From the IMG/VR virus record IMGVR_UViG_3300031669_000014, positions 1 through 64,000 of that record: DNA of 64,000 nucleotides; one strand, given 5' to 3'. The DNA comes from a virus. The position numbers and the translations under genes were made by a program. Below, in pieces: positions 1-64,000 of this stretch. The number at the start of each line of letters is the position of its first letter. The stretch's first letter is position 1. Under the pieces are notes generated by a model. That model had not been told where the DNA came from, did no database searches, and saw only the letters and a program-made list of their open reading frames with translations.

Positions 1-2
1 TA

Positions 3-161
3 ATCAAGCAATCAACTGACGGCAGGGATTCTGTATACTCTGGCCTAAAGGAACTGGCTGCCTGTGGATATGTTAAAAGGATGGACCTGCGCGACAGTCG
101 CGGGAGACTTGCAGGCTGTGAATATCTTGTCTATGAAAACCCGCAAACCGTTGATGTATAA
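3..161 (+). CDS. 3' end of an HTH replication-initiator-like protein (5'-truncated by window edge)
   Basis: Frame 3 reads IKQSTDGRDSVYSGLKELAACGYVKRMDLRDSRGRLAGCEYLVYENPQTVDV*, typical of Firmicute phage/plasmid wHTH Rep; not in ORF track. Confidence 0.7.
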   Translation: MKQSTDGRDSVYSGLKELAACGYVKRMDLRDSRGRLAGCEYLVYENPQTVDV

Positions 162-170
162 GGACTTCTA

Positions 171-287
171 CCGTATACGGGTTTTCCGTATCCGGTTTAT
201 CCGTATCGGGAAAATCGGACACTACTAATAATGATCTTTATTACTAATAATGAGTTAACTAATATCATCATGCCGATCTGTGGATAA
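171..287. promoter_or_regulatory. Putative replication origin: three iterons, AT-rich repeats, DnaA box
   Basis: CCGTATACGG/CCGTATCCGG/CCGTATCGGG at 171, 186, 201 (15-bp period); TACTAATAATGA at 223 and 242; TGTGGATAA (consensus DnaA box, reverse) at 279-287. Confidence 0.65.
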
Positions 288-313
288 CTTTAAGATATGA
301 AAGGGTGTCATAA

Positions 314-784
314 ATGCACTACCTCACAGCCAAAGAAGCCGCCGCAATATTAGGTTGTAGCCCCAAGAATGTCACCCTACTTTGTGCCGCTGAAAAATTT
401 CCCGGTTGCAAAAAAGTACCCGGCAAGAAAACCGAGGAATGGCGCATACCTGCCCAGGCTGTAATTGACTACCAGGCCAACAGGGAAGTCGAGGTGGACG
501 TCCTTCCGCCTGAATCCTATGCGCTGGTTACGCGACAATCCCTACTTGATATGATCGCGGAAGTGATTAACAGGAACGAAGCAGAAAACGCGGAAACAAG
601 GAAGATGGTTGAGGAAGTCAAACTGTGGTACGAGGAAGAAGCCAAAAGGAATGAAGAAGAAATCGAGGAGTTACGCGGAAGGCTAACGAAGCAGGAGGAA
701 GGAATCGCGTCGGTTTGGGGGAAGGTTGCGGAGATGGAAAAAAAGACAAAGAAAAATCGCCCTTTTTGGCGCTGGTGGTTCTAA
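314..784 (+). CDS. MerR/HTH_17-type HTH + coiled coil + aromatic/basic tail; RacA/pSK1 Par-like partition protein
   Basis: YLTAKEAAAILGCS...WRIP N-terminus, coiled coil, ends KKNRPFWRWWF; directly after origin; paralog at 42184. Confidence 0.6.
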   Translation: MHYLTAKEAAAILGCSPKNVTLLCAAEKFPGCKKVPGKKTEEWRIPAQAVIDYQANREVEVDVLPPESYALVTRQSLLDMIAEVINRNEAENAETRKMVEEVKLWYEEEAKRNEEEIEELRGRLTKQEEGIASVWGKVAEMEKKTKKNRPFWRWWF

Positions 785-791
785 TCCCCCT

Positions 792-950
792 TTATTCCCA
801 ACCTACACACATACCCGCATCAGTACACTCGCTAATTAATTCTTCGTCTGACATTTTTGGAATCTTGTATATATCCTGTTCGTCACACTTTAAATTGCCG
901 TATGCCCACGCCAGATATAACATTTTCGTTAATCTATCGCTTTCGTTCAA
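792..950 (-). CDS. Hypothetical 52-aa protein
   Basis: Manual translation from TTG: MNESDRLTKMLYLAWAYGNLKCDE...GWE*, purine-rich RBS. Confidence 0.5.
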   Translation of the reverse strand: MNESDRLTKMLYLAWAYGNLKCDEQDIYKIPKMSDEELISECTDAGMCVGWE

Positions 951-1001
951 CCTACTCACTTCCCCTCTACTCTGCGCCCGTGGTGGCGCATGTTTGGCTA
1001 A

Positions 1002-1160
1002 TTACTCATCGTCTGCCATGATTATATAGCACCTGCATTTACACTTTTTACATATCATTAATCCGTCCTGGTCCCACTTATCGTTCGTTTCAATGTCGGA
1101 TGATCCGCAGTTTGGGCAAAAAGTTGTTTCTTGCGGGTATCCTATAACCGAAGTTGCCAT
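1002..1160 (-). CDS. Zinc-ribbon microprotein (52 aa)
   Basis: MATSVIGYPQETTFCPNCGS...CKKCKCRC; AAGGAG RBS. Confidence 0.6.
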   Translation of the reverse strand: MATSVIGYPQETTFCPNCGSSDIETNDKWDQDGLMICKKCKCRCYIIMADDE

Positions 1161-1203
1161 TATTACTCCTTTCCGGCTGGATTGCCAGGTTGTTAGGGCG
1201 GGG

Positions 1204-1434
1204 TTAAGACTTGTACTTCATCTCATCTAACCGTGCCAGTATCCCCTCTGCAAGCTCCTTGGCCTGCGCATAGTTTAGGAATAGCGTCACTCCGTACGCC
1301 TCGTTGTCAATCTCACAGTAGTTTACAAACATCGAAGAACTGGCATCAAGGATAGCTTCCTTTTCCCGGTTATTCACCGTAATTTTGAGGGTTAAATTGT
1401 CATCTACAAAGACGTTGGTTTTACTTCTGATCAT
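1204..1434 (-). CDS. Hypothetical protein
   Basis: ORF track; start overlaps upstream stop. Confidence 0.6.
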   Translation of the reverse strand: MIRSKTNVFVDDNLTLKITVNNREKEAILDASSSMFVNYCEIDNEAYGVTLFLNYAQAKELAEGILARLDEMKYKS

Positions 1435-1601
1435 TTCTCCCCCTCCTTATCCTTCTCGTACTCATCAATCCATTTTTCCATCAACTCACCCAATAGGCGC
1501 TGTACTGACTTTATCCCTTCTAACGCGGCATATGATTTGCATTTTCTGACCGCTTCTGCGGTTGTTTCTATTTTCACGGTGCGGGTGATTAGTTCGTTCA
1601 T
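1431..1601 (-). CDS. Ribbon-helix-helix-like DNA-binding protein
   Basis: TRTVKIET strand then two helices; GGAAGGAG RBS favours ATG 1601; upstream TTGATC-17-TAGAAT promoter. Confidence 0.55.
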   Translation of the reverse strand: MNELITRTVKIETTAEAVRKCKSYAALEGIKSVQRLLGELMEKWIDEYEKDKEGEK

Positions 1602-1676
1602 GCAACCATCTCCTTCCATGAAGTTATCTTGTTTATATTCTACTACAGATACAACTATAGATCAAGCATAAAATAG

Positions 1677-1700
1677 AAAAACCCCCTCCGAAGAGGGGGC
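1677..1700 (-). terminator. Intrinsic terminator ending lysis operon A
   Basis: CCCCCTC-TTCG-GAGGGGG followed by TTTTT on minus strand. Confidence 0.8.
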
Positions 1701-1714
1701 AGGGGTGGAATAAT

Positions 1715-1903
1715 TTAAGTTGTCGGCACTCGTTTCATGCCCAGAGCCATGCCCAATGCCCAGAAGATATTTTGCATCAGTACTGGTACATCATGGATCT
1801 GTATCATCATGATACATACAGTTACGAGGGCAACCAGGAAACCCGCAATAAGGGTGTAGTCAATGGCATCCAGTTTCTTTGGTTGGGGTTGTTCGTCTCC
1901 CAT
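1715..1903 (-). CDS. Holin-like membrane protein A
   Basis: Two hydrophobic segments; AAGGAGG RBS before MGDEQ; downstream of endolysin. Confidence 0.6.
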   Translation of the reverse strand: MGDEQPQPKKLDAIDYTLIAGFLVALVTVCIMMIQIHDVPVLMQNIFWALGMALGMKRVPTT

Positions 1904-1934
1904 AGGTGATTCCTCCTTAAGATATTTTAGATAT

Positions 1935-2108
1935 TCAAGTTTCAGACGAAGATCGGGATGCATTTGCATCACCTGCAACTCTAATTATTTGTGCTGTCCT
2001 AAAGTCGTAGCGCATTCCGCACCGGGGGCACTCCCAGAGCATAATACTACTGTAATGTGGGGTAATAATGGGGATCATCTTGGCATTGCATTCAGGGCAA
2101 CACATCAT
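1935..2108 (-). CDS. Zinc-ribbon microprotein in lysis cassette (57 aa)
   Basis: MMCCPECNAKM...WECPRCGMRYDFRTAQI; homolog at 44598-44765. Confidence 0.65.
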   Translation of the reverse strand: MMCCPECNAKMIPIITPHYSSIMLWECPRCGMRYDFRTAQIIRVAGDANASRSSSET

Positions 2109-2110
2109 GA

Positions 2111-2803
2111 TCATCCTTTCATTTTATCGTACTCGTACAGCACCCGGATAAGCGCATAAAAATCCTCGCTTCGATTCTCCGGAGAAACAACAAGACCATG
2201 CGCCACGGCCCACATTACACTATCTTTGGCCCAATCCGGGACCACGGCTTCCACTTCCCCTTTCCAAGCACAACCAAGCGCCCGGGCGATACCCTTGGCG
2301 TAGGCGCCGGCCAAGCCATCAAGGAAGGAGCCATCCTTTAGTTTCGCAGCATCAAATTGGTTACTAATGAAAAGGTTCTCGAAAAGCATGGCCGGCATGG
2401 ATGTATCCCGCAGAACAGCAAAATTGGCCGTCTTTTTCCCTCTATCCATAAAACCATACTGCCGGTAAAAGTTAGCGACTTCAGTGTGTACGTAGAAGCG
2501 AAGATTATCGGCCTTCTGGCTACCCGGGTAAGTGAAACTCTCAAAACCGGTTGCATCCGCACTTACTGCGCTATTGACGTGGATGCTCAAAAAGAAATCA
2601 GCCTCCGGGTAAACGTTGGCCGCGATGCAAATATCAGCCAGTTTGTTTTCATGGACAATAACGCTGTCAATGCCGTATGCTGGCAATTTAGCGGCAATCT
2701 TACCGCATAGGATTACGTTGATGTCGGCCTCGTGGATACCGTTTCCGACGGCTCCAGGGTCAAGGTTGTCAAAGTGTCCAGGATTAATAATCACGAGTGC
2801 CAT
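2111..2803 (-). CDS. Endolysin, N-acetylmuramoyl-L-alanine amidase (Amidase_3)
   Basis: INPGH...DPGA...E, SIHVNS, ANFAVLRDT, FENLFISN; C-terminal PDWAKDSVMWAV (SLH-like). Confidence 0.92.
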   Translation of the reverse strand: MALVIINPGHFDNLDPGAVGNGIHEADINVILCGKIAAKLPAYGIDSVIVHENKLADICIAANVYPEADFFLSIHVNSAVSADATGFESFTYPGSQKADNLRFYVHTEVANFYRQYGFMDRGKKTANFAVLRDTSMPAMLFENLFISNQFDAAKLKDGSFLDGLAGAYAKGIARALGCAWKGEVEAVVPDWAKDSVMWAVAHGLVVSPENRSEDFYALIRVLYEYDKMKG

Positions 2804-2813
2804 AAATAACCCC

Positions 2814-3089
2814 CTATTTTATTATTATTACAGCCATTACCGCCGCGACAATAGCCGCTACAACCCCGGCAATTGACGTATTAACCACGATATCCCAACG
2901 CTTACGCGGGGTTTCGGTTATCTTGTCAATCTTCTTCTTCACATCGTCCAGGGTTATCTTGATATACTGCAATGTCACTTCCGTTTTCCCGGCGTTGACA
3001 TCTTGGGCACCCTGGCCCCGCTGTAATTTATCAATGTCTTTCTCCGCAGCATCCATCCGCTTTTCGAGCTTGCAGTTAATGCAGTCCAT
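2814..3089 (-). CDS. Coiled coil + C-terminal TM protein (XhlA-like lysis accessory)
   Basis: AGGAGG RBS before MDCINC (track start 3176); C-terminal TM. Confidence 0.6.
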   Translation of the reverse strand: MDCINCKLEKRMDAAEKDIDKLQRGQGAQDVNAGKTEVTLQYIKITLDDVKKKIDKITETPRKRWDIVVNTSIAGVVAAIVAAVMAVIIIK

Positions 3090-3159
3090 TATGGGTCCTC
3101 CTACTCCTTTGGGGGTTTTATGGGTTTTTTGGGTTTCGGTAGTTTGGGATACTTTGGCA

Positions 3160-3429
3160 TTATTCATTACCTCCATTCTTATTATCGTTTACGTTTTGAT
3201 TATTGCTTTGTGTTTGGGTTACTGCTGGTGGCTCTGGATACTGGTAATCTGTCTTGAAATACAACCATGCGGTACCCATGATAGTAAACGAAAAGGCTAG
3301 CATTGCCACTATGAAAGCGGTTACTAACCTTTTGTTTAACTCATCCGTATTAGTTATGATCCGGTCAAATAGCCGGATGTTTTCTACTAACAGAGCGAAT
3401 ATTTCTTTTTGCTCCGTCGTCTTGTCCAC
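3160..3429 (-). CDS. Single-TM membrane protein
   Basis: Near-identical to 45841-46110; GTG start inferred from that copy. Confidence 0.6.
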   Translation of the reverse strand: MDKTTEQKEIFALLVENIRLFDRIITNTDELNKRLVTAFIVAMLAFSFTIMGTAWLYFKTDYQYPEPPAVTQTQSNNQNVNDNKNGGNE

Positions 3430-3501
3430 CCCCTGGTATAATTTTACAAAAAGGAAGCGTTTGACATGGACGCCTCCCGGCAAAGATGGTACTATTTAGG
3501 A

Positions 3502-3602
3502 GCAGGCAACAGAGGTTTGATCTCTGTTAAAACCCGCCGGGGCCACCCCCTGGGCGGGGCCTGCACCAACTAAGAAGGGGAGGAAATTATTCCTCCCCTC
3601 TT
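3502..3602. ncRNA. Structured three-way-junction RNA plus terminator-like hairpin (copy A)
   Basis: GCAGGC/GCCTGC closing stem, AACAGAG/CTCTGTT, CCCGCC/GGCGGG; compensatory change in copy B. Confidence 0.6.
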
Positions 3603-3647
3603 GCATTGAATACGATGTTAGGCGTATAATCTCCATAAAGGAGGTCG

Positions 3648-3878
3648 TTGAAAATGAAGGATTATCTATATCCACTGTGGCCCCTTTTTGTCTTAGCTTT
3701 CTTGGTTTATGGTTTTGAAATGGGTTTTGTTGTTATAAACCGCATTAAAGAAAAAGCTGGACAACTATTAGAAATCAGGTGGATTGGTTCTATAATCGCT
3801 TTAGCTTTTATGCTAGTCCTTTTTGCACTAATGGGGCACTTTAACGGTCCATATGTGGATAATCTTTGGGGTTTCTAG
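3648..3878 (+). CDS. Two-TM moron-like membrane protein (possible superinfection exclusion)
   Basis: Opposite strand to late genes, own TTGCAT-18-TATAAT promoter and AAGGAGG RBS; conserved at 46330. Confidence 0.65.
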   Translation: MKMKDYLYPLWPLFVLAFLVYGFEMGFVVINRIKEKAGQLLEIRWIGSIIALAFMLVLFALMGHFNGPYVDNLWGF

Positions 3879-6800
3879 CTATTTTCTTACTGCTATCCCA
3901 CCACCTTTCTTGTAAACCCGTTCACCCCGGGCCTTCAATATCTGCGTTTTAGCCACTTCGTTAGCATCGGCCATTATCCCCTGCATCTTCTTAACCGCCT
4001 CTTCAGGCTTCATGTTTTCAGACATCTTTGCAAAGCCCTTCTGCGTTAATTCCCCTACAAGACGTTGATAATCGGAATATTCCTGTCCGGACAAAACAAA
4101 CGACTTGCCGCTTACGGTGATCTTCTTCGGCATCACCCGGGGGATTTGACTTGTCTCCCCGGTCTGCTCGTAAATCTTATTTACCATGCCCACCTCGCGG
4201 GATGGATTGTACTGGTTTGTAAATGCAGGGTTCAGGAATACATTGAACGGGTTGTTGCTTCCACCCTGATACGTTTCCAGTGGTTGGCCAAGAGTGCCGT
4301 ATTTTCTCGGGAGATTACCGGCCAACCCGGGGATCTTGTTTCCAGCCCTGTTAAGTGATTCCTGTGTTTTGTTTGGGTCGTAAGTCTCACGTCGTTGATT
4401 ATCGGATAGTTGCTTAACCTGATTCAATAGTGTTGGGATAAACGACGCTGGAACACCTTCCAGGACCTTGATTAATCCTTGTTCAGCGTTGCCGTAGCCA
4501 CCGCCAAAAAGGGTTTGGATACCCTGCACTACCGGCTGGTCTGCAAAGGCGTTTATACCCGTTCCCAGGGCTTGCAGGATGGTTCCGGCAAGTCCAGCTG
4601 CGCTTCCTTTATTGGCGTCTACGTCTGCGCCGATAGCCAAGGGGATCGCCTGGGGCTGGAACCAGTCATAACTAACGATGGCGTCGCCCTTTTGCGTTTT
4701 CGTGTCACCGCCAAACACCAGACGCTTTAAGGCCGAGGCATTAATGCGGTATTCGCCAAATCCTTGTTCCCTATTTAGTTCGGCCAAGTCACGATCTTCT
4801 GGCGGTCTACCAGTAATGATTCCTAATTTATGCAGGAGCGCACCGGTACCGAATAAAGCGGCAGAACCAACGAGTGCCCGGGAGAACGATTCAACGAAAG
4901 CCTTCTGATTAAACTGCTGTTTGACAAGTGGTCTTGCTGCTTCCAGGATGGTCTTGACAAATCCAGCCGGGGAATAATCAATCCCACGCATCAAAAGGTT
5001 GGCCGGGGTACGAGGATATTTGACAATAAAATCACCTGCGCCAAATTCCTTGCTACCGGTTACTTTGTTTAGTAACTGTTTTATCCCTACGAACAATTTG
5101 CTTAAACCGTTATCGTCCTGGAATGTTTTATACAATCCGTCCAGGTGGGCGACATTTCTCATTTCCTCGGTTGGCGCGTTTACCTTCGCCGCCCTCATCT
5201 GATTAAGCAGACTTTCCTCATAGGCCCCCTGATAGAACGCCCGGTCTGATGCTCTCAATTCGATATTGAGTGCCTTTTCCGCAAACCCTAACGGGCCCTT
5301 GCGGAATGTCCTGCCCAGTGGAATATCAAACTTTCCAGTTAAGCCGGAAGTGTCAACCCCTAAAAGGGCGTCCTCCAGGCCGTGCTTCCACCCCTGCTTG
5401 AATCCCTTCGCCTGTGCGCCAAGGCTCGGCAATACTTTTGTACGCTGGCCGGTCGCCAGTGATAGTGCCTTATCAACGCCAGCACCGACAACGCCACTGA
5501 CATTTTCCATACCGGCAAATCCAAAGTTACCAACTATATTCCGGATTGCCGTCTTGGGGTTCAAAAGCTGGGCCATAGTCTGGATTGAGGCCACCTTACG
5601 CAGGAATGGAACGGGAACCTGTGCTGCAATAAGATCAAGGGTCTTGGCTATGGCAATGTCTTTGTCCCTACCATCGGACATACTGCCAATCTGTTCCATA
5701 CGGGTTTTGATGTCACCCATGATTTCAGGTTTAACCTGAATTTTTTGGGTTAACTTACCGGAAGTATTTTCAAGATCGCGATTGATGCTACTTATCGTTT
5801 TGACGTAATGCTTCTGCATTCCCTCCGGGGTCATCTTCCCCCAAAGGCGTAAAGACTGAATGGCCTGGCCTTGAGTAGTAGCCGTCTGTGATATGTTCTG
5901 AATTAAATCTGTGGCGTCCTCAAAACGTCCTTCCGCGTTTGCCTTCTGAACAAGTTTCAGCGCAACGGTGTTTGATAAGTCGGTCCCTGGGTTTTCCCGG
6001 ACAGACCTTTCAGCCTGGCGCATATCGGTATTGATTATTCTTTCTGCTAATTGAATGGTTCCTTCATTGTTATGAACATCGTAAGCACCGCGGCCACCGG
6101 GAACCATTTCATTAATTAAACCGCGCTGCACTTCCGGGGGCGTACCCTCGGCCTTTGCCGTACTTACCCCAAGGCTACGTACGCGCTGACCATTTGCCAG
6201 GGGTTCCATTTTCTCAGGAATGCGGTGGCCAAGGGGTAAACCATCCCCCTGCGGTAATCCCCCCTTTACAGGTTGCGCCATCGGAGGTGTAACTCTCAAA
6301 GAGGGCGACCCGCCGATTATGCGTTCACGGCCAGGTCCGACAAACTTGGTTAGTTCCGGTATCGCCCCCGCTGCCTGCCCAAGTCTGCTAAACTGCGCCT
6401 CATTTGCCGCCTGCTGCCGTAATCCCGGCCTACCTTGTATTGCCTCGACATCGTTCATAAGCCCCGGCAAGTCAATACCAGTATTTGCTTTTATATCAGC
6501 AAAAGCAGCTTCAACAGTTGTCCCCGGGGGGTACGCTGCAAGAACATCATTGTGCTTGACGTAGTTTTGTGCCTCTTGGATTCCTTCATTAAGGCGATCC
6601 ATTGCAGTCTTTTCGGTACCTGGGAGACGAAGAGAAGTAAACGATTTTTGCGGCGCTGTATTTACCCCAGGAGGAACTTCCGGTATTGGCAGGGTAGATT
6701 CTACCCCCGGAACTTCTCCCGGCCTCTTGAACGATGCCAGCGCCTTCCCGCCGCCATGCAACAACATACCCAGCAGCGCATTAGATGCCGCCGCAGTTCC

Positions 6801-7493
6801 AGCCTCGCCAGCGTCAAACGGTCTGTCGTTAGCTATAGCCCTGGTTGCCTCGTAAGGTAGCGTGGTCGCGCCCATCTTTAAGCCGGTCTGTGCTATCGCC
6901 GGAAGTACGTTAAGTTTGGGGATAAGCGGCAAGGCTCCGCTAATGGCCTGCTCCGTACCGCCCCATAACTTCGCCCCTGCGCTGGCAGGGTTACCGGCAA
7001 ATCCCATCAGTCCACCAGCCAAGTCAGCCGAGATATCACCGAATTTACTTCCGGTTGTTACCTTGTCGGGCCTATCCATCATGCCCATGACTTCCGACCC
7101 GGCCTGGCCTGTACGCTCAAACCATGAGCCTTGCGGCGCCGGCGCTCCTGGCTCGGGATATAGCTGGGGATACAACTCTCGCCTTACCGGTTCATACTGC
7201 TGCTCTGATTTGCGGTTAAAATAACGGATCTCATTCATGGGATTTTTGACAAAATTAGCAACCTGCTCAAAAAATGGCCGACTAGGTTCCGGTGGTGCTG
7301 CTGGTGCATCGACGAACAATTCACTGGCCAGCCGCTTTATCTCGGGGGATCCTTCACCCGGGATATAGGATATTACCGGTTTTTCTGTGACTGAAGAAAA
7401 GTCTAATCCACCAGTGAAATCCCAGGAGGAACTTTTTTTCTTCTTTTCTTCATTGATACTAGAACCTATCCCACCTGTAAAGTCCCAAGACAT
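3879..7493 (-). CDS. Large internal virion / DNA-ejection protein A (1204 aa)
   Basis: Size, helical Ala/Gly-rich composition, position after nozzle; paralog at 46561. Confidence 0.65.
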   Translation of the reverse strand: MSWDFTGGIGSSINEEKKKKSSSWDFTGGLDFSSVTEKPVISYIPGEGSPEIKRLASELFVDAPAAPPEPSRPFFEQVANFVKNPMNEIRYFNRKSEQQYEPVRRELYPQLYPEPGAPAPQGSWFERTGQAGSEVMGMMDRPDKVTTGSKFGDISADLAGGLMGFAGNPASAGAKLWGGTEQAISGALPLIPKLNVLPAIAQTGLKMGATTLPYEATRAIANDRPFDAGEAGTAAASNALLGMLLHGGGKALASFKRPGEVPGVESTLPIPEVPPGVNTAPQKSFTSLRLPGTEKTAMDRLNEGIQEAQNYVKHNDVLAAYPPGTTVEAAFADIKANTGIDLPGLMNDVEAIQGRPGLRQQAANEAQFSRLGQAAGAIPELTKFVGPGRERIIGGSPSLRVTPPMAQPVKGGLPQGDGLPLGHRIPEKMEPLANGQRVRSLGVSTAKAEGTPPEVQRGLINEMVPGGRGAYDVHNNEGTIQLAERIINTDMRQAERSVRENPGTDLSNTVALKLVQKANAEGRFEDATDLIQNISQTATTQGQAIQSLRLWGKMTPEGMQKHYVKTISSINRDLENTSGKLTQKIQVKPEIMGDIKTRMEQIGSMSDGRDKDIAIAKTLDLIAAQVPVPFLRKVASIQTMAQLLNPKTAIRNIVGNFGFAGMENVSGVVGAGVDKALSLATGQRTKVLPSLGAQAKGFKQGWKHGLEDALLGVDTSGLTGKFDIPLGRTFRKGPLGFAEKALNIELRASDRAFYQGAYEESLLNQMRAAKVNAPTEEMRNVAHLDGLYKTFQDDNGLSKLFVGIKQLLNKVTGSKEFGAGDFIVKYPRTPANLLMRGIDYSPAGFVKTILEAARPLVKQQFNQKAFVESFSRALVGSAALFGTGALLHKLGIITGRPPEDRDLAELNREQGFGEYRINASALKRLVFGGDTKTQKGDAIVSYDWFQPQAIPLAIGADVDANKGSAAGLAGTILQALGTGINAFADQPVVQGIQTLFGGGYGNAEQGLIKVLEGVPASFIPTLLNQVKQLSDNQRRETYDPNKTQESLNRAGNKIPGLAGNLPRKYGTLGQPLETYQGGSNNPFNVFLNPAFTNQYNPSREVGMVNKIYEQTGETSQIPRVMPKKITVSGKSFVLSGQEYSDYQRLVGELTQKGFAKMSENMKPEEAVKKMQGIMADANEVAKTQILKARGERVYKKGGGIAVRK
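4909..5960. repeat. ~1.05-kb apparently identical block, copy 1 (copy 2 47591-48642)
   Basis: Constant offset 42,682; shadow ORFs 4999/47681 and 5266/47948 translate identically. Confidence 0.8.
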
Positions 7494-8309
7494 TTAATCA
7501 CCACCATTTGCTGAATCCCAGTAATCTTTCTTATTTTTACCATAGGCCATTTGGTACGCCTCATTGATTAACTTGTCCGGGTCAATTCCCTGTGAAATTA
7601 GTTGTGGCCTCTGTGTGTTGATCTGTTTTTCTATAACTTGGACGGGAGCTAGTACTCCGTATTCGGTAGAATACTTGTCTGCATATGGCTGACCTCCCAT
7701 AGCACCGCTAAGGGCTGCAAGGGCGTCTCCTACACCTTGTAGGGCAGATCCATAATTCCCCCGGTCGGTAACTGTTTGGCTCGGTTTACTTGCACCGCCA
7801 CCACCCCCACCATACGGCGCATTCGCGCTTCTACGTGTATTCGCAAGAGTAGCCTCTGCCTGCTGTTTGGCTGCTGGTAGATACCAATCCTGGCTTTCTG
7901 GGGTGGCTTGCCACTTCTGTTTTTCAAATAGGTCAGATAACGACTGCCGCCTGTTAGATATGGCATCAGCCCGCTTTAACCCCTCGTAACCTGTAATGGG
8001 AGCCTGGAATCCTTCTGAGGTCTGGAATCCCTGACCTGGGTCACTGCCCCAATACTGAGAAGGTAACTCAGACGGAGAACCGCCACCCTGGAGATAATTG
8101 GCGCGTGTCATATTTGCCAAACTGTTTGCCTGTTGGCGCTGTTCGTCGGTCTGGGCAGATTTGTATTGTTCACCCAGCCCAGACAACGCACTCGTAATCG
8201 GTTGCGTTCTCTGCTGACTGCGCTGGGTCTTAATTAATCCAGCTATCTGCTGTGCCTGCTTGATCGTGTTCTGCATGTCAGGATCAAATTGCGAAAAATC
8301 CATTGCCAT
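7494..8309 (-). CDS. Internal virion/ejection protein
   Basis: Q/G-rich helical; WGSDPGQGFQT segment shared with 50564 ORF. Confidence 0.55.
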   Translation of the reverse strand: MAMDFSQFDPDMQNTIKQAQQIAGLIKTQRSQQRTQPITSALSGLGEQYKSAQTDEQRQQANSLANMTRANYLQGGGSPSELPSQYWGSDPGQGFQTSEGFQAPITGYEGLKRADAISNRRQSLSDLFEKQKWQATPESQDWYLPAAKQQAEATLANTRRSANAPYGGGGGGASKPSQTVTDRGNYGSALQGVGDALAALSGAMGGQPYADKYSTEYGVLAPVQVIEKQINTQRPQLISQGIDPDKLINEAYQMAYGKNKKDYWDSANGGD

Positions 8310-8323
8310 TTATATTCCCTCCC

Positions 8324-9085
8324 CTACTCGCCACCAAGGAAATAGTCAATCCACTTCATTAACGTTTCATTTTTCAGAATATCACTCTGAGTTGATCTAG
8401 TTTTATCGTTCTGACCTCCCTGGAATGCTGCATTGTATTCCGTATTCCACTTTTGGAGAGCCGCCTGATTTTCGTTATTTTTCTGGTCAATAAGTTGCTG
8501 AAGCATTCTGTTAGCTGATCCCTGTTCATTGACATAAATATCATTTGCCGCCTGTTGTTCCTTTGCTGCAAAGTCGGTATCTAATTGGTTTAGTGTCATG
8601 GCCTGGTCTTGCGTTATATTATCTTCCCCAGCCTCCCGCTTTCCACCCTTGAGGTACCCTCTGGCTGCAAGGAACTGTGGAAGTCTCGCGCGCTGATCGG
8701 CAAACTGTTTTTCGCTACGCATTCTGGCAAGTTCGTATTGGGGTTGAAACATACCTTTTGCCCGTGCTCGAGATTCTTCCCAAGATAAACCAGGGGCTGT
8801 TGGTACCGTGTAATCTAACTTTGGAAACATTGGATATTGAGTTGTTTGGGCTGGTTGAGTTGTTTGGGCTGGATTAGTCCCGTATCCCCCAGTATATTGC
8901 CCAGGCCAATCCGGGATCCCGGTATTCAACCAATCCGGCATAACATTACCCATATTTGCGCCGCTGGCTGTATTGCCAATAGCCGTATTTGCTATTGTCT
9001 GTGTTCCTACAGGTTTTTGTAAAATATTTGCTTTATACCAATCGCTCCCAGGTATTGCAGGATTATATGAGGAAGTTAATGCCAT
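8324..9085 (-). CDS. Internal virion/ejection protein
   Basis: Q-rich coiled coil, LAARGYLKGG motif. Confidence 0.55.
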   Translation of the reverse strand: MALTSSYNPAIPGSDWYKANILQKPVGTQTIANTAIGNTASGANMGNVMPDWLNTGIPDWPGQYTGGYGTNPAQTTQPAQTTQYPMFPKLDYTVPTAPGLSWEESRARAKGMFQPQYELARMRSEKQFADQRARLPQFLAARGYLKGGKREAGEDNITQDQAMTLNQLDTDFAAKEQQAANDIYVNEQGSANRMLQQLIDQKNNENQAALQKWNTEYNAAFQGGQNDKTRSTQSDILKNETLMKWIDYFLGGE

Positions 9086-9137
9086 TTTAAAACACCTCCG
9101 TTTTTATATAATTTAAGTCGCCCCGAAAGGCGACCTT

Positions 9138-12100
9138 TTACCTTTTCAATGGCAAAACTTCGCATTCCGTGATAACCTTCTGAATCGAGATCGGATGCGT
9201 CGAATCGTCCTCAATCCGGTAGGACAACGTGTTCCCACGCGACAAGGGGATTTTGTACTTCTTCGACCGCAGATTATTATGGCCCGGACGCACATCTCCC
9301 GTGAACGTATCGGTAAGAGTACCTAGGGTGACAGTTGCCTCCCTGGAATCCACCTTCGGTTTGACTATCGTTACGCTCGTGTCGCTGTCGTCCGATAACA
9401 TCAGCATGAATTTATTAAACTTGTACGTCCTATTCTCTCCGCCTGGTGATACCATCGGTAAATCAGCGATCATTTTTAGGTTTGCGCCATCACTGGAACT
9501 TCCCGTAAACATTCGGTAGACCTTACCCACCGCCGGGTCGCCAGCGTAAAGAACGCCGGCAGAAATAATATAGCAGGAGCATCCAAACGTCCACGGTCCG
9601 TACCACTCGCTAGTCCTGAAATCATAGGCAAAAGTCAGGTATTCGTTTACCAACAAGTCGGGGTTGTGATGTTCCACTGAAATGAGATAGTAGCTATTAA
9701 AGAATACTCCAGCCATATTTGTTCGGTTAACCGTCCGGTCAAAGTAGTCTTGGATATTCCGGGACATCGGCGTAGATTCTATACTTCCATCTTGTAAACC
9801 GGGGAGAAGTGTCCTTACTCCCGTATTGGTTGGAAATACCAGAATAGATCGCAGTTGCGGGTCAATGCAAATATCAGACGCTTCAAATGATAACGATCCG
9901 TTTTTATCAATCAACCTCATCATCGTGGTGTCCACGGTAGGGTCAGAGTCAAAAATAAAGCCGGTATTCGTTGTGATCGGCGCGATAAAGTTCTCACCCT
10001 GCGGAATAAGCGCCATTGGATTGCTCTTGATGTCCAATATTGTACTCGGCAGGGTATTGACCTGCATATCCCCGGTAATATTGGGTACCTGCTCCGGCGT
10101 TCCAACCTTCGAGAACCATAGATCACTACCATTAGCATAAAACATATATTCCATAAACATGTACACAATGGAGGCGTTTGGCGGGATATTGTTGTTGTCC
10201 TCCATCAGAACGGTTAAAGATGTGTCCGCTATATTGTCCGTGTAAGCCGTAGTAGTATTGTCGCTGATAGTAGCCACATAGTAGTAAACACTGCCGCCAG
10301 CCTTAGTACGGTACAATTTACGCGAAGCCGTGGTATTACCGGCTGAAGCGTCTACCGGAGCGGTCCAAGTAATTTTTTTGCTGGCTACGGTTAACGAGGC
10401 AGAGGCGGCTGATGGATTGGATTCGTAACCATCCGCATTGACAAAGGTAATCTTGCCGTAATAAACCCCGTTGGGTGTCCCTGCTACCGTTGAATCTGCA
10501 AGTGTTGGAGCAGTTCCTGGAGGATCTACCCCCGCCTTTCGTGCCTTCACCGCAGAACTGATAGAGTAGGTGGAGGTGGCGTCAGGGCTTAATGCCCAAT
10601 CGGTTGCTATATTGCTCTTTTCAATCTGAAGGCCGTCCAAATAAAATGTAACGGCTTGTATGCTAGTCTCGGTATAACACCTTAATGCCAATGCAGTGCT
10701 CGAAGCGGAAACCGTATGGGTAATTTCCTTCCGCTCCCATATACCGCTTGCTGTGAATGATACATGGGTCTCTATTACGCCGTCTGTCAGTTGAATCGTA
10801 AGGCTCTTACCGGCAGTGGCTTTTATCCAGAAACTACCGGTATACACTGTAGAGGGGGAAACTACAATATTTGTTGTGTACACGCCTTCATAGAGAACAG
10901 AACCGGGGCAGACGACTTTCAGCGAAGCCGTGCCGTTCCAATGCTCAGTTGTGTCACGGCTAATTGTAGCCCCACTCATAGCCGCAAATCCCGTTGTATC
11001 AGTTTCGATACTGGCCTGGTTATTTGTAAGTAGGTTTGTCCAGTTAACCGATACGGTAGCATCCTTTGTCGTGCCGTTATAATCGGAGATAAACCGTACC
11101 TGTCCGACCCCAGACCCCCCGGTAATCGTTACGAGCGCATTGTTAAAGAAGTCGTTTGCTGCACTGGCCCCGGCTGCAAGCCTGATAGTATTTGTCGTAC
11201 CTGCTTGCGCCGTACCTGTTACCGCCGTGGTAGCGTCCACATATAAAACAAAAGGTCTTAGTCCATCCGCACAATAGCACATATTGTTATAGTCCTGCAT
11301 CCTCACGCGATTCCCTGTTAGTAGGTTGCTGGTCCTACCTAGAGGGGTTATGTCAAGCCTGTTGGCCTGCGTGTATGAGGTGGAATAACTTATCAAGAGA
11401 CTACTTGCTATTGGGGTTGCTGCAATCGTTCCTGCAAGTAGGAATTTAATCTGGACATATCTTAGTAACGGTATGGATCCACCGCTGACAGTTATCTCCT
11501 GCCAATCTCCAAACACCGTCCCATTACTCGACCCCCTGGCGTACCACGTTGCGGAAGTTCCTGCTGGGGTAGTCTGTACCCATGACAACACCGCCGTAAT
11601 AGGAGTATTTGCCATATCAAGGGCTATAGAAATCCAGCTACCTGAGGTATAATAAGCCGTGGTGACGCTTACCGTCACGTCATCAAGTGAAGGCGTAGAA
11701 GCCGGATCGGTAGTCGCTAAATTAGACCTCCACCGCACCCGATAGTTTGAAACGGTAGTTCCTGCCGTAATAATCGTATCTCCGGAGTTTTTAGCCACCC
11801 AACCACCCCAGGTAGACCCACCATCCGTGGAAACGTTCACTTCCACGGTGCAAGTAGTATTTGCCGGGGTTGTTTTATTAAAAGTAATAGTTGCCGTTTT
11901 TGCCACAACCGCACTGCTTACATCCTGAACGGTGTGCGTATATGTTCCTGAAGAATAATAACTGGTTATTTTTACACATATATCCACTATCCCGAATACA
12001 ACATTGCCTTGGGCAATAGAAGGATATACTCCATTATTATTTGCCCACATGCCATTATTGAAAGTTATACCGGAATAAAAAGAACAGGAAGCAGAAAGGC

Positions 12101-12929
12101 TATATCTCATTTCTTGGGCAATCATGTTTGTCGATACAACATAAGCCGTACTAGCACTAAGAGTTATTTCTGCAATAGCCCCTTCTGTCCACGCGCCACC
12201 GGTTGCCGCTACCACAACACTACTAAGTAATGCTTGGTCGGATACCCGCCAGAGTTTAATAGTATAACTACCACTAGAAGGCGCAAATATTCTCAGTTTA
12301 TTAATTACTATATTACTTGCTCCAACCGTGAATTTCCAACCGATCTCAAAAGATGATCCGGTTGCATCAACCGATGTACCACCCAATGAAGTAATGCCAT
12401 ATGTATTCGGTTGCGTACCCAACGCTACCGAATTAGTAATGGCTACGGTATTGGAATGAGTCCCATTGAAATCTGCTGTAGTAGTATCAGCGTGAGAAAA
12501 GTCAACACCTGTTTTTGCTAATTTCACGTCACCGGAACTGGTGGTAAGGTCAAGATTAACGCCAGTGCCCGCCGCCCAATCTGCCTGTGAAGTCTTGGCG
12601 ATACTACCAGAGGCGCCGGACAGCAGGTAAAGGTACTTGTCCCAGGCCGCGATCAGTTTGTCGCCATCAGAGTGCTCCCAGGTGTGAAGGCCCAAAATCT
12701 TCCCCGCGCCAAGGGAGGTAAACAGGGATTCATACCCTGCCACCTTGGATATTGCTCCAATCGGCGCTCCCAGGTCAACATTTTGGGCAAATGGCAGCTG
12801 TTGCGGCGGCATGGTGTAGATGTCGTCTACATAGTTAACCCCTCGCCAATCCTTTTGCTCGATTGGCAGGGGTTGTTTATTGCGACTGCGGTTTCGGCCT
12901 TGCCTCTTTACTATGCGATCATATGTCAT
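9138..12929 (-). CDS. Tail nozzle / packaged-DNA stabilisation protein with inserted carbohydrate-binding domains (1263 aa)
   Basis: N-terminal DWRGVN...AQNVDL, C-terminal propeller-like region; internal DUF4082-like (EIGWKFTV) and CBM4/9-like (NLLTN..IETDTTGF) segments. Confidence 0.65.
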   Translation of the reverse strand: MTYDRIVKRQGRNRSRNKQPLPIEQKDWRGVNYVDDIYTMPPQQLPFAQNVDLGAPIGAISKVAGYESLFTSLGAGKILGLHTWEHSDGDKLIAAWDKYLYLLSGASGSIAKTSQADWAAGTGVNLDLTTSSGDVKLAKTGVDFSHADTTTADFNGTHSNTVAITNSVALGTQPNTYGITSLGGTSVDATGSSFEIGWKFTVGASNIVINKLRIFAPSSGSYTIKLWRVSDQALLSSVVVAATGGAWTEGAIAEITLSASTAYVVSTNMIAQEMRYSLSASCSFYSGITFNNGMWANNNGVYPSIAQGNVVFGIVDICVKITSYYSSGTYTHTVQDVSSAVVAKTATITFNKTTPANTTCTVEVNVSTDGGSTWGGWVAKNSGDTIITAGTTVSNYRVRWRSNLATTDPASTPSLDDVTVSVTTAYYTSGSWISIALDMANTPITAVLSWVQTTPAGTSATWYARGSSNGTVFGDWQEITVSGGSIPLLRYVQIKFLLAGTIAATPIASSLLISYSTSYTQANRLDITPLGRTSNLLTGNRVRMQDYNNMCYCADGLRPFVLYVDATTAVTGTAQAGTTNTIRLAAGASAANDFFNNALVTITGGSGVGQVRFISDYNGTTKDATVSVNWTNLLTNNQASIETDTTGFAAMSGATISRDTTEHWNGTASLKVVCPGSVLYEGVYTTNIVVSPSTVYTGSFWIKATAGKSLTIQLTDGVIETHVSFTASGIWERKEITHTVSASSTALALRCYTETSIQAVTFYLDGLQIEKSNIATDWALSPDATSTYSISSAVKARKAGVDPPGTAPTLADSTVAGTPNGVYYGKITFVNADGYESNPSAASASLTVASKKITWTAPVDASAGNTTASRKLYRTKAGGSVYYYVATISDNTTTAYTDNIADTSLTVLMEDNNNIPPNASIVYMFMEYMFYANGSDLWFSKVGTPEQVPNITGDMQVNTLPSTILDIKSNPMALIPQGENFIAPITTNTGFIFDSDPTVDTTMMRLIDKNGSLSFEASDICIDPQLRSILVFPTNTGVRTLLPGLQDGSIESTPMSRNIQDYFDRTVNRTNMAGVFFNSYYLISVEHHNPDLLVNEYLTFAYDFRTSEWYGPWTFGCSCYIISAGVLYAGDPAVGKVYRMFTGSSSDGANLKMIADLPMVSPGGENRTYKFNKFMLMLSDDSDTSVTIVKPKVDSREATVTLGTLTDTFTGDVRPGHNNLRSKKYKIPLSRGNTLSYRIEDDSTHPISIQKVITECEVLPLKR

Positions 12930-13577
12930 TTACGACACCCCATAAACATCTCTTATGATAATATCACTATCATCATGCTTTTCTACGCTGTGCGCCTGTT
13001 CAATGGCGTCAAGGATATCCAATTTAAGCGTCTTTAAGTCCAGCATGTCTGCTAGGTCATTGTTTCTCATGGCATATGTTTCTTTGATATGCACGACAAA
13101 CGGGTCAAGGTGAAATTTCTCTTTTAACGCAGTTGGCGACGATGCCGCGCTATCGGTCAAGGCAGTCGGCTTAATGTAGTAATAAAACTTAATGGTGTTA
13201 GTCGGAGTTATGCCGAAAATCCATAACTGAGTTGTATTTGGAATCATATATTGTGATGTTGTATCCGTGTCAGCAACCTTATTTTCGATATCAAAAATTT
13301 GTTCCAGTGGGTCGTCAGTCTCCGCGTCTCCGTCATACACCCTGGATGGAAGCAGAAAATCACTTGGCAATGTTGCTACACCCAAAGTAATTGTGTGAGC
13401 TCCATCGCTAGCGTCATAAGTATATGAGAGCAGGTTTTTGAGACGTTCCCCGATCTCGTTCTGATAAAACAGATTGATCAGTTGAAGACACTCAACCCGG
13501 GTCATTTCAACCGGAGTGACAGGGTCATCCTCGCCAATAGCTTTTAAGCAGTGGTTAATAATTACGTCTGAGGTCAA
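12930..13577 (-). CDS. Head-tail adaptor
   Basis: TLPSDFL...YYIKPT...FH pattern; position before nozzle. Confidence 0.65.
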   Translation of the reverse strand: MTSDVIINHCLKAIGEDDPVTPVEMTRVECLQLINLFYQNEIGERLKNLLSYTYDASDGAHTITLGVATLPSDFLLPSRVYDGDAETDDPLEQIFDIENKVADTDTTSQYMIPNTTQLWIFGITPTNTIKFYYYIKPTALTDSAASSPTALKEKFHLDPFVVHIKETYAMRNNDLADMLDLKTLKLDILDAIEQAHSVEKHDDSDIIIRDVYGVS

Positions 13578-13611
13578 AATAAAAACCCCCTCTCTTTATC
13601 CTGGGGAGTGA

Positions 13612-13794
13612 TTAATAAATCTTATTTTCCATTCCACAGCCGGGGCATATTAACAAATGCGCTGTGTTTGATAGTAGATATTCCTGAGGGTCATTCGGCA
13701 TAGTAAATTTAATCTTGTTATCCCTGGCGTTAATAGTTGCCAGGACATAACCGCAGTCGGTGCATTTGACCTCTTGAGTCATAATATGCCCCAC
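13612..13794 (-). CDS. Zinc-ribbon protein
   Basis: CTDCG...CPGCG. Confidence 0.6.
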   Translation of the reverse strand: MGHIMTQEVKCTDCGYVLATINARDNKIKFTMPNDPQEYLLSNTAHLLICPGCGMENKIY

Positions 13795-13802
13795 CTTTCA
13801 TC

Positions 13803-14141
13803 TTAAACAGTAAACCCGGTAATATTCACCTTCCCAATCGTTCCACCCGTACCGGATGCCGCCAATTCAGCAGACACGGCATTTCCGGCTGTTCCTTTGA
13901 TATTTAAAGGTATAAACTCAGCATTAACAATATAGTGCTCGGCAATCACGGTGGAGCCATCCTTGATTTGAAGTAACTTTGTGATCGCAGCGCTGAAGCT
14001 TGCAAAAACGCCGGTAAGAACGTGAGTTTTATCAGTGGCAGCGGCCTTACTTGCAGTTGCCAGGGCGTTGTCTTTGCTGTCCGTTGCCACCCACCCGTTT
14101 GCCGCTTGATTGTATAATACTGCTTCCAGTTGATTAGTCAT
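13803..14141 (-). CDS. Virion structural protein (beta-rich)
   Basis: A/T/G-rich, in head-tail module. Confidence 0.5.
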   Translation of the reverse strand: MTNQLEAVLYNQAANGWVATDSKDNALATASKAAATDKTHVLTGVFASFSAAITKLLQIKDGSTVIAEHYIVNAEFIPLNIKGTAGNAVSAELAASGTGGTIGKVNITGFTV

Positions 14142-14444
14142 TTACTTCACCTCTTTCGGATGTTCTTTCTTGCAGTGTGCCAGAAATGCCCCGTGGTTAT
14201 TGGTTTCAAAACTACACTTCCGGCAGTTAAACTTAAATGGCTCGGCAGTGACATCCTGTTCCGGCTGCGCGTTAACAGCAACTGGTTCCACCGGCTCATG
14301 TTGGTAATGGTTCATCATCCGCTTAAGGAAAGGGTTGTCGTCGCTTAAAACAATCTCCCCGTTATCATCAAACTTATATAACGGGTGACCTGTTTCAGAA
14401 TCCATTATATGCAAACCCGGTTCTCCAAAAAATCTGTATTTCAA
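14142..14444 (-). CDS. Hypothetical protein with C2H2 zinc finger
   Basis: CRKC...H CKKEH. Confidence 0.6.
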   Translation of the reverse strand: MKYRFFGEPGLHIMDSETGHPLYKFDDNGEIVLSDDNPFLKRMMNHYQHEPVEPVAVNAQPEQDVTAEPFKFNCRKCSFETNNHGAFLAHCKKEHPKEVK

Positions 14445-14492
14445 GTCCTCACCTCTTTTAAAGAATTTAGGGGACCCGAAGGCCCCCTTTTT

Positions 14493-14864
14493 CTACGGCA
14501 AATTAATGATCCCTAATTTGACCGAACTTACGGTACCGGACTGGGTCACGGCCACATTGATGGTAACCAAGCCGTTAGTTCCCTTGAACCTCGCGGAATC
14601 CAGGGGGCCGATCTGTTTATAAACACTAGCGTCCGCAACGTCAACGGACAGGGTCCCCAGGTCTTTACGCCAGAAGCCGCCCGGAGAAACGGTAATGGTT
14701 GCCGTTTCTACTGCAACGGCATCATTGGTATTCTGAACGATAATCACGATCTTTTCATTTTGTTTGGTGGAAAAATCAACCGTGTTGGCCGACTGTGCAG
14801 CGTGTAGGGTAACGTCAACCGAGCCGTCTCTAACGGCAGTGGATACGGTAATAGCTTGCGTCAT
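14493..14864 (-). CDS. Capsid decoration/cement-like protein
   Basis: Immediately after capsid gene, followed by terminator 14468-14492. Confidence 0.5.
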   Translation of the reverse strand: MTQAITVSTAVRDGSVDVTLHAAQSANTVDFSTKQNEKIVIIVQNTNDAVAVETATITVSPGGFWRKDLGTLSVDVADASVYKQIGPLDSARFKGTNGLVTINVAVTQSGTVSSVKLGIINLP

Positions 14865-14883
14865 GGTTATTTATCTCCTTCCC

Positions 14884-15723
14884 TTAAATTGTGGATTCAG
14901 CGGAGGTCGTAAGTGCCAGGTTGACAATCTCTTTGGGCTTGACCACTTTGGCGCCATACAGTTGCAGCCCCTTAACGGCATCTCCAAAGCCTTCGCTGGT
15001 CAGGCGGTAGGCTTCTGTGTCAATTAGTTGTTCAGCATAGGAAATGGCCGCTTTGGTCCGCAGCAGGCAATTACTCAGAGTGCCGACCTGGACGACGTTG
15101 TTTGACAGATAAATCGTGCAGTTTAGATACTGCCCAACCCTGCCGTTTTCAAGGATTTTTGTGTTGCCGTAATCCTTTACGATTTTCGCCAGGACAAGTT
15201 TGGTGTAAACCTGCGGCGATACCTCGAAGGCGATTTCTTCACCCTCCGGCACATCGTTTTCATACAGTTTTTGAATCGCAGCCGCAAGGGAACTGATGAT
15301 GTTTGCCGATGTTACGGTAGCGGTTACAGTGTTCCCGGCCTCGGTGTACTTTCCGAAAATAAATTGATCAGCAAGGTTGTTAAGCCCAAGGCCGGCTTTC
15401 CTCATACCCTCGTTCATTACTTTTTGGTTGGCCTGTGCCTTGTCCACATCGTCAACGGCGAAGTGGTAATACTTGGCCTGGGTGATCTCCAGCATGGTGG
15501 AGGCGTCATCCAGAGTTTGCAGGGTCAACCCGGTGGCGAAATTGTTCTTGGTGTAATCGTTGATGGTGATATCACCGATACTGTTAATCTTGACCTTATC
15601 GCCTTTTTGCTTGATCTCACCCTCATAGTCTCGGTTGCAGTTGCTAATTGCAACATGCTTGCGGTCACGTTCTTTGAGCATTGTCGCCGTCCAAATGGTC
15701 GGGATAAAATTATTTACGGACAT
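14884..15723 (-). CDS. Major capsid protein A (P22-coat-like)
   Basis: FIPTIW...NRDYEGEI...GDKVKI...FAVDDVDKAQ...LYGAKV. Confidence 0.85.
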   Translation of the reverse strand: MSVNNFIPTIWTATMLKERDRKHVAISNCNRDYEGEIKQKGDKVKINSIGDITINDYTKNNFATGLTLQTLDDASTMLEITQAKYYHFAVDDVDKAQANQKVMNEGMRKAGLGLNNLADQFIFGKYTEAGNTVTATVTSANIISSLAAAIQKLYENDVPEGEEIAFEVSPQVYTKLVLAKIVKDYGNTKILENGRVGQYLNCTIYLSNNVVQVGTLSNCLLRTKAAISYAEQLIDTEAYRLTSEGFGDAVKGLQLYGAKVVKPKEIVNLALTTSAESTI

Positions 15724-15741
15724 AGTTTAATTCTCCTTTCG

Positions 15742-16578
15742 TTATTTCCAGTGCTTCATGGAATCCATAATAGCCTTGTAAACCTCTGGTTTAGCGGCAT
15801 CTTTGGGATCCATCTTCTCAACTTGCTCCTTGGAATAATACCCCGTTGGTACGCTGCCGTTTCCGGTAACGCTACCCGGGCTTGATTGTGCGTTTTGGTC
15901 GTTTTTCTGACGGGTTTGCAGAGTTTCTTCCATCTTGGCAAGGCGATCTCTTAGCGTCCGGTTTTCATGCCTGGTGTATGCATCAACCAATGACTTGCCA
16001 TTATTTACCTCTTGCCAAACCTCTGCCGGGACATCCTCCGGCTTAACATCCTTAAACTCTTCAATAAATTCAACATACATACCCTGTTGTTTCCGTTGCT
16101 GCTCAGCGGTCATTTTTTCCTGGGTGTACTGCTGTCGGAATTTTCTTCCCTCGATGATTTCCCGTGCAACATCCTCGGGAATATTATTTTGGATCAGTTC
16201 ATCCAGCCTTGCTTGTTCATTCTGCTGTTTCCAGTGGCCAACCAGTTGATCCACAGTTACGCCATTAGCCTGGGCGATCTCGTTAAGGTAGGCGAGACCA
16301 GGGTGATTGGCTAACTCGTTGTACCGCTCATAAACCTTGTCATAGTTGAGTCCCTTTTGAATGTGCTGAACAGCCTCATCATAAGGGATCTCCTTGTCCT
16401 CATGGTTATACTTAATCTTAATGGTCTGCGGCGGTGTCGGATCGCTTGGCGCCGGGTCGGTTGACTGGTCTTGCGCCGGTGGATCTGTTGGTATTACAGG
16501 ATCACTCGGCGGTGCTGCTGGGGTAGGGTCTGCCGTTGGTGTGGCAGTGCTTAAAATTGGTTCATCCACTAATATCAT
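15742..16578 (-). CDS. Capsid scaffolding protein A
   Basis: Pro/Asp-rich N-terminus, IKIKYNHE..QKGLNYD, coiled coil; precedes capsid. Confidence 0.75.
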   Translation of the reverse strand: MILVDEPILSTATPTADPTPAAPPSDPVIPTDPPAQDQSTDPAPSDPTPPQTIKIKYNHEDKEIPYDEAVQHIQKGLNYDKVYERYNELANHPGLAYLNEIAQANGVTVDQLVGHWKQQNEQARLDELIQNNIPEDVAREIIEGRKFRQQYTQEKMTAEQQRKQQGMYVEFIEEFKDVKPEDVPAEVWQEVNNGKSLVDAYTRHENRTLRDRLAKMEETLQTRQKNDQNAQSSPGSVTGNGSVPTGYYSKEQVEKMDPKDAAKPEVYKAIMDSMKHWK

Positions 16579-16724
16579 CCTTCCTTGGCCTCTGGTTGGG
16601 CCGTTCGAGTAAATAGAAAACCACCTCTTGCGAAGTGGTTACTTGCCTTTTTTGCTGCCCTGACACGGTTTAGGTATCTCTTTTTTGCCCATAGGTATCT
16701 TCCCGCCCATGGCCACCTGTCTTT

Positions 16725-17456
16725 TTAGCCATTTCTTAACTCACCTCGCTTATACTTTTCTAACTCACTATCCCTATAAAGGTGAATACAAGGGTAATGA
16801 GTGTCAAGCCAAATACCGAAGTCATGCGCTGCCGCCCGGATGCAGAAATGCCGGTCCTCTCCCCAATAACTGATATTGTATACCCGGTCGTAATTGATGC
16901 CGGCCTGAATAACCGGCTTACTGATCAGGATGCAGGCCCCGGTCATGCCAATGGGGTATAAACCAGGCACGCGCCATTCCTCCAGACGTTTCTCGTGTCT
17001 AAATTCAAACATATTATAATCCCAGGCGTTGGGGGCTTCGATGTCATCCGGCGTCCAGCGGGTCCAAATTATCTCGGCGACAATATCCTTCTTGGCATCA
17101 AGAAGAGTAATCAGCGTCCGCGGGTGCAGGATAAGGTCGCTGTCCACGAAAAACACATAATCGTAATCATTTCGTTTGGCAAAATCCAGGATACAATTCT
17201 TCATTCCGGCAACATGAGATACGTTGGTGCTTGTCCAGTGATGTGAAGCTTCGTCTGTCTTGTATGGCTCATCCGTGTTGTATTCCGCATAAAAAGACTT
17301 GTCCTTTATCAGCGGCAGCAGTTCGGGGCTGTTATGCAAAATAAAAAACCTGTTAACCTCCGCCCCTTCTGGAATTTCGAGATTATCTAAGCTTTCCAGG
17401 TATGCTTTGAAGATTTCTTCCTTCTGACGAACCGGAGCCGCTATGAGAATTCTCAT
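16725..17456 (-). CDS. GT-A (family 2-like) glycosyltransferase
   Basis: ILIAAPVR, FFVDSDL, GMTGACILI, WGEDRHFC. Confidence 0.85.
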   Translation of the reverse strand: MRILIAAPVRQKEEIFKAYLESLDNLEIPEGAEVNRFFILHNSPELLPLIKDKSFYAEYNTDEPYKTDEASHHWTSTNVSHVAGMKNCILDFAKRNDYDYVFFVDSDLILHPRTLITLLDAKKDIVAEIIWTRWTPDDIEAPNAWDYNMFEFRHEKRLEEWRVPGLYPIGMTGACILISKPVIQAGINYDRVYNISYWGEDRHFCIRAAAHDFGIWLDTHYPCIHLYRDSELEKYKRGELRNG

Positions 17457-18697
17457 ATATACCTCTCATATACAAACAATATTTGTTCTCCCCCGTCATA
17501 TAGGACATTTTTTGACGGTACAATGCAGCTATGCTTCAACCTAAACCCGTTTAACTCTTGAGGGAAAGTGTTTTCGTTTATCGTTACAGGGTGAACGTCT
17601 GACGGTGTTTGGTTGTACGGGGTCATAATAACAAGATATTTGTTAGATAACTTTAGTATTTCCTCTGTTTGGACTACAGGATCAGTAAAATGTTCGAGAC
17701 AGTTTGACGTTATTACAGCGTCATAGGTTTTCTGGGGCCACTCATGGGTAAAATTGTATCCTGGGTACATTCCCTTTGCTGTTTTTATAGCGGTTTCCGA
17801 AAAATCATACCCCTCTGCGTTATATCCTGCCTTATTCAGCTCTTCTACGCCCTGCCCCATTGCGCACCCCCAATCAAGAACAGTTGCATTTTCAGGGAAT
17901 TTCACCACCTCCAGAATACGTTTCATAAAGTATCTTGTCTGTTCTACTCCATCTATGCCAACTCTCCAATTTTCCTTAAACTCGTTCTCCCACCACTCTT
18001 TACTGTTTGTGTCACTGAAAAAAGGTTTAAGGTTCGGATTGTCATCTAAAATACTAAGATACTGCCCTATTATCCCATATTCACCATCCGGATCAGCCTT
18101 TATGTACCTCTCATACTTGGTTTGTCTGTCCTCCGGCGTACTCCACCCCCAGTGTTGAATTTTCAACCCCGTGCCACTTACCAGATCGCAGGAATTCACC
18201 GGTAACCTGCCGCAATGCAGGGCGGTTTCCCGCCAGGTATACTCCTTTCCGGCATCGTACCGGACGCACATTACCCAACCCCTGGTATGGGCGTTCCAAA
18301 AATCATCATACCTATAATGCGTTGGGCTCCACATATCGTAAAGACTGAACGCAAGCCCATCCGCGCCGCACTCTTCGGCAGCCTTGACGCAGGCAGGCAG
18401 GAGGTCGATATTGTGAATAGTCTCATCAGCATCAAGACAAAGAATCCAATCTCCGTTCCTGGCTACCAATGAAGCCATATACCACAGGAACTTGCGCAGG
18501 GATACCTCATTTGTGGCCCATATGGGCTCCTGAGAGTAACAAACAATAGCACCGTATTCGAGGCAGACATTCGGCGTATTGTCGGTGCTGCAATCGTCCA
18601 GGACGATGATTTTATCGCATACTTGGCGCATCTGCTCCAAGACCTGCCGAAGCCACCGGTCAGCCTCATTCCTGACTAGCATCATCCCGATTAGCAT
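17453..18697 (-). CDS. GT2 glycosyltransferase fused to class I SAM methyltransferase
   Basis: VRNEA..LDDCSTD..LDADE..HWGW; then VLDWGCAMG..GYDFS..CLEHF. Confidence 0.85.
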   Translation of the reverse strand: MLIGMMLVRNEADRWLRQVLEQMRQVCDKIIVLDDCSTDNTPNVCLEYGAIVCYSQEPIWATNEVSLRKFLWYMASLVARNGDWILCLDADETIHNIDLLPACVKAAEECGADGLAFSLYDMWSPTHYRYDDFWNAHTRGWVMCVRYDAGKEYTWRETALHCGRLPVNSCDLVSGTGLKIQHWGWSTPEDRQTKYERYIKADPDGEYGIIGQYLSILDDNPNLKPFFSDTNSKEWWENEFKENWRVGIDGVEQTRYFMKRILEVVKFPENATVLDWGCAMGQGVEELNKAGYNAEGYDFSETAIKTAKGMYPGYNFTHEWPQKTYDAVITSNCLEHFTDPVVQTEEILKLSNKYLVIMTPYNQTPSDVHPVTINENTFPQELNGFRLKHSCIVPSKNVLYDGGEQILFVYERYI

Positions 18698-19308
18698 ATA
18701 AGCCTCCTATATTCTTTATAATGCCTGTCGGTGATAACCTCGGATCCTACATGCCCGCAACAAAGGGAAGTGTCCACGTAAACCTTAAACCCGGCATCTC
18801 GCACCCGTTTACAAAACCCTAAATCCTCAGCAAGCACCGGCATGGGGAAGAATAATGGTTTCGGTGTCTGCTCAAGCACCTCTCTCCTAATCAGACAACA
18901 GGCCATGCCCACACCCTCAACCTCGGCAAGCCCCTCCGCCCAATCGTCGGCAGTCTGTATCTGTACTTTCTCTCCGTCAAACTCAACCCGGGGATAAAAG
19001 CAGGGCGTATACGGCTGCATCCGCTTAAAAGCCATCGCTGACACTACCGGTTTATCCCACCTCAAAAGGCGCTCTATTGTATCCAACCGGGGTTCCATGT
19101 CGCTGTCAAGAAAGAACAGCCATTCATAACCTTCTTTTAGGCAGTGCTCGGCAGCCTGCTCCCGGGCCTCATAGACTAGGCTACTGCCAACAAAGCGGAA
19201 GTCCAGCTGATCGCAAAACTGCCGGGTATGAAATAGTAGCTGTGTCCAGGCAACAACGAATTGATAAGGGAAAAAGCCGGTATGAGGTACGCAGATCAAG
19301 CCTCTCAT
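18691..19308 (-). CDS. GT-A glycosyltransferase
   Basis: FFLDSDM, GVGMACCLIRR, AEDLGFC. Confidence 0.85.
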   Translation of the reverse strand: MRGLICVPHTGFFPYQFVVAWTQLLFHTRQFCDQLDFRFVGSSLVYEAREQAAEHCLKEGYEWLFFLDSDMEPRLDTIERLLRWDKPVVSAMAFKRMQPYTPCFYPRVEFDGEKVQIQTADDWAEGLAEVEGVGMACCLIRREVLEQTPKPLFFPMPVLAEDLGFCKRVRDAGFKVYVDTSLCCGHVGSEVITDRHYKEYRRLIC

Positions 19309-21161
19309 GCGTTACCTCCCATTGCCTGCTGCATTTGCTGCATTATTTGGGCCTGCTGATCGGGAGGTAGTTGCACTAACTCCTGCCGCTGCTCCGGTGA
19401 CAGTTGGCTTAATAGTTGCTGCGGGTCTACTCGCCCCGGTGCTTGCCCTGGCATTTGTTGCTCCGGTGTTGTAAGCATAGTCTGAAAATCCTCCGGATTA
19501 AGTTGAATCCCCGCCATTGCAGCCGCCTGGATCTGCCCACTGACAGGCAAGTCTCGCATACTGATTGACACATTCGGCAAGTCAGTCGGCACCGGAGGAG
19601 TATTGGCTTTCTGCTGTTCGATCTGCTTTATTTCATCAATCAACTCTTGTTTTTGCGGTATAACACCGTTTGGAATCCTCTCCAGGTACTGTAAGAAGTT
19701 TATTTTCTCAGCTTGCAGCAGGTTATCAAGGGTCTGCATGGCAGTAATTTCGCTCCAATAAGAGGAAGGGCCCACATCAACCTTGAGCTTTAAGCGCATA
19801 TCTTTAAGCCGGTTAAAGTCAAACGGCACTACCTGGCGTTGCCCGTTGGTGCTAATCGAGATATTTCTTTTCCCGTATTTCGTTGCCATCATATCAAGCC
19901 AAATATACCCGATATCCTCAACGAACTGGTATAGATTGGCCTTGATTGTCTCCAGGGGGACAGCCGCCGCCTGCTGGACTGCGATAATAGCCGCGTGGTT
20001 ATCCGGCTTCACGTCGCCCAGGGCAGCGTCTGACGCTCCTAGCATGTCCTTGGTATAGTTAATACTCGCGTCAATGACTTGCATTACCTGATTTGACATA
20101 TTCCCAGGCTGCAAGAATGCCGCCACTTTGTTAACGTCTTGCCCACCAGTAACAGGAATAGCCTGCCCGATCTGATTATTCCACTCCTTGATAAGACTGG
20201 AATCGTATACTGCCTTGGGGAATGCGTTGTACATAAGGTTAAGCATGACCATGGCAAACATCTTGTTAATGAAAATCTGATTCGGAACCAGGCCGGTTCC
20301 TACCGCCTGCCCGTGATAACTGTTCTTACGCTTATCCCAATTCATCCAGGCAATGGGATAAAGTTTCTGGCCGGTATCGACGTTCTCCCGGATTGTTACC
20401 GCCCGGGTGGATTTGTTCCACCAAATCGTTTTCGTTTTCGGATCGCGCCAAAACTTAATGATCGCCGTAGTCTTGCCGGTATTCTCACCGGAGGTGTCAA
20501 GCTCAATCTTGGCCATGTCACCGGATTGCTCCTGAGTGTCGGTATCACCACTGATCATGTTGACCTTATATTCCTCAACGCCGTTTTTACGGGCCTCATC
20601 CCGAAGGCTAGAAACCAATTCCCTAAAAGAGATGATATTATAAGGCTGCTTCTGTACCCGGTAATCATTAGGATTGCCAAAAAAGACATTGACATTATCC
20701 GGCAGTTCAATCTCGTTGTCACCTTGAGCCTCCTGGCCGGTGTCAATCTCGGGATTCCACCAGCAGTAAGCGCAAGCATCACCGGAAAGAGCAGCATCCA
20801 ATAGCACCTGCCGGAGGTTATTGTCCATCTTCAAATTTTCCCAAAGGGTTTCGCTGTATTTAGAGATGATTTCCGCAGCCTGCTTGACCTCCAGTTCCTG
20901 CGGGTCCTGCGTATCGTCGCCGATATTCTCCGGCGTAAACTGCATCTTTACCGCGCTGGACATGATAGCGGCAATGAAGTAGTTAATAATGCGCTTGAAG
21001 ATATTAAATACCGGAGTTGGGAGGCCGTTGGATACTACCCCTTTCCACTGATCGCCTGCATACATGCGCTCGTTGCGGTCAACGGTGGCGCCCAGGTCAA
21101 TCTTGCGGTTGTAATCCTTGCCTTTTTCGTATAGATCCCATTCGCGCGTTGTGTCGCTCAT
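19305..21161 (-). CDS. Portal protein A
   Basis: YAGDQW, PVFNIFKRII, Q-rich tail; follows terL. Confidence 0.85.
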   Translation of the reverse strand: MSDTTREWDLYEKGKDYNRKIDLGATVDRNERMYAGDQWKGVVSNGLPTPVFNIFKRIINYFIAAIMSSAVKMQFTPENIGDDTQDPQELEVKQAAEIISKYSETLWENLKMDNNLRQVLLDAALSGDACAYCWWNPEIDTGQEAQGDNEIELPDNVNVFFGNPNDYRVQKQPYNIISFRELVSSLRDEARKNGVEEYKVNMISGDTDTQEQSGDMAKIELDTSGENTGKTTAIIKFWRDPKTKTIWWNKSTRAVTIRENVDTGQKLYPIAWMNWDKRKNSYHGQAVGTGLVPNQIFINKMFAMVMLNLMYNAFPKAVYDSSLIKEWNNQIGQAIPVTGGQDVNKVAAFLQPGNMSNQVMQVIDASINYTKDMLGASDAALGDVKPDNHAAIIAVQQAAAVPLETIKANLYQFVEDIGYIWLDMMATKYGKRNISISTNGQRQVVPFDFNRLKDMRLKLKVDVGPSSYWSEITAMQTLDNLLQAEKINFLQYLERIPNGVIPQKQELIDEIKQIEQQKANTPPVPTDLPNVSISMRDLPVSGQIQAAAMAGIQLNPEDFQTMLTTPEQQMPGQAPGRVDPQQLLSQLSPEQRQELVQLPPDQQAQIMQQMQQAMGGNA

Positions 21162-21412
21162 TCTTTCACCACCTCTTGAGGCGTTCCATCATAGGCGAGG
21201 AGATTAGCCAACCCGTCACGGAACTTGTCCTGCTCCTGCTTTGTCTGCTTAGCCTCCCGGTGCTCCTGCATGGCCTTAATAGGCCCCTTAATCGGAACTG
21301 GTGTCTTACCCTGTCCAACGGCTAGGCCGTCCTGTAGGCCGCGCCTATAGGCCATTAAGGGGCATAGGAAAAGGCACAGCCCAAAGGCGATGCCCATGAT
21401 AGTGTATTCCAT
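21158..21412 (-). CDS. Small N-terminal-TM protein
   Basis: AGGAGG RBS before MEYTIMG. Confidence 0.55.
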   Translation of the reverse strand: MEYTIMGIAFGLCLFLCPLMAYRRGLQDGLAVGQGKTPVPIKGPIKAMQEHREAKQTKQEQDKFRDGLANLLAYDGTPQEVVKE

Positions 21413-21422
21413 TGTCAACCTC

Positions 21423-22757
21423 CTAGTAGTTGATATAGCTATTATCAGGTTTCGCCCCGGTGTAGGGGTCAGGCTTTGGCTTCTCGTGCTTCCAATTATA
21501 ACGCTGCGGCTTCGCTTTCTCTTCATCTCTGAACTGCAAGCACTCATAATTCATGGCATATCGCGCCGCATCAATCGTATGGTTATTCTTGTCTGGATAG
21601 TTGGCCTTGAAGTTACCATTTACATCCTTCTCCAACTCGTAGTTCATAAACTCCCTGGCTGTCTCCGGGCACCGCTTGTCGTCGATAATGATAGCTTCCA
21701 GGTCTTGCAGGAACTTGATGCCATACTCTACGCTATCCGGTCCCTTCTTGACCGGCGCCACCCTGAGCCCATACTGGCATAGCTCATTGATACTCTTCGG
21801 TTCCGCTGAGTCTGCCAGGATTGGCTCGTTGGAGGTATTCTCCTGTTCAATATGAGTATATGCTGAGTGGTTTGAAAGCCCAACCTTGTAGTATTCATGG
21901 TAGATAAATAGCCGCTTTAACTTACGGTTATAGCTGCAAACGAGATAAGCAAATGGGTCAATCGCATACCCGAAGTCCATTCCGCGGCGTATGGTCTCAA
22001 ACTCTGCTATCTCCTCATCGCTGATTGGCCGGATCTGAACATTGCCAAATACCTCACCTCCGGTACCGGTAACCTCTCCAAGGTACTCATGGTTATAAGA
22101 CGTTTCTTTTGTAGCCTTGAGGTGTTCAGCCTCGGCGATAAACTGCTCACCCAGCCAGGCCGGCGGGACCGTCAAATAGCTGCTGTGATGCACAAGCCTA
22201 TCTTCCCGGGTGAGCTGAACCTCCGTATTAACCCAGTTGGCGGCAGACTTTGGCGGGTTGTAGGTGTAGAACACCACAAATTTAGAACCGCCACGAAGTA
22301 GTGTCTGGTTAATCATCCGTATTTCTTCGGTTCCGTTAAACTCATCAACTTCCTCGTACCAGAAGAACTTGCAATAGCCGCGCCTAAAGGTGAAAGACTT
22401 GATTTTCTTCGGATTATCTGCACCCCGGAATAGGATTTTCTGGCCGGTTGGAATATATGTCAGGCTTAACGGGCTAGTATTCTGATGCCAATACCGTTCC
22501 ACCCCTAGCGCATCTATTGCCCAGCATAGTTGTACGTATACGCTATCCTTGAGCGTATCCTTGACCTTCCGCAGGGCGCAGGCGTTGGCGTTAGGGTCCT
22601 TCATTATGCCCAGAATTATTTCTATAGCTGCAAAGGTTGACTTGGTGCTGCCCCGGCCACCTTTGGCCCAATAATGAGTATGCCCACCTCGTTTGATGTC
22701 GGCATGAACCGGGTGGAATGACGGAGCTACTAGGTTTGAGATGCGAATTTCAGCCAT
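21423..22757 (-). CDS. terL: Terminase large subunit, PBSX family
   Basis: KGGRGSTKS Walker A, WYEE Walker B, YNPP, GMDFGY, NNHTIDAARYA. Confidence 0.95.
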   Translation of the reverse strand: MAEIRISNLVAPSFHPVHADIKRGGHTHYWAKGGRGSTKSTFAAIEIILGIMKDPNANACALRKVKDTLKDSVYVQLCWAIDALGVERYWHQNTSPLSLTYIPTGQKILFRGADNPKKIKSFTFRRGYCKFFWYEEVDEFNGTEEIRMINQTLLRGGSKFVVFYTYNPPKSAANWVNTEVQLTREDRLVHHSSYLTVPPAWLGEQFIAEAEHLKATKETSYNHEYLGEVTGTGGEVFGNVQIRPISDEEIAEFETIRRGMDFGYAIDPFAYLVCSYNRKLKRLFIYHEYYKVGLSNHSAYTHIEQENTSNEPILADSAEPKSINELCQYGLRVAPVKKGPDSVEYGIKFLQDLEAIIIDDKRCPETAREFMNYELEKDVNGNFKANYPDKNNHTIDAARYAMNYECLQFRDEEKAKPQRYNWKHEKPKPDPYTGAKPDNSYINY

Positions 22758-22856
22758 AAAATATACACTCTCACTATCATTTTCTAGCAGAATTAAGCAG
22801 AAAAACCGCGTAGTATCCTAAAAGTAAGGATTAATACGGCTTTGAGGCTACTTCCT

Positions 22857-22884
22857 GGTTTACATAATGCTGATTAGTGGAACA
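22857..22884 (-). promoter_or_regulatory. dif-like Xer recombination site
   Basis: TGTTCCACTAA-TCAGCA-TTATGTAAACC, 11-6-11; right arm 10/11 to B. subtilis dif arm TTATGTAAACT. Confidence 0.75.
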
Positions 22885-22890
22885 TGCCCA

Positions 22891-23394
22891 CTATTTTTCA
22901 ATGTCGTCAATTATCTTTACTGCCAATTCCCCAGTAACATTTAGGTTTTCCGTAAACATGCCCAGGTGACGGCCAAGAAGTTCCAAAGCCCCTTTCTTGT
23001 CGTGGAGCTTGAACTTGACGCTATTGCCATTCTGTGTGGCAGTTTGAGACACTTCGGCAACACAGGCAAGCTCATCCTCCCCGAGTGCTTCCGAAGGTTC
23101 CAGCGACACAGAATCACCGGACCACTTCGCATATTTACCGATATTTGAGAAGCCCATCTTTGCAAGTTCCGCAACTACCATATCGGCAGTTACAAGGGTG
23201 CGTTTCTCCCTATTCTTCATAGCTTCCTGTATTGCGGCCTGAACGTCAACAAAGGTCAACAACCTCTGACCAATAGATTTAGCTGTCCTAGGTGAATAGC
23301 CGGCACGAATTGCAGCCTGAGTAGCATTAAGATCCACAAGATACTCAGCCACAAACATTTTCTGTTTTGGCGTCAACTCCCTTGCTATCGGCAT
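22891..23394 (-). CDS. terS: Terminase small subunit (Terminase_2)
   Basis: LTPKQKMFVAEYLVDLNATQAAIRAGYS; KLHDKKGALELLGRHLGMF. Confidence 0.95.
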   Translation of the reverse strand: MPIARELTPKQKMFVAEYLVDLNATQAAIRAGYSPRTAKSIGQRLLTFVDVQAAIQEAMKNREKRTLVTADMVVAELAKMGFSNIGKYAKWSGDSVSLEPSEALGEDELACVAEVSQTATQNGNSVKFKLHDKKGALELLGRHLGMFTENLNVTGELAVKIIDDIEK

Positions 23395-23424
23395 TTTCCT
23401 TCACCTCCAAAATCTCTCCACGCC

Positions 23425-23646
23425 TCACAGCGTCCCCTGTGCGCCCCGCAAACTATCGCGCTGGTATGCTTCATGGAACAGTTTATTTAATTCATCGTCG
23501 CCCATCTTCCCCAGTTCGGTTTTATCCATCTGGTATTCCCGTGCGATAAAATCAACTTGGTTCTGCCTCTCCTCATTCCATTTCCGGAACTTATCTATAA
23601 CCGTCAGTGGGCTGCATTCCCTGAAAGCCAATGCCATCTTTCTCAC
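23425..23646 (-). CDS. Hypothetical protein
   Basis: ORF track, operon context. Confidence 0.5.
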   Translation of the reverse strand: MRKMALAFRECSPLTVIDKFRKWNEERQNQVDFIAREYQMDKTELGKMGDDELNKLFHEAYQRDSLRGAQGTL

Positions 23647-23714
23647 CCCGTTCCCTATTTACGCCAAGCCATGTGTTCAGTTGGTTGATTCGCCGACATT
23701 GTGCCAGGCTTTTT

Positions 23715-23963
23715 TTAAACTACCTTCAATCTTTTCCGTCTTGTCTTACTTACATCTTCCGTGTATTCTTGCTTTGCAAACTCCTTCGGCGAAACAATGA
23801 GATATCTGTCATCTCTGGCGTGTTTTTCTAGTTTCATTTCCTCGTCATATGTTTGGATGTAGACGTTGACAGCGCCTATCACGATATTGTTATCTCTAAT
23901 AAATCGTACAAACTCATCTGCGATCCTCTCAGGCGTCAGCCCTTTCTCATATTTAATTCTCAT
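23715..23963 (-). CDS. Hypothetical protein
   Basis: Translationally coupled to upstream wHTH gene. Confidence 0.6.
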   Translation of the reverse strand: MRIKYEKGLTPERIADEFVRFIRDNNIVIGAVNVYIQTYDEEMKLEKHARDDRYLIVSPKEFAKQEYTEDVSKTRRKRLKVV

Positions 23964-24448
23964 TTCGCAACCCCCCGTTTAATAAGTTCCCGGGAAATAA
24001 AATAACCTTCTTTTGTGTATGCAAGAAGGTCATGGTCTTTCAGTTTGGCTATAATTGCCTGTGTGGTTTTGTAACTCTTTCCGAACACCTTCATGATGTC
24101 AGCAAACTTCATTTGCCGCTTTCCCCTGCCATATATGAGTTTACCGGTTCCCCATTCGATATAAGGAGTGAGATATATCAAATACCCCGTAGCTTCCGCT
24201 GGAAGCCCGCCTTTCATGAGCCGTATAAGTTCCTCTATCATAATCATTGCATAAGGCTTCTTGCCACCTGTATGCTTTGGAGCATTGGCCTTTTTGCGTG
24301 TATGCCAGAAGGTGTAAATTGGCTCTGGCAGTTCCGGGTGTTGGACCTGGACATATTCACTGCTACCACATTTCTCCCGGCTCAGTATAAACTCGTCCTT
24401 TATGGCGTTTCGTTCGCCAGAGATATACTTTGCAATATCACTCCTCAC
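23960..24448 (-). CDS. Winged-helix protein (RepL/MarR-like)
   Basis: GYLIYLTPYIEW...DIMKVFGKSYKTTQAIIAKLKDHDLL...YFIS. Confidence 0.55.
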   Translation of the reverse strand: MRSDIAKYISGERNAIKDEFILSREKCGSSEYVQVQHPELPEPIYTFWHTRKKANAPKHTGGKKPYAMIMIEELIRLMKGGLPAEATGYLIYLTPYIEWGTGKLIYGRGKRQMKFADIMKVFGKSYKTTQAIIAKLKDHDLLAYTKEGYFISRELIKRGVAK

Positions 24449-24892
24449 ATAATCTCAGCTCCTTGTTTTGACCCCAAAGAAATACATTATAAAAGGAATT
24501 GCATGTCCGATTGCCCTTCGCGCTTACTGGCTGTAAGGCTGAATGCTGTTTTTGGCATGGATAGATTTTATCCATGGCACCGCTTGCGAAAATAATTTAA
24601 AATTTTCCCTTGCGGGATCTCCGGCCTGGTCGCCCAGGTCGCGGAGATTATTCTAAGCCGGGCTTGTGGCAACCTGCATATTACCGGCTGATGTTTCGCG
24701 CGGGGCCTGCGAACGCGCAAGCCCATATAATAAATCAACCGGTTGGGGTATATACGCACAAATAAAAGCACCCTCGCGGGTGCGGTGTTCTCGTGTGGGG
24801 CTGTTGACGCAACCCCACGGGATGATGTCCAATGTCAATTTATAAATGGGCGTGCTATACACCACTACCATACCATGTCCAATATTCGGCTG

Positions 24893-25177
24893 TCAACACT
24901 CCATATACAAACTCCTGAAGTTTTTCGGCGGCTTCTTGCGTTTTTTACATTTACTTTTGGAGCTCCTACCAGACGCCTCCCCCGGCGGCAAAGCCTCCTT
25001 CTCCTTCCGATCCGGCGGGCTTGTCTTGGCCCACCAGCACCAAAATCCGTCAGATTCCCACGGATCTTCTTGCTCGTTCCTCTCCCGGATAGCCTCCACA
25101 CTGGCAGCAGCGGACTTGTTGACTGATCGCTTCGCTGCCTCGTTGGCCTGAATTAGATGATCATCCATCCATGCCAC
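24893..25177 (-). CDS. Hypothetical protein
   Basis: ORF track. Confidence 0.4.
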   Translation of the reverse strand: MAWMDDHLIQANEAAKRSVNKSAAASVEAIRERNEQEDPWESDGFWCWWAKTSPPDRKEKEALPPGEASGRSSKSKCKKRKKPPKNFRSLYMEC

Positions 25178-25247
25178 CCCCTAATAGATACTGTACTTAA
25201 GAGATTGTCTATGCCCCGTGAGGGGTATTATTTTTGTCTATTTGTCT

Positions 25248-25568
25248 TTAAAGGAAATACAATAAAGTATTTATCCCTATATGCCCTGCCTGATCATAAT
25301 AAATTAAGTGCCAATGTGCATCGTCTCTTGGTTGTTGTGATTTCCACCAATCAATCAACATATGCGTGGCAAGAATTACTCCAAATTTCCAGTCTGTATA
25401 TCTACCGAAATAGAACAAAACAGCAGACAAAATAGTTGCGTAAATGATTGCATGGGCAAAGAGAATATATACACGCCTGCCTTTCATTTGTGCTACAAAG
25501 TCACCCTGTAAGGGGAAATCAGCTACATAGTGTGCCCCTAATAAAAATATGATGGGCGTAATCATCAC
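25248..25568 (-). CDS. DUF3307-like membrane protein
   Basis: HYVADFPLQ...HAIIY...HMLIDWWK...DQAGH. Confidence 0.8.
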   Translation of the reverse strand: MMITPIIFLLGAHYVADFPLQGDFVAQMKGRRVYILFAHAIIYATILSAVLFYFGRYTDWKFGVILATHMLIDWWKSQQPRDDAHWHLIYYDQAGHIGINTLLYFL

Positions 25569-26002
25569 TTCCCAGCCCCCTTCCTTTTAATCCAAATTAA
25601 CGCATCTGCAACCGCATCCTCCCTACTCTCACCTGCGAACGTCTTGTATATCGTTTGTACCGTAGCCGACAGCCAGTAGATGTCGCAGCCATACCCACCG
25701 TCCTTCAACGTCACCGAGTCGGCGTTCCAGCCGCGTTTTTCAATCTCTGTCAGGAGTTGCGAGAGACGGGGTGCGAAGATGTGTTGTTGTACTATTTTTC
25801 TAATTGCTTCTTCTGCATCTTCCCCACTAAATCCAGAACCCCATTTTCCGCTATACACGAATTTATTTCCAGGATATCTATAGGTATGCGTAAATCCAGC
25901 GTTATCTTTGTATGGATAATTATAATAAAAACAATCACTTTGGGTATATTCCCACAACAACCCCGCAACTTTTAGCGCCTTTGCCTTCTCTAGGCTAATC
26001 AT
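25565..26002 (-). CDS. Phage hypothetical protein (paralog of 25999)
   Basis: SLEKAKALK.AGL.W; IFAPRLSQLLTEIEKR. Confidence 0.65.
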   Translation of the reverse strand: MISLEKAKALKVAGLLWEYTQSDCFYYNYPYKDNAGFTHTYRYPGNKFVYSGKWGSGFSGEDAEEAIRKIVQQHIFAPRLSQLLTEIEKRGWNADSVTLKDGGYGCDIYWLSATVQTIYKTFAGESREDAVADALIWIKRKGAGK

Positions 26003-26370
26003 ACATCGGCCTCCTTTTTATTCTCCATCAGCCAAATTAAAGCGGCTGCAGTTGCGCCCTCGGGGGTGTCTGCAAAAAAGTATTTAGCGCCGCAACCTAT
26101 TCCACACAACCAACCGCCGCCCGAACGACTTGCTATTTGTACCAATTCATCCCGCTTTTCAATTTCAGCCAGGAGTTGCGAGAGAGAAGGGGCAAAAATA
26201 CATTCTGCGGTAGGTTTTGGATCTGTCCACCTATTCAGTAATACTTTGCTAGGTGTAGGGCACCCAATAACCACCTGATCAACAGTCCAAAGATAAACCA
26301 TATCGCCAACTTCCGGATACCACACCAGCCCCGCTGATTTTAATTCTTTTGCTTTATTGAGAGACAGCAC
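25999..26370 (-). CDS. Phage hypothetical protein (paralog of 25565)
   Basis: SLNKAKELK.AGL.W; IFAPSLSQLLAEIEKR; GGAGG before GTG 26370. Confidence 0.65.
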   Translation of the reverse strand: MLSLNKAKELKSAGLVWYPEVGDMVYLWTVDQVVIGCPTPSKVLLNRWTDPKPTAECIFAPSLSQLLAEIEKRDELVQIASRSGGGWLCGIGCGAKYFFADTPEGATAAALIWLMENKKEADV

Positions 26371-26593
26371 GGCTTTTTCCTCCTCCCTGTTGTTTAAATT
26401 CCTTTTCTGCCCTGTCGTAATTAGGATTCCATCTGCATCCATCATTGGAATATAATTTAACGGTGTGGCCACACTTTTTGCACCTAAACATGCTGACATT
26501 AGCGCTTTCTTGGTCTAAGCAGTATGTATCTCTTTCCCACTCATGATTAAAACAGAACAAAGAACCCAAAATAGACTTAAAAAAGTTAATCAA
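26354..26593 (-). CDS. Small Cys/His protein (DUF1660-like)
   Basis: LFCFNHEW...CKKCG. Confidence 0.55.
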   Translation of the reverse strand: MINFFKSILGSLFCFNHEWERDTYCLDQESANVSMFRCKKCGHTVKLYSNDGCRWNPNYDRAEKEFKQQGGGKSRAVSQ

Positions 26594-26742
26594 AGTAGTA
26601 TCCCCTTCGCACCGAGTCTACTTTTTACTGGTGCCCATCTTGGTACTCATTTTCGTATATTTGGCGCATAATCAACGAATTTGGTTAATTTCGGCTATTT
26701 TTAATGAGCCCCGCCACCCGCGAAGATGGCGGGGCTTGCTAT

Positions 26743-27126
26743 TTAAGACGCTTTCTTATTCAGGTAGTCAGCCACGGAAGCAATATTGTCGAAAGTTTGT
26801 CCGCCGTTCCTAACCACCATTGCTGCCACTGCGCCAAGTGATTTAATTTGTGCTTTATCAAACCCATCCGGCAGGACGCAAAACAGTGTTTTATCTGGCC
26901 GCTTATTGCTGTCATCCACCACTTCTGCGATTGAATAAACACCAGTCATTTCCTTGGAAATGGTGTAAAGAACGAGGTCGCACTCTTGCCGCTGCTTAAT
27001 TTCCTCTGTCATACATTCCGGCGTCCAATCCGAGACAACGGGGTTGTAATAGTCAATTAGCAACAAAGTAATTAGTTCTTCGCGCCAGGTGCTTTCGTTG
27101 CAGGTTCCACCTAAGAACACTTTCAT
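26743..27126 (-). CDS. Nucleoside 2-deoxyribosyltransferase-like protein
   Basis: KVFLGGTCNESTWR, YYNPVV, GVYSIAE; flanked by hairpins 26706-26737 and ~27150-27179. Confidence 0.75.
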   Translation of the reverse strand: MKVFLGGTCNESTWREELITLLLIDYYNPVVSDWTPECMTEEIKQRQECDLVLYTISKEMTGVYSIAEVVDDSNKRPDKTLFCVLPDGFDKAQIKSLGAVAAMVVRNGGQTFDNIASVADYLNKKAS

Positions 27127-27447
27127 AATTCATCCCCCTGTTTTTTATTAGCCCCGCCAGCTACTACCCCGACGGGGCCGACATATACACCTAATCACAA
27201 CTGATAACGTAAGCTGGGATTCACCTCGCTTTCGTTTTAGTTTTTGCCTGTGTCACAAGTTGTGGGACCTGTGATTTCACACCGAACAGTTGGCGTTGGC
27301 ATCACCTCTCGTTCCATTTTTCATCCCAAACCCTTCTCCCCTTCGGCTGTTTCCGCATTTTCTTCCACTACTGCGTCTGGATCGATTCCGTTGAATACAA
27401 AAAACATTGGTTCAAGCGCCATCCCAGCGGCTTTTTCATGTGCTTCT

Positions 27448-27714
27448 CTATTGGTCAAATTCATGCACCATCTTTCTTCTCGGCTGTTTCCGCGTCTTCT
27501 TCCGCTTCCCCATCGGCTCCACTCGGTTCATCTGCACAATCGTCGGCGCCGGCTTCGGGGCCGGGGTATACTCGCGCTCCGGCACTATCCGCATCACAGG
27601 CGGTTGTATCGGCTCGCCCAGCTTGCGCCACTGCCGGAAGCCACAGACTGCGGCGACACTGAGGAGGATTGCGCCGGCGGTGTAGATGATGGTCATGGCG
27701 TGGCCTCCCTGCAA
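27448..27714 (-). CDS. Small N-terminal-TM protein
   Basis: ORF track. Confidence 0.45.
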   Translation of the reverse strand: MQGGHAMTIIYTAGAILLSVAAVCGFRQWRKLGEPIQPPVMRIVPEREYTPAPKPAPTIVQMNRVEPMGKRKKTRKQPRRKMVHEFDQ

Positions 27715-27995
27715 GTAAACTCACACTCAATATATTTTTGTATCTTAATGCCGCTACTTTCTAGTGGTATCCAACTGTCAGTATTAAGTCCTGTTTCAGT
27801 AAAAACGATGTCTACTAACCTAATGTTTTTAATATCAGTTTCTTTTATTTTAGCTCTGGTAGCATATAAAACTTCACTAACGATTCTTTTTCTAAGTTTT
27901 CCATGGTCAATAAGTTTAATGCTGTCATAGTAACCTTTTGTTGCTAGATACGCCTTATCCATTTCATCGTTAAAAAGTATATCAGGTAAATTCAC
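27693..27995 (-). CDS. Hypothetical protein
   Basis: GAGG RBS, AT-rich. Confidence 0.55.
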   Translation of the reverse strand: MNLPDILFNDEMDKAYLATKGYYDSIKLIDHGKLRKRIVSEVLYATRAKIKETDIKNIRLVDIVFTETGLNTDSWIPLESSGIKIQKYIECEFTCREATP

Positions 27996-28016
27996 GGCGT
28001 CGCCCTCCTCTCTCGC

Positions 28017-28400
28017 TTACTTTTTAACCAATCCGATAATATCCATAAAGGCGTAGTATTCTGGGTTAACAAGGTGTTTAATCGATGAAGTTAAAAGAAG
28101 TGGAATAAATATTATCGCCACGATTGCAACTGTGATTGTTAGTATGCCAAAAACTTCATTGTTTACCTGGGAAGAAGTACTCCCTCCTTTTTCTTCCTCT
28201 TTTGCTTTTTTAAAGAAGTGCGGAGTTTGTTTTATTGACACAAACAATACAATCGATAAAAATAATGTCAATATTAAATCTGTGATTCCGTTTGTAATTG
28301 CCTGCCTAATCATCACACCCCACAAATTATCCACCGTTACACCAATTTTTTGTGCCAAATGGTCTAAAAGTGGCGCGATTGATGTAAAATCAACATTCAT
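28017..28400 (-). CDS. Two-TM membrane protein
   Basis: LAQKIGVT...NPEYYA. Confidence 0.65.
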   Translation of the reverse strand: MNVDFTSIAPLLDHLAQKIGVTVDNLWGVMIRQAITNGITDLILTLFLSIVLFVSIKQTPHFFKKAKEEEKGGSTSSQVNNEVFGILTITVAIVAIIFIPLLLTSSIKHLVNPEYYAFMDIIGLVKK

Positions 28401-28402
28401 TT

Positions 28403-28666
28403 TTATTCAGCCTCCATATTTATCAAATTCCTACGCTCGACCACCCGTAGGCGATGCTCCAAGTCCTGGCGAATTAGCTCCTCGTTGGTTAGTTTAATTT
28501 GAAGGATCTGAGAATCGGCGCGAAGGGTTTGGACTTCGGCCTGGAGTTGCTGGATAGTAGCCGGGTTAGCGGCAAAATACACCAACCCGTTCCAAATGAT
28601 ACCGTAAGCTATTCCGGCTGATATTACTAACGTCAAGAGTCCATAAAGTAGTTTATTCACGCTCAC
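28403..28666 (-). CDS. TM + coiled-coil protein
   Basis: ORF track. Confidence 0.55.
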   Translation of the reverse strand: MSVNKLLYGLLTLVISAGIAYGIIWNGLVYFAANPATIQQLQAEVQTLRADSQILQIKLTNEELIRQDLEHRLRVVERRNLINMEAE

Positions 28667-29073
28667 GCCTCCCTAACGCTGATTTCCACCCTTGGCGTCT
28701 CACCATACCATTTACAGGCAACTAGATTGACAACTAACGAATCATCCCGCCAGATAACGCCTTTCAGCGCGTCCTTGACGCCCTTAACGATGTTGTCAAT
28801 ATCCGGCTTTGTCGTGGGCCTAATTTCCCCGATCATGGCCTGGTCCGCCTTCTTTTTACTCATCGATTTCGGGATGGACCGGTAAGCCTTAATTGTGACC
28901 GAAAGTGGCATATCCAAAGGCTTTTCCGGGCGGACCTCCAGGGCTGCGGCCAACACGCGGCTTTTGTAATCCTTGGATTCCGCTGGGTCATAAGTTTTAA
29001 CAAAGTTACCCATTCTGGCAAATCTTGGCCGTCCTTGCGCGACAGGTTCCCCGAAAACAGTGAATTGTATCAC
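28663..29073 (-). CDS. rusA: RusA-family Holliday junction resolvase
   Basis: GEPVAQGRPR, KPDIDNIVKGVKDALKGVIWRDD. Confidence 0.9.
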   Translation of the reverse strand: MIQFTVFGEPVAQGRPRFARMGNFVKTYDPAESKDYKSRVLAAALEVRPEKPLDMPLSVTIKAYRSIPKSMSKKKADQAMIGEIRPTTKPDIDNIVKGVKDALKGVIWRDDSLVVNLVACKWYGETPRVEISVREA

Positions 29074-29075
29074 CT

Positions 29076-29369
29076 CTATCCCTCCCCCGGCGTATCGTTT
29101 AAATACCTTACCCAGCAGTCAAAACAGTTGTCGGTAGTATTGCAAAGCGCCTTTGGATATGGGCAACATTGGCAACCTCTTGGCGCAAGCAGATTGGCGA
29201 TCCGCTCACGCTCGGCTTTCGCGCCCTCGATATATGTCTGCTTAATTATTACTTTGATAAGCCTGTCAGGTTCCCACTCGCTTAACTCTTTATGGCATAG
29301 TTTCAATTCTAAGCCTCCCTTTTTCCTAGCAGGTAACTTTATCTTACCTAACGGGTTAACTAGCCGCAA
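29076..29369 (-). CDS. Cys-rich hypothetical protein
   Basis: CQCCP...C...CFDCW. Confidence 0.5.
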   Translation of the reverse strand: MRLVNPLGKIKLPARKKGGLELKLCHKELSEWEPDRLIKVIIKQTYIEGAKAERERIANLLAPRGCQCCPYPKALCNTTDNCFDCWVRYLNDTPGEG

Positions 29370-29505
29370 CGGGCATCCTGTGGCCTCCTACGGGCATCCT
29401 TGCGCTTCGGATGCAGTCTCCTATGTAGCCCTCCATCGGGATACTCACCCAAAGCACACTTCCAGCAAAACAGATCCCCGGTTCTAGCCGGGTGCTTGCG
29501 GCAAA

Positions 29506-29817
29506 TCAGACAGAACATCCAAACCATCCTCCTTCGCGGTCGCTGATCTTATTCTGCCGCCTCTGATCCATCACCAGCAGGCTGACCTCATCCTCATCCC
29601 TGCGAAGGTGCGCCGCTATTCCCGGGCCTGGCGTACCCGATTTCCAAAGTTCTCTAAAATCCCGTATCTGCACCGGCGTCCAGCAAAAGTCGATATCTTC
29701 CAGGATAATCACCGTTTCACCCTGGGGTGCTACGGCTCCCACGGGACGACCTACCTTGCCGGTGTATGGCTTAGTTGTGGGGATGTTGTGTTTGTGTAAC
29801 GTGCGATGGGATTGCAT
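29506..29817 (-). CDS. Phage HTH protein
   Basis: LEDIDFCW...LWKSG...IAAHLRRDEDEV. Confidence 0.6.
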   Translation of the reverse strand: MQSHRTLHKHNIPTTKPYTGKVGRPVGAVAPQGETVIILEDIDFCWTPVQIRDFRELWKSGTPGPGIAAHLRRDEDEVSLLVMDQRRQNKISDREGGWFGCSV

Positions 29818-32575
29818 TGGTGGTCACCTCCGGGAAATGTTTCTGCGATACTCTAATGCAAAACAACTCAATCTCACTCGCCCACAGAGTTTTTATTCCT
29901 GCTCGTTGACCAGCCAGCGGGAAGCCGGCCAGCCCATCAAATAAACTGCCAAGCGTTTTCAGCCCCAGAACTTCGGTTATCCTCCGCATTATCCACTCGA
30001 CACATGGTATCGCCAACCCGTTTCCGATTGCTTTATACTTTGCTGTATCCGATGCCCCAGGGATGTTAGTCCATCCGTCTGGAAGTCCCTGGAGGCGTTC
30101 TGCCTCAAGGGGAGTTAATCTACGGACTGCATAACCGGTAAATACTGGTTTACTTTGACCATCATCGGATCTCCGTACTTCTTGAACCTCTGATAATGCT
30201 TGTCGCAAAATCCGTATCCCTTTACTAGCTTCCCGCATATTAAGCAAAATTTCTTCTGACTGTGCTTTAAGTTGTGGCAACTCCGGCAAAGTCTCTCTAA
30301 ATTCTCCGGTTCGTTGTTTGTCCAATCCTCGTCCTTGTGGTGAACATCCAGCGCATTCGGCTTGCCACACTCCGAACAGGGACCGGGGGGAATCAATTTC
30401 TGCGATCTGCCGTGGTTTGTCCTCCAGTTGTCCGTTTCTATCTTCGGCTTGTTTCTGAACCCTTCGGCCATACAATTTTGATTGCAATACTTCCTCTTGT
30501 TGAAGTGAAGCAAGGATTCCATGTCCCCATTTGGAAAACGCTTCCTCTCCAATTTCTTTCCGCAGTGCTCGCAATATCTCAATGGTGTTTCTTTCATCGG
30601 CATTACCATCAATTTCACTCCCTTTTGGTTCAATAACAATATTGTCAGTGTCGCCCCGATGTGACATATTTGCCTTGGCTAAAAGCGTGTTGGCCGGGGC
30701 AGGATAAGCCACCGCTTGTCCTCCAGCCAAATCAAGAGTATAAGCAACTTCTTCGCATATCCCTAACCCATTCGATCCGGTCTGGTCAGTCTTGCATACA
30801 TAGGTTGGTTGAGCAACAAACGTCTGCTGTTTCATCCCCGGTTCTGCCGCCAATGCCCCGGCTTTACCTTTTAAATCTCTTACCTCGTCGCGCTGGTTTT
30901 GGGCAAAGACTATAGGTTCCACAACATACGTCGTACTACTTGGCTTATCTGCCTTGCTTGCCTGTGACCGCAGGGTGTGGGTTATTTCATGTTGGCCACC
31001 AGGACCGTAAGCCACAGGTATCAATGTTTCCGTCTCCGGGTCATATCGCCGACCGGTCCCGGTCGTTACGCACTGGGCAACGGCGTGAGCAGCACCCCGG
31101 CTATCAAGCGTAAACATCTTGCCATCATCCCTAAAACCCGGCCCTTGCGCCCCAGCTTCGTCCTTGCGCCCAATAATGCTGTGTTGAATAGCTATACACT
31201 GCGTCGCTCGATCAGTGTCCAAAGCACCTATTACGGGTCCGTTTACGTGGTCTTGGCGACCGTTAAAGGCGATTGGCAGCAGATACAATCCTGTTTTTGC
31301 CCCGCCTCCACCACCACCAGCTTTCAAAGTTACGCTTTTCCTGGCATTTATTGTTATACGGTCTGATGTTTGGTCAAGGTTGACTGTTGTTTCAACGCCA
31401 TCTCCAACACAGGCGGCAACTTCTTCCCTCGCTTTTCGGCCCTCCGGAGAATCCCCTGACAGGCTTTGCTCGACAAAAAGTATTTCTCCGGCACATTCGC
31501 CTCCAAAATGTCGCTCAAGTTGCTCTGTACAGTTGGATGCTCTATCGAGATAATCATTCCAACGCTGAACCCATTCCAGTTCTGTAAACAAGTTGCTGCT
31601 TGACTGTCTCGCATAGTTCATACACTCCTTTGTCACGGTTAAAAGTAACGATTCCGAGTTGTAGAAGTCCTGGTAAGAGTTGCTCAACTGAACGATGAGC
31701 TCTGCCATGCTCAGACCTAGAAGTGAACAGGTGTAAATTGTCAATTGTGTCGTGTTGCTTATCAGTGTCGATGTGGTGGACGAGTTCGCCAGGCTGTAGG
31801 CTTCTTCCCAAATGTTCTTCCATAACTTCAATATGTCTGAATATCTCTTTTCGTTTGCCGTTCTTGTCTGGTGGTCTTCTAATTGCATATCCCTTTGTAA
31901 ATCTATAATCAACGTGCCTAAATGGGACTCCAAGCTTTTGTGCTCTATCAGAAGTATCGTTAATGTCTCTGCCAAGTTCTCCAGCAATATCAACCAGTTT
32001 TCTTCCGTTTTTATTCCGAATAACCTCATCCTCCGCAGTAGTCCATCTTTTGCATCTTTTTTTAGGGGATAGTCCGATTTTAACAGCTCGATGCCTGACG
32101 CTCGTAATTGTTCTACCAAGACGTATTGCAATATCTCGATGATTAGTTGAGTAATAATGCTCACGGATATAATCGTCTTGTTCTGGAGTATATAATTTAC
32201 GCTTACCCATACTGCAAAAATCCTCCTTCTGCGCTGCGGAACCCCCATATTCTGAGCATCCAAAACAGTCATATCAACTACAAAACCAAGTTCCTCCATG
32301 GAATCCAATACCGACTCAATATCTTTACTGCCATTACTCGAAAATGCCCCTGGAACATTTTCCCATATGCAAACTTTTGGGTATTCTCCGTTGGTGGCTG
32401 ATTGCATTTCATGGATTATCCTCACCGCCTCGTTAAAAAGTCCTGACCTTGCACCTTCCAGACCAGCACGTTTACCGGCCACACTCAAGTCCTGGCAGGG
32501 TGAGCCGAAGGTTATTATGTCAACGGGGGCTATTCTGCCGCCGTGGATGTCGGTTACACTGCCAAGGTGCTTCAA
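29771..32575 (-). CDS. dcm: C5-cytosine DNA methyltransferase, circularly permuted, multi-TRD, with two HNH-coding insertions
   Basis: GSPCQD (IV), WENV (VI), QRRRRIF (VIII), RRLTPLEAERLQG (IX), KAIGN (X), then SLFDGLAG (I) and ASEIE (II) at C-terminus. Confidence 0.85.
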   Translation of the reverse strand: MKHLGSVTDIHGGRIAPVDIITFGSPCQDLSVAGKRAGLEGARSGLFNEAVRIIHEMQSATNGEYPKVCIWENVPGAFSSNGSKDIESVLDSMEELGFVVDMTVLDAQNMGVPQRRRRIFAVWVSVNYILQNKTIISVSIITQLIIEILQYVLVEQLRASGIELLKSDYPLKKDAKDGLLRRMRLFGIKTEENWLILLENLAETLTILLIEHKSLESHLGTLIIDLQRDMQLEDHQTRTANEKRYSDILKLWKNIWEEAYSLANSSTTSTLISNTTQLTIYTCSLLGLSMAELIVQLSNSYQDFYNSESLLLTVTKECMNYARQSSSNLFTELEWVQRWNDYLDRASNCTEQLERHFGGECAGEILFVEQSLSGDSPEGRKAREEVAACVGDGVETTVNLDQTSDRITINARKSVTLKAGGGGGGAKTGLYLLPIAFNGRQDHVNGPVIGALDTDRATQCIAIQHSIIGRKDEAGAQGPGFRDDGKMFTLDSRGAAHAVAQCVTTGTGRRYDPETETLIPVAYGPGGQHEITHTLRSQASKADKPSSTTYVVEPIVFAQNQRDEVRDLKGKAGALAAEPGMKQQTFVAQPTYVCKTDQTGSNGLGICEEVAYTLDLAGGQAVAYPAPANTLLAKANMSHRGDTDNIVIEPKGSEIDGNADERNTIEILRALRKEIGEEAFSKWGHGILASLQQEEVLQSKLYGRRVQKQAEDRNGQLEDKPRQIAEIDSPRSLFGVWQAECAGCSPQGRGLDKQRTGEFRETLPELPQLKAQSEEILLNMREASKGIRILRQALSEVQEVRRSDDGQSKPVFTGYAVRRLTPLEAERLQGLPDGWTNIPGASDTAKYKAIGNGLAIPCVEWIMRRITEVLGLKTLGSLFDGLAGFPLAGQRAGIKTLWASEIELFCIRVSQKHFPEVTTNAIPSHVTQTQHPHN
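30115..30609 (-). CDS. HNH endonuclease nested in MTase (+1 frame)
   Basis: CSECG...DVHHKDEDWTNNEPENLERLCRSCH; Zn fingers; GGGAG RBS before ATG 30609 (track start 30639). Confidence 0.85.
   Translation of the reverse strand: MVMPMKETPLRYCEHCGKKLERKRFPNGDMESLLHFNKRKYCNQNCMAEGFRNKPKIETDNWRTNHGRSQKLIPPGPCSECGKPNALDVHHKDEDWTNNEPENLERLCRSCHNLKHSQKKFCLICGKLVKGYGFCDKHYQRFKKYGDPMMVKVNQYLPVMQSVD
31354..31614 (-). CDS. Small MTase-associated ORF nested in +1 frame (M.EcoHK31I beta-like arrangement)
   Basis: LSDILEANVPEKYFLSSKACQGILRRAEKRGKKLP; AAGGAG RBS. Confidence 0.7.
   Translation of the reverse strand: MRDSQAATCLQNWNGFSVGMIISIEHPTVQSNLSDILEANVPEKYFLSSKACQGILRRAEKRGKKLPPVLEMALKQQSTLTKHQTV
31554..32210 (-). 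CDS. HNH_3-type endonuclease with Myb-like repeats nested in MTase (-1 frame)
   Basis: YTPEQDDYIR / WTTAEDEVIR; RHIEVMEEHLGR.L..ELVHHID..K....NL...EHGRAH; AGGAGG RBS. Confidence 0.85.
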   Translation of the reverse strand: MGKRKLYTPEQDDYIREHYYSTNHRDIAIRLGRTITSVRHRAVKIGLSPKKRCKRWTTAEDEVIRNKNGRKLVDIAGELGRDINDTSDRAQKLGVPFRHVDYRFTKGYAIRRPPDKNGKRKEIFRHIEVMEEHLGRSLQPGELVHHIDTDKQHDTIDNLHLFTSRSEHGRAHRSVEQLLPGLLQLGIVTFNRDKGVYELCETVKQQLVYRTGMGSALE

Positions 32576-32590
32576 CGGTGATCACCTCGC

Positions 32591-33028
32591 CTAAAAGTTA
32601 ACATCAATCTTTTCCCCTTGCAGGATCCGCCGGTCTGTCTGCGTCGCCCAGCTCGGGGCCATCGGCCAGCCGTTTAATCTGTCGCCTGCCTTACACGGGC
32701 ACCGGCAGTAGCGATCTTCCCCTTCCTGTAAAACTGTGATATAACCCCCGCCGCCACAAACGGAGCAACCCGTTTTTTTTAGTGGCTGAAAGGCTGTATT
32801 GCGCTGATCGTCCTTAATACTTTGTATTGCGCCCTGGATATCTGCAACCGTGGGGAAGAATTTTGCCGTGGCCAGCACCTTTTTAAGCGCTTCTTTAACC
32901 TGCGGATAAGGTAATTCCCCTAACATTTCTTCCCAAGTCATCCCAATTTGTACAAGTTCTTTATTCTGGATACTTGGGAAACTTCCATAAGCTAGAGTTA
33001 TTAAACTTTTAATCTCCTGTTTATTCAC
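32591..33028 (-). CDS. Helicase loader/inhibitor (G39P-like) with Zn motif
   Basis: W..ML.ELPY..V..AL...KFFPTVADI; CSVCGGGG...CRCPC; follows initiator. Confidence 0.7.
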   Translation of the reverse strand: MNKQEIKSLITLAYGSFPSIQNKELVQIGMTWEEMLGELPYPQVKEALKKVLATAKFFPTVADIQGAIQSIKDDQRNTAFQPLKKTGCSVCGGGGYITVLQEGEDRYCRCPCKAGDRLNGWPMAPSWATQTDRRILQGEKIDVNF

Positions 33029-33791
33029 TGTTCGCCCACTCCTCTAAAGCCTGTCTTCCGGTTGACCAACCTTCCTGGCTTTGTCCGCCCTCATGGTATT
33101 CATCCTCCCAACCTTTAGCATTTAGCCAGGTTGCCGGATGGGGAATCCATTTCCCATTTTCCTTTGTCCACCCCGCCGAAGTCTTGGCCCGCTTTAACGC
33201 ATCAAGAATGACTGCTAGAAGCTGTTCGTCCGGTTTGATTTTATTCCATGCTTTTTCAGCCTGGCCCTTAGACTTTTTATTTGGATATGATTGCCAAAAT
33301 TCGTCAAACATTTCTTGATGATTTATTTTTTCTTGCGCAAGTATTTTAAGATCTTTATTCTTTACATTCTTTACATTCTTTACATTCTTGTTTGTGTTCA
33401 TTTGTTGTTCATTTGCTGTTCGTTTGTTGTTCATTTGTTGTTCATTTTGTTGTTCAGGTTGGTCCCCTTCCCCCTGATAAAAAGCCCAATTCTCAATGGT
33501 TACAATAGAAAATTTGTTGTTCGGCTGGATGACCAATCTTTCACTCGATTCTAATTTTTTTACGTAACGATACAGTGACGAGGGATGTAGCTTTAATTCT
33601 GCCGCAGCCTTGTCTCTGCCGAAGACAAATTGCCCTGGTTTTAGGATAACTTTTTGAAGTCCAACAAGTTGCTCATGCTCTTTATGACTGGCTTTAAGTA
33701 AACACCACACCCAAACTTTAAGGAGGTTCTCATTGTCAAATAACGGGTTGTCTAATAAACACCGGTGAAGCTTGATGTAGCCGCTTGCCAT
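33021..33791 (-). CDS. Phage replication initiator (replisome organiser)
   Basis: GYIKLHR, FDEFWQSYPNK, IPHPATWLN; internal iterons. Confidence 0.88.
   Translation of the reverse strand: MASGYIKLHRCLLDNPLFDNENLLKVWVWCLLKASHKEHEQLVGLQKVILKPGQFVFGRDKAAAELKLHPSSLYRYVKKLESSERLVIQPNNKFSIVTIENWAFYQGEGDQPEQQNEQQMNNKRTANEQQMNTNKNVKNVKNVKNKDLKILAQEKINHQEMFDEFWQSYPNKKSKGQAEKAWNKIKPDEQLLAVILDALKRAKTSAGWTKENGKWIPHPATWLNAKGWEDEYHEGGQSQEGWSTGRQALEEWANSE
33361..33456. repeat. Lytic origin iterons inside initiator gene
   Basis: TTTACATTC x3 (33361-33387); TTTGYTGTTCR x5 at ~11-bp period (33401-33456). Confidence 0.75.
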
Positions 33792-33856
33792 CCCCGCGCC
33801 TCCCGCTCATATCTGATCTCCCCACGCCGGCTATGCCGCCCTTACCCCCCGTGACT

Positions 33857-34012
33857 CTAAAACAAACTCAACTGGTCAAGATTCTTTGCCGCCATTGGAT
33901 TCAGCCAACACTCCCCGCACGTCCGCCGGTGTAACTCCGTCTCTCTGCTCACGGTACACTTGGAGAGGCACCCCTCGCGGCGGACTTGGCAGCGGCAGGT
34001 TGGGTTTGTCAC
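33857..34012 (-). CDS. Cys-rich microprotein ending in beta-clamp motif QLSLF (51 aa)
   Basis: Manual translation MTNPTCRCQV...CGECWLNPMAAKNLDQLSLF*. Confidence 0.55.
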   Translation of the reverse strand: MTNPTCRCQVRREGCLSKCTVSRETELHRRTCGECWLNPMAAKNLDQLSLF

Positions 34013-34131
34013 GCCTTCTCCCCCTCCTTCGGCGGCGGCACATCAGCTCCGCACTCTACACAGCGCCAGGTCCCCTCCGCATCTTCCGACCAGCGCTCTT
34101 CCCCGCATCCGGGGCAAATCCTTTTAACCAA
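34009..34131 (-). CDS. Zinc-ribbon microprotein (40 aa)
   Basis: MVKRICPGCGEERWS...WRCVECG; GGAGGTG RBS. Confidence 0.6.
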   Translation of the reverse strand: MVKRICPGCGEERWSEDAEGTWRCVECGADVPPPKEGEKA

Positions 34132-34276
34132 CGGTTGTCACCTCCAACGCCCGGTAATACTCCACGACCAGCCGGTCAACTACCAAACTCTGCGCTAATA
34201 TCCCCGGCGCTCCAAGCGTCATCTTCCGCAGCTTCTTTTGTTCCCGGCGAAGTTCGCGGTATATGCGGTCAATCAT
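34124..34276 (-). CDS. Spo0E-like small helical protein (50 aa)
   Basis: MIDRIYRELRREQKKL...ILAQSLVVDRLVVEYYR. Confidence 0.45.
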   Translation of the reverse strand: MIDRIYRELRREQKKLRKMTLGAPGILAQSLVVDRLVVEYYRALEVTTVG

Positions 34277-34679
34277 CTACGGCCACCTTCTTCCCCGGCA
34301 ATCCCCAAAGAATCTCATCCCAGCCAAGGTTAAACGCAAGCAACCCAAATTGCCACCCCTCATCATGCCTTGTGTCGTGCAGCGCCTTATATCCTTCCTC
34401 CCTACTTTTGGTGGCAACACCGGGATTATGTTGGCACGTCATACCGACATACAGTCCCTGCATCCGGCATATCTGCGGCCTCGCCTCGTAGACAGAGCAA
34501 CGGTTGTTTTCGATGTCACGCAGGGGGCAGGTGGAAAATCCTCTCTTTTGGTTTTGCAGGCGGGCTACTTCCTCTTGGGAAAACTGGCGGACTTCCCTCC
34601 GAATCATGCGTAACTCGTCGGAATTTACCGGGATGATACCGCAGCACCGGCCACAATTTTGGCAGGTAAAAGTTGGCAT
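34269..34679 (-). CDS. YkgJ-family cysteine-cluster protein
   Basis: CQNCGRCC...CPL...CSVYEARPQICR. Confidence 0.85.
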   Translation of the reverse strand: MPTFTCQNCGRCCGIIPVNSDELRMIRREVRQFSQEEVARLQNQKRGFSTCPLRDIENNRCSVYEARPQICRMQGLYVGMTCQHNPGVATKSREEGYKALHDTRHDEGWQFGLLAFNLGWDEILWGLPGKKVAVDD

Positions 34680-34692
34680 GTGATCACGCTCC

Positions 34693-35412
34693 TTAGAATG
34701 GTACTTCCGAATCGTCAAACCAAACTTCCTCACCGTTTTCCAGTTTACCGAGAAATTCGATGAAATCGCTGGCATTCTTCTTCGTTAATTGCTTGCTGTC
34801 GTCAACCTTATATCGCTGCCGCATCATCTTTTTAACATCTTCCGGCTTAATGCTCATTTTTGTCGTCACGGCATAGATTTTCTTGCGTTGTGGATCAGAT
34901 AATAATTCTCCGTTTTGTGGCTGTGATTGCACTGGAGGCTGCTGTGGTTTGTCTGGTTGGCTTGGTAGTGTCTGTGTTGGTTTATTATATTTGGTCTTAT
35001 CCTTATCCCAGTAGACATCTGCCCCAAAACCCAATGCTTTACATGAAACACTTATGGCATCGGTCAAAGCCATCTTGAAACATTCATCAGATACATAGGG
35101 ACCATTTCTTTCATTCGCCACAAATGCGCTTCCCCCAGTCCCTGGGATAGCCTCAGACCATTCGCCGTCAACCTTGATGAATAAATCTATATTTACAAAT
35201 GCCGCCATTTCACCTGTGCCACCAGTTTCAAGCCATTGTTTTGTTATCGAATATCTCCAACCAACTCCACACATTCCAAACTGTTCAGTTAGTTGCTTAA
35301 GCCTCCACATGGGGTTAATATCACTTTTACCCTTTAGCCTACCAGCTTGTATCTCCTTAAGTGCAGTAGGCGGTACCGTTCTAACCTTTTCCCATATTTC
35401 TAAGTTATCCAC
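34693..35412 (-). CDS. Rad52/Sak-like single-strand annealing protein
   Basis: DINPMWR..LTEQFGMCGVGW; KMALTDAISV; ends DDSEVPF. Confidence 0.75.
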   Translation of the reverse strand: MDNLEIWEKVRTVPPTALKEIQAGRLKGKSDINPMWRLKQLTEQFGMCGVGWRYSITKQWLETGGTGEMAAFVNIDLFIKVDGEWSEAIPGTGGSAFVANERNGPYVSDECFKMALTDAISVSCKALGFGADVYWDKDKTKYNKPTQTLPSQPDKPQQPPVQSQPQNGELLSDPQRKKIYAVTTKMSIKPEDVKKMMRQRYKVDDSKQLTKKNASDFIEFLGKLENGEEVWFDDSEVPF

Positions 35413-35475
35413 TATATCACCCCATATTATAGAGAGTTTACCGGGACCGGAGCCCCGGTTATATTAGGGGGGGGG

Positions 35476-36786
35476 TTACACTGTTTGTGCATTAACTGCC
35501 TTAACTTCACCATCCTCGATGTAGATTCCAACCTCCCCGGTATCATTGACAATCTCAACCCATACCTGCATGTCCTTGTCTTTCGCCATCTCCCTGATAA
35601 CATTCATATTGTCACTATCAAGGAGGCTCCCATCGCGGATCCTTATTACCCGAATGTCAGGATTTAACGCCATCGCCATCGCCACGGATACTTTTATTTG
35701 CTCGGTTGTGCAGCATTGTTTGAATGGTATCGTGTTGAATATTACGCCGTCCTCATCAAAGCCCAGGCCTTCAATCGGGAAATTCGCCTCTTTGAGCATC
35801 TTGGCTTTCTGATCGTCGATAGCCTGAATCTTTACGGTTAGATCGTCACTATCAGCCTGCGCCTTTTTAATCTTGTCCTGGGTTGCGTTGTATTCATTGG
35901 CCGATCTGATGTCCTGGTTGGTCTTTTCAATGTTACTTAATTTTTCCTGGAAGGCGTCAATGTCAGGGTTAACCAGCGCATCAACCTTGGCTTTTAAATC
36001 CTTGCCATTAACATTCAGCCCATTAAGTATGGACTTGGTTTTATCCCGCGAAGTCTGGAGTTTAATGATCTGATCCTGGAGGTCTTTGATCTTTTCGTCG
36101 ATACTGACAATAGTTGTCCTATGTGTGGAGGCATCCTGTGACATTCGTTGAAGTTCGCGACGCTTCTCGTCGTTGGCGTTCTTCTGTTCCTGTGCCACCT
36201 TTATCTCGGCAAGGATATCTGAGGCGCTTACTTCCTCCACTGGGAGCCCATGAACAGGGCATTGCATCATCCCAAGGTGACTTTCATACTGCTTTAAGTC
36301 CCGGTTAACATCCCGGCGCTGTTCGTACAGTTTTGCCTTTTGACCATCTAATACCGCCGGGTCAACCGGAAGCGAAACAAACTCCATGATTGTTTTAATC
36401 TGTGTCTTTTCGTCCTGCTGTGCGAAGGCCATTGGGTCGAAGGATAAGCGCCCCACAAGGCCGTCAAGCATCTTCTGGGGGGACTTGAAAGTAGCGCCTT
36501 CCCTGTTCTCCACGTACAGGGTACTCTTGTCGTTAGATGTCCATTTGCGGGTCACAATGATGTCGCCAAGGTCAAGTTTAACGCTAGCCCGTTTCTCTCC
36601 GTCCCTGACCGGCCTGACCATCTCCTTAGAGGCGTTGCCACCTGCCAAAGCTAACCATATACTGTCAAGGATACTGGTTTTCCCCTGGCCGTTTTTACCG
36701 CTGATAGTGACGATGTTACCGTCTGGAGTAATCTCCACCGCTTTAAGTTTCTTGATATTTTCAGCTTGCAGTTTAATAATTTTCAT
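35476..36786 (-). CDS. AAA/SMC-like ATPase
   Basis: GKNGQGKTS Walker A, long coiled coil, IRDGSLLD. Confidence 0.85.
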   Translation of the reverse strand: MKIIKLQAENIKKLKAVEITPDGNIVTISGKNGQGKTSILDSIWLALAGGNASKEMVRPVRDGEKRASVKLDLGDIIVTRKWTSNDKSTLYVENREGATFKSPQKMLDGLVGRLSFDPMAFAQQDEKTQIKTIMEFVSLPVDPAVLDGQKAKLYEQRRDVNRDLKQYESHLGMMQCPVHGLPVEEVSASDILAEIKVAQEQKNANDEKRRELQRMSQDASTHRTTIVSIDEKIKDLQDQIIKLQTSRDKTKSILNGLNVNGKDLKAKVDALVNPDIDAFQEKLSNIEKTNQDIRSANEYNATQDKIKKAQADSDDLTVKIQAIDDQKAKMLKEANFPIEGLGFDEDGVIFNTIPFKQCCTTEQIKVSVAMAMALNPDIRVIRIRDGSLLDSDNMNVIREMAKDKDMQVWVEIVNDTGEVGIYIEDGEVKAVNAQTV

Positions 36787-36953
36787 TTGTATCATCCTTC
36801 CCACATCGTTTACAAAAGTAACCGCTTAATATTTGTACTCCACAGTTCCAGCAAAAGCATGGTTCCGACTGTTCATGTTGTTTTCGCAGGTGTACTATTG
36901 TTGTGCCTTCTATGTCCTGGGAATAGTTGTCGAGGTTCATCGCTATCCCTCCG

Positions 36954-37181
36954 CTATAATCTCAAATTCTCCCGCAGTGCCGGCACCACTTCGCCGTCCG
37001 GTCGCTGCAACCGGTACACATCGCCCCGCAACCCTCGCTCCGGGCCACTGACGATAACCAGCGCCACCCCGGGTAGGAGTTTGTGTTCTGCGATGGCTCC
37101 CGGGGAGAGGCGGGTGGCTTGCGGGTGTTGTAGTCCTGGGTAACTATACATTCCCGATTTGCTTGTTGATTCGGTTGACAA
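36954..37181 (-). CDS. Hypothetical protein
   Basis: ORF track. Confidence 0.4.
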   Translation of the reverse strand: MSTESTSKSGMYSYPGLQHPQATRLSPGAIAEHKLLPGVALVIVSGPERGLRGDVYRLQRPDGEVVPALRENLRL

Positions 37182-37356
37182 GGGCGGTGAAGTCGGCGAA
37201 GTCTTCCCCGTTGAAGAGAGCGTCCCATCCCTTTATCTGTAAACTTATTGCATCAGGAGAAACTATTTTAAGACAAAAATCGGTTCCTCCGGTAGGAGTA
37301 AACTTAGCCTTGATAATCGGCCTATCCTCGTCGTCGTAGGTGCACATTATTTCCAT
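37144..37356 (-). CDS. Hypothetical protein
   Basis: AAGGAGG RBS. Confidence 0.6.
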   Translation of the reverse strand: MEIMCTYDDEDRPIIKAKFTPTGGTDFCLKIVSPDAISLQIKGWDALFNGEDFADFTALVNRINKQIGNV

Positions 37357-37369
37357 GATTATCCTCCTT

Positions 37370-37570
37370 TCATTCCCACTCCGGGCGCACCTTAATTTCG
37401 CCGGTTAACGCGTTTATTGTAGCCTCACAAAACTCAGGTAGACTTATAAATCCCCTACCGCCCAGATCTGCGTCGCAACGTGGGCAAATGTCTGGCTTGA
37501 ATGTGTAATGATACCTTTTGCAGTCCGGGCAGGTTACTTTATAGCGGGTTAGATAGGGGTTATTTGGCAT
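37370..37570 (-). CDS. Zinc-ribbon protein
   Basis: CPDC...CPRC. Confidence 0.55.
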   Translation of the reverse strand: MPNNPYLTRYKVTCPDCKRYHYTFKPDICPRCDADLGGRGFISLPEFCEATINALTGEIKVRPEWE

Positions 37571-37648
37571 TGTTTTTTCGCCCCTTTCGTGATAAACTAC
37601 TTATAAGAGATATTGTGGCTGCTGAGTTTTGGCAGCTATTTTTTATTT

Positions 37649-38125
37649 CTAGCTCGGTTCTGCGAGGTCATCCCCCACTAATTCCGGGTTATCCCATACG
37701 TTGCCGATGACCTCATGACTTTCCACATTTTGCATCTCACAAAAATCGTAAGACGGGAATGGCCTGATTGATAATTTCTGTCTTTCAATGCCCCTCTTAT
37801 TTAGTATTGATTTCCATTTGAAGCCATTTCCGTGCCACGCAATTAGCTTGCAATAATTCGCGGTATTGTCTTGAGTGATATCCCCCTCATAAATCTCCCG
37901 CTCGTTCTCGTCGTGGAGGCAGGTAAATTGACCGACTGTTTCAGGATCAACTTCATAAAGAACCAATGAAGATGATAAAAAGTTTTCAGTAAAAGCAACT
38001 TCTGACAGCCTTAAGTGGATAAATGTTCTTTTTACTTCCAATTTGCTGCTTGTTTCTGTAATTAAATCGCCTTGTATCCATTCACCGTCACTTACCCTCT
38101 TGCCACGAAACCAAATTTCACGCAC
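37649..38125 (-). CDS. YopX-family protein
   Basis: REIWFRGKR..GEWIQG; TVGQFT..D....IYEGDI; EVIGNVWDNPEL. Confidence 0.9.
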   Translation of the reverse strand: MREIWFRGKRVSDGEWIQGDLITETSSKLEVKRTFIHLRLSEVAFTENFLSSSLVLYEVDPETVGQFTCLHDENEREIYEGDITQDNTANYCKLIAWHGNGFKWKSILNKRGIERQKLSIRPFPSYDFCEMQNVESHEVIGNVWDNPELVGDDLAEPS

Positions 38126-38348
38126 CCTCTACCACCTCACTTCCCCTTAGTCTATCCCGCCCCGGTAGCCGGTTCCGCTGGTTCGCCCGAAAGCGCCGCG
38201 TGAAGCAGGTGACAGTTGGCTTAATGCAAGCAATCCTCGGAAACTTGTCGATTCCGCGCCACCAGCGGAACGCCTCTATTCCCCCTGTTGCATCGGCAAC
38301 GAAAACTCCGTACCCATTCACATCTTCTACATAGCAGTCATAGTTCAC
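38118..38348 (-). CDS. Hypothetical protein
   Basis: ORF track, coupled. Confidence 0.5.
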   Translation of the reverse strand: MNYDCYVEDVNGYGVFVADATGGIEAFRWWRGIDKFPRIACIKPTVTCFTRRFRANQRNRLPGRDRLRGSEVVEGA

Positions 38349-38641
38349 TCGGCGATCACGCTCCTTTCGCTTGACCTGGCAATATCGGCAATCATCATTG
38401 CAAAATCGGCAACATCGGCGGCCTCTTTTATTAGTTGTTCAAGATACATTGTGCTTAAAGGTTCTGCCCAATATTTTTGCCAGTGCATTATGGCCTTAAC
38501 TAGCTCATATTTTTCCTGGTCTAATCGCTTAAATAACCACCAAATATCGCTATCTTGCCAACCGCCCTTGTGATCATTGGCTTTCAGTTGCTTTTCCATT
38601 TCGGCGGCGAACCATTTTACTTCCGGTCTTACATCTTTCAC
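38345..38641 (-). CDS. MazG-like all-alpha NTP pyrophosphatase
   Basis: MEKQLKANDHKGGW...EKYEL...EAADVADFAMMI. Confidence 0.6.
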   Translation of the reverse strand: MKDVRPEVKWFAAEMEKQLKANDHKGGWQDSDIWWLFKRLDQEKYELVKAIMHWQKYWAEPLSTMYLEQLIKEAADVADFAMMIADIARSSERSVIAE

Positions 38642-38880
38642 TTAGCGATCACGCTCCCTTCGGCACAGGCAAGGGCTTCATTCGCCTTTTTAGTAGCCGC
38701 CTTACCTTCGGGCAAGGTCTGCCAGCAGTCATCCAAACCATCCACCAAGCCTTTCAGCGCGTCGTACAGCGCAAGAAACCTTTCCCGCTTTTCTCTAGCG
38801 CTAATTCTGTTGAACTCGCGTATTATAGGGGCTTGTTCGCCGTATTGAAACTCAATGCGTTTGCCCGGCACTACATCCAC
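38638..38880 (-). CDS. Hypothetical protein
   Basis: ORF track. Confidence 0.5.
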   Translation of the reverse strand: MDVVPGKRIEFQYGEQAPIIREFNRISAREKRERFLALYDALKGLVDGLDDCWQTLPEGKAATKKANEALACAEGSVIAK

Positions 38881-38976
38881 CCCCTACCATTCCCCTTGGA
38901 AGAACGCCTTCCATTGCCTATCCCGTTCGGACAGTTTGCGCTCGGCTAACCAACGTCTGATACGTTTGAACATGTG

Positions 38977-39291
38977 TTACACCCCCTCGGTTTCTACTTC
39001 GATATATGGGCCATCCTTGCCATGAATAACACAATGAAAGTCATTATCCCCTGTTTCTTTATCAAATTCATAGATATGGACAACTTTTTCATCGGCACTT
39101 AAAGTAAATCCAATAAGGTTTTTAGTCCCGATGCTTTCCCTTAGACCGTTACAAACACTTTTGTATAAATCTAGCGCAATTTGCTTTTGTTGCTTGGTTG
39201 CGTCAAGCTCACAGAGGGCATTATATGTTTTTGTAATACTTATTAACTTCTCGTCTTTACTGTCATATATGCCGACGACATCAACCTTCAA
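38977..39291 (-). CDS. Hypothetical protein
   Basis: TTG after GGAGGGGGTG. Confidence 0.55.
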   Translation of the reverse strand: MKVDVVGIYDSKDEKLISITKTYNALCELDATKQQKQIALDLYKSVCNGLRESIGTKNLIGFTLSADEKVVHIYEFDKETGDNDFHCVIHGKDGPYIEVETEGV

Positions 39292-39327
39292 TCTTTCACC
39301 CCCTCCAGCCTCTTCGGTTACCATAAC

Positions 39328-39549
39328 TTAAACAACCCTCCCTTCGGCTATTTGATTTTCACAGGTTTGGAGCCTAGATAAAATTTCATCAAGTGTTCTG
39401 CTAGTCTCCCACAGGGAACGTCCCAAAGTATCCAACTGGCGATTGAGCGAATCCAACACAGGGTAATCAACCTTTCTATGCAATTCACTTCTTATGGCGT
39501 CTACCTCTTGTTGCAATGCCCCTATCTGTGCCCACGGAGGACTATTCAC
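39328..39549 (-). CDS. Coiled-coil hypothetical protein
   Basis: AAGGAG before GTG 39549 (track start 39684). Confidence 0.5.
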   Translation of the reverse strand: MNSPPWAQIGALQQEVDAIRSELHRKVDYPVLDSLNRQLDTLGRSLWETSRTLDEILSRLQTCENQIAEGRVV

Positions 39550-39583
39550 TTGGCGGTCACGCTCCTTTCTCCGGCCTCGCCAG

Positions 39584-39847
39584 TTAGTTAGAATATCCCT
39601 GCCCACAAAACGGACAGTATTTATGAAGCATGTTGTATTTCTTATTCTTGGTTTTGGTTGCTCCAGTTTTGCAATTTTGTTCATAATTAACTTCCACCAC
39701 GGAGAAGGTTTTTATACCACTGTATTTTTCGTCAAAGAATATAGCTGTATCAATAAGTGAGGATGATTCAATGGTCTCGTTTTCTTTTTTGGTGGAGTTA
39801 AATTGTTCCTTGATTTTTTCTTCAATATCTTTAATGCAGGTACACAC
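39584..39847 (-). CDS. Cys-motif hypothetical protein
   Basis: CTC...YCPFCG. Confidence 0.6.
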   Translation of the reverse strand: MCTCIKDIEEKIKEQFNSTKKENETIESSSLIDTAIFFDEKYSGIKTFSVVEVNYEQNCKTGATKTKNKKYNMLHKYCPFCGQGYSN

Positions 39848-39982
39848 ATTTTCACCCCCTCCGGCCTCGCCGGTTACCATAACTTAAACAACCCGTTGAA
39901 CGTCCACAGCATGACTGTGATGGCTACCGCTGCCACCAGGACGTTGAACCCCTTATCGACGATGTACCCGATTAACGCATAT

Positions 39983-40459
39983 CTAGCCAACGTCTTGAGG
40001 GTTTGCACCTTGCTCCACCTCCTTTGTAAACCTAACCATTTTTAGACATCTTTTTATTAACTGTGATATTTCTTCCGATATTTTCTCCGGTTCGCCAGTT
40101 GGTTCTTCTTCAACATCCTTGTATTTGTAAACAATGCCGCAATTTAAACAAGCCGCAGTAATAAGTACACCAGCGTCTAGATATTCTGGCCGACCTCCGC
40201 ATACCGGGCAATTCGGGCCGTCTGCAACTCGGTGGGCCTCGACATGAACCACCGGCCACTCGCCTATAGGCGTCTGTATCGGCTCCCCCATGCGCACGGT
40301 GTATCCGTCCATGTGTATCTTGCTAAGTTTGTAATTGTATAAAATCTGCGTGATAACTTCGTCCATGTGTACCCGGGATAGTTTGCCGTAAGCGTTAAGT
40401 CGAACGAGATCGTGGATTCTGGCGCGGTCGGTGGCTGTTGGCAATGCGTGGAGTTTCAT
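39983..40459 (-). CDS. Hypothetical protein with Zn ribbon
   Basis: CPVCG...CLNCG; AGGAGG RBS. Confidence 0.6.
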   Translation of the reverse strand: MKLHALPTATDRARIHDLVRLNAYGKLSRVHMDEVITQILYNYKLSKIHMDGYTVRMGEPIQTPIGEWPVVHVEAHRVADGPNCPVCGGRPEYLDAGVLITAACLNCGIVYKYKDVEEEPTGEPEKISEEISQLIKRCLKMVRFTKEVEQGANPQDVG

Positions 40460-40470
40460 GGTTTTACCTC

Positions 40471-40719
40471 CTATACATCGGGACAAGTTGGGATCTTATC
40501 GTTTCTGGTTTCTATAACGGAAACCTCATCTGCAAAAAAAATATCTTCAATCGACATATTAAGTCTTTCAGAGATTAATTTTGCTTCAAACATGGAAATT
40601 CTTATGGCTCCAGTTTCCTTCTTATAATATGCCGCTGCCGTTTTTAAACCTAGTAATTCGGCCATTTCTATCGCTGAGACGCTTTTATTATTTCTTATTG
40701 TGCGAAGTTTTTCATACAT
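40471..40719 (-). CDS. Cro-like XRE regulator
   Basis: XRE HTH, divergent from cI. Confidence 0.85.
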   Translation of the reverse strand: MYEKLRTIRNNKSVSAIEMAELLGLKTAAAYYKKETGAIRISMFEAKLISERLNMSIEDIFFADEVSVIETRNDKIPTCPDV

Positions 40720-40739
40720 GCGCTTACCCCCTTTCTGCC

Positions 40740-40849
40740 GTTTCTGTAATGGATACTTTTATTATAGTGTCCAATGAAGAAACAGTCAAGTGATATTTGT
40801 AAAATAAATTTCTTTATTAGAAACATGCTTTAGTTTCCAGTTTGGATAA
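40740..40849. promoter_or_regulatory. Lysis/lysogeny switch: leftward promoter and four 17-bp operators
   Basis: TTGACT-17-TATAAT on minus (40789-40761); GTTTCY-N5-RGAWAC-like palindromes at 40740, 40767, 40808, 40833. Confidence 0.75.
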
Positions 40850-40872
40850 TATATAATTACAAATAAACGGGG

Positions 40873-41274
40873 TTGGTAAATGTGGGGATTGGTAAAAGAT
40901 TGAGAGAATTAAGGGAGCGGGAAGGGCTTACTCAGGAAGAGTTGGGTAAAATAATCAATCAAAAAAAGTCCAATATCTCCAAATATGAAAATGGCAAATT
41001 ACAGCCAAGTCTTGAAACAATAGAATCTCTTTTAGGATTCTTTGGAGTTTCGCCTAATTATTTTTTTAATTATACTCCCCATGCCGAACACAACGAAAAA
41101 AATAAAACGGCCTATTTCAAACCAACTAACCAGATCCCAGAAGAGAAACGGAAACTCATAGAAAAACTTCTGGAATTCAATGATAATGATTACAAAAAAA
41201 TTGAGGCTATTGCCGAAGTTTTCATTCAGATAGACAGATCAAAGAACGAGCAGGCAGCCGCAATGGGAAGCTAA
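40873..41274 (+). CDS. CI-like XRE repressor (no peptidase domain)
   Basis: IGKRLRELREREGLTQEELGK...ISKYENG. Confidence 0.88.
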   Translation: MVNVGIGKRLRELREREGLTQEELGKIINQKKSNISKYENGKLQPSLETIESLLGFFGVSPNYFFNYTPHAEHNEKNKTAYFKPTNQIPEEKRKLIEKLLEFNDNDYKKIEAIAEVFIQIDRSKNEQAAAMGS

Positions 41275-41390
41275 TTCTTTTTCTGCCAAGGTGGATAAGG
41301 CGAATCCTGAAGCGAAAAAAATAAGAACCCCCGGAGCCGATCAGAAGGGTTCTCGTACATAAGACAAATCACTAAATTAGGAGATGAATT

Positions 41391-41522
41391 GTGTTTATGT
41401 GTAATAATTATGACTTACTTATAATTTGCTATAAAAGCGGTCAGATACCGGAGGATGAATGGCAGGAAATTTTAAAAGACGAGGTATTTTATTGTTATTA
41501 TCAAAAACAAATAAGGTTATAA
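41391..41522 (+). CDS. Hypothetical 43-aa protein
   Basis: AGGAG + GTG; MFMCNNYDLLIICYKSGQIPEDEWQEILKDEVFY...; followed by terminator. Confidence 0.5.
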   Translation: MFMCNNYDLLIICYKSGQIPEDEWQEILKDEVFYCYYQKQIRL

Positions 41523-41526
41523 AATA

Positions 41527-41559
41527 AAAATAACCCCCTCGTGTGAGGGGGTTTTATTC
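41527..41559. terminator. Bidirectional intrinsic terminator
   Basis: AACCCCCTC-GTGT-GAGGGGGTT flanked by A and T tracts. Confidence 0.8.
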
Positions 41560-41574
41560 TGCGTCGTAATTTAG

Positions 41575-41603
41575 TTGACTAGCCATATGTTGGGGCGTAT
41601 AAT
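41575..41603 (+). promoter_or_regulatory. sigmaA promoter
   Basis: TTGACT-17-TATAAT. Confidence 0.85.
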
Positions 41604-41609
41604 GGAAGG

Positions 41610-42165
41610 GACAACCATATAATGAAAGTAACCCCCCGGTTAGACCTCCGAAGGGTTACAGGCGGGACAACCTCACAACAGGCCGGCCCGACGGTTACTG
41701 TACTAAGATTGTAACTTACATTTTTAGTATAGTCAAGACAGAATTCCCGGCTTTTTGTGAGGTTCCTCGCAAGAAGCCTTTTTGATTATCCGAAAAGGTT
41801 TCGGGTAAATAGGCTGATAACCAAGCATGCCCGGGTAGTGACCGGGATTATAACCGTTAGATGGGGATGTTTTTCCTTCCCAGAATTGAAACCGTGCCAC
41901 GATGCTAACGAACCTATGATGCACCCTGGAAACCGTGGTGTAGAGGCTACGAGCAGATGAGAGATGTCACCGATGCTAACCAAGCAGGCTGTAAGATATG
42001 GTGGACCTGGGGGCCGTCAAAAGACTAGGTGATGCGGCGTAATAGCCGCCTGTTGAAGGGACGACCGACCGAGACTAGGCCAAGTTCCAAGACAGTGTTT
42101 TCCCGCCAGCGCGGGATCTCTGTCTCTAAAACTCCCTCCCTCAACCGGCCCCCATCCTAAAATAA
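41610..42165 (+). ncRNA. Long structured non-coding RNA, candidate replication primer/origin
   Basis: Strong promoter, no credible ORF, many stems; ends approximate. Confidence 0.55.
41622..41701 (-). ncRNA. ~80-nt antisense counter-transcript
   Basis: Minus-strand TTGACT-17-TACAAT (41736-41708); ends at GTAACCC/GGGTTAC hairpin + TTTCATT. Confidence 0.65.
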
Positions 42166-42183
42166 TCACTCCGGAGGAATTAC

Positions 42184-42621
42184 ATGCACTACCTAAACAC
42201 GAAAGAAGCAGCAGCAATCCTAAACTGTGGGACCAAGAATGTTACCCTGATGTGTGCTGCCGGGAAGTTTCCAGGGTCCAAAAAGGTGATGGGGAAGAAA
42301 ACGGACGAGTGGCGCATACCGGCCCAGGAAGTAATTGACTACCAGGCTAACAAGGAAGTTGAGGCCGAAGTTTTGCCGCCTGAAAGCCATGAACTGGTCA
42401 CGGTTAAGTCTCTGGCTGATTTTTTTATGGATGAACGGAGAAGGAACGATGCTGAACATGATGAAACAAGGAGAATACTTGAAGAAGAAGTAAAAAGGAG
42501 GAATGAAGAAATAATGGAGTTACGCGGGATACTGGCGAAACAGGGGGAAGAAGTCGCGGTAGTTTGGGGGAAGGTTGCGGAGATTGAAAAGAAAAAGCGC
42601 CCGTGGTGGCGCTGGTGGTAG
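42184..42621 (+). CDS. RacA/pSK1 Par-like HTH-coiled-coil protein (paralog of 314)
   Basis: MHYLNTKEAAAILNC...KKRPWWRWW; GGAGG RBS. Confidence 0.6.
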   Translation: MHYLNTKEAAAILNCGTKNVTLMCAAGKFPGSKKVMGKKTDEWRIPAQEVIDYQANKEVEAEVLPPESHELVTVKSLADFFMDERRRNDAEHDETRRILEEEVKRRNEEIMELRGILAKQGEEVAVVWGKVAEIEKKKRPWWRWW

Positions 42622-42625
42622 TTTA

Positions 42626-43069
42626 TTAAATGGATTGTTTTAACTCTTTTTCATATTCATAATATTCATATAGATTTCCGTGATAACTTTCTATTAATTT
42701 ATCTTTGTTTTCTTTTATGGCAAAACAACCAGTAAATACATAGCATTTCTTAAGGGATTCAATATCATTGACTGTGACACCAACTATTTTCTTGTCCAAT
42801 ATCTTTTCTGCTTGATCGCTCCCACCATGCCACCATTGACCATTACAGTGAATTATTTTGCCATTTTCTAGTGATATATCGAATTCGCGTCCAGCAAAGG
42901 CTTTGAATCTACCCCAAGGTGCTTCATAATATAAACAATCCACAAATGTTTCTGATTCATCTATGCCAATTATAATGTTGTCATATTTTTTGTATTTAAA
43001 TTTAATTTCATTTTTCATAACCAAAGCAACACCGCTATTAAATTTTACCAATGCCATTAATTCGTTCAT
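42626..43069 (-). CDS. AT-rich hypothetical protein
   Basis: ORF track. Confidence 0.65.
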   Translation of the reverse strand: MNELMALVKFNSGVALVMKNEIKFKYKKYDNIIIGIDESETFVDCLYYEAPWGRFKAFAGREFDISLENGKIIHCNGQWWHGGSDQAEKILDKKIVGVTVNDIESLKKCYVFTGCFAIKENKDKLIESYHGNLYEYYEYEKELKQSI

Positions 43070-43072
43070 AAC

Positions 43073-43372
43073 TCATTCCCCCTCAGGCCAGAATATCTCC
43101 ATAAACAATTCCCCGCTACACCTCACATTAAAACACGCCTTTCCGCGTACTTTCAGCATCGAAGGGCTGTCCAATACGCTGCGCTTGATCTCCGTGGTTA
43201 CATTAGCCGGGAACAGTGTTACGACCTCCTGTAGCCCTACATAAAAACGGATATATCCATCGTCGGTAGTCTCGTACTCTTCGCAGATGATCCGGATCAT
43301 GGCCCCGTGGCGGTAACTGAAAATATGGGGCGGTCCGTACTTTTTGAGGCAGACTTGCAGTTCAAGGCTCAC
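43073..43372 (-). CDS. Hypothetical protein
   Basis: AAGGAGG before GTG 43372. Confidence 0.55.
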   Translation of the reverse strand: MSLELQVCLKKYGPPHIFSYRHGAMIRIICEEYETTDDGYIRFYVGLQEVVTLFPANVTTEIKRSVLDSPSMLKVRGKACFNVRCSGELFMEIFWPEGE

Positions 43373-43530
43373 TTTGAGTCCTCCTTCCGTTGGCGGTATT
43401 CGTCCCGATCTAACTTTTCCAGCGCAACCAGTTTCAACCACGTACTAACGGATAGTTTCGATCGTTTGGCGGCATCCTGTATACGCTTGATTGTTTCATC
43501 GTCAAGGTAGGTTTCTAGGCGCTTTGACAC
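43369..43530 (-). CDS. CopG-like ribbon-helix-helix protein (53 aa)
   Basis: MSKRLETYLDDETIKRIQDAAKRSKLSVSTWLKLVALEKL; not in track. Confidence 0.65.
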   Translation of the reverse strand: MSKRLETYLDDETIKRIQDAAKRSKLSVSTWLKLVALEKLDRDEYRQRKEDSK

Positions 43531-43920
43531 TTACAGCGCCTCCTTTACTGCCGCGAATAGGGCGTCGATTAACTCTGGTTTACCGTTTGTGCCTATGTTT
43601 AAAACACTGACATAATAATTATTGATGAAAAAATCGTACTCTATTTTCTGTAATTTATGACCTAGCAGTTCAATGCACTGGCCGATGGAGAGAAGGGGGA
43701 GGCACAAATTTATTGGGATTAAGTCTGTTTCGTTGCCAAAATTGGCAAACGGGAAAAACTGACAGGCAAAACCATTGCAAGGTCTTCCTATAAACCTAAT
43801 ACGGTCATCTTTTCCGCTTATAATGCAATCACCTTCCTGTGGCCTCCACCACTCCCGAAGCTTCTCCTTCTTCTCCGGGGTCAGTTCGTTCAGTTGCTCA
43901 ACGGTTATTCTTTGTTTCAT
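43531..43920 (-). CDS. Phage hypothetical protein
   Basis: PLLSIGQCIELL..ELIDALFAAVKE; upstream TTGACA-18-TATAAT. Confidence 0.7.
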   Translation of the reverse strand: MKQRITVEQLNELTPEKKEKLREWWRPQEGDCIISGKDDRIRFIGRPCNGFACQFFPFANFGNETDLIPINLCLPLLSIGQCIELLGHKLQKIEYDFFINNYYVSVLNIGTNGKPELIDALFAAVKEAL

Positions 43921-44015
43921 TTAAACACCTCCATCCATATTATACCCCCACTATACACCCATTGTCAAGTCAAGTCTACGCGGAATATACACGGAAGTAA
44001 TTCCGCATAAAACAG

Positions 44016-44041
44016 AAAAACCCCCGACCGAAGCCGGGGGT
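44016..44041 (-). terminator. Terminator ending lysis operon B
   Basis: CCCCGG-CTTCGG-TCGGGG + TTTTT; same slot as 1677-1700. Confidence 0.75.
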
Positions 44042-44056
44042 AGGGGATGGATCATA

Positions 44057-44311
44057 TTAACTTATAGTAAACGGTGGTTGCGGTAAAGGGGTCCCGCTGG
44101 TCTGTTGTTGCCATTGAATATCCTTGGGATACTGGACGCCATGAGGGAAAGGGGGATTTTGGCGGTTCCCAACTTGATAATGTTTGCATTTTAATTCAAC
44201 GCTGAACATCGTTTCGGTTTTCGGAAGTTGTACTGGGAGATGTCGGTCGAGTTCGGCGTATTCCTGTTTGTGACCGCAAACCTGATTATGTGTGCATGAA
44301 TCGCATTTCAT
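44057..44311 (-). CDS. Cys-motif hypothetical protein
   Basis: MKCDSCTHNQVC...CKHY. Confidence 0.55.
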   Translation of the reverse strand: MKCDSCTHNQVCGHKQEYAELDRHLPVQLPKTETMFSVELKCKHYQVGNRQNPPFPHGVQYPKDIQWQQQTSGTPLPQPPFTIS

Positions 44312-44316
44312 ATTTA

Positions 44317-44556
44317 TCATCCTTTCTTTACTAGACTGTATGCCACTTGCATAAACAGGCCCGTCACAACTCCAAATCCGTACTGGATATACTCTCTCGC
44401 CTCTACTCCGAAGTCCGCCGGCAGCACACCAGCGGCCTTTCCAGCGATTAGGCCGGTTACGATCACAGCAAGCCAAACGGGTACCCACCAGGGAGCTGTG
44501 CCTAGTTGTGGGGTTGGTTGGGGATCGGTGGTAACCGGGGTTTGTTCGTCTCCCAT
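44317..44556 (-). CDS. Holin-like membrane protein B
   Basis: Two TM; AAGGAGG RBS; starts MGDEQ. Confidence 0.6.
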   Translation of the reverse strand: MGDEQTPVTTDPQPTPQLGTAPWWVPVWLAVIVTGLIAGKAAGVLPADFGVEAREYIQYGFGVVTGLFMQVAYSLVKKG

Positions 44557-44597
44557 AGGTAATTCCTCCTTTAGATAATATTTTAGATATTCAAGTT

Positions 44598-44765
44598 TTA
44601 GACGGTTGTCGGGGACGCATCAGGCATCAGCCTTTCTTTGCTTGTTGTGATTTGGGCGGTTCTATCATCGTAATTTGTTCCGCATCTAGGGCAATCCCAG
44701 ATGTATAAATTGCTGCGGGGAATAACTGTAGCCTCCATTCCTGTGTTGCACTCAGGACACTGCAA
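44598..44765 (-). CDS. Zinc-ribbon microprotein in lysis cassette (55 aa)
   Basis: MQCPECNTGM...WDCPRCGTNYDDRTAQI. Confidence 0.65.
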   Translation of the reverse strand: MQCPECNTGMEATVIPRSNLYIWDCPRCGTNYDDRTAQITTSKERLMPDASPTTV

Positions 44766-44791
44766 ATAGAGCACCCCCTTTTTCGTGGTTA

Positions 44792-45484
44792 TCAGCCTTT
44801 CATCTTGTCGTACTCGTACAGCACCCGGATAAGCGCATAAAAATCCTCGCTTCGATTCTCCGGAGAAACAACAAGACTATGCGCCACAGCCCACATTAGC
44901 GCCTCTTTGGCCCAATCAGGAACCACAGTAGCCACCTCACCTTTCCACGCGCATCCCAGTGCCCGGGCGATACCCTTGGCGTAGGCGCCGGCCAGACCAT
45001 CAAGAAAAACTTCGTTTTTTAACTTCGCAGCGTCGAATTGGTTAGAAATGAATAGGTTCTCAAACAACATCGCTGGCATTAACGTATCCCGGAGAACAGC
45101 AAAATTAGCCGTCTTTTTGCCACGGTCCACGAAGCCATACTGCCGGTAAAAGTTAGCTACTTCAGTGTGTACGTAGAAGCGAAGATTATCGGCTTTCTGG
45201 CTACCTGGGTAAGTGAAACTCTCAAAACCGGTGGCGGACGCGTTTACTGCGCTATTGACGTGGATGCTCAAAAAGAAATCAGCCTCCGGGTAAACGTTGG
45301 CCGCGATGCAAATATCAGCCAGTTTGTTTTCATGCACCGTCACGTTATCAATCCCATATAGCGGCAATTTAGCGGCAATCTTGCTGCATATGTTTACGTC
45401 AATGTCGGCCTCGTGGATACCGTTTCCGACGGCGCCAGGATCAAGATTGTCAAAGTGCCCAGGATTTTGAATTACAAGTGCCAT
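44792..45484 (-). CDS. Endolysin amidase B
   Basis: Same length as and highly similar to 2111-2803. Confidence 0.92.
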   Translation of the reverse strand: MALVIQNPGHFDNLDPGAVGNGIHEADIDVNICSKIAAKLPLYGIDNVTVHENKLADICIAANVYPEADFFLSIHVNSAVNASATGFESFTYPGSQKADNLRFYVHTEVANFYRQYGFVDRGKKTANFAVLRDTLMPAMLFENLFISNQFDAAKLKNEVFLDGLAGAYAKGIARALGCAWKGEVATVVPDWAKEALMWAVAHSLVVSPENRSEDFYALIRVLYEYDKMKG

Positions 45485-45494
45485 AAATATCCCC

Positions 45495-45770
45495 CTATTT
45501 TATTATTACTAAAGCCATTACCGCTGCGACAATAGCCGCTACAACCCCGGCGATTGATGTGTTAACCACGATATCCCAACGCTTACGTGGGGTTTCGGTT
45601 ATCTTGTCAATTTTCTTTTTCACATCATCCAGGGTTATCTTGATATACTGTAATGTCACTTCCGTTCGTCCAGCATTGACATCTTGGGCGCCCTGGTCCT
45701 TCTGTAATTTGTTGATGTCTCTCTCAGCAGAATCCATCCGCTTTTCGAGCTTACAGTTAATACAGTCCAT
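45495..45770 (-). CDS. XhlA-like coiled-coil/TM protein B
   Basis: Homolog of 2814-3089. Confidence 0.6.
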   Translation of the reverse strand: MDCINCKLEKRMDSAERDINKLQKDQGAQDVNAGRTEVTLQYIKITLDDVKKKIDKITETPRKRWDIVVNTSIAGVVAAIVAAVMALVIIK

Positions 45771-45840
45771 TATGGGGCCTCCTACTCCTTTGGGGGTTTT
45801 ATGGGTTTTTTTGGTTTCGGTGGTTTGGGATACTTTTGCA

Positions 45841-46110
45841 TTATTCATTACCTCCACTCTGATTATTGTTTACGTTTTGATTATTGCTTTGTGTTTGGGT
45901 TACTGCGGGTGGTTCTGGATACTGGTAATCAGTCCTAAAATACAACCATGCGGTACCCATGATGGTAAACGAAAAGGCCAGCATTGCCACTATGAAAGCG
46001 GTTACTAGCCTTTTGTTTATCTCATCAGTCTTGGTTATGATCCGGTCGAATAGCCGGATATTTTCTACTAACAGCGCGGAGATTTCTTTTTGCTCCGTCG
46101 TCTTGTCCAC
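45841..46110 (-). CDS. Single-TM membrane protein B
   Basis: Homolog of 3160-3429. Confidence 0.6.
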   Translation of the reverse strand: MDKTTEQKEISALLVENIRLFDRIITKTDEINKRLVTAFIVAMLAFSFTIMGTAWLYFRTDYQYPEPPAVTQTQSNNQNVNNNQSGGNE

Positions 46111-46182
46111 CCCCTGGTGAAATTTTACAAAAAGGAAATGCCTGACATGGACGCCTCCCGGTAAAGATGGTACTATTTAGGA

Positions 46183-46283
46183 GTAGGCAACAGAGGTTTC
46201 AGCTCTGTTAAAACCCGCCGGGGCCACCCCCTGGGCGGGGCCTACACCAACTAAGAAGGGGAGGGAATTAAACCTCCCCTCTT
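46183..46283. ncRNA. Structured RNA (copy B)
   Basis: GTAGGC/GCCTAC closing stem; other changes confined to loops. Confidence 0.6.
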
Positions 46284-46329
46284 GCATTGAATAAGGTACT
46301 CGGCGTATAATCTCCAATAAAGGAGGTAG

Positions 46330-46560
46330 TTGAGAATGAAGGATTATCTATATCCGCTGTGGCCCCTTTTTGTCTTAGCTTTCTTGGTTTATGGTTTTGA
46401 AATGGGTTTTGTTGTTATAAACCGCATTAAAGAAAAAGCGGGACAACTATTAGAAAGAAGGTGGATTGGTTCTATAATCGCTTTAGTTTTTATGCTAGTC
46501 CTTTTTGCACTAATGGGGCACTTTAACGGGCCATATGTGGATAATCTTTGGGGTTTCTAG
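46330..46560 (+). CDS. Two-TM moron-like protein B
   Basis: Near-identical to 3648-3878. Confidence 0.65.
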   Translation: MRMKDYLYPLWPLFVLAFLVYGFEMGFVVINRIKEKAGQLLERRWIGSIIALVFMLVLFALMGHFNGPYVDNLWGF

Positions 46561-49500
46561 CTACTTTCTTACTGCTATCCCTCCGCCTTTCTTGTAAACC
46601 CGTTCACCCCGGGCCTTCAATATCTGCGTTTTAGCCGCTTCATTGGCGTCGGACATAACATCTTTCATCCGCTTAGCCGCCTCTGCCGGTTTCATGTTTT
46701 CCGACATCCTCGCGAATCCTTTCTGCGTTAATTCCCCTACAAGACGTTGATAATCTGCATATTCCTGCCCGGTCAAAACAAACGACTTGCCGCTTACGGT
46801 GATCTTCTTCGGCATCACCCGGGGGATTTGACTTGTCTCCCCGGTCTGCTCGTAAATCTTGTTGACCATGCCCACCTCGCGGGATGGATTGTACTGGTTT
46901 GTAAATGCCGGGTTCAAGAATACATTAAACGGGCCATTACTTCCCCCTTGGTAAGTTTCTAGCGGCTGCCCCAAGGTACCGTATTTCACCGGGAGGTTAC
47001 CAGCTAACCCAGGTATTTTGTTCCCTACCCTGTTAAGCGCTTCCTGGGTTTTATTCGGGTCGTAAGTCTCTCTCCGCTGGTTGTCGGATAGTTGCTTAAC
47101 CTGATTCAATAGTGTTGGGATAAACGAGGCCGGGACGCCCTCCAGGACCTTAATCAAACCCTGTTCAGCGTTACCGTAGCCGCCGCCAAAAAGGGTTTGG
47201 ATACCCTGCACTACCGGCTGGTCTGCAAAGGCGTTTATACCCGTTCCCAGGGCTTGCAGGATGGTTCCGGCAAGTCCAGCCGCGCTTCCTTTATTGGCGT
47301 CCACGTCTGCGCCGATAGCCAAGGGGATCGCCTGGGGTTGGAACCAATCGAAACTGACGATAGTATCGCCCTTTTGAGTTTTCGTGTCGCCGCCGAACAC
47401 CAGACGCTTTAAGGCCGAGGCATTAAGGCGGTATTCGCCAAATCCTTGTTCCCTATTTAGTTCGGCCAAGTCACGATCCTCTGGCGGTCTGCCAGTAATG
47501 ATTCCTAATTTATGCAGGAGCGCACCGGTACCGAATAAAGCGGTAGACCCGACGAGCGCCCGGGAGAACGATTCAACAAAAGCCTTCTGGTTAAACTGCT
47601 GTTTGACAAGTGGTCTTGCTGCTTCCAGGATGGTCTTGACAAATCCAGCCGGGGAATAATCAATCCCACGCATCAAAAGGTTGGCCGGGGTACGAGGATA
47701 TTTGACAATAAAATCACCTGCGCCAAATTCCTTGCTACCGGTTACTTTGTTTAGTAACTGTTTTATCCCTACGAACAATTTGCTTAAACCGTTATCGTCC
47801 TGGAATGTTTTATACAATCCGTCCAGGTGGGCGACATTTCTCATTTCCTCGGTTGGCGCGTTTACCTTCGCCGCCCTCATCTGATTAAGCAGACTTTCCT
47901 CATAGGCCCCCTGATAGAACGCCCGGTCTGATGCTCTCAATTCGATATTGAGTGCCTTTTCCGCAAACCCTAACGGGCCCTTGCGGAATGTCCTGCCCAG
48001 TGGAATATCAAACTTTCCAGTTAAGCCGGAAGTGTCAACCCCTAAAAGGGCGTCCTCCAGGCCGTGCTTCCACCCCTGCTTGAATCCCTTCGCCTGTGCG
48101 CCAAGGCTCGGCAATACTTTTGTACGCTGGCCGGTCGCCAGTGATAGTGCCTTATCAACGCCAGCACCGACAACGCCACTGACATTTTCCATACCGGCAA
48201 ATCCAAAGTTACCAACTATATTCCGGATTGCCGTCTTGGGGTTCAAAAGCTGGGCCATAGTCTGGATTGAGGCCACCTTACGCAGGAATGGAACGGGAAC
48301 CTGTGCTGCAATAAGATCAAGGGTCTTGGCTATGGCAATGTCTTTGTCCCTACCATCGGACATACTGCCAATCTGTTCCATACGGGTTTTGATGTCACCC
48401 ATGATTTCAGGTTTAACCTGAATTTTTTGGGTTAACTTACCGGAAGTATTTTCAAGATCGCGATTGATGCTACTTATCGTTTTGACGTAATGCTTCTGCA
48501 TTCCCTCCGGGGTCATCTTCCCCCAAAGGCGTAAAGACTGAATGGCCTGGCCTTGAGTAGTAGCCGTCTGTGATATGTTCTGAATTAAATCTGTGGCGTC
48601 CTCAAAACGTCCTTCCGCGTTTGCCTTCTGAACAAGTTTCAGAGCAACGGTGTTTGATAGGTCGGTACCAGGGTTCTCCCGGACGAACCTTTCAGCTTGG
48701 CGCACATCGGTATTGATGATTCTGTCTGCCAATTGAATGGTTCTTTCATTGCTATGAACATCGTAAGCGCCTTGCCCCCCGGGAACCATTTCATTGATTA
48801 AACCGCGCTGTACTTCCGGGGGCGTACCCTCGGCCTTTGCCGCACTTACCCCAAGACTACGGACACGCTGACCATTTGCCAGGGGCTCCATTTTCTCAGG
48901 AATGCGGCGTATAGGACTAATGCCCTGCGGCAATATCCCTCGCCCACCAACCCCAGTTATTGCATTATCTGCAACAACTGACGGTACCGCACCCTCCGGG
49001 GGCGTCCCGCCAAGTATGCGCTCACGGCCAGGTCCGACAAGTTTGGTAGGTTCCGGTATCGCCCCCGCTGCCTGCCCTAATCTGCTAAACTGTGCCTCAT
49101 TTGCCGCCTGTTGACGTAATCCCGGCCTACCTTGTATTGCCTCGACATCGTTCATGAGCTTAGGTAAGTCAATACCAGTGTTGGCCTTGATATCAGCCAA
49201 AGCCGCCTCAACCGTTGTCCCCGGGGGGTACGCCGCAAGTACATCATTGTGCTTGACGAAATTCTGCGCTGTCTGGATTCCCTCGTTAAGGCGATCCATT
49301 GCCGCCTTTTCGGTACCCGGGAGACGAAGAGAAGTAAACGGCTTTTGCGGCGCTGTATCTACCCCAGGAGAAACTTCCGGTATTGGCAGGGTAGATTCTG
49401 CCCCCGGTACCCCTCCCGGCCTCCTGAGCGATTCCAGCGCCTTCCCGCCGCCATGCAACAACATACCCAGCAGCGCATTAGATGCCGCCGCAGTTCCAGC

Positions 49501-50235
49501 CTCGCCGAGGTTAAACGGACGGTCATTTGCCAGCGCCCGGGTTGCCTCATAGGGTAACGTGGTCATACCGACCTTTAGTCCGGTCTGTGCTATCTGCGGA
49601 AGTACGTTAAGTTTGGGGATAAGCGGCAAGGCGCCGCTAATGGCATGTTCCGTGCCACCCCATAGCTTCGCTCCTGCGCTGGCAGGATTACCGGCAAATC
49701 CCATGATATTACCAGCAAAGTCAGCCGTGATATCACCGAATTTACTTCCGGTTGTCACCTTGTCGGGTCGGTCCATCATGCCCATTACTTCTGACCCGGC
49801 CTGACCTGCACGATTAAACCACGAACCTTGCGGTTGCGGGGTTCCCGGTTTCGGGTATAGCTGGGGATACAACTCCTGCCTAATTGGCTCGTATTGTGCG
49901 TTTGATTTTTGATTGAAGTACCGGATCTCATTCATCGGGTTTTTGACAAAATTAGCAATCTGCTTAAAAAATGGCCGACTTGGTTCCGGTTGCGCCTGTG
50001 CCGGTGGGGCTACCGGTGCATCAATAAATAACTCGCTGGCTAGGCGCTTTATCTCTGGTGATCCTTCGCCCGGGATATCGGAACCGGGTGCGGGTGTAGG
50101 CTTTGGCGGTGGGGGCGTATACCCAATGGTATCCAGCTGCCTCCTCCAGTTGTCGTCAAGTTTATCATAGTTGATGGTTCCGTTATTAACGTCATCTGCC
50201 AACACCTGTAAAGCAAACCTGGGAATGTAAGCCAC
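46561..50235 (-). CDS. Large internal virion / DNA-ejection protein B
   Basis: Paralog of 3879-7493 with different N-terminus; GTG 50235 overlaps upstream TAG (track start 50259). Confidence 0.65.
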   Translation of the reverse strand: MAYIPRFALQVLADDVNNGTINYDKLDDNWRRQLDTIGYTPPPPKPTPAPGSDIPGEGSPEIKRLASELFIDAPVAPPAQAQPEPSRPFFKQIANFVKNPMNEIRYFNQKSNAQYEPIRQELYPQLYPKPGTPQPQGSWFNRAGQAGSEVMGMMDRPDKVTTGSKFGDITADFAGNIMGFAGNPASAGAKLWGGTEHAISGALPLIPKLNVLPQIAQTGLKVGMTTLPYEATRALANDRPFNLGEAGTAAASNALLGMLLHGGGKALESLRRPGGVPGAESTLPIPEVSPGVDTAPQKPFTSLRLPGTEKAAMDRLNEGIQTAQNFVKHNDVLAAYPPGTTVEAALADIKANTGIDLPKLMNDVEAIQGRPGLRQQAANEAQFSRLGQAAGAIPEPTKLVGPGRERILGGTPPEGAVPSVVADNAITGVGGRGILPQGISPIRRIPEKMEPLANGQRVRSLGVSAAKAEGTPPEVQRGLINEMVPGGQGAYDVHSNERTIQLADRIINTDVRQAERFVRENPGTDLSNTVALKLVQKANAEGRFEDATDLIQNISQTATTQGQAIQSLRLWGKMTPEGMQKHYVKTISSINRDLENTSGKLTQKIQVKPEIMGDIKTRMEQIGSMSDGRDKDIAIAKTLDLIAAQVPVPFLRKVASIQTMAQLLNPKTAIRNIVGNFGFAGMENVSGVVGAGVDKALSLATGQRTKVLPSLGAQAKGFKQGWKHGLEDALLGVDTSGLTGKFDIPLGRTFRKGPLGFAEKALNIELRASDRAFYQGAYEESLLNQMRAAKVNAPTEEMRNVAHLDGLYKTFQDDNGLSKLFVGIKQLLNKVTGSKEFGAGDFIVKYPRTPANLLMRGIDYSPAGFVKTILEAARPLVKQQFNQKAFVESFSRALVGSTALFGTGALLHKLGIITGRPPEDRDLAELNREQGFGEYRLNASALKRLVFGGDTKTQKGDTIVSFDWFQPQAIPLAIGADVDANKGSAAGLAGTILQALGTGINAFADQPVVQGIQTLFGGGYGNAEQGLIKVLEGVPASFIPTLLNQVKQLSDNQRRETYDPNKTQEALNRVGNKIPGLAGNLPVKYGTLGQPLETYQGGSNGPFNVFLNPAFTNQYNPSREVGMVNKIYEQTGETSQIPRVMPKKITVSGKSFVLTGQEYADYQRLVGELTQKGFARMSENMKPAEAAKRMKDVMSDANEAAKTQILKARGERVYKKGGGIAVRK
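47591..48642. repeat. Identical block, copy 2
   Basis: See 4909-5960. Confidence 0.8.
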
Positions 50236-50579
50236 TAGTATCCACCCCTGCTTTCCCACCCCTGCAATGCGTTCTGTGGGGTTCCATATCGCTTCTTAAT
50301 ATAGCCAATGGAAGATATGATGTTGTCCACCGGGTTGTAAATGTCACCGTGCCCCTCCACGGCGTTCTCCTGGAAGGTAGATGGAAGCATTTGTAAAATT
50401 CCCGTAGCGTGTTCACCGCCAACCGACACGGGATTAACGATCCCCGGGCGAAGGCTGGATTCCTTCTCAGCAAGCGTCCTCAATGCAGGAGCCCAGTCTG
50501 CCCCCACCCCCGTAGCGTTAATGGCCTGGCTTATCCAATCATCAACACCGCCAGGGGCAGAGGCTACTGAGGGTTTCCA
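50235..50579 (-). CDS. Lytic transglycosylase (SLT) domain, probably reached by -1 frameshift
   Basis: KESS catalytic motif, ATGILQMLPSTF, NPVDNI...YIKKRYG; no good start/RBS. Confidence 0.75.
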   Translation of the reverse strand, partial: WKPSVASAPGGVDDWISQAINATGVGADWAPALRTLAEKESSLRPGIVNPVSVGGEHATGILQMLPSTFQENAVEGHGDIYNPVDNIISSIGYIKKRYGTPQNALQGWESRGGY

Positions 50580-52237
50580 GTGGGGAGGCCGTAGCGCTCC
50601 TGTGTTAGTTGTTTAATATAGGCATCATAAACCCAATTTGTTAGACTTGGGTCATTTAATACCCGCTCGTCTTTGTTGGTTAAATCCCTGGCCTTCGCGG
50701 CAATATTAGCCTGGTCGGATTGATCGTTTCGCCCAATTTGATAATCTTGATATTGGGTTATGCCACCGCTACTACCAGTATTCGGGTTATAGTAAGGTTT
50801 GTTAATTTCATATTCTTGCTTTTGCTTCGCAAGGGCAAGCTCGGCTTCTTTGATCGACTGGTTGAACGCATCGGACTTGGTTTTAGCCGCCGTTTCTTCC
50901 CGCTGTAAGCCAAGTTGATCATTCTGTAAGCCAAGAGTTTGATTAAACTGACTAGTCTGCCTTGCCTGATCCTGCCACCAGCGAGTCCATTCATCCTGGC
51001 TTTGGGTTGCCTGGCTCAAGAGGTTTGTTTTTTGACCAGCTGCCCACTGATTTGTCTGCATTTGGTTCTGTGTTAAGTTGCCCATAAGATTTGCACGCTG
51101 GCCGGTCATGCTCATTAATGCACTGTTTAGTTGATCTTGGAGTTGCGACATCCTTCCCGCTAGAAGTTTTTCCTCTGCGCTCATTTGGCCTGTCAAGAGT
51201 CGATTTTCCTCTTCAAGCCATATACCACTTTGGAGAAGGCCGCGCCTATTCATTTCCTCGTTTAGTTGCTGTTTACGGCGATCGATCTCTGTTCGCATTT
51301 CTTTTAATGAAGCCAATGTTGCCGGGTCAAGTTCGGAACCTTGTGCTTGAATTTGATCAATTGTTTTGGTATACATGCTGTCAAATTGCTCTATAGCTTT
51401 TTGCGCTAAAACCATGTTTTGATTAGACATCTGATCAATCATAGAAGTCATTTGCTGCATGTTACTTAAAAAGTCAGGCATTTGCGGTGGTTGTAATATT
51501 TCCGGTTGTGGTGGTATTACGGGTTGTTCAACCGGAGCCCTCATGCCAACAAACTGATCTAGTCCTGTCTGGAAACCTTTGGATGGATCGCTGCCCCACA
51601 GGCTTTGATCGATCTGCGATATATCACCGCCACCCTGTACGTAACCTGCCCTTACATTGCTTGCATTTTCATTTAAAAATTGCTGTTGGTCAGGAGTAGC
51701 AGGCGCATATTTACTTCCTTGGCTTCCAAGATATTCATTTATAGAAGCCGGATCATTTCTGATCATCCCTGGAATAGCTGGTGATTCAATTGGATTTGTT
51801 TTAATGTACCCAGCCTGAACATTAATCCCCGGCGATTGAGATAGAGTTGCCGCTGGTTGCGCTGCTTGACTGACGGGTGCCTGTGCAAAATACGCCGGGT
51901 TGTCACGCTTAAAGTCCTGTGCCGCCTGGTAGTTATCATAGGCCGACGAAGGAGTCCCAGCGGCCTCTCTCTGCGATATAGCCGCAGCGTAAGCCTGTGG
52001 CCCCATATCACTGACATACTGCGAATAAGCTGGGTTTGACGATGCCTTGGTATTACTACCGGGGATGCTGCCTGAATATACCGGATTTGACGCAGCCTTG
52101 CTAGTTGTCGCTTTCGCAGCGGGTTGACTATACGCCGGATTACTAGCCGCTTTTGGTGCGGCTGGCGTTGCCGGTTTGGACGGAGTAAACTCGCCGTAAT
52201 TATTCCAGGTTCCTTGTTGTCCCTTGTAGGTTCCCAT
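50564..52237 (-). CDS. Internal virion/ejection protein (557 aa)
   Basis: KASSNPAYS-type repeats, Q-rich coiled coil, NRRGLLQSG. Confidence 0.6.
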   Translation of the reverse strand: MGTYKGQQGTWNNYGEFTPSKPATPAAPKAASNPAYSQPAAKATTSKAASNPVYSGSIPGSNTKASSNPAYSQYVSDMGPQAYAAAISQREAAGTPSSAYDNYQAAQDFKRDNPAYFAQAPVSQAAQPAATLSQSPGINVQAGYIKTNPIESPAIPGMIRNDPASINEYLGSQGSKYAPATPDQQQFLNENASNVRAGYVQGGGDISQIDQSLWGSDPSKGFQTGLDQFVGMRAPVEQPVIPPQPEILQPPQMPDFLSNMQQMTSMIDQMSNQNMVLAQKAIEQFDSMYTKTIDQIQAQGSELDPATLASLKEMRTEIDRRKQQLNEEMNRRGLLQSGIWLEEENRLLTGQMSAEEKLLAGRMSQLQDQLNSALMSMTGQRANLMGNLTQNQMQTNQWAAGQKTNLLSQATQSQDEWTRWWQDQARQTSQFNQTLGLQNDQLGLQREETAAKTKSDAFNQSIKEAELALAKQKQEYEINKPYYNPNTGSSGGITQYQDYQIGRNDQSDQANIAAKARDLTNKDERVLNDPSLTNWVYDAYIKQLTQERYGLPTGNPQ

Positions 52238-52257
52238 TTTTAACTTACCCCCCCCCT

Positions 52258-52782
52258 CTAAGTAGGCACAAAGATTAATCTTGCCCCCCCGAAGGAGGCC
52301 GTTGCTGCCGCGTTAGACGTTTTATACTCACAAAAAAGGCTTGCCGCGGTCGGCATGGTTAACGCAGAGGAACGGACTGCCGCAAGGCTTGTAGCGCCTG
52401 TCCGTGTTATTGCCGATCCGGTTACCTCCGCCGATCCTATCAGGTGTGCTGTCACCGTCTGCGCTGCGTCCGATATAGCCAAAGACGCCTCAAAATACCA
52501 TGATCCCCCGGTTGTTGGAAACTTCGCCGGGTCCCATGCGAATATTCCAGAGCATCTTACATAACTTGTGCTCGTCGTGGTCGCGTCAGCCGCTGGAATC
52601 GCCAGGGGAACATGCCACTCATCAAGGTTTATTTTACTGAGCGGTATGTCATTTGCACTTAAACTCAACTGGCTGTAAGTCACATTGGATAGATTGTTGT
52701 AAGCATTTTGAATAGTAAAAAAAATCTTCCTTAGTAAATCAGGAATATCCTTGGGTATAATAAGGTTCATTTTTTTGCTCAT
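52258..52782 (-). CDS. Tail-associated structural protein
   Basis: Follows nozzle; beta-rich C-terminus. Confidence 0.5.
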   Translation of the reverse strand: MSKKMNLIIPKDIPDLLRKIFFTIQNAYNNLSNVTYSQLSLSANDIPLSKINLDEWHVPLAIPAADATTTSTSYVRCSGIFAWDPAKFPTTGGSWYFEASLAISDAAQTVTAHLIGSAEVTGSAITRTGATSLAAVRSSALTMPTAASLFCEYKTSNAAATASFGGARLIFVPT

Positions 52783-55700
52783 GAGGCTTTTACCTTTTTC
52801 ATTAGATATTCTTGGAGCAATTCGTGAACTTTCACCCCTCCGTTGGTTGTGGACTGTGTTATGCGGTAGCCAAGGGTACGTATTTTCCTTACTCCAACGG
52901 AACGCGGTTTTAGTTTATATGTTTTAACCTCTGAGTTAGCCGATCCTGTTACGCTTATAGTCAGCGGCGTTCCTATCTCTACGTTATCTACGATGCAGTA
53001 GACACTCAATGTCACGGCAGAGGCAGCAGGGACAATGGCAAGGTAAAGATTCCTTACCTTTTTTTCAGCCGCAGAGCTGCCGAAATTAAAATGTTTCGTT
53101 TTCCATTCAAAACCAATCGCGCTTCCTGCGTCACTGGTTCCGTCGTCTGCCTGTGACAACTGTCCCTCATTGGCGTGGCCATATAGAAGTATTTCCTGCC
53201 CTGCCTCGGTAAACTTCGCATAGCAAGAAGCATGGTCGGAAAAACTTTCTAATAAAAGGCACTTGCGAATAGTATCGTAAATAATCCGCTTATTGTTGTA
53301 GATACTTGCCCCATTGGGAACATCAAACCTCAGTTTGTGGTCAAAATATGCTGCCGCTATTAGGCTTAATCTTCGCTTATTTAAACCGTCCCAGGTGTCT
53401 TTTAAACGTTCGGTAATAAGTGTCACTTGTGATAAATTAGAAAGGTAATACCCTTCCGTAAAGGCAAATCCAAACATATCCCCGGCCCTTGTCAATGAAC
53501 GGGGAGCAATACACCCGGTCCCTGAGTGAAGCCGCCTCACTTCAAAGTCTGAAGGACCACTGCCAACCAATGCCCAAACACTTCTTTGTTTGGTTATAAT
53601 CAAATAATCGTCAAATGATAATAAACCGGTTATCCAGTCGCCGTCGTTGGGGCTAATATCAATAAAACTCAACGCCCCCCATGTTTCGATAGCTAGAACG
53701 TCAGACCATTGCAGCCTTGAAGGGTTGGCCGTTGTGTGGGCCATAAAGGCATAGTTCTTATGTGTCGCCGCATACTGCCCGTGGGGGGGCGTACCTCCTA
53801 ACGTGGCGGTGGCCCCTGTCCCTGTCCACTTCTGGGGCGCATCCAGTTTGTTGGTAATAATCAGCGTCGATGAAAGAGTCGTAAAATAAAATTGGCTTCC
53901 GGCAGTAAACCCGGTGGCCAATTCCACAGCAGCCGGCTCGTCATCATAGGATAGAGTTGAACTCTGCGCGCTCGGACTATCTGATCCGCTTACCGTTCCT
54001 GCTATAGCCATTTGTATATAACTGTGATAAGTTGAATTTATTGTTCCGTCGCCGGCTATTGCCGTCCAAGCATCCCAGGTTGCCTGATCCGTGCTTGTGC
54101 GGGTCCTAAAAGCTGTGGTAGAGCTTCCCGGAGTTGTAGTGGCGTAAGTCACCGCGCCGCTGGTCGTAACAGTTGCCCCGGAAATATCCTTATTTGCGCT
54201 TATCCAAACAAAACCACTTGTAGCCGTTGCTGTTGTCGCGTCGTTGAACTGTGCTAAAAGTAACGTCGCAGGTGTGGAAGTAGGTGCGCTGGCAGTAGTT
54301 AAAAACGTTTGCGACCAAGCATCATTAATAGTCGTACCGTTGGCTAGCTCAGCCCTTAAATCAACCAACTTCAGCGCATCAATAACACCGTTACCCTCGT
54401 AGCCAGCAGAAGTATAGCATCCGGTATAAACCCTTGTCGGCGCTGTCGGTAAGTTAACGTCAGAATTGCTCACATGGACAACCGTTCCTGAGCCAATCTT
54501 ATACCATAGGTGCATACCAGCCGCCAAGTCGCCATATGCAGAGACTAGATTAGCAGCGGCAAAAACTATTACGTCACCAGCCGAATAAGTTAACGCCACA
54601 GATGCCAGCTGAACAATGGTTCCGCCATAGACCTTTTGAAGATATAACTTGTCGTCGGTTGGATTAAAATAGACTGAATAAAAATTTGCTCCATCATTAC
54701 TTAAAGTTAATAAACCCACATTATTTGTTCTGTTTATCGTGCTGGCTTGATCCGGTATCCAAAACCCCGATATAAACCACTCGCTCGGCAATGCCGCTGC
54801 AAGGGTATAATAAAGGCTGTCGGCGTTTCTGGATACACTAGTAGTGGTTGTCACTATTGGCGATACGGGGTATGCCTTATTAATCAAATCAACCTGCCAG
54901 AAGATAGCCGATCCGGTTGCGGCAGCATTTCTAACCCCCCAGGTGGACCCATCGGCAGGGGCAAGGTACATTCTTGCGTTAGTGTTCCCGGTTGAATTAT
55001 TGGTTACTGTAACTGCAAATCTATAATATCCGCTTATTAAGACTGCTGGATGTATAATAACTGAACCAACCGAAGTAACAGAAACAGCATCCCCGGTGGC
55101 TGTGTTGATCTGAATATAGCACTTTTGGGCTGTACCTCCGGATAATTCAAGCCCAAGAAAAGGGAATCTAGTAGCGTCTGTATCTTTTTTGATATAAACA
55201 GAAGCCGTCCATGATGTACTATCGTTTGATATTGTTAACGCTTGAGAAATATATTCCGCGACGGCAGCATCGTCATCGGTTAATGTATCTGCCGTTGTTG
55301 CACCGTCTGGTGCAACAGTTGTATTTGGAGTTACGACGGGGGTCCCGCCAAGTGGCCAAGCTGCATTATCTAATTGCTGGCTGTATAAAATAATATTGGT
55401 AGCTGCTTCATCCATATGGACACCGTTATTAAATTTTCCGGTTTCGTAGGACGGAGTAGCATCAGCAACGCTAACACCATTCTTTTTCCATTTAGTGCCT
55501 GTGCGGGCAAAAGTAGCAACCGGAGCCGCCAAGACCTTAATATCCCCCGCCGTGGTCGTTGTGTCGCAGTTACAGCGGTGGGCGGTTGCTTCCTGCCAAT
55601 CGGCCTGGTCGGTCCAACTATAGATCAGGTGCGGCGTATCTTTATAAAGCTTTGTTCCTGCACCAAAAACAAGCCGGGAGGTAGTAGTATCAGGGTAAAA

Positions 55701-55955
55701 GTCAGTTATGCCATTACAGGCGTTGGAGGCGTCAAATGCAGAACCGAACCGTTCTGTTCGGCCCTCGCAGGTTTTTACAGTCCCTTTTTCATCCAGGGAT
55801 GCATTGGTAAGGCTTGCCGCTTCGTTATCGTTTAAAAGCGTAGGATATACCACACCATCAACCATACCGCCCGATTGGTCAACCAGCCTGCCTAGTTGAT
55901 AGCCACCCGATCCCTGAATAATGGGTTTATTTTTCGCCACCCGCCTCACCCCCAA
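52779..55955 (-). CDS. Tail nozzle B with inserted carbohydrate-binding/LamG-like domains
   Basis: DQSGGM N-terminus; RLQWSD, GDWITGL, GCIAPRS, WKTKHFNFG; insert ATNIILYSQQL...SRNADSL. Confidence 0.7.
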   Translation of the reverse strand: MGVRRVAKNKPIIQGSGGYQLGRLVDQSGGMVDGVVYPTLLNDNEAASLTNASLDEKGTVKTCEGRTERFGSAFDASNACNGITDFYPDTTTSRLVFGAGTKLYKDTPHLIYSWTDQADWQEATAHRCNCDTTTTAGDIKVLAAPVATFARTGTKWKKNGVSVADATPSYETGKFNNGVHMDEAATNIILYSQQLDNAAWPLGGTPVVTPNTTVAPDGATTADTLTDDDAAVAEYISQALTISNDSTSWTASVYIKKDTDATRFPFLGLELSGGTAQKCYIQINTATGDAVSVTSVGSVIIHPAVLISGYYRFAVTVTNNSTGNTNARMYLAPADGSTWGVRNAAATGSAIFWQVDLINKAYPVSPIVTTTTSVSRNADSLYYTLAAALPSEWFISGFWIPDQASTINRTNNVGLLTLSNDGANFYSVYFNPTDDKLYLQKVYGGTIVQLASVALTYSAGDVIVFAAANLVSAYGDLAAGMHLWYKIGSGTVVHVSNSDVNLPTAPTRVYTGCYTSAGYEGNGVIDALKLVDLRAELANGTTINDAWSQTFLTTASAPTSTPATLLLAQFNDATTATATSGFVWISANKDISGATVTTSGAVTYATTTPGSSTTAFRTRTSTDQATWDAWTAIAGDGTINSTYHSYIQMAIAGTVSGSDSPSAQSSTLSYDDEPAAVELATGFTAGSQFYFTTLSSTLIITNKLDAPQKWTGTGATATLGGTPPHGQYAATHKNYAFMAHTTANPSRLQWSDVLAIETWGALSFIDISPNDGDWITGLLSFDDYLIITKQRSVWALVGSGPSDFEVRRLHSGTGCIAPRSLTRAGDMFGFAFTEGYYLSNLSQVTLITERLKDTWDGLNKRRLSLIAAAYFDHKLRFDVPNGASIYNNKRIIYDTIRKCLLLESFSDHASCYAKFTEAGQEILLYGHANEGQLSQADDGTSDAGSAIGFEWKTKHFNFGSSAAEKKVRNLYLAIVPAASAVTLSVYCIVDNVEIGTPLTISVTGSANSEVKTYKLKPRSVGVRKIRTLGYRITQSTTNGGVKVHELLQEYLMKKVKAS

Positions 55956-56223
55956 ACTCAGACAGTATCAGTCTTACAGCAAGTTCTTTTGTCGTCTCAA
56001 ACGCCCGCATTTCCATACCCACATCAGAAGAATCACCAACCGCCTCAGAAGTATAGAGCATACAACGGGGGGCCCTGGAAAGGGCATACTTCCCTTCTTC
56101 GGTGTCAAAGTAGGCTTCCAACTCCTGGCGCATTTTTTCTAAAGTAGAAAACGAGGCTTTTTTGCCTCGTTCCCACCCGTTCCTCTTTACCATTTTTAAA
56201 AGCTCGTCGCGTTTCATTCCCAC
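55927..56223 (-). CDS. Hypothetical protein
   Basis: ORF track, between adaptor and nozzle. Confidence 0.5.
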   Translation of the reverse strand: MGMKRDELLKMVKRNGWERGKKASFSTLEKMRQELEAYFDTEEGKYALSRAPRCMLYTSEAVGDSSDVGMEMRAFETTKELAVRLILSEFGGEAGGEK

Positions 56224-56756
56224 GTCATCCTTTTGGTTTGAGATTGCTCCCTTTTGTCGTGGCTATGGAGCAGTTTCGCGGCTGCCTTAGCCTTGCCGAT
56301 ACCTTCAAAAACAAGCCGTAGCCCGTCCGCGTTCTGGTCGTTGTCCTGTAGTTTGAATTTCCCAGCCATGTAAGTAGCCATAGCCCTGTGAAAGACGGTA
56401 TTTATCACAGGAGTATTGGCAATCGCTGTGACTGATGTTGGAAGTATAGTGGAAGTTATTGTATACGTGTCTGCGTCGGGTATTCTTATTTCGTCGCGAT
56501 CATAGTTGATCTCGTATTCCCCTGTATATTTGTCGCTATTAGAATCGAGTATCTCTACTATTTGGAGGTGTCCGCTGGTGCGGGCATACCATGTGTCGGA
56601 ATCAGCCACAGTGAGGCTCTGCGCTGCCGTATAACGAAACACCTCGACAAGCACCGCTTCTTCCATGAAGTCATTCGTCCAGCGTATAGCGTCGGCGTCC
56701 TCTATGGTGTCGTCAACGTAAGATTCCGCAAGGGTTTGGATATCTTCAACAGTCAT
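56214..56756 (-). CDS. Head-tail adaptor B
   Basis: MTVEDI...FHRAMATY; position. Confidence 0.6.
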   Translation of the reverse strand: MTVEDIQTLAESYVDDTIEDADAIRWTNDFMEEAVLVEVFRYTAAQSLTVADSDTWYARTSGHLQIVEILDSNSDKYTGEYEINYDRDEIRIPDADTYTITSTILPTSVTAIANTPVINTVFHRAMATYMAGKFKLQDNDQNADGLRLVFEGIGKAKAAAKLLHSHDKREQSQTKRMTWE

Positions 56757-56787
56757 AAAAAATACCCCCTTTCATGGGAGTTAAAAA

Positions 56788-57561
56788 TCAAGGAAGTGCT
56801 ACCCCTCGGGGAGCAAGTTCGGCTTTGAGAGCGTTGAAAATCTGCGTTATTTCAGGCAGCGCAAGGGCTACTTTGTAAGCCGCGAGAAAGGCGATCGGTT
56901 CGGTGGAGTTGAAGTAACTGTCCACCGTGGCGTTGTAACGGAGTGTCCCGATAGTCGCCCTATCAACTGTGATAGCACCGAGAGCCACAGCTGCGGGTGA
57001 GGCAAGCAGAGTGATATTCCGGTAAAGATAAATATTGTTTCCGTTCCTTACTCCCGTATACATGGCGTATGCGTCTGAATAGGCCGTTGCAGATGCGGCG
57101 GATACTATATTTGCGGCATCGTCTCGCACCACGAAACGAGGTTTGTTTGCATCGGTAAAGTCCAATTGTCCGGCAATCGGAGTTGCGTTTGAATTTGATC
57201 GTTCTCCGAAAATCGTCCGGTAGACTGCCCCCGCCGTATTATTCACAACCGCCACAATTGAATAAGTCGTTATGCCGGATGCAATTAGCGGCGATAAAAG
57301 CAGGGGCGTTACTACGTAGTCGTCCGCGCCGAATATCAACCCCCGGTTTGTCCATGTCGGGTCATTCGTGTCCACACCATCCGAACTGCCGAGTGTACCG
57401 TGGTTCCCGTAAGGCGACCAATCGACAAGCCTCTGCCCCTGGCCCTCGTTGAATTTGTACCAGGCGACAAGGCCAGCGCGGACAATGTCTCCCCTATCTT
57501 CGCCAACCCTGATAAGTCCAGGCAGTTCGAGTTTCGGTTGGGTAGGCGTAATTAATTGCAT
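56788..57561 (-). CDS. LamG/concanavalin-like domain protein
   Basis: GLVAWYKFNEGQG..D.SPYGNHGTL. Confidence 0.75.
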   Translation of the reverse strand: MQLITPTQPKLELPGLIRVGEDRGDIVRAGLVAWYKFNEGQGQRLVDWSPYGNHGTLGSSDGVDTNDPTWTNRGLIFGADDYVVTPLLLSPLIASGITTYSIVAVVNNTAGAVYRTIFGERSNSNATPIAGQLDFTDANKPRFVVRDDAANIVSAASATAYSDAYAMYTGVRNGNNIYLYRNITLLASPAAVALGAITVDRATIGTLRYNATVDSYFNSTEPIAFLAAYKVALALPEITQIFNALKAELAPRGVALP

Positions 57562-57570
57562 AGTCTACAC

Positions 57571-58416
57571 CTACCTTCCTGTTATCGGGTCTACCCAGAT
57601 ACTCACCGCGGCGCCCTGGCCAACAACGGAACTGATGAGGATAACAAGTCCGGGCGTACCGTCAACGTACATTTCAAACTCCTGGTAAAAACTCTGACCA
57701 ATGCCAGCAACTAGCAAAACAGGCGTAATGGTTCCCTGGTGCCAAATGGTAGTATCAGTTTTATTCTGCATGAACGGAATTAAGTTTAGTGACGGTGCAG
57801 CGCGAAGGTCGGTCAAAGCTACTTTAACGAGGACACGGACTTTCATAACTCCTGTACAGTTTACAGCGGTAGGGGTTGCAGGGGTATAGGCGTTATTCTG
57901 CGCGAATACGGCGTTTGTGGATGCTATACCAGTACCAACTACCTGTACGTTGACCACGCCGGCACTCCCACCAGCCCCCACCGTACCAACGGCAGTTACG
58001 GCACACCCTGCGGCGCGTTGAGCCTCGGTAACTCTTGCTACCCAAAGGGGCGCGGTCGGCGCGGTTGAGAGACAAATATCGTAATAGGTGGCCCCTGCAC
58101 ATTGAGGTATTGTTATGTCAATAGACTTATTTACGGTCGGCGTGACCGTGACTAATGCACTCATGCCGACAGTCCCATAAATATTCCCAGGTGCAACGCC
58201 AATGCCGTGAGATACGGCAGTAAGGGAACCTGCGGTGGCGGAGTCTGCTGCCGTAATGGTGATTACAGCCAACTTGTCAGTTGCGGTAATGGCCGAACGG
58301 TGGAGCGTTCCTGTTGCTCTACTACCCGTTAGTTCTACATTATGGGCCGTTCCCCCGGCGTTGGTTAATCTGTTTAACAAATCTTGCGCACTATATTGTT
58401 TTCCTGTGGCTGGCAA
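57571..58416 (-). CDS. Virion structural protein (fibre-like)
   Basis: A/T/G/V-rich. Confidence 0.5.
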   Translation of the reverse strand: MPATGKQYSAQDLLNRLTNAGGTAHNVELTGSRATGTLHRSAITATDKLAVITITAADSATAGSLTAVSHGIGVAPGNIYGTVGMSALVTVTPTVNKSIDITIPQCAGATYYDICLSTAPTAPLWVARVTEAQRAAGCAVTAVGTVGAGGSAGVVNVQVVGTGIASTNAVFAQNNAYTPATPTAVNCTGVMKVRVLVKVALTDLRAAPSLNLIPFMQNKTDTTIWHQGTITPVLLVAGIGQSFYQEFEMYVDGTPGLVILISSVVGQGAAVSIWVDPITGR

Positions 58417-58421
58417 TTAAA

Positions 58422-58841
58422 TCACCTCTTTTTTTGAGGCGTCCCCCCGATAACAGGAGGTTTTACCTCTACCTCTTTCTTAAACTGCGGGAATTCTTCC
58501 TCCTGCGGTAAGACTTGGGCGATTTTCTTCGCCTCAATTTCCCTCAAATCAACCAATTGGATTTCTTCTTCCTTAATTGGTTCAATTCTCAATCTAGGGA
58601 CTTTCTTGTCCCTGTCCTCCGGTTTAAACGCCGCGTAACGCATAGCAACACGTTTGTTCTCGGCGGCTGCCTCCAACTCATCCTCTCCGTTAATAACCTT
58701 CGGATCGCCAATAAAATGATAGGCGACATAGTCCGGTACTTTGGCGGCCTGACCAGGCGGGATGCGAATTTCTTTACCAGCGCATTTATCCACAAATTCT
58801 TTTTTCATCTCGTTAACAAGATAGACGTACAATAAAATCAC
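58422..58841 (-). CDS. Hypothetical head-module protein
   Basis: ORF track. Confidence 0.55.
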   Translation of the reverse strand: MILLYVYLVNEMKKEFVDKCAGKEIRIPPGQAAKVPDYVAYHFIGDPKVINGEDELEAAAENKRVAMRYAAFKPEDRDKKVPRLRIEPIKEEEIQLVDLREIEAKKIAQVLPQEEEFPQFKKEVEVKPPVIGGTPQKKR

Positions 58842-58882
58842 CTCTTTTAAAAAATTAGGGGAGGGATAAACCCTCCCTTAGA

Positions 58883-59401
58883 TTAGACGAACTGCATAGT
58901 GACCGTAATCGTTCCCAGGGCGTACGATGTAGCCGCGCCGGATTGAACCTTTAAGCAAAGCGCATCCCCTGCCGCCAGGGTCCCGGCTGCGGTTGTTACT
59001 GCCGTTATACTGACAGGCGTATTCGCTGTACTTGTCAGGTCAAAGCCGGTTGTAAACAAATCGTCACCGGCCCCGGGAGCCTCAGCACTTGTTAATTTTT
59101 CAACGGTTAATACTCCAGCCTGGCCAGCCACGGTTACGTGTCTTTCGTATGCGCTGACTATTTTACAGGCAGCGGGCGCAATGAAAAATGTCTTGGCAAC
59201 GTCAGCGGCAGCAACCTGGGGATATGTTACTTGGAACTTTTGACCGACCACGTATTTGCCTTCCGTTAGTCCGTCTGCTGCTGCATTTAATTCTGCGGCA
59301 GTAGACGTAACTGCGGTTCCATTTAGTTTAAGGTCTTTGCAGTCCACCGTCATGTTTTTAAGATCGGGAAGAAAACGACTGAGTAATTTTGTAAGAGCCA
59401 T
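58883..59401 (-). CDS. Minor capsid/structural protein
   Basis: VTSTAAELN motif; bracketed by hairpins 58857-58880 and 59426-59446. Confidence 0.55.
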   Translation of the reverse strand: MALTKLLSRFLPDLKNMTVDCKDLKLNGTAVTSTAAELNAAADGLTEGKYVVGQKFQVTYPQVAAADVAKTFFIAPAACKIVSAYERHVTVAGQAGVLTVEKLTSAEAPGAGDDLFTTGFDLTSTANTPVSITAVTTAAGTLAAGDALCLKVQSGAATSYALGTITVTMQFV

Positions 59402-59453
59402 CTATAAACCCCCTTTCAAGGAAATAGGGAGGGGTAATCCCTCCCCACTGCAA

Positions 59454-59948
59454 TTAGAAATCACAAGTTAAAATAGTCGCCACTGTGTCGGCAGCATCCA
59501 CGTCAGCAGCATACGCCCACCCAATAGGATTATATAAGGGGGCCGTCCCTGCGGCGGTGCGGTCAACCACGCCGTCTGTGGTAGCATGAAGAATCAACGC
59601 GTCGGTAACAGCAATATCGTCACCCGCATCGGTTGCTACGGCGGCATGATACCCTTTAATCTGAATCCAGCCGTAGTAACTTGCGGTGATTACCCCGATG
59701 CCCACGCCAGCCGGAAGGTTAACGTTTGTGTCTGTTCTATCGCTTGAAGCTACCGTGCGGGTATAATCGGTATACGCGAGTGCCGTCCCGTTTGCTACGG
59801 TGGTGTCCGAGGCTGCCTGGACATATTTGTAATATCTCCACCCGTAGGTCGCGCTGTATTCGGCGCGTACTATACCGAGCTGGTCCTTTGCAGAGGAATC
59901 ATTGGCGGTTAATTCAGTTTTAAAAATAGTATGGTACATTAATTTCAA
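59454..59948 (-). CDS. Capsid decoration/cement protein
   Basis: YKYVQA...YGWIQIKG; follows capsid. Confidence 0.6.
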   Translation of the reverse strand: MKLMYHTIFKTELTANDSSAKDQLGIVRAEYSATYGWRYYKYVQAASDTTVANGTALAYTDYTRTVASSDRTDTNVNLPAGVGIGVITASYYGWIQIKGYHAAVATDAGDDIAVTDALILHATTDGVVDRTAAGTAPLYNPIGWAYAADVDAADTVATILTCDF

Positions 59949-59975
59949 CTCCTTTCAATAATTAGCACTACCTAG

Positions 59976-60917
59976 CTAGGTAGTAATACTTACGAGCCTG
60001 CCCTGATAGCGGCAGTTGGTACAAAGAAGGTTGGCCTTGTAGATAAATTGCCCCACGCCTACGTCCTGATTTGTGGGCTCTTTCCATCCGGACCACTTCG
60101 CCTCATTGTACCCGTCCATCGGATACAGTTTCAGGTAGTTGCTGTTCAGGAAGTACATTTGCCCGGTAGTACACTGAGCGTCAACCACCACAGGAGTACC
60201 ATTGAAGTTGATCATGGTAAAACCATAGTCAACGCTCATCTTCTCCGAAGTAGATCGCTGAATGGGTGTAATCAACTCCCACAGGTCATCCCAGATATCC
60301 TGCGTGGTCACGATAAGGCCAGGGCGCTCCTCGCCGTCAGTCAGGTCGCCATACATGCTCTGCATGACTGCCAGGCTGATGTAGTCTGAAACTGCGGTGT
60401 ACTTCGCCTTCCACCATGTCGCGTCAGTAAGACGCTCGATATTGGCGTATGTTGCTATGTTGGTGCCGTCATCCACAACCGCCTTTAAGCCGGTCAGCTG
60501 CTTATTGCTGGTACCGGTGCCGTCTGAGAAAATACCTGCCGTAAGCTGGTAAGACAGGGTTTTCCGAGCATTATTCAGTTTGTATTCCACCAGATCAACC
60601 ACGGAGTTCTTGCCTTTGTTCTGATCCTTGTCGTCGCCGGTCATAACCACCGAAACATAGATATCCTTCCAACCAACCTCTGCCTTGGTAGCAGTCTGGA
60701 TATCATTGGTCAGGAAGGTATCCGCGCCGGAAAACCAACCGGTATTCGTGTTGCGGGCGTATTCTACCGGAGCCTGTAACTTGGTGCCACTCTTGCCGGT
60801 TTTTTGGTTTTTCTTAAACCACTTCAATACCGGTGTAGCGTTGAAAATGTTGTCTGTAACCTTTTTGATTACGTCCTCTCTAGTAAGAGAGTTTAGAGTA
60901 TCGTAGGTAAGAGCCAT
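59976..60917 (-). CDS. Major capsid protein B
   Basis: DNIFNATP, IFSDGTG...LTGL, FNGTPVVVD; after scaffold. Confidence 0.85.
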   Translation of the reverse strand: MALTYDTLNSLTREDVIKKVTDNIFNATPVLKWFKKNQKTGKSGTKLQAPVEYARNTNTGWFSGADTFLTNDIQTATKAEVGWKDIYVSVVMTGDDKDQNKGKNSVVDLVEYKLNNARKTLSYQLTAGIFSDGTGTSNKQLTGLKAVVDDGTNIATYANIERLTDATWWKAKYTAVSDYISLAVMQSMYGDLTDGEERPGLIVTTQDIWDDLWELITPIQRSTSEKMSVDYGFTMINFNGTPVVVDAQCTTGQMYFLNSNYLKLYPMDGYNEAKWSGWKEPTNQDVGVGQFIYKANLLCTNCRYQGRLVSITT

Positions 60918-60968
60918 TTAAATTCATCTCCTTTCAAAATTAAACGGACCTAAGTTAAAGAGCCGTCT

Positions 60969-61697
60969 TTACCACTCGATTTCTCCCGCCGCAGCGGTTA
61001 AAGCATCCCGCAACGAGGTATTTTTAGAAATACCCGGCGTTACTTTCGTAGCCGACCCCGGCACGGTCTTGCCTTTCGCTTTCAAGGCGAGATTCTTTTT
61101 GTAATCCTCCTGCGCCCTCTTAGCAGCCGTTTCGCGGATAGTATCCCTGGTCACCATCTTGTAGGCGTCCTCAAGAAACCATCCCTTTTCGGTAGCGAAG
61201 TCCTCAATTTCTTCAATATCCTGCTTGGTCGGCTTTTTGCCAAAATCCTTTTCCCACATGGCCGTAACCTTTTCCAGATCACGATCATATTTTATTTGGC
61301 TGCGCTCTTGAAGAAGTTGATCGACGCGCGGGTCGTGCTGTGGAGCGTTACCCTGCTCCACCGGTGCGCCTTTAACCAGCTCGGCCATTACATGCCTAAC
61401 CAGATCGCGGGGCTGAACCCCGTAGCGCTGACTGATCGATTTAAAGTCGTCGATTGTGCGCCGGTCAAAGCCCACATCTTCAAGCTTGGACATTTCCTTT
61501 GCCCATTGCTTGTTAAAAATGCGGCCTGATTCGGACTTGAACTTGTTGTCAAAATCCTCCTGCGTGTAAACCTTTTCCGGTAGTGTTTCAACCAGATCGG
61601 CACCACCGTCTACCGTGGGATCGACTTGTGTTTCATTCCCCGGCACTTCAAGGCTGTCGTCACCTGTGGGGAGCATTAATTCTTCGTTGTCCGGCAT
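60969..61697 (-). CDS. Scaffolding protein B
   Basis: Acidic N-terminus, YTQEDFD, LEDAYK. Confidence 0.7.
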   Translation of the reverse strand: MPDNEELMLPTGDDSLEVPGNETQVDPTVDGGADLVETLPEKVYTQEDFDNKFKSESGRIFNKQWAKEMSKLEDVGFDRRTIDDFKSISQRYGVQPRDLVRHVMAELVKGAPVEQGNAPQHDPRVDQLLQERSQIKYDRDLEKVTAMWEKDFGKKPTKQDIEEIEDFATEKGWFLEDAYKMVTRDTIRETAAKRAQEDYKKNLALKAKGKTVPGSATKVTPGISKNTSLRDALTAAAGEIEW

Positions 61698-61836
61698 AAA
61701 AACCTCCCGTGCTTAAAGTCCCGTCGGACTATAGATTCTCCCAGCCTTTGGCTGTCGTCATCCGCAATTACGGCATCAAAAAAGCGCCTTTCGACGCGGT
61801 GCAAGCTACTTTCTTCCGCCTTTTCCCTTCTTATCT

Positions 61837-63615
61837 TTACATCCCAACCGGCCCACCTCCCCCGGGAGGTACGCCTCCACTGGCGCCCATTTGCGCCTGC
61901 ATTTGCATTTGTGCCTGCTGTAACATTTTTTGCTCTATCCTGGCTTTAATCAGCGGATAGTTGCGGATATCGAACCGCCTCGCTACTTCCTCGTCGTCAA
62001 TAATACCCTTGTCGAACAAAAGCAAGGCATCTTGCCGGTCACGGTTGCGGGTTACTGTGGCCGCGGTCCCTACCTCGAGGACAACATCAAGGGGTATTTC
62101 CTCGGTCATCTGTCCCATTTCGTCGGTTCGGTAGAGGTCTTGATTGGTAAAATCCATAAACCCAAAAGAATTATTGCCTCTATTAATCATTTCAACACCG
62201 AGAAGTTGAGGCACATCCCCGGTAATCCGTATCTTCCTCGGATCGGTGTAATACTGCCTGATCCGGCTTAATAACTTCTCACCTAATAGAATCAACGCAT
62301 TATTCACGTTCCGGGCTTTCTTGCGGATACGCGACAAAGCAAACTCCTGTAGCCGCTCAAACGCTACTCCGGATTCCCCGGAACCAGGGGATCGCCCTTG
62401 CAACACTTCCCGAATACCGGAAATAATCTCTAAATCAGATTTGCAGGCAAAAAGCCACTCAAAAACAGCGGAAGGAAAGTTCGGCGGAGGTGTTATGTTA
62501 ACTTCCCCACCCTTACTCTTCTTGATAAGCGCCCCTTCCAGGTTATCTAGGCTGGCCTCGTCAATATTTGCCTCATCGTCATAAACAATATGCGTGTGCG
62601 CCGTCATCCTGATGTAGTCATTCAACCGGCTGACGATCTTGTTAATATCTGTATTGATCTCGGTGATATGCTCCACATCACCCATGGGCCAAAAGGAATC
62701 AGACTGTTCATAATTAGGAATGATAATGTATGGAGGATCACCATCCTCGAAGGGGTTATTGTCGTCCTCTTCATTCAACCACACGTCCCCAGCCACGACA
62801 ATCTTCCTGCCGTTAGGGTATTTTAGCCTGGTAACAGTTACCGCCTCACCAGTTTCCTCATTGGTTTCCTCTTCAGTGAAAGACGCCTCGTCCCTTACCC
62901 AGACCTCATCCAGCCATGCCCTGTAATGCTTAGCATCACTAGGCGCCGCGCTGTCAACTTCCTTATTGTATTCACTGGAAAGCGTTGTGCCGTCTTCTTC
63001 CAGGGAAATACTCTCGTTCGGTTTGACAAACTTGCCCTTTTCCGGGTAGTCTCTAACAATCTTCCATAGCGGCGTAGGGGTATGCTGTATTACCACCTTG
63101 GCAGTTTCCAGACTTGTAGCGTCCGGGTCTACGAGGAGGTGATCCGGGTGTACCACGTCCACTACTATTTCACCATCAGGGTAGTTAATCAGCGGGTCAT
63201 AGTAAACCTTGAGAATACCAACGCCGGAAATAAGGTGATCCCTCAATGCCATCGGTAGCTTTTGATCCATTCTGGACCGTTCCCACACAAAGGAAAGCAC
63301 CCTCTTGGCTTTCTCCGCAGCCACTAGATCGTCCGGCCCCGCCCTCGGCCAGCAGTCAAGCGAAGGCTGGTTATCCGTCAACAGGGCAAGCCCATCTTCA
63401 ACAGAGGAGAATATATAGTTCCTCTGCGAGTTTGCTTTTTTCTTTTGCTTCTTCTGGTGAGGAGTATAAAATTCGCCCCGGTAAACCTTATAACACTTAT
63501 CGGTTATTTCTTTCCTCTTGGCCTTGGCCCTCTGGGCGTTCTTCACCCATGCCTTGACCATTGCCACAACTTTTTCTGCTTCTTCCGATGGGACATACTC
63601 CAAATCTTCAGCCAT
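61837..63615 (-). CDS. Portal protein B (P22-like)
   Basis: GVGILKVYYD, LLVDPDA, ISGIREVLQG, QYYT; Q/G tail. Confidence 0.85.
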   Translation of the reverse strand: MAEDLEYVPSEEAEKVVAMVKAWVKNAQRAKAKRKEITDKCYKVYRGEFYTPHQKKQKKKANSQRNYIFSSVEDGLALLTDNQPSLDCWPRAGPDDLVAAEKAKRVLSFVWERSRMDQKLPMALRDHLISGVGILKVYYDPLINYPDGEIVVDVVHPDHLLVDPDATSLETAKVVIQHTPTPLWKIVRDYPEKGKFVKPNESISLEEDGTTLSSEYNKEVDSAAPSDAKHYRAWLDEVWVRDEASFTEEETNEETGEAVTVTRLKYPNGRKIVVAGDVWLNEEDDNNPFEDGDPPYIIIPNYEQSDSFWPMGDVEHITEINTDINKIVSRLNDYIRMTAHTHIVYDDEANIDEASLDNLEGALIKKSKGGEVNITPPPNFPSAVFEWLFACKSDLEIISGIREVLQGRSPGSGESGVAFERLQEFALSRIRKKARNVNNALILLGEKLLSRIRQYYTDPRKIRITGDVPQLLGVEMINRGNNSFGFMDFTNQDLYRTDEMGQMTEEIPLDVVLEVGTAATVTRNRDRQDALLLFDKGIIDDEEVARRFDIRNYPLIKARIEQKMLQQAQMQMQAQMGASGGVPPGGGGPVGM

Positions 63616-63630
63616 TTAATCACCCACCTT

Positions 63631-63999
63631 CTACTGCACCCTCACTTTATGCTTCTCCCGCGACCCGCCAATCTGCCGCGCCAGCCAGAAATACACACTG
63701 GCATGGGCGAAGTGGTCCGGCCCGGAATGCTCCCACGTCTTATAGCCCTTCTCCTCATCATGAAACAAATACATATTCTCCCAATGCTCCAAAAACGATT
63801 CCCCGCGCTTTAACCCTCCCCCGCCTATTAACCGAGGCTCGGAAGGACTAATAAACACCCTCAGCCGGTTCTCTGCATACTCCGCGATTACCCGGTCTAT
63901 TACTTCCGTCCTCATAGCGGAAACAGTCTGCTCCTTATAATTCACCGTGTAAATATCCTGCGATCCCGGCATCCTGGTTGTCGGCGACCGGTAGTAGCA
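63631..63999 (-). CDS. terL: Terminase large subunit B, C-terminal part (GpA-like; runs off window)
   Basis: Frame open to edge: CYY...RTEVID...HWENM...GPDHFAHASVY; upstream of portal. Confidence 0.65.
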   Translation of the reverse strand, partial: CYYRSPTTRMPGSQDIYTVNYKEQTVSAMRTEVIDRVIAEYAENRLRVFISPSEPRLIGGGGLKRGESFLEHWENMYLFHDEEKGYKTWEHSGPDHFAHASVYFWLARQIGGSREKHKVRVQ

Positions 64000-64000
64000 C

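Follow-up and report, generated by a model that had tools for sequence, protein, structure and literature searches.

Background

How can a nuclease gene lodge inside the coding sequence of another gene and leave that gene's reading frame open? The question is raised by a stretch of viral DNA of 64,000 nucleotides (positions 1 to 64,000 of the IMG/VR record IMGVR_UViG_3300031669_000014; hereafter the window), in which two HNH endonuclease genes, HNH-1 and HNH-2, lie wholly within the 934-codon ORF of a DNA methyltransferase (MTase) on the same strand. No MTase-frame stop interrupts either gene, as an earlier reading of the letters alone (the original prediction) had proposed and as the ORFs and the matches to PF13392, PF01844 and PF00145 confirm.

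Homing endonuclease genes in essential or useful genes are, to our knowledge, thought to survive only by means of introns or inteins. In addition to intron- and intein-borne homing endonucleases, free-standing genes that split their host gene are known, such as mobA with the gene 60 bypass cassette of phage T4 and mobE, which splits nrdA of phage Aeh1. These systems resemble the one proposed here in that a selfish nuclease persists in or beside a conserved gene whose function is spared. However, they do so by splicing of RNA or protein, by ribosomal bypass or by dividing the host product into two polypeptides, whereas in the window the frame is kept open. Intein systems with the homing endonuclease in frame 3 relative to the translated host/intein frame are alike in their out-of-frame coding, but these endonucleases reside in a splicing intein, and HNH-1 and HNH-2 are without a splicing domain. 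Free-standing (intergenic) homing endonuclease genes were also considered and rejected for the window, as both genes are enclosed in the MTase ORF.

A hidden, out-of-frame HNH endonuclease, the ShiLan domain, was described from DNA methylases of mycobacteriophages (Gosselin et al. 2023, PMC9957025), and the overprinting principle has already been published for this domain (Arsenault, Gosselin and Gogarten 2025, PMC11855218), together with the same open-frame reasoning that is used here (PMC11855218). In this work, HNH-1 and HNH-2 were compared with their relatives across the possible reading frames. The comparison suggests that they are selfish HNH genes in the MTase coding sequence, which would persist through splice-free read-through of a stop-purged host frame and spread by homing; we assign a probability of about 0.78 to this explanation as a whole.

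Results and discussion

The host gene is a predicted circular permutant

The host ORF encodes a predicted C5-cytosine DNA methyltransferase with a complete set of motifs I, II, IV (PCQ), VI (ENV), VIII (QxRxR), IX and X in permuted order (Table 1). Motifs III-IV-VI-VIII are followed by the target-recognition domain, motifs IX-X and then motifs I-II, which amounts to a circular permutation, a feature absent from the original prediction. Accordingly, the segments of the PF00145 profile match along the protein in the order 45-168, 239-323 and 4-50. The protein begins between motifs II and III, and at its C-terminal end motif X is joined to motifs I-II.

The Type B topology is defined by an N-terminus shifted to the interval from motif II to motif III, and the engineered Type B permutants cp62M.MpeI and cp58M.SssI have an activity of about wild-type level (Slaska-Kiss et al. 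2018, PMC5944983). M.BssHII and others are natural permutants of Type H (PMC5944983). The fusion of motif X to motif I is common to both types and to the window MTase, but a permutation of the M.BssHII type was rejected, as the N-terminus is not in the variable region and the order is III to X, then I-II. By their motif order, the window MTase and no fewer than 12 homologs are circular permutants of Type B that occur naturally, whereas the Type B permutants of PMC5944983 were engineered.

In the AF2 model, segments 1 and 3 of the MTase are predicted with pLDDT of 72-95 and 78-82, respectively, and the fold of segment 2 is of low confidence. Confidence is also low for the permuted C-terminal module in the 934-aa model, because few aligned sequences cover it; an insert-free permutant (P0079), modeled on its own, reaches pLDDT of 62-85 over this module.

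Table 1. Features of the methyltransferase locus in the window, listed in the direction of transcription
Feature	Position	Strand	Details
SD of MTase, GAGGTGA	32582..32588	minus	6 nt 5' of TTG start (32575)
Host C5-cytosine DNA methyltransferase ORF	29771..32575	minus	934 codons/aa; PF00145, E 3e-46
MTase segment 1	32210..32575	minus	motifs III, IV (PCQ, 32500), VI (ENV, 32362), VIII (QRRRR, 32236)
AGGAGG, likely SD of HNH-1	32222..32227	minus	within motif VIII Arg codons; 11 nt 5' of ATG
HNH-1 gene	31554..32210	minus	218 aa; frame +2 relative to MTase; PF13392, E 9e-7
Insert 1 (HNH-1 element)	31511..32209	minus	~699 nt; ~233 MTase-frame filler residues
SD of ORF-beta, AAGGAG	31625-31630	minus	SD and ATG (31614) within HNH-1 C-terminal codons
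Truncated ORF-beta	31354..31614	minus	+1-frame host ORF, 86 aa, LSDILE..KYFLSSKACQGILRRAEKRGKKLP
MTase segment 2	30632..31510	minus	HFGGECAGEILFVE block and variable target-recognition region
Insert 2 (HNH-2 element)	30137..30631	minus	~495 nt; ~165 MTase-frame filler residues
SD of HNH-2, AAGGGAG	30618..30624	minus	8 nt 5' of ATG (30609)
HNH-2 gene	30115..30609	minus	164 aa; frame +1 relative to MTase; PF01844, E 2e-5
MTase segment 3	29963..30136	minus	motif IX (YAVRRLTPLE) and motif X (GNGLAIP)
Permuted C-terminal module	29771..29962	minus	motif I (LGSLFDGLAGF) and motif II (WASEIE), directly after motif X

Two unrelated HNH elements flank the target-recognition domain

HNH-1 and HNH-2 are two unrelated elements in a single MTase gene, and their inserts lie on either side of the target-recognition domain. 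HNH-1 has two N-terminal HTH-like repeats followed by the HNH core (VHHID..NL.L..H); in HNH-2, the core (VHHKDEDW.NN..NL..C.SCH) is enclosed by two Zn-ribbons. The alignments of both proteins show no variation in the catalytic or Zn-binding residues. Alignment to insertion-free homologs, the check proposed with the original prediction, revealed that insert 1 is missing from P0007 and phage Omega, and insert 2 from P0002, P0006, P0008 and P0012.

Insert 1, whose boundaries are accurate to a few nucleotides, begins at V122/W123, where GTA TGG contains the HNH-1 ATG, immediately 3' of QRRRRIFAV (motif VIII), exactly where it had been predicted; the MTase reading resumes at 31510 (HFGGEC). The idea that motif VIII arginine codons double as the ribosome-binding site of HNH-1 also holds, with AGGAGG as the likely SD, although the spacing from SD to ATG is long for HNH-1 (11-14 nt). 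These arginine codons are AGA/AGG-rich in 9/9 occupied alleles examined and mostly CGN in empty alleles, as illustrated by phage Omega (empty; CGA CGT CGT CGA) and phage Schatzie (occupied; CGT AGG AGG CGA).

The MTase-frame filler of insert 2 reads ..ILRALRKEIGEEAFSKWG..CSPQ..ELPQL..ILRQAL... HNH-2 has an alternative TTG start at 30639, and an SD-like motif 5' of its start is visible in the eight lineages inspected. The gene does end on motif IX: its TAA stop is built from the Leu-Thr codons of this motif (AGA TTA ACT, encoding R-L-T), and in 66 of the 125 nested loci the stop falls at nucleotide +7 of motif IX (R-R-L-T-P). The anatomy and SD sites are established, as are the constancy of frame offsets and of insertion sites and the patchy presence of the elements in close relatives.

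Stop codons are depleted from the host frame

Within the window, the MTase frame contains no stop across either gene, and the third frame contains 27 across HNH-1 and 13 across HNH-2. Relatives were retrieved with the HNH proteins alone, independently of the MTase frame, which removes the bias that a search by way of long MTase ORFs would introduce. The MTase frame is open in all 11 nested HNH-1 lineages (eight IMG/VR or MAG lineages, the cluster J mycobacteriophages, L130 and L132), with 7-24 stops in the third frame. The HNH-2 search yielded 128 loci (81 non-redundant), 125 of them nested; the MTase frame is open in 125/125 nested loci and the other frame in 0/128. The nested instances behind these counts are phylogenetically non-independent. 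The three loci that are not nested carry HNH genes that are free-standing or broken, with 8-14 stops. Free-standing relatives exist (L007, L097 and L198); for L007, which is related to HNH-1, the corresponding frames contain 19 and 30 stops. Altogether, the third frame has about 5-27 stops over the nested loci, and the corresponding frames of the free-standing relatives have 8-30. Nested relatives with MTase-frame stops, named beforehand as the case that would speak against an overprinted gene, were looked for and not found.

In the null model, each HNH ORF had its synonymous codons shuffled, 2000 times per window insert. A stop-free MTase frame arose in 0/2000 shuffles for each insert, with 5.5 and 9.4 stops expected; over all instances, P(0 stops) was at most 0.03 each and mostly below 0.001. 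The uniform-codon odds given originally (about 3e-5 and 4e-4) are arithmetically right, and this null is the stricter one. Judged by these sequence comparisons, the open MTase frame across HNH-1 and HNH-2 is not a product of chance, and selection for a stop-free host frame is established.

Splicing and excision are poorly compatible with the inserts

HNH genes are frequent in phage group I introns, and the GenBank annotation of Schatzie says 'unable to determine intron boundaries'; the inserts could accordingly be self-splicing introns (group I, group II or of an undescribed class) that carry HNH genes in an incidentally open MTase frame. However, an Rfam search of positions 29000-33500, which covers described ribozymes only, returned no family at E<=1, and only ~43 nt of insert 1 and ~20 nt of insert 2 lie outside the HNH ORFs. 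Moreover, the HNH-2 ORF extends into the codons of motif IX, the would-be exon, and an intron leaves the purged stops of the 11/11 and 125/125 nested relatives unexplained. We consider introns most improbable. A promoter and terminator scan, made with internal promoters in mind, found 7 promoter-like sites against 4.1 +/- 1.9 expected, an uninformative difference.

Alternatively, the filler might be translated and then removed from the MTase by an unrecognised intein-like self-excision or by proteolysis. Such a route equally needs a stop-free frame, and the homologous MTases P0039 and P0074 contain true inteins with Hint/LAGLIDADG domains. In the window, in agreement with the reported lack of intein motifs, a Pfam search of the 934-aa MTase-frame protein matched PF00145 only and no Hint/intein family. 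There is also no conserved C/S/T after the insert and no His-Asn end, the residues that follow the two inserts being H and G, and the poor conservation of the filler fits badly with a catalytic fold. An intein-like Cys does occur at the start of insert 1 in relatives, but the first insert codon, C or W, is dictated by the HNH ATG (xxA TGx), and it is Trp in the window. Removal of the filler is thus quite unlikely. The original prediction of homing by overprinting instead of splicing is supported by every computational test, including the open frames and the failure to find a ribozyme or Hint domain, but its suggestion that the extra peptide is cleaved or bypassed is not.

Filler peptides are constrained mainly against stops

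Among relatives, identity in the HNH frame is 0.46 for HNH-1 and 0.52 for HNH-2, compared with 0.28 and 0.32 for the MTase-frame filler and 0.26 and 0.31 for the third frame. Constraint on the HNH frame is therefore dominant, and the filler, barely more conserved than the third frame, is constrained mainly against stops. For insert 1, conservation exceeds a shuffle null in the MTase frame (z 3.1) and almost equally in the non-coding third frame (z 2.4); because this excess over the third frame is only marginal, a functional filler domain is not claimed. On the other hand, AF2 predicts the insert 1 filler as an all-helical bundle with moderate confidence (pLDDT 45-90, up to 85-90 at residues 240-355). 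An exhaustive search with this peptide gave 176 clusters at 50% identity, nearly all matches being MTases of 500-1143 aa that span the whole insert. The predicted bundle and the slightly higher conservation suggest that the insert 1 filler may be more than inert.

These two observations would also suit an exaptation of the filler segments, at least of insert 1, as structural MTase domains, which would be compatible with the main explanation. Apart from the behavior of the third frame, it is opposed by the fact that MTases without inserts are common, and the alignment under the AF2 fold inherits covariation from the HNH frame. We regard exaptation as unlikely.

HNH-1 may overlap a second host product

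All three frames are coding at positions 31554-31614, where the 3' end of HNH-1 overlaps a truncated host ORF, ORF-beta. In its full form of about 160 aa, ORF-beta occupies the +1 frame and is widespread in the MTase clade of the window. It matches no Pfam family and has no recognisable MTase motif, and the only PHROGs result is phrog_16143, 'DNA methyltransferase'. Its stop depletion in the shuffle test is modest (P0 0.25 down to 0.0065). Tentatively, and at slightly less than even odds, HNH-1 could be a three-frame element that keeps the MTase frame open, splits ORF-beta and gives its conserved 3' module a new SD and ATG. If so, a selfish nuclease would spare two overlapping host products without splicing, and, considered with the stop that HNH-2 borrows from motif IX, stop-purged overprinting would be a general third way besides introns and inteins. 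A C5-MTase gene with a second polypeptide in an alternative frame has a parallel in M.EcoHK31I, whose beta chain is read from a different frame of the alpha-chain gene (PMC2836561); however, that beta chain carries motif IX, which stays in the main frame in the window.

Distribution and mobility of the elements

Cluster J phages are polymorphic for HNH-1, with Omega empty and Schatzie and KashFlow occupied. In 14 of 15 pairs, the HNH-2 proteins resemble each other more closely than do the catalytic cores of the MTases that harbor them, and HNH-2 proteins that are 54-70% identical occur in MTases with unrelated variable regions and of different subfamilies. Identity of HNH-1 tracks that of the host core (r=0.84), so much of its history may be vertical and not active homing.

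The pairing of a nuclease with a methylase is the logic of restriction-modification (R-M) systems. The HNH proteins could thus be domesticated MTase partners, either in an R-M or addiction pair or as a DNA-binding module, with nesting ensuring co-inheritance; module reuse was also raised as a possibility by the ShiLan authors. Domestication is very unlikely, however, given the similarity of HNH-2 proteins across MTases with unrelated variable regions, the presence or absence of the elements among close relatives, and insertion sites that abut the most conserved motifs, as homing targets should.

Proposed mechanism

In the preferred explanation, two unrelated selfish HNH homing endonuclease genes would have been inserted in the coding sequence of a phage C5-MTase, outside any intron or intein, at both borders of the target-recognition domain: HNH-1 after motif VIII and HNH-2 before motif IX. 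Each has an SD and an ATG of its own, from which it would be translated in frame +2 (HNH-1) or +1 (HNH-2). With stop codons purged from the MTase frame across each element, ribosomes starting at the MTase TTG would read through and yield one polypeptide with two fillers of ~233 and ~165 residues, placed at a hinge that tolerates bisection and permutation of C5-MTases. Presumably, the highly conserved DNA that encodes motif VIII or IX would be the site at which the nucleases cut or nick an empty allele, and repair from the occupied allele would copy the element, including the SD-bearing arginine codons of motif VIII. Read-through translation, a still-active MTase and homing are the steps that we infer.

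Relation to other overprinted nucleases

HNH-1 and HNH-2 share with ShiLan a shifted-frame HNH gene in a methylase coding sequence, a stop-free host frame without intron or intein signature, a patchy, homing-like distribution, and a filler for which a projecting helical hairpin or bundle is predicted. In contrast, ShiLan resides in an N6/N4-type amino-methyltransferase (DPPY/FAGSGTT; PMC9957025 supplement), whereas the window host is a C5-MTase that, unlike the ShiLan methylase, holds two elements. Searches (tblastn) with HNH-1 and HNH-2 returned no ShiLan-type phage among the matches listed at E<=1e-5; judged by these matches, the ShiLan HNH probably belongs to another family. ShiLan has a GTG start, no visible ribosome-binding site and a proposed leaderless initiation, whereas both window genes have clear SD sites. 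Its published set comprises ~10 mycobacteriophages, compared with more than 130 loci from many environments and host groups for HNH-1 and HNH-2. A further case, distinct from ShiLan, is the insertion in Pacc40 gp60 (PMC11855218), where a nuclease-like ORF lies out of frame in a methylase whose own frame stays open. This methylase is fused to a helicase, the assignment of the ORF as a nuclease is uncertain, and the ORF showed no relation to HNH-1 or HNH-2. By sequence family and distribution, HNH-1 and HNH-2 are two new, widespread families of the published overprinting principle.

Conclusions

The splice-free route that was put forward in 2025 on the basis of about ten mycobacteriophage genes appears widespread and under clear selection, and it now extends to at least two further nuclease families and a different methyltransferase class. 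Such genes are annotated inconsistently, as one long methylase, as overlapping genes or, in one record, with undetermined intron boundaries. Culturable systems for direct testing are available in the cluster J mycobacteriophages, with both occupied and empty alleles, and in Staphylococcus phage CUB-EPI_14. For the engineering of split or fused C5-methyltransferases, the permissive sites on both sides of the target-recognition domain would be of interest, as would the naturally occurring Type B permutation.

Two nuclease genes nested in a methyltransferase gene

The open reading frame of the C5-cytosine DNA methyltransferase (MTase) contains two HNH nuclease genes, HNH-1 and HNH-2, both lying entirely within it on the same strand. 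No MTase-frame stop occurs over either gene, and the remaining frame carries 27 and 13 stops, respectively; the original prediction of two HNH genes nested out of frame in an MTase whose frame never closes was thus accurate in coordinates, frames and the absence of stops. The positions of the ATG and the stop also bore out its placement of HNH-1 straight after motif VIII and of the end of HNH-2 on motif IX. The HNH-1 ATG spans the codons for V122/W123 (GTA TGG) directly 3' of motif VIII (QRRRRIFAV), the MTase sequence HFGGEC restarts 43 nt past the HNH-1 TGA, and the HNH-2 stop TAA is contained in AGA TTA ACT, the R-L-T codons of motif IX. Double occupancy was also observed in the homologous MTases P0003 and P0004 and in locus L155/L132 (IMGVR_UViG_3300000036_000024), where a 997-aa open ORF holds an HNH-1-like gene at nt 609-1424 in frame +2 and HNH-2 at nt 2501-2974.

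Features of the MTase gene and of the reading frames embedded in it
Feature	Location	Strand	Description
MTase ORF	29771..32575	minus	934 codons; PF00145 match, E 3e-46
HNH-1	31554..32210	minus	218 aa; PF13392, E 9e-7; frame +2 relative to MTase
HNH-2	30115..30609 (or 30639)	minus	164-174 aa; PF01844, E 2e-5; frame +1 relative to MTase
Restart of MTase sequence HFGGEC	31510
Motif X/motif I junction	near 29962	minus
ORF-beta (+1-frame ORF)	31354-31614	minus	remaining 3' part, split by HNH-1
ORF-beta signals	31625-31630; 31614		AAGGAG; ATG
Stretch similar to mycobacteriophage DNA	31414-31486		73 nt
ORF-beta in locus L026	2462-2938	minus
ORF-beta in locus L029	753-1295	plus

The host MTase is naturally circularly permuted, its N-terminus lying between motifs II and III (the topology called 'Type B' in PMC5944983). 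Motif III (MKHLGSVTDI) comes first in the protein and motifs I-II come last, fused to motif X, and the Pfam profile is matched in the order 45-168, 239-323, 4-50. Among the best 120 homologs, at least 12 others have this topology, mostly without HNH inserts, as does locus L001. The REBASE survey of Slaska-Kiss et al. 2018 reported only variable-region permutants and no natural Type B enzyme (PMC5944983). In the AF2 model of P0079, an insert-free permutant, the relocated module adopts a beta-alpha-beta-alpha arrangement (pLDDT 62-85). Two further variations were noted among the relatives: a 26-aa CxxC..CxxC Zn-ribbon-like insertion directly after motif IV in P0006 (alignment A1 columns 94-120), and an extra N-terminal segment of ~25 aa between motifs III and IV in L027.

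Conservation of the open methyltransferase frame

Relatives were fetched using the HNH proteins alone as queries, so the state of the MTase frame could not influence what was retrieved. For HNH-1, all eight IMG/VR or MAG loci (39-53% identity), including a Planctomycetales MAG and an Oscillospiraceae MAG, are nested in C5-MTase ORFs with an identical frame offset; each is stop-free in the MTase frame, against 7-24 stops in the third. The free-standing HNH-1 relative L007 (27% identical) has 19 and 30 stops in the corresponding frames. The MTase frame is likewise open in two more HNH-1 lineages (L130 and L132) and in cluster J mycobacteriophages such as Schatzie, KashFlow and Bombitas, where the element is nested in a C5 methylase. 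For HNH-2, metagenome and IMG/VR scans yielded 128 loci (81 non-redundant), 125 of them nested and every one of these free of MTase-frame stops; the other frame was open in 0/128 and had 5 stops on average. Three loci, free-standing or broken HNH genes with 8-14 stops, form the exceptions, so that the pattern is all-or-none, and no decayed host frame was found among the 125 nested HNH-2 loci. Stop depletion thus extends to all nested HNH-1 and HNH-2 relatives examined. Two HNH-2 copies, each 70% identical to that of the window, lie about 72 kb apart on one contig (L048 and L049, Ga0209318_1000051).

As a conservative null model, synonymous codons were shuffled inside each HNH ORF. The probability of zero stops was <=0.03 per instance and mostly <0.001, and a stop-free MTase frame arose in 0/2000 shuffles for each of the window inserts. 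The insert-1 filler peptide, the MTase-frame translation of the insert, was the query of an exhaustive HMMER search. At 50% identity the matches formed 176 clusters, almost all of them MTases of 500-1143 aa spanning the entire insert.

Frame-wise identity was compared over 36 HNH-1 pairs and 28 HNH-2 pairs against a shuffle null. The HNH-1 family showed values of 0.46 in the HNH frame, 0.28 in the MTase frame (null 0.20) and 0.26 in the third frame (null 0.20); the corresponding values for HNH-2 were 0.52, 0.32 (null 0.25) and 0.31 (null 0.26). Judged by these identities, the constrained product is the nuclease, and the constraint on the filler appears to be essentially one against stops. In the AF2 model, the insert-1 filler forms a helical bundle (pLDDT 45-90), the insert-2 filler is partly helical, and the MTase catalytic core is confident.

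Intron and intein alternatives

Removal of the inserts by an intron with a separate ribozyme is very unlikely, as Rfam gave no match at E<=1 over 29000-33500 and the inserts consist almost wholly of nuclease ORF. Outside these ORFs, insert 1 has only about 43 nt and insert 2 about 20 nt, and the HNH-2 ORF extends about 20 nt into motif IX, which leaves no space for a separate ribozyme. Protein splicing is very unlikely as well: no Hint domain was found in the MTase-frame translation of the window gene and no Cys, Ser or Thr directly after the inserts, as expected from the earlier remark that no intein motifs are visible. The HNH ATG (xxA TGx) forces a Cys or Trp at the first codon of the insert. 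True inteins (Hint_2, with LAGLIDADG/Hom_end domains) are present in the homologous MTases P0039 and P0074; this one MTase gene family is thus host to selfish elements of the classical as well as of the splice-free type.

Translation signals and a third reading frame

For the permuted MTase, GAGGTGA lies 6 nt upstream of the TTG start. In 9/9 occupied HNH-1 alleles examined, high-GC phages included, the Arg codons of motif VIII form an AGA/AGG-rich stretch (AGGAGG or similar) 11-14 nt upstream of the HNH-1 ATG, which supports the proposal that they double as its ribosome-binding site. In empty alleles, by contrast, these codons are mostly CGN (CGA CGT CGT CGA in Omega versus CGT AGG AGG CGA in occupied Schatzie), and this difference suggests that the upstream exon was co-converted along with the HNH-1 element. 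A Shine-Dalgarno (SD)-like motif precedes the HNH-2 start in the 8 lineages inspected. The HNH-2 stop (TAA or TGA) begins at nt +7 of R-R-L-T-P in 66/125 loci, and is thus built of the motif IX Leu and Thr codons.

ORF-beta, a conserved reading frame embedded in the genes of this MTase clade, encodes LSDILE..KYFLSxKACxGILRRAEKRGKxLP and starts 22 nt past the Q codon of motif VIII. It was found in 41/67 distinct loci; in insert-free alleles it has a length of about 160 aa and overlaps motifs IV-VIII. Its matches comprise PHROG 16143 and about 1990 predicted proteins, 150-170 aa in length. HNH-1 splits this ORF, leaving 80-126 aa that begin with ATG and an upstream SD-like motif in 9/11 occupied lineages, both signals lying within conserved C-terminal codons of HNH-1. 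The nuclease gene is thus predicted to provide what is left of ORF-beta, its 3' part, with an SD and an ATG, and three frames would be coding over 31554-31614. The mycobacteriophage-like stretch shares about 80% identity with the GC-rich DNA of cluster J phages. It has two coding frames, that of the MTase (HFGGECAGEILF) and that of ORF-beta (LSDILE..KYFLS), and this dual coding accounts for the similarity. In Omega (L026, NC_004688), the annotated methyltransferase CDSs gp127 and gp128 are in-frame with one in-frame stop codon between them; in Schatzie (L025), the 3' methyltransferase part is reached via a frame change.

Mobility of the elements

The Omegavirus phages are polymorphic, Omega being empty and Schatzie, KashFlow and others occupied; empty and occupied alleles are nearly identical downstream of the site and diverged upstream. 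In 14/15 pairs, the HNH-2 proteins resemble each other more than do the motif IV-VIII cores of the MTases that host them, and these hosts belong to very different MTase subfamilies, which points to HNH-2 transfer between divergent genes. HNH-1 identity follows that of the host (r=0.84), so this element may have been passed on mainly vertically.

Comparison with known systems

Mycobacteriophage methylases with a ShiLan domain carry a stop-free insert in which an HNH gene is concealed in another frame. This insert lacks the features of introns and inteins and is predicted to form a projecting hairpin; Pacc40 gp60 is a second published case (PMC9957025; PMC11855218). The ShiLan host is a DPPY/FAGSGTT amino-methyltransferase, whereas the window host is a C5 enzyme, and no ShiLan-type phages occurred among the tblastn matches listed for HNH-1 and HNH-2. 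Moreover, the authors of the ShiLan study saw no ribosome-binding site and proposed leaderless initiation, while SD sites are evident here. GenBank annotation of the C5 cases is inconsistent: KashFlow gp113 is a single long 'DNA methylase', a Schatzie note reads 'unable to determine intron boundaries', and Staphylococcus phage CUB-EPI_14 gp45, which covers a nested HNH-2, is annotated as a plain methyltransferase.

At the sequence level, the open frames and the lack of intron or intein signs support the proposed homing strategy that spares its host gene by overprinting rather than splicing. We assign a probability of about 0.78 to the reading that a phage C5-MTase carries two splice-free, stop-purged putative homing-endonuclease insertions, one on each side of its target-recognition domain. 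The principle was already published (2025); new here are the nuclease families, the host enzyme class, the SD-driven starts, the stop codon borrowed from motif IX, the double occupancy and the three-frame overlap. Translation is predicted to read through the MTase frame across the inserts; the MTase would stay active, and the HNH genes would be able to home.

Follow-up and report, generated by a model that had tools for sequence, protein, structure and literature searches.

A predicted antisense-controlled attenuator without its rep gene in the probable prophage-maintenance slot of an integrase-less temperate phage

How might a temperate phage that encodes no integrase hold on to its prophage, and what is to be made of such a genome when the plasmid-type replicon carried by its relatives has been replaced by DNA in which no Rep gene can be discerned? 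The question is raised by a stretch of 64,000 nt of viral DNA (positions 1 to 64,000 of IMG/VR record IMGVR_UViG_3300031669_000014; hereafter the window). An initial annotation had proposed for positions 41560-42183 an RNA-primed, antisense-regulated origin lacking a Rep, situated where an integrase would be expected and followed by a par-like gene. What had been observed there is mostly confirmed, and its interpretation is supported in part. By its predicted folding the 5' portion, 41575-41785, is a countertranscript-driven transcription attenuator, apparently a new instance of a known antisense-attenuator type; the slot without rep appears to be new, and as a replicon it is a candidate judged from sequence.

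The record and its two genomes

The full record is linear, 80.6 kb long, and holds two related genomes of about 41 kb in head-to-tail order, possibly joined via an immunity region common to both. The slot under study is downstream of a cI-like repressor gene, with a 43-codon ORF and a terminator in between.

~1-41560: genome A
~41560-80564: genome B, with the slot under study at its left end
40471-40719, minus strand: cro-like HTH gene, divergent from the cI-like repressor gene
40873-41274, plus strand: cI-like HTH_3 repressor gene (Pfam HTH_3, E 1e-15; PHROG transcriptional repressor families)
41532-41553: strong bidirectional terminator hairpin at the end of the repressor-side operon, kept in relatives L002, L008 and L009
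42184-42621, plus strand: HTH_17 gene, 145 aa (Pfam HTH_17, E 3e-8)

Neither a tyrosine nor a serine recombinase (integrase, resolvase), nor an rve transposase, nor ParA is encoded in the 80.6 kb, and the missing integrase is thus borne out for the record as a whole. Both genomes have a DnaD-type lytic replication module that is separate from the slot. Genome A has its equivalent slot at the very start of the window, from the Rep C-terminus onward, and the full A-type leader and rep are supplied by relative L005.

1-313, plus strand: equivalent slot of genome A, with Rep C-terminus, iterons, AT-rich repeats and DnaA box
3-161: C-terminus of the genome A Rep, 58% identical to L002 Rep1
about 171-226: iterons of CCGTAT type
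279-287, minus orientation: perfect DnaA box
314-784: HTH_17 homologue, directly after the slot

What the slot holds in relatives

The HTH_17 protein has few relatives, and eight loci were recovered with it (L002/L007, L003, L004, L005, L006, L008 and L009). If the slot is defined in these as the DNA between the conserved repressor-side terminator and the HTH_17 gene, then those with enough upstream DNA present one and the same order: promoter, leader, rep, iterons, an AT-rich stretch, a DnaA box and HTH_17. The promoter is of sigma-70 type, rep is preceded by a ribosome-binding site, and the DnaA box, TTATCCACA, is 40-60 nt before the HTH_17 start. Upstream of the winged-helix Rep gene there is a convergent promoter pair in all five of the five loci examined for it (L002/L007, L003, L005, L008, L009), and an attenuator stands directly upstream of rep in L002, L003, L005, L008 and L009, an arrangement that B, having no rep, does not share. 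The leaders before rep in all the relatives are homologous or analogous to that of B.

The Rep genes match PHROG replication-initiation or DnaD-like families (E 1e-13 to 1e-45), and their winged-helix products are of at least three unrelated types, with repeats specific to the type of Rep (GGGACAAT, CCGTATC, GTGTCCGAAAA and CTAGTGTCAC). The A-type Rep domain has 272 plasmid matches, mostly in Bacillota, and in a 13-kb Brevibacillus plasmid an A-type Rep is located between a tyrosine recombinase and ParA. In G001, a relative whose record is complete at 47.9 kb and bears direct repeats at its termini, there is likewise no tyrosine or serine recombinase. The family is best read as one of phage-plasmids, with the slot as its prophage maintenance replicon; to this extent the proposal of a plasmid-type replicon slot in an integrase-less temperate phage is supported, the relatives having Rep, iterons and DnaA box behind an antisense-controlled leader.

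A predicted antisense-dependent attenuator in the leader of genome B

Immediately after the repressor-side terminator, the sequence of B presents the components of a predicted antisense-controlled leader.

41575-41603, plus strand: sense promoter, TTGACT-17-TATAAT, 11/12 match, predicted start near 41610
41736-41708, minus strand: antisense promoter, TTGACT-17-TACAAT, 10/12 match
41620-41701, minus strand: predicted antisense countertranscript of about 80 nt, ending at the terminator 41659-41628
41659-41628, minus strand: terminator of 12 pairs, then TTTCATT
41610-41785, plus strand: leader RNA with predicted antiterminator/terminator switch, homologous to the L002 rep leader
41669-41686 with 41747-41764, plus strand: antiterminator helix, 18 nt at 89% complementarity (inverted repeat I1)
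41693-41733, plus strand: inner hairpin enclosed by the antiterminator helix
41749-41785, plus strand: attenuator, an intrinsic terminator (41749-41778, 13 pairs) followed by TTTTTG

Both promoters of the initial annotation are where it had placed them, the sense one behind the hairpin 41532-41553 and the convergent one followed by a terminator that would yield the short antisense RNA. A 1.8-kb scan finds 10 promoter-like sites where shuffled sequence has 3.1 +/- 1.8, with these two the best of all, and a promoter is also found at the sense position in L002, L005, L008 and L009. The ends of the countertranscript are taken from its -10 box and T-tract; as so predicted, its whole length is complementary to the 5' half of the leader.

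The leader folds far better than its shuffled counterparts (41610-41790, z = -6.8). The long-range pairing around a hairpin, already pointed out in the initial annotation, is confirmed and is present in the minimum-energy fold of the free leader. What had escaped that annotation is an intrinsic terminator that overlaps the helix in its 3' arm. Constrained folding with the antisense target, 41622-41701, masked yields a minimum-energy fold that has the terminator 41749-41778, and the thermodynamic prediction is that the attenuator forms only when 41622-41701 is sequestered. Antisense control is in consequence well supported on paper, with antiterminator in the free fold and terminator in the masked one.

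The course of events envisaged is simple. A free sense leader would fold into the antiterminator, 41669-86 with 41747-64, and thereby sequester the left arm of the terminator; antisense RNA of about 80 nt would pair with 41620-41701 and free 41749-41778 to form the intrinsic terminator; a greater dosage of antisense RNA, and so more copies, would mean less read-through.

Homology with a leader that does precede rep lends this scheme context. Global alignment of the B and L002 leaders scores 42, against -58.6 +/- 12.9 for shuffles, or some 7.8 standard deviations above them. The B attenuator aligns with that of L002, which sits just before the rep ribosome-binding site; the similarity runs from the terminator to the T-tract of the attenuator and there ends, with none downstream. 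In a simple fold the L002 terminator forms both with and without the antisense mask, and the case for a switch is thus plainer in some relatives than in others. No Rfam ctRNA or RNAI model matches within 41600-41790, which places a leader that would work like ctRNA attenuators outside any curated family.

The 400 nucleotides after the attenuator

Beyond the attenuator the resemblance to a rep transcript is at an end. The transcript predicted downstream of the sense promoter is about 575 nt long and has no Rep ORF and no coding signal. The absence of a credible ORF had been claimed from the outset and is borne out: codon-usage log-odds for all frames of 41784-42183 are at most 0.03, compared with 0.205 +/- 0.09 for real genes of the record, and ORFs of 30-67 aa have no relatives in Pfam, PHROG or protein databases, so that a hidden protein gene is ruled out. 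A nearly open minus-strand frame (two stops in 197 codons) is attributable to chance, as it has no coding signal and a 76-aa stretch of it matches only tandem-repeat proteins, an artefact. Nor is there a decayed rep gene, tblastn with four Rep sequences returning chance matches only.

41784-42004, plus strand: non-coding middle stretch, fold z -0.5, no excess structure
42000-42162, plus strand: 3' domain, fold z -3.0, 1 of 200 shuffles folding as well (inverted repeat I11)
42128-42158: C-rich tract at the end of the 3' domain

The stems and C-rich tract described by the initial annotation for this part are all in the sequence. The 3' domain has a closing helix, TGGGGGCCG/CGGCCCCCA, around the GCGGC/GCCGC and AGACAG..CCCGC/GCGGG..CTGTCT hairpins. 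What does not stand is the picture of an ornate 550-nt RNA structured throughout, since the fold signal is local: z is -6.8 in the leader, -0.5 in the middle and -3.0 in the 3' domain, with sliding 120-nt windows scoring near 0 between 41800 and 42120. For the whole 586 nt the values are -4.55 on the plus strand and -3.03 on the minus strand.

Repeats there are, of two sorts. Three imperfect direct repeats of 14-16 nt (GMTGMTAACSAAGC), TAAC-centred, are at 41813, 41899 and 41970, with eight matching windows of this type compared with 0.12 in shuffles. Boxes of the form GAAGGGAC(A/G)ACC are found at 41605, 41661 and 42055 of B, two of the three being in the leader, and have an 11-mer, AAGGGACAACC, in common with the L002 iterons, an agreement that is suggestive but, with a P of about 0.15, not significant alone. 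Neither the GMTGMTAACSAAGC repeats nor the three dispersed GGGAC(A/G)AC boxes are tandem or have a partner Rep, and a search for tandem repeats found none.

The usual landmarks of an origin were sought in the 400 nt and are missing: a DnaA box, even with one mismatch allowed, an AT-rich element and a G-rich R-loop signature. GC content is 52% in the stretch and 48% in the genome, a positive GC skew is confined to 41800-42100, and the RNA has a C-rich 3' tract; by reading of the sequence, G-clusters favouring an R-loop would lie on the antisense strand.

Homologues were equally elusive. The 400 nt have no local DNA similarity to the rep/origin region of any relative, no match by blastn in phage and plasmid collections, and none anywhere in the L002 and L003 records, taken in full. 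Neither the four patterns derived from B and run against viral contigs nor the one run against genome contigs retrieved a homologue of the 400 nt, and a search with the pattern of the shared terminator found only the contig of L002. With no B-type homologue retrieved, conservation and covariation have no evidence to offer for the 400 nt. A known RNA family is likewise ruled out: the comparison with Rfam that the initial annotation named gave nothing at gathering scores for the whole window and only noise for the region at E up to 10, while a match to RNAI, which lies outside the element and has 14.8 bits where the gathering score is 47, is noise. A primer or origin in the 400 nt, as initially proposed, thus finds no support in excess structure of the middle stretch, homologues, DnaA box, AT-rich stretch, R-loop signature or Rfam.

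Likeness to known plasmid and phage systems

Several Gram-positive plasmids, with pT181 (RNAI/II), pIP501 (RNAIII) and pAMbeta1 as examples, control rep mRNA by countertranscript-driven transcription attenuation. The B leader is like theirs in its convergent sense and antisense promoters, in the short terminated antisense RNA complementary to it, and in the predicted mutually exclusive antiterminator and terminator, with an antisense target that covers the 5' arm of the antiterminator; in the relatives of B the leader is, as in the plasmids, directly upstream of rep. It differs in that no rep follows the attenuator in B, in matching no Rfam ctRNA family and in being on a phage whereas theirs are on small plasmids.

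ColE1 replicons are those of Gram-negative hosts, and their control is through primer folding and R-loop formation and involves no intrinsic terminator. B resembles them in having no Rep protein, and in a predicted sense RNA, some 550 nt in length, that a strong promoter would drive and that a short antisense RNA would oppose at the 5' end. Unlike ColE1, however, B has a predicted antisense-dependent intrinsic terminator, its sense strand does not have the arrangement of G-rich and C-rich segments that forms the hybrid, and no similarity to ColE1 RNA I/II was found. The initial annotation had put the ColE1 and pT181/pIP501 layouts side by side; it is the predicted antisense-dependent intrinsic terminator that separates them here, in favour of transcription attenuation of the pT181/pIP501 type and against primer refolding of the ColE1 type.

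With iteron-type theta replicons (P1 repA/incC-incA type), represented by L002-L009 and genome A, B has the slot and its flanking genes in common, and its leader is homologous to that of L002. The set that would characterize such a replicon, a Rep gene, tandem iterons of significance, an AT-rich element and a DnaA box, is absent from the B slot.

There is a phage precedent for doing without Rep. Among the cluster A mycobacteriophages with parABS and extrachromosomal prophages 95% lack RepA, and for the five non-RepA phages tested as plasmids a transcribed, ORF-less region of about 600 bp is necessary and sufficient for replication (PMC7157519). These are RedRock, Alma, LadyBird, Gladiator and Et2Brutus, close relatives of which carry RepA (Wetzel et al. 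2020, PMC7157519). B is similarly an integrase-less temperate phage with an ORF-less maintenance slot, predicted to be transcribed, and with relatives that have Rep. The differences are several: the host phylum of the mycobacteriophages, Actinobacteria, is not that of B; their origins adjoin parABS, with the RNA read away from parA, whereas B has no ParA or ParB and its RNA would be read into the HTH_17 gene; B has an explicit antisense attenuator, in which the mycobacteriophage origins differ; no sequence of theirs in the phage collection matches B; and for them replication has been demonstrated, while B is known from sequence alone.

What might the slot of genome B do?

No plus-strand promoter other than the sense promoter was found between 41603 and 42183, which leaves the HTH_17 gene as the one coding sequence in B that the leader promoter could serve. 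With about 400 nt of orphan non-coding DNA standing in for the cassette of rep, iterons, AT-rich stretch and DnaA box, the attenuator-controlled transcript would be at least a long 5' UTR of this RacA-like gene. That the transcript is merely the leader of the gene that the initial annotation had called par-like is the simplest reading, and the account we prefer, tentatively and at somewhat under an even chance, derives B from an iteron-type replicon that has lost rep and whose leader now meters HTH_17 expression. Any replication of the B prophage would then rest on the DnaD-type lytic module, on a co-resident helper or on an RNA origin. Some considerations run counter to this preference. Stable lysogeny would not be expected of a temperate phage with neither integrase nor plasmid replicon, and yet in B the switch is intact and not decayed; close homologues of its HTH_17 protein on other contigs suggest a lineage that persists; and the 400 nt are a replacement, not a simple deletion. 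Internal repeats and a modestly structured 3' domain hint, moreover, at some function of the 400 nt.

Could that function be replication itself? A Rep-independent, RNA-based origin, in which the 41610-42183 transcript or DNA within it would start prophage replication with host enzymes only and the antisense RNA and attenuator would set copy number, is unlikely, though too much speaks for it to be passed over. The 400 nt occupy, in a phage with no integrase and no other plasmid-type replicon, the very slot where every relative has a Rep/iteron replicon, and they do so behind a homologous and intact copy-control leader; they are ORF-less, differ from the genome in GC content and are predicted to be transcribed, and the non-RepA cluster A mycobacteriophages offer a published precedent (PMC7157519). 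Against this, no search gave a homologue by which conservation or covariation could be judged, the middle 220 nt are unstructured, the RNA ends C-rich where G-rich sequence would be looked for, neither a DnaA box nor an AT-rich element nor another origin landmark is present, there is no similarity to ColE1 RNA I/II or Rfam families, and an intrinsic terminator as the means of control points to attenuation of a rep mRNA and not to maturation of a primer. The fuller version, that in a Bacillota-type phage-plasmid the homologous antisense attenuator stayed and the Rep/iteron cassette behind it gave way to a protein-free RNA origin, is a rather unlikely one. A non-coding RNA unrelated to replication, for instance a signal-sensing 5'-UTR element governing HTH_17 translation or an anti-defence RNA, would suit the internal repeats and a 3' domain that outdoes its shuffles in folding, ends just before the ribosome-binding site and has in its CUCCCUCCCUC tract a possible pairing partner for the Shine-Dalgarno sequence, GGAGG. 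With an unstructured middle, no homologues for covariation and no match in Rfam even at E up to 10, it is distinctly improbable.

The remaining accounts look outside genome B or to the assembly. If B had lost rep and kept its cis sites, Rep might be provided in trans by a co-resident phage-plasmid, either genome A or an L002-type element. A and B being head to tail in one record, the derivation of L002-type and A-type elements from the same set of metagenomes, and the boxes with their 11-mer in common with the L002 iterons would all be in keeping with such dependence, which is nevertheless quite improbable: the 11-mer is not significant alone, the repeat family is marginal by estimate, B is unlike the A-type iterons and the origin region of every relative, and it lacks the AT-rich stretch and DnaA box. 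(The candidate Rep-binding boxes on the helper-dependent account are GGGACAAC.) As to the assembly, contig L005 begins at the exact point, after the shared terminator, where A-type and B-type leaders part, which is indicative of a branch in the assembly graph; the join of the two genomes could accordingly be a route that the assembly took through a shared immunity region. The record is, besides, linear, contains two related genomes and at 80.6 kb is twice the size of complete relatives (47.9 kb for the complete record of L002, 42.3 kb for the L009 contig). Even so, an artefact of assembly or recombination, be it the A-to-B join or a 400-nt insert absent from any replicating phage, is very improbable as an explanation of the slot. 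The 400 nt are inside unique, B-specific sequence, and as the leader and the HTH_17 gene on either side have both diverged from A there is no repeat there to cause a mis-join; a chimeric join upstream of 41560 would leave everything after the B promoter unaffected, and an assembly path at the A/B join would leave the B-specific sequence discussed here unchanged.

What is at stake differs with the outcome. Were the 400 nt an origin, B would have a compact, Rep-free and antisense-controlled replicon from a phage-plasmid of Gram-positive type, useful as a vector backbone, and RNA-based prophage maintenance would extend beyond actinobacteriophages. Alongside the mycobacteriophage non-RepA origins it would be a second, independent case, now with an explicit control circuit, and an instance of nature exchanging a Rep origin for one made of RNA, with copy number set via attenuation of the replication RNA itself; the relatives, in which different Rep cassettes follow the same leader, would serve as ready-made controls. 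Were it not an origin, the locus would still be a clear case of modular replicon exchange in a little-sampled family of phage-plasmids, and would show how an attenuator can be put to new use in metering a DNA-binding protein of RacA-like kind, which would be of moderate and specialist interest.

The HTH_17 protein

On the preferred reading of a rep-less derivative, HTH_17 is the gene that the leader would now meter. The initial annotation had regarded it as par-like, and that is not borne out by any family match. Neither a ParA, ParM or TubZ NTPase nor a centromere-binding partner could be assigned, the record having no ParA and the gene matching only the HTH_17 family. An AlphaFold2 model of the protein (pLDDT 77.6) has a winged HTH of MerR/excisionase type, one helix of about 60 residues and a W-rich tail, RPWWRWW. 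The nearest solved folds by Foldseek are DNA-bound RacA, BldC and MerR regulators, with weak E-values, and a sequence search of solved structures with the protein gave nothing meaningful. A tethering role like that of RacA may be entertained on the strength of the modelled fold. Proteins about 89% identical to the B HTH_17 (P0001 and P0006) are encoded on two other metagenome contigs, which suggests that the B lineage persists.

Replicon exchange among relatives

In the metagenome contigs that encode a protein related to the HTH_17 protein of the window, the slot between the repressor-side terminator and the HTH_17 gene is occupied by at least three unrelated winged-helix types of Rep, swapped among relatives and each accompanied by iterons of its own. 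What is exchanged, Rep together with iterons, is flanked on one side by a similar leader, for which antisense control is predicted, and on the other by a conserved block, about 75 nt long, in which the relatives have the DnaA box TTATCCACA. The series shows modular replicon exchange within an uncharacterised phage-plasmid family.

Swapped replicon regions in the relatives' loci
L002, 2690-4000
L003, 3260-4000
L005, 1-653
L008, 634-1321
L009, 1849-2500

HNH nuclease sequences have invaded the replicon in two loci, L004 (about 230-790) and L002 (2915-3472). The former carries a free-standing HNH ORF between the HTH_17 gene and iterons of the type found in genome A, the first genome of the record; in the latter it is Rep1 that carries HNH sequence, as a C-terminal domain whose match to an IscB-like HNH is weak.

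Directly upstream of the replicon leader, L003 encodes a small Xer-like tyrosine recombinase of 205 aa (2564-3181), which suggests multimer resolution rather than integration. No integrase was present in the remaining family members examined.

The HTH_17 protein

HTH_17 gene
42184-42621, plus strand, 145 aa; homologue at 314-784

The predicted build is RacA-like: it comprises a winged HTH of the MerR type and one helix some 60 residues long, and its tail, RPWWRWW, is rich in tryptophan. The protein may serve as a DNA tether. Phage and plasmid collections yielded zero relatives of it, and metagenomes only a handful.

Two genomes in one record

The record consists of two phage genomes, related to each other and each about 41 kb long, joined head to tail, genome A at 1-41560 and genome B at 41560-64000, running on to 80564. 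Examples of their pairing are 44791-48907, which matches 2110-6225 at 92.6%, and the end of the record, 80279-80564, which matches 39859-40152 at 89%. Since metagenome contig L005 starts at the exact point of divergence between the A-type leader and the B-type leader, A and B may be linked by an assembly path via a shared immunity region and not as a true tandem or cointegrate.

Other features of the window

On the minus strand of 41600-42190 one frame has just two stops in its 197 codons. It was rejected as a gene: its codon usage is not coding-like and its only matches are repeat-protein artefacts, so that its openness is most likely due to chance. Within the same stretch, at 41861-41892, lies a short hairpin followed by ...GAATTGAAAC, similar to the 3' handle that certain CRISPR repeats have; the match of the Rfam family CRISPR-DR2 there falls on the opposite strand and, at 17.6 bits and E 2.4, does not rise above noise. 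Elsewhere, a DNA methyltransferase ORF of 934 aa (29771-32575) has methyltransferase family matches split into N- and C-terminal pieces.
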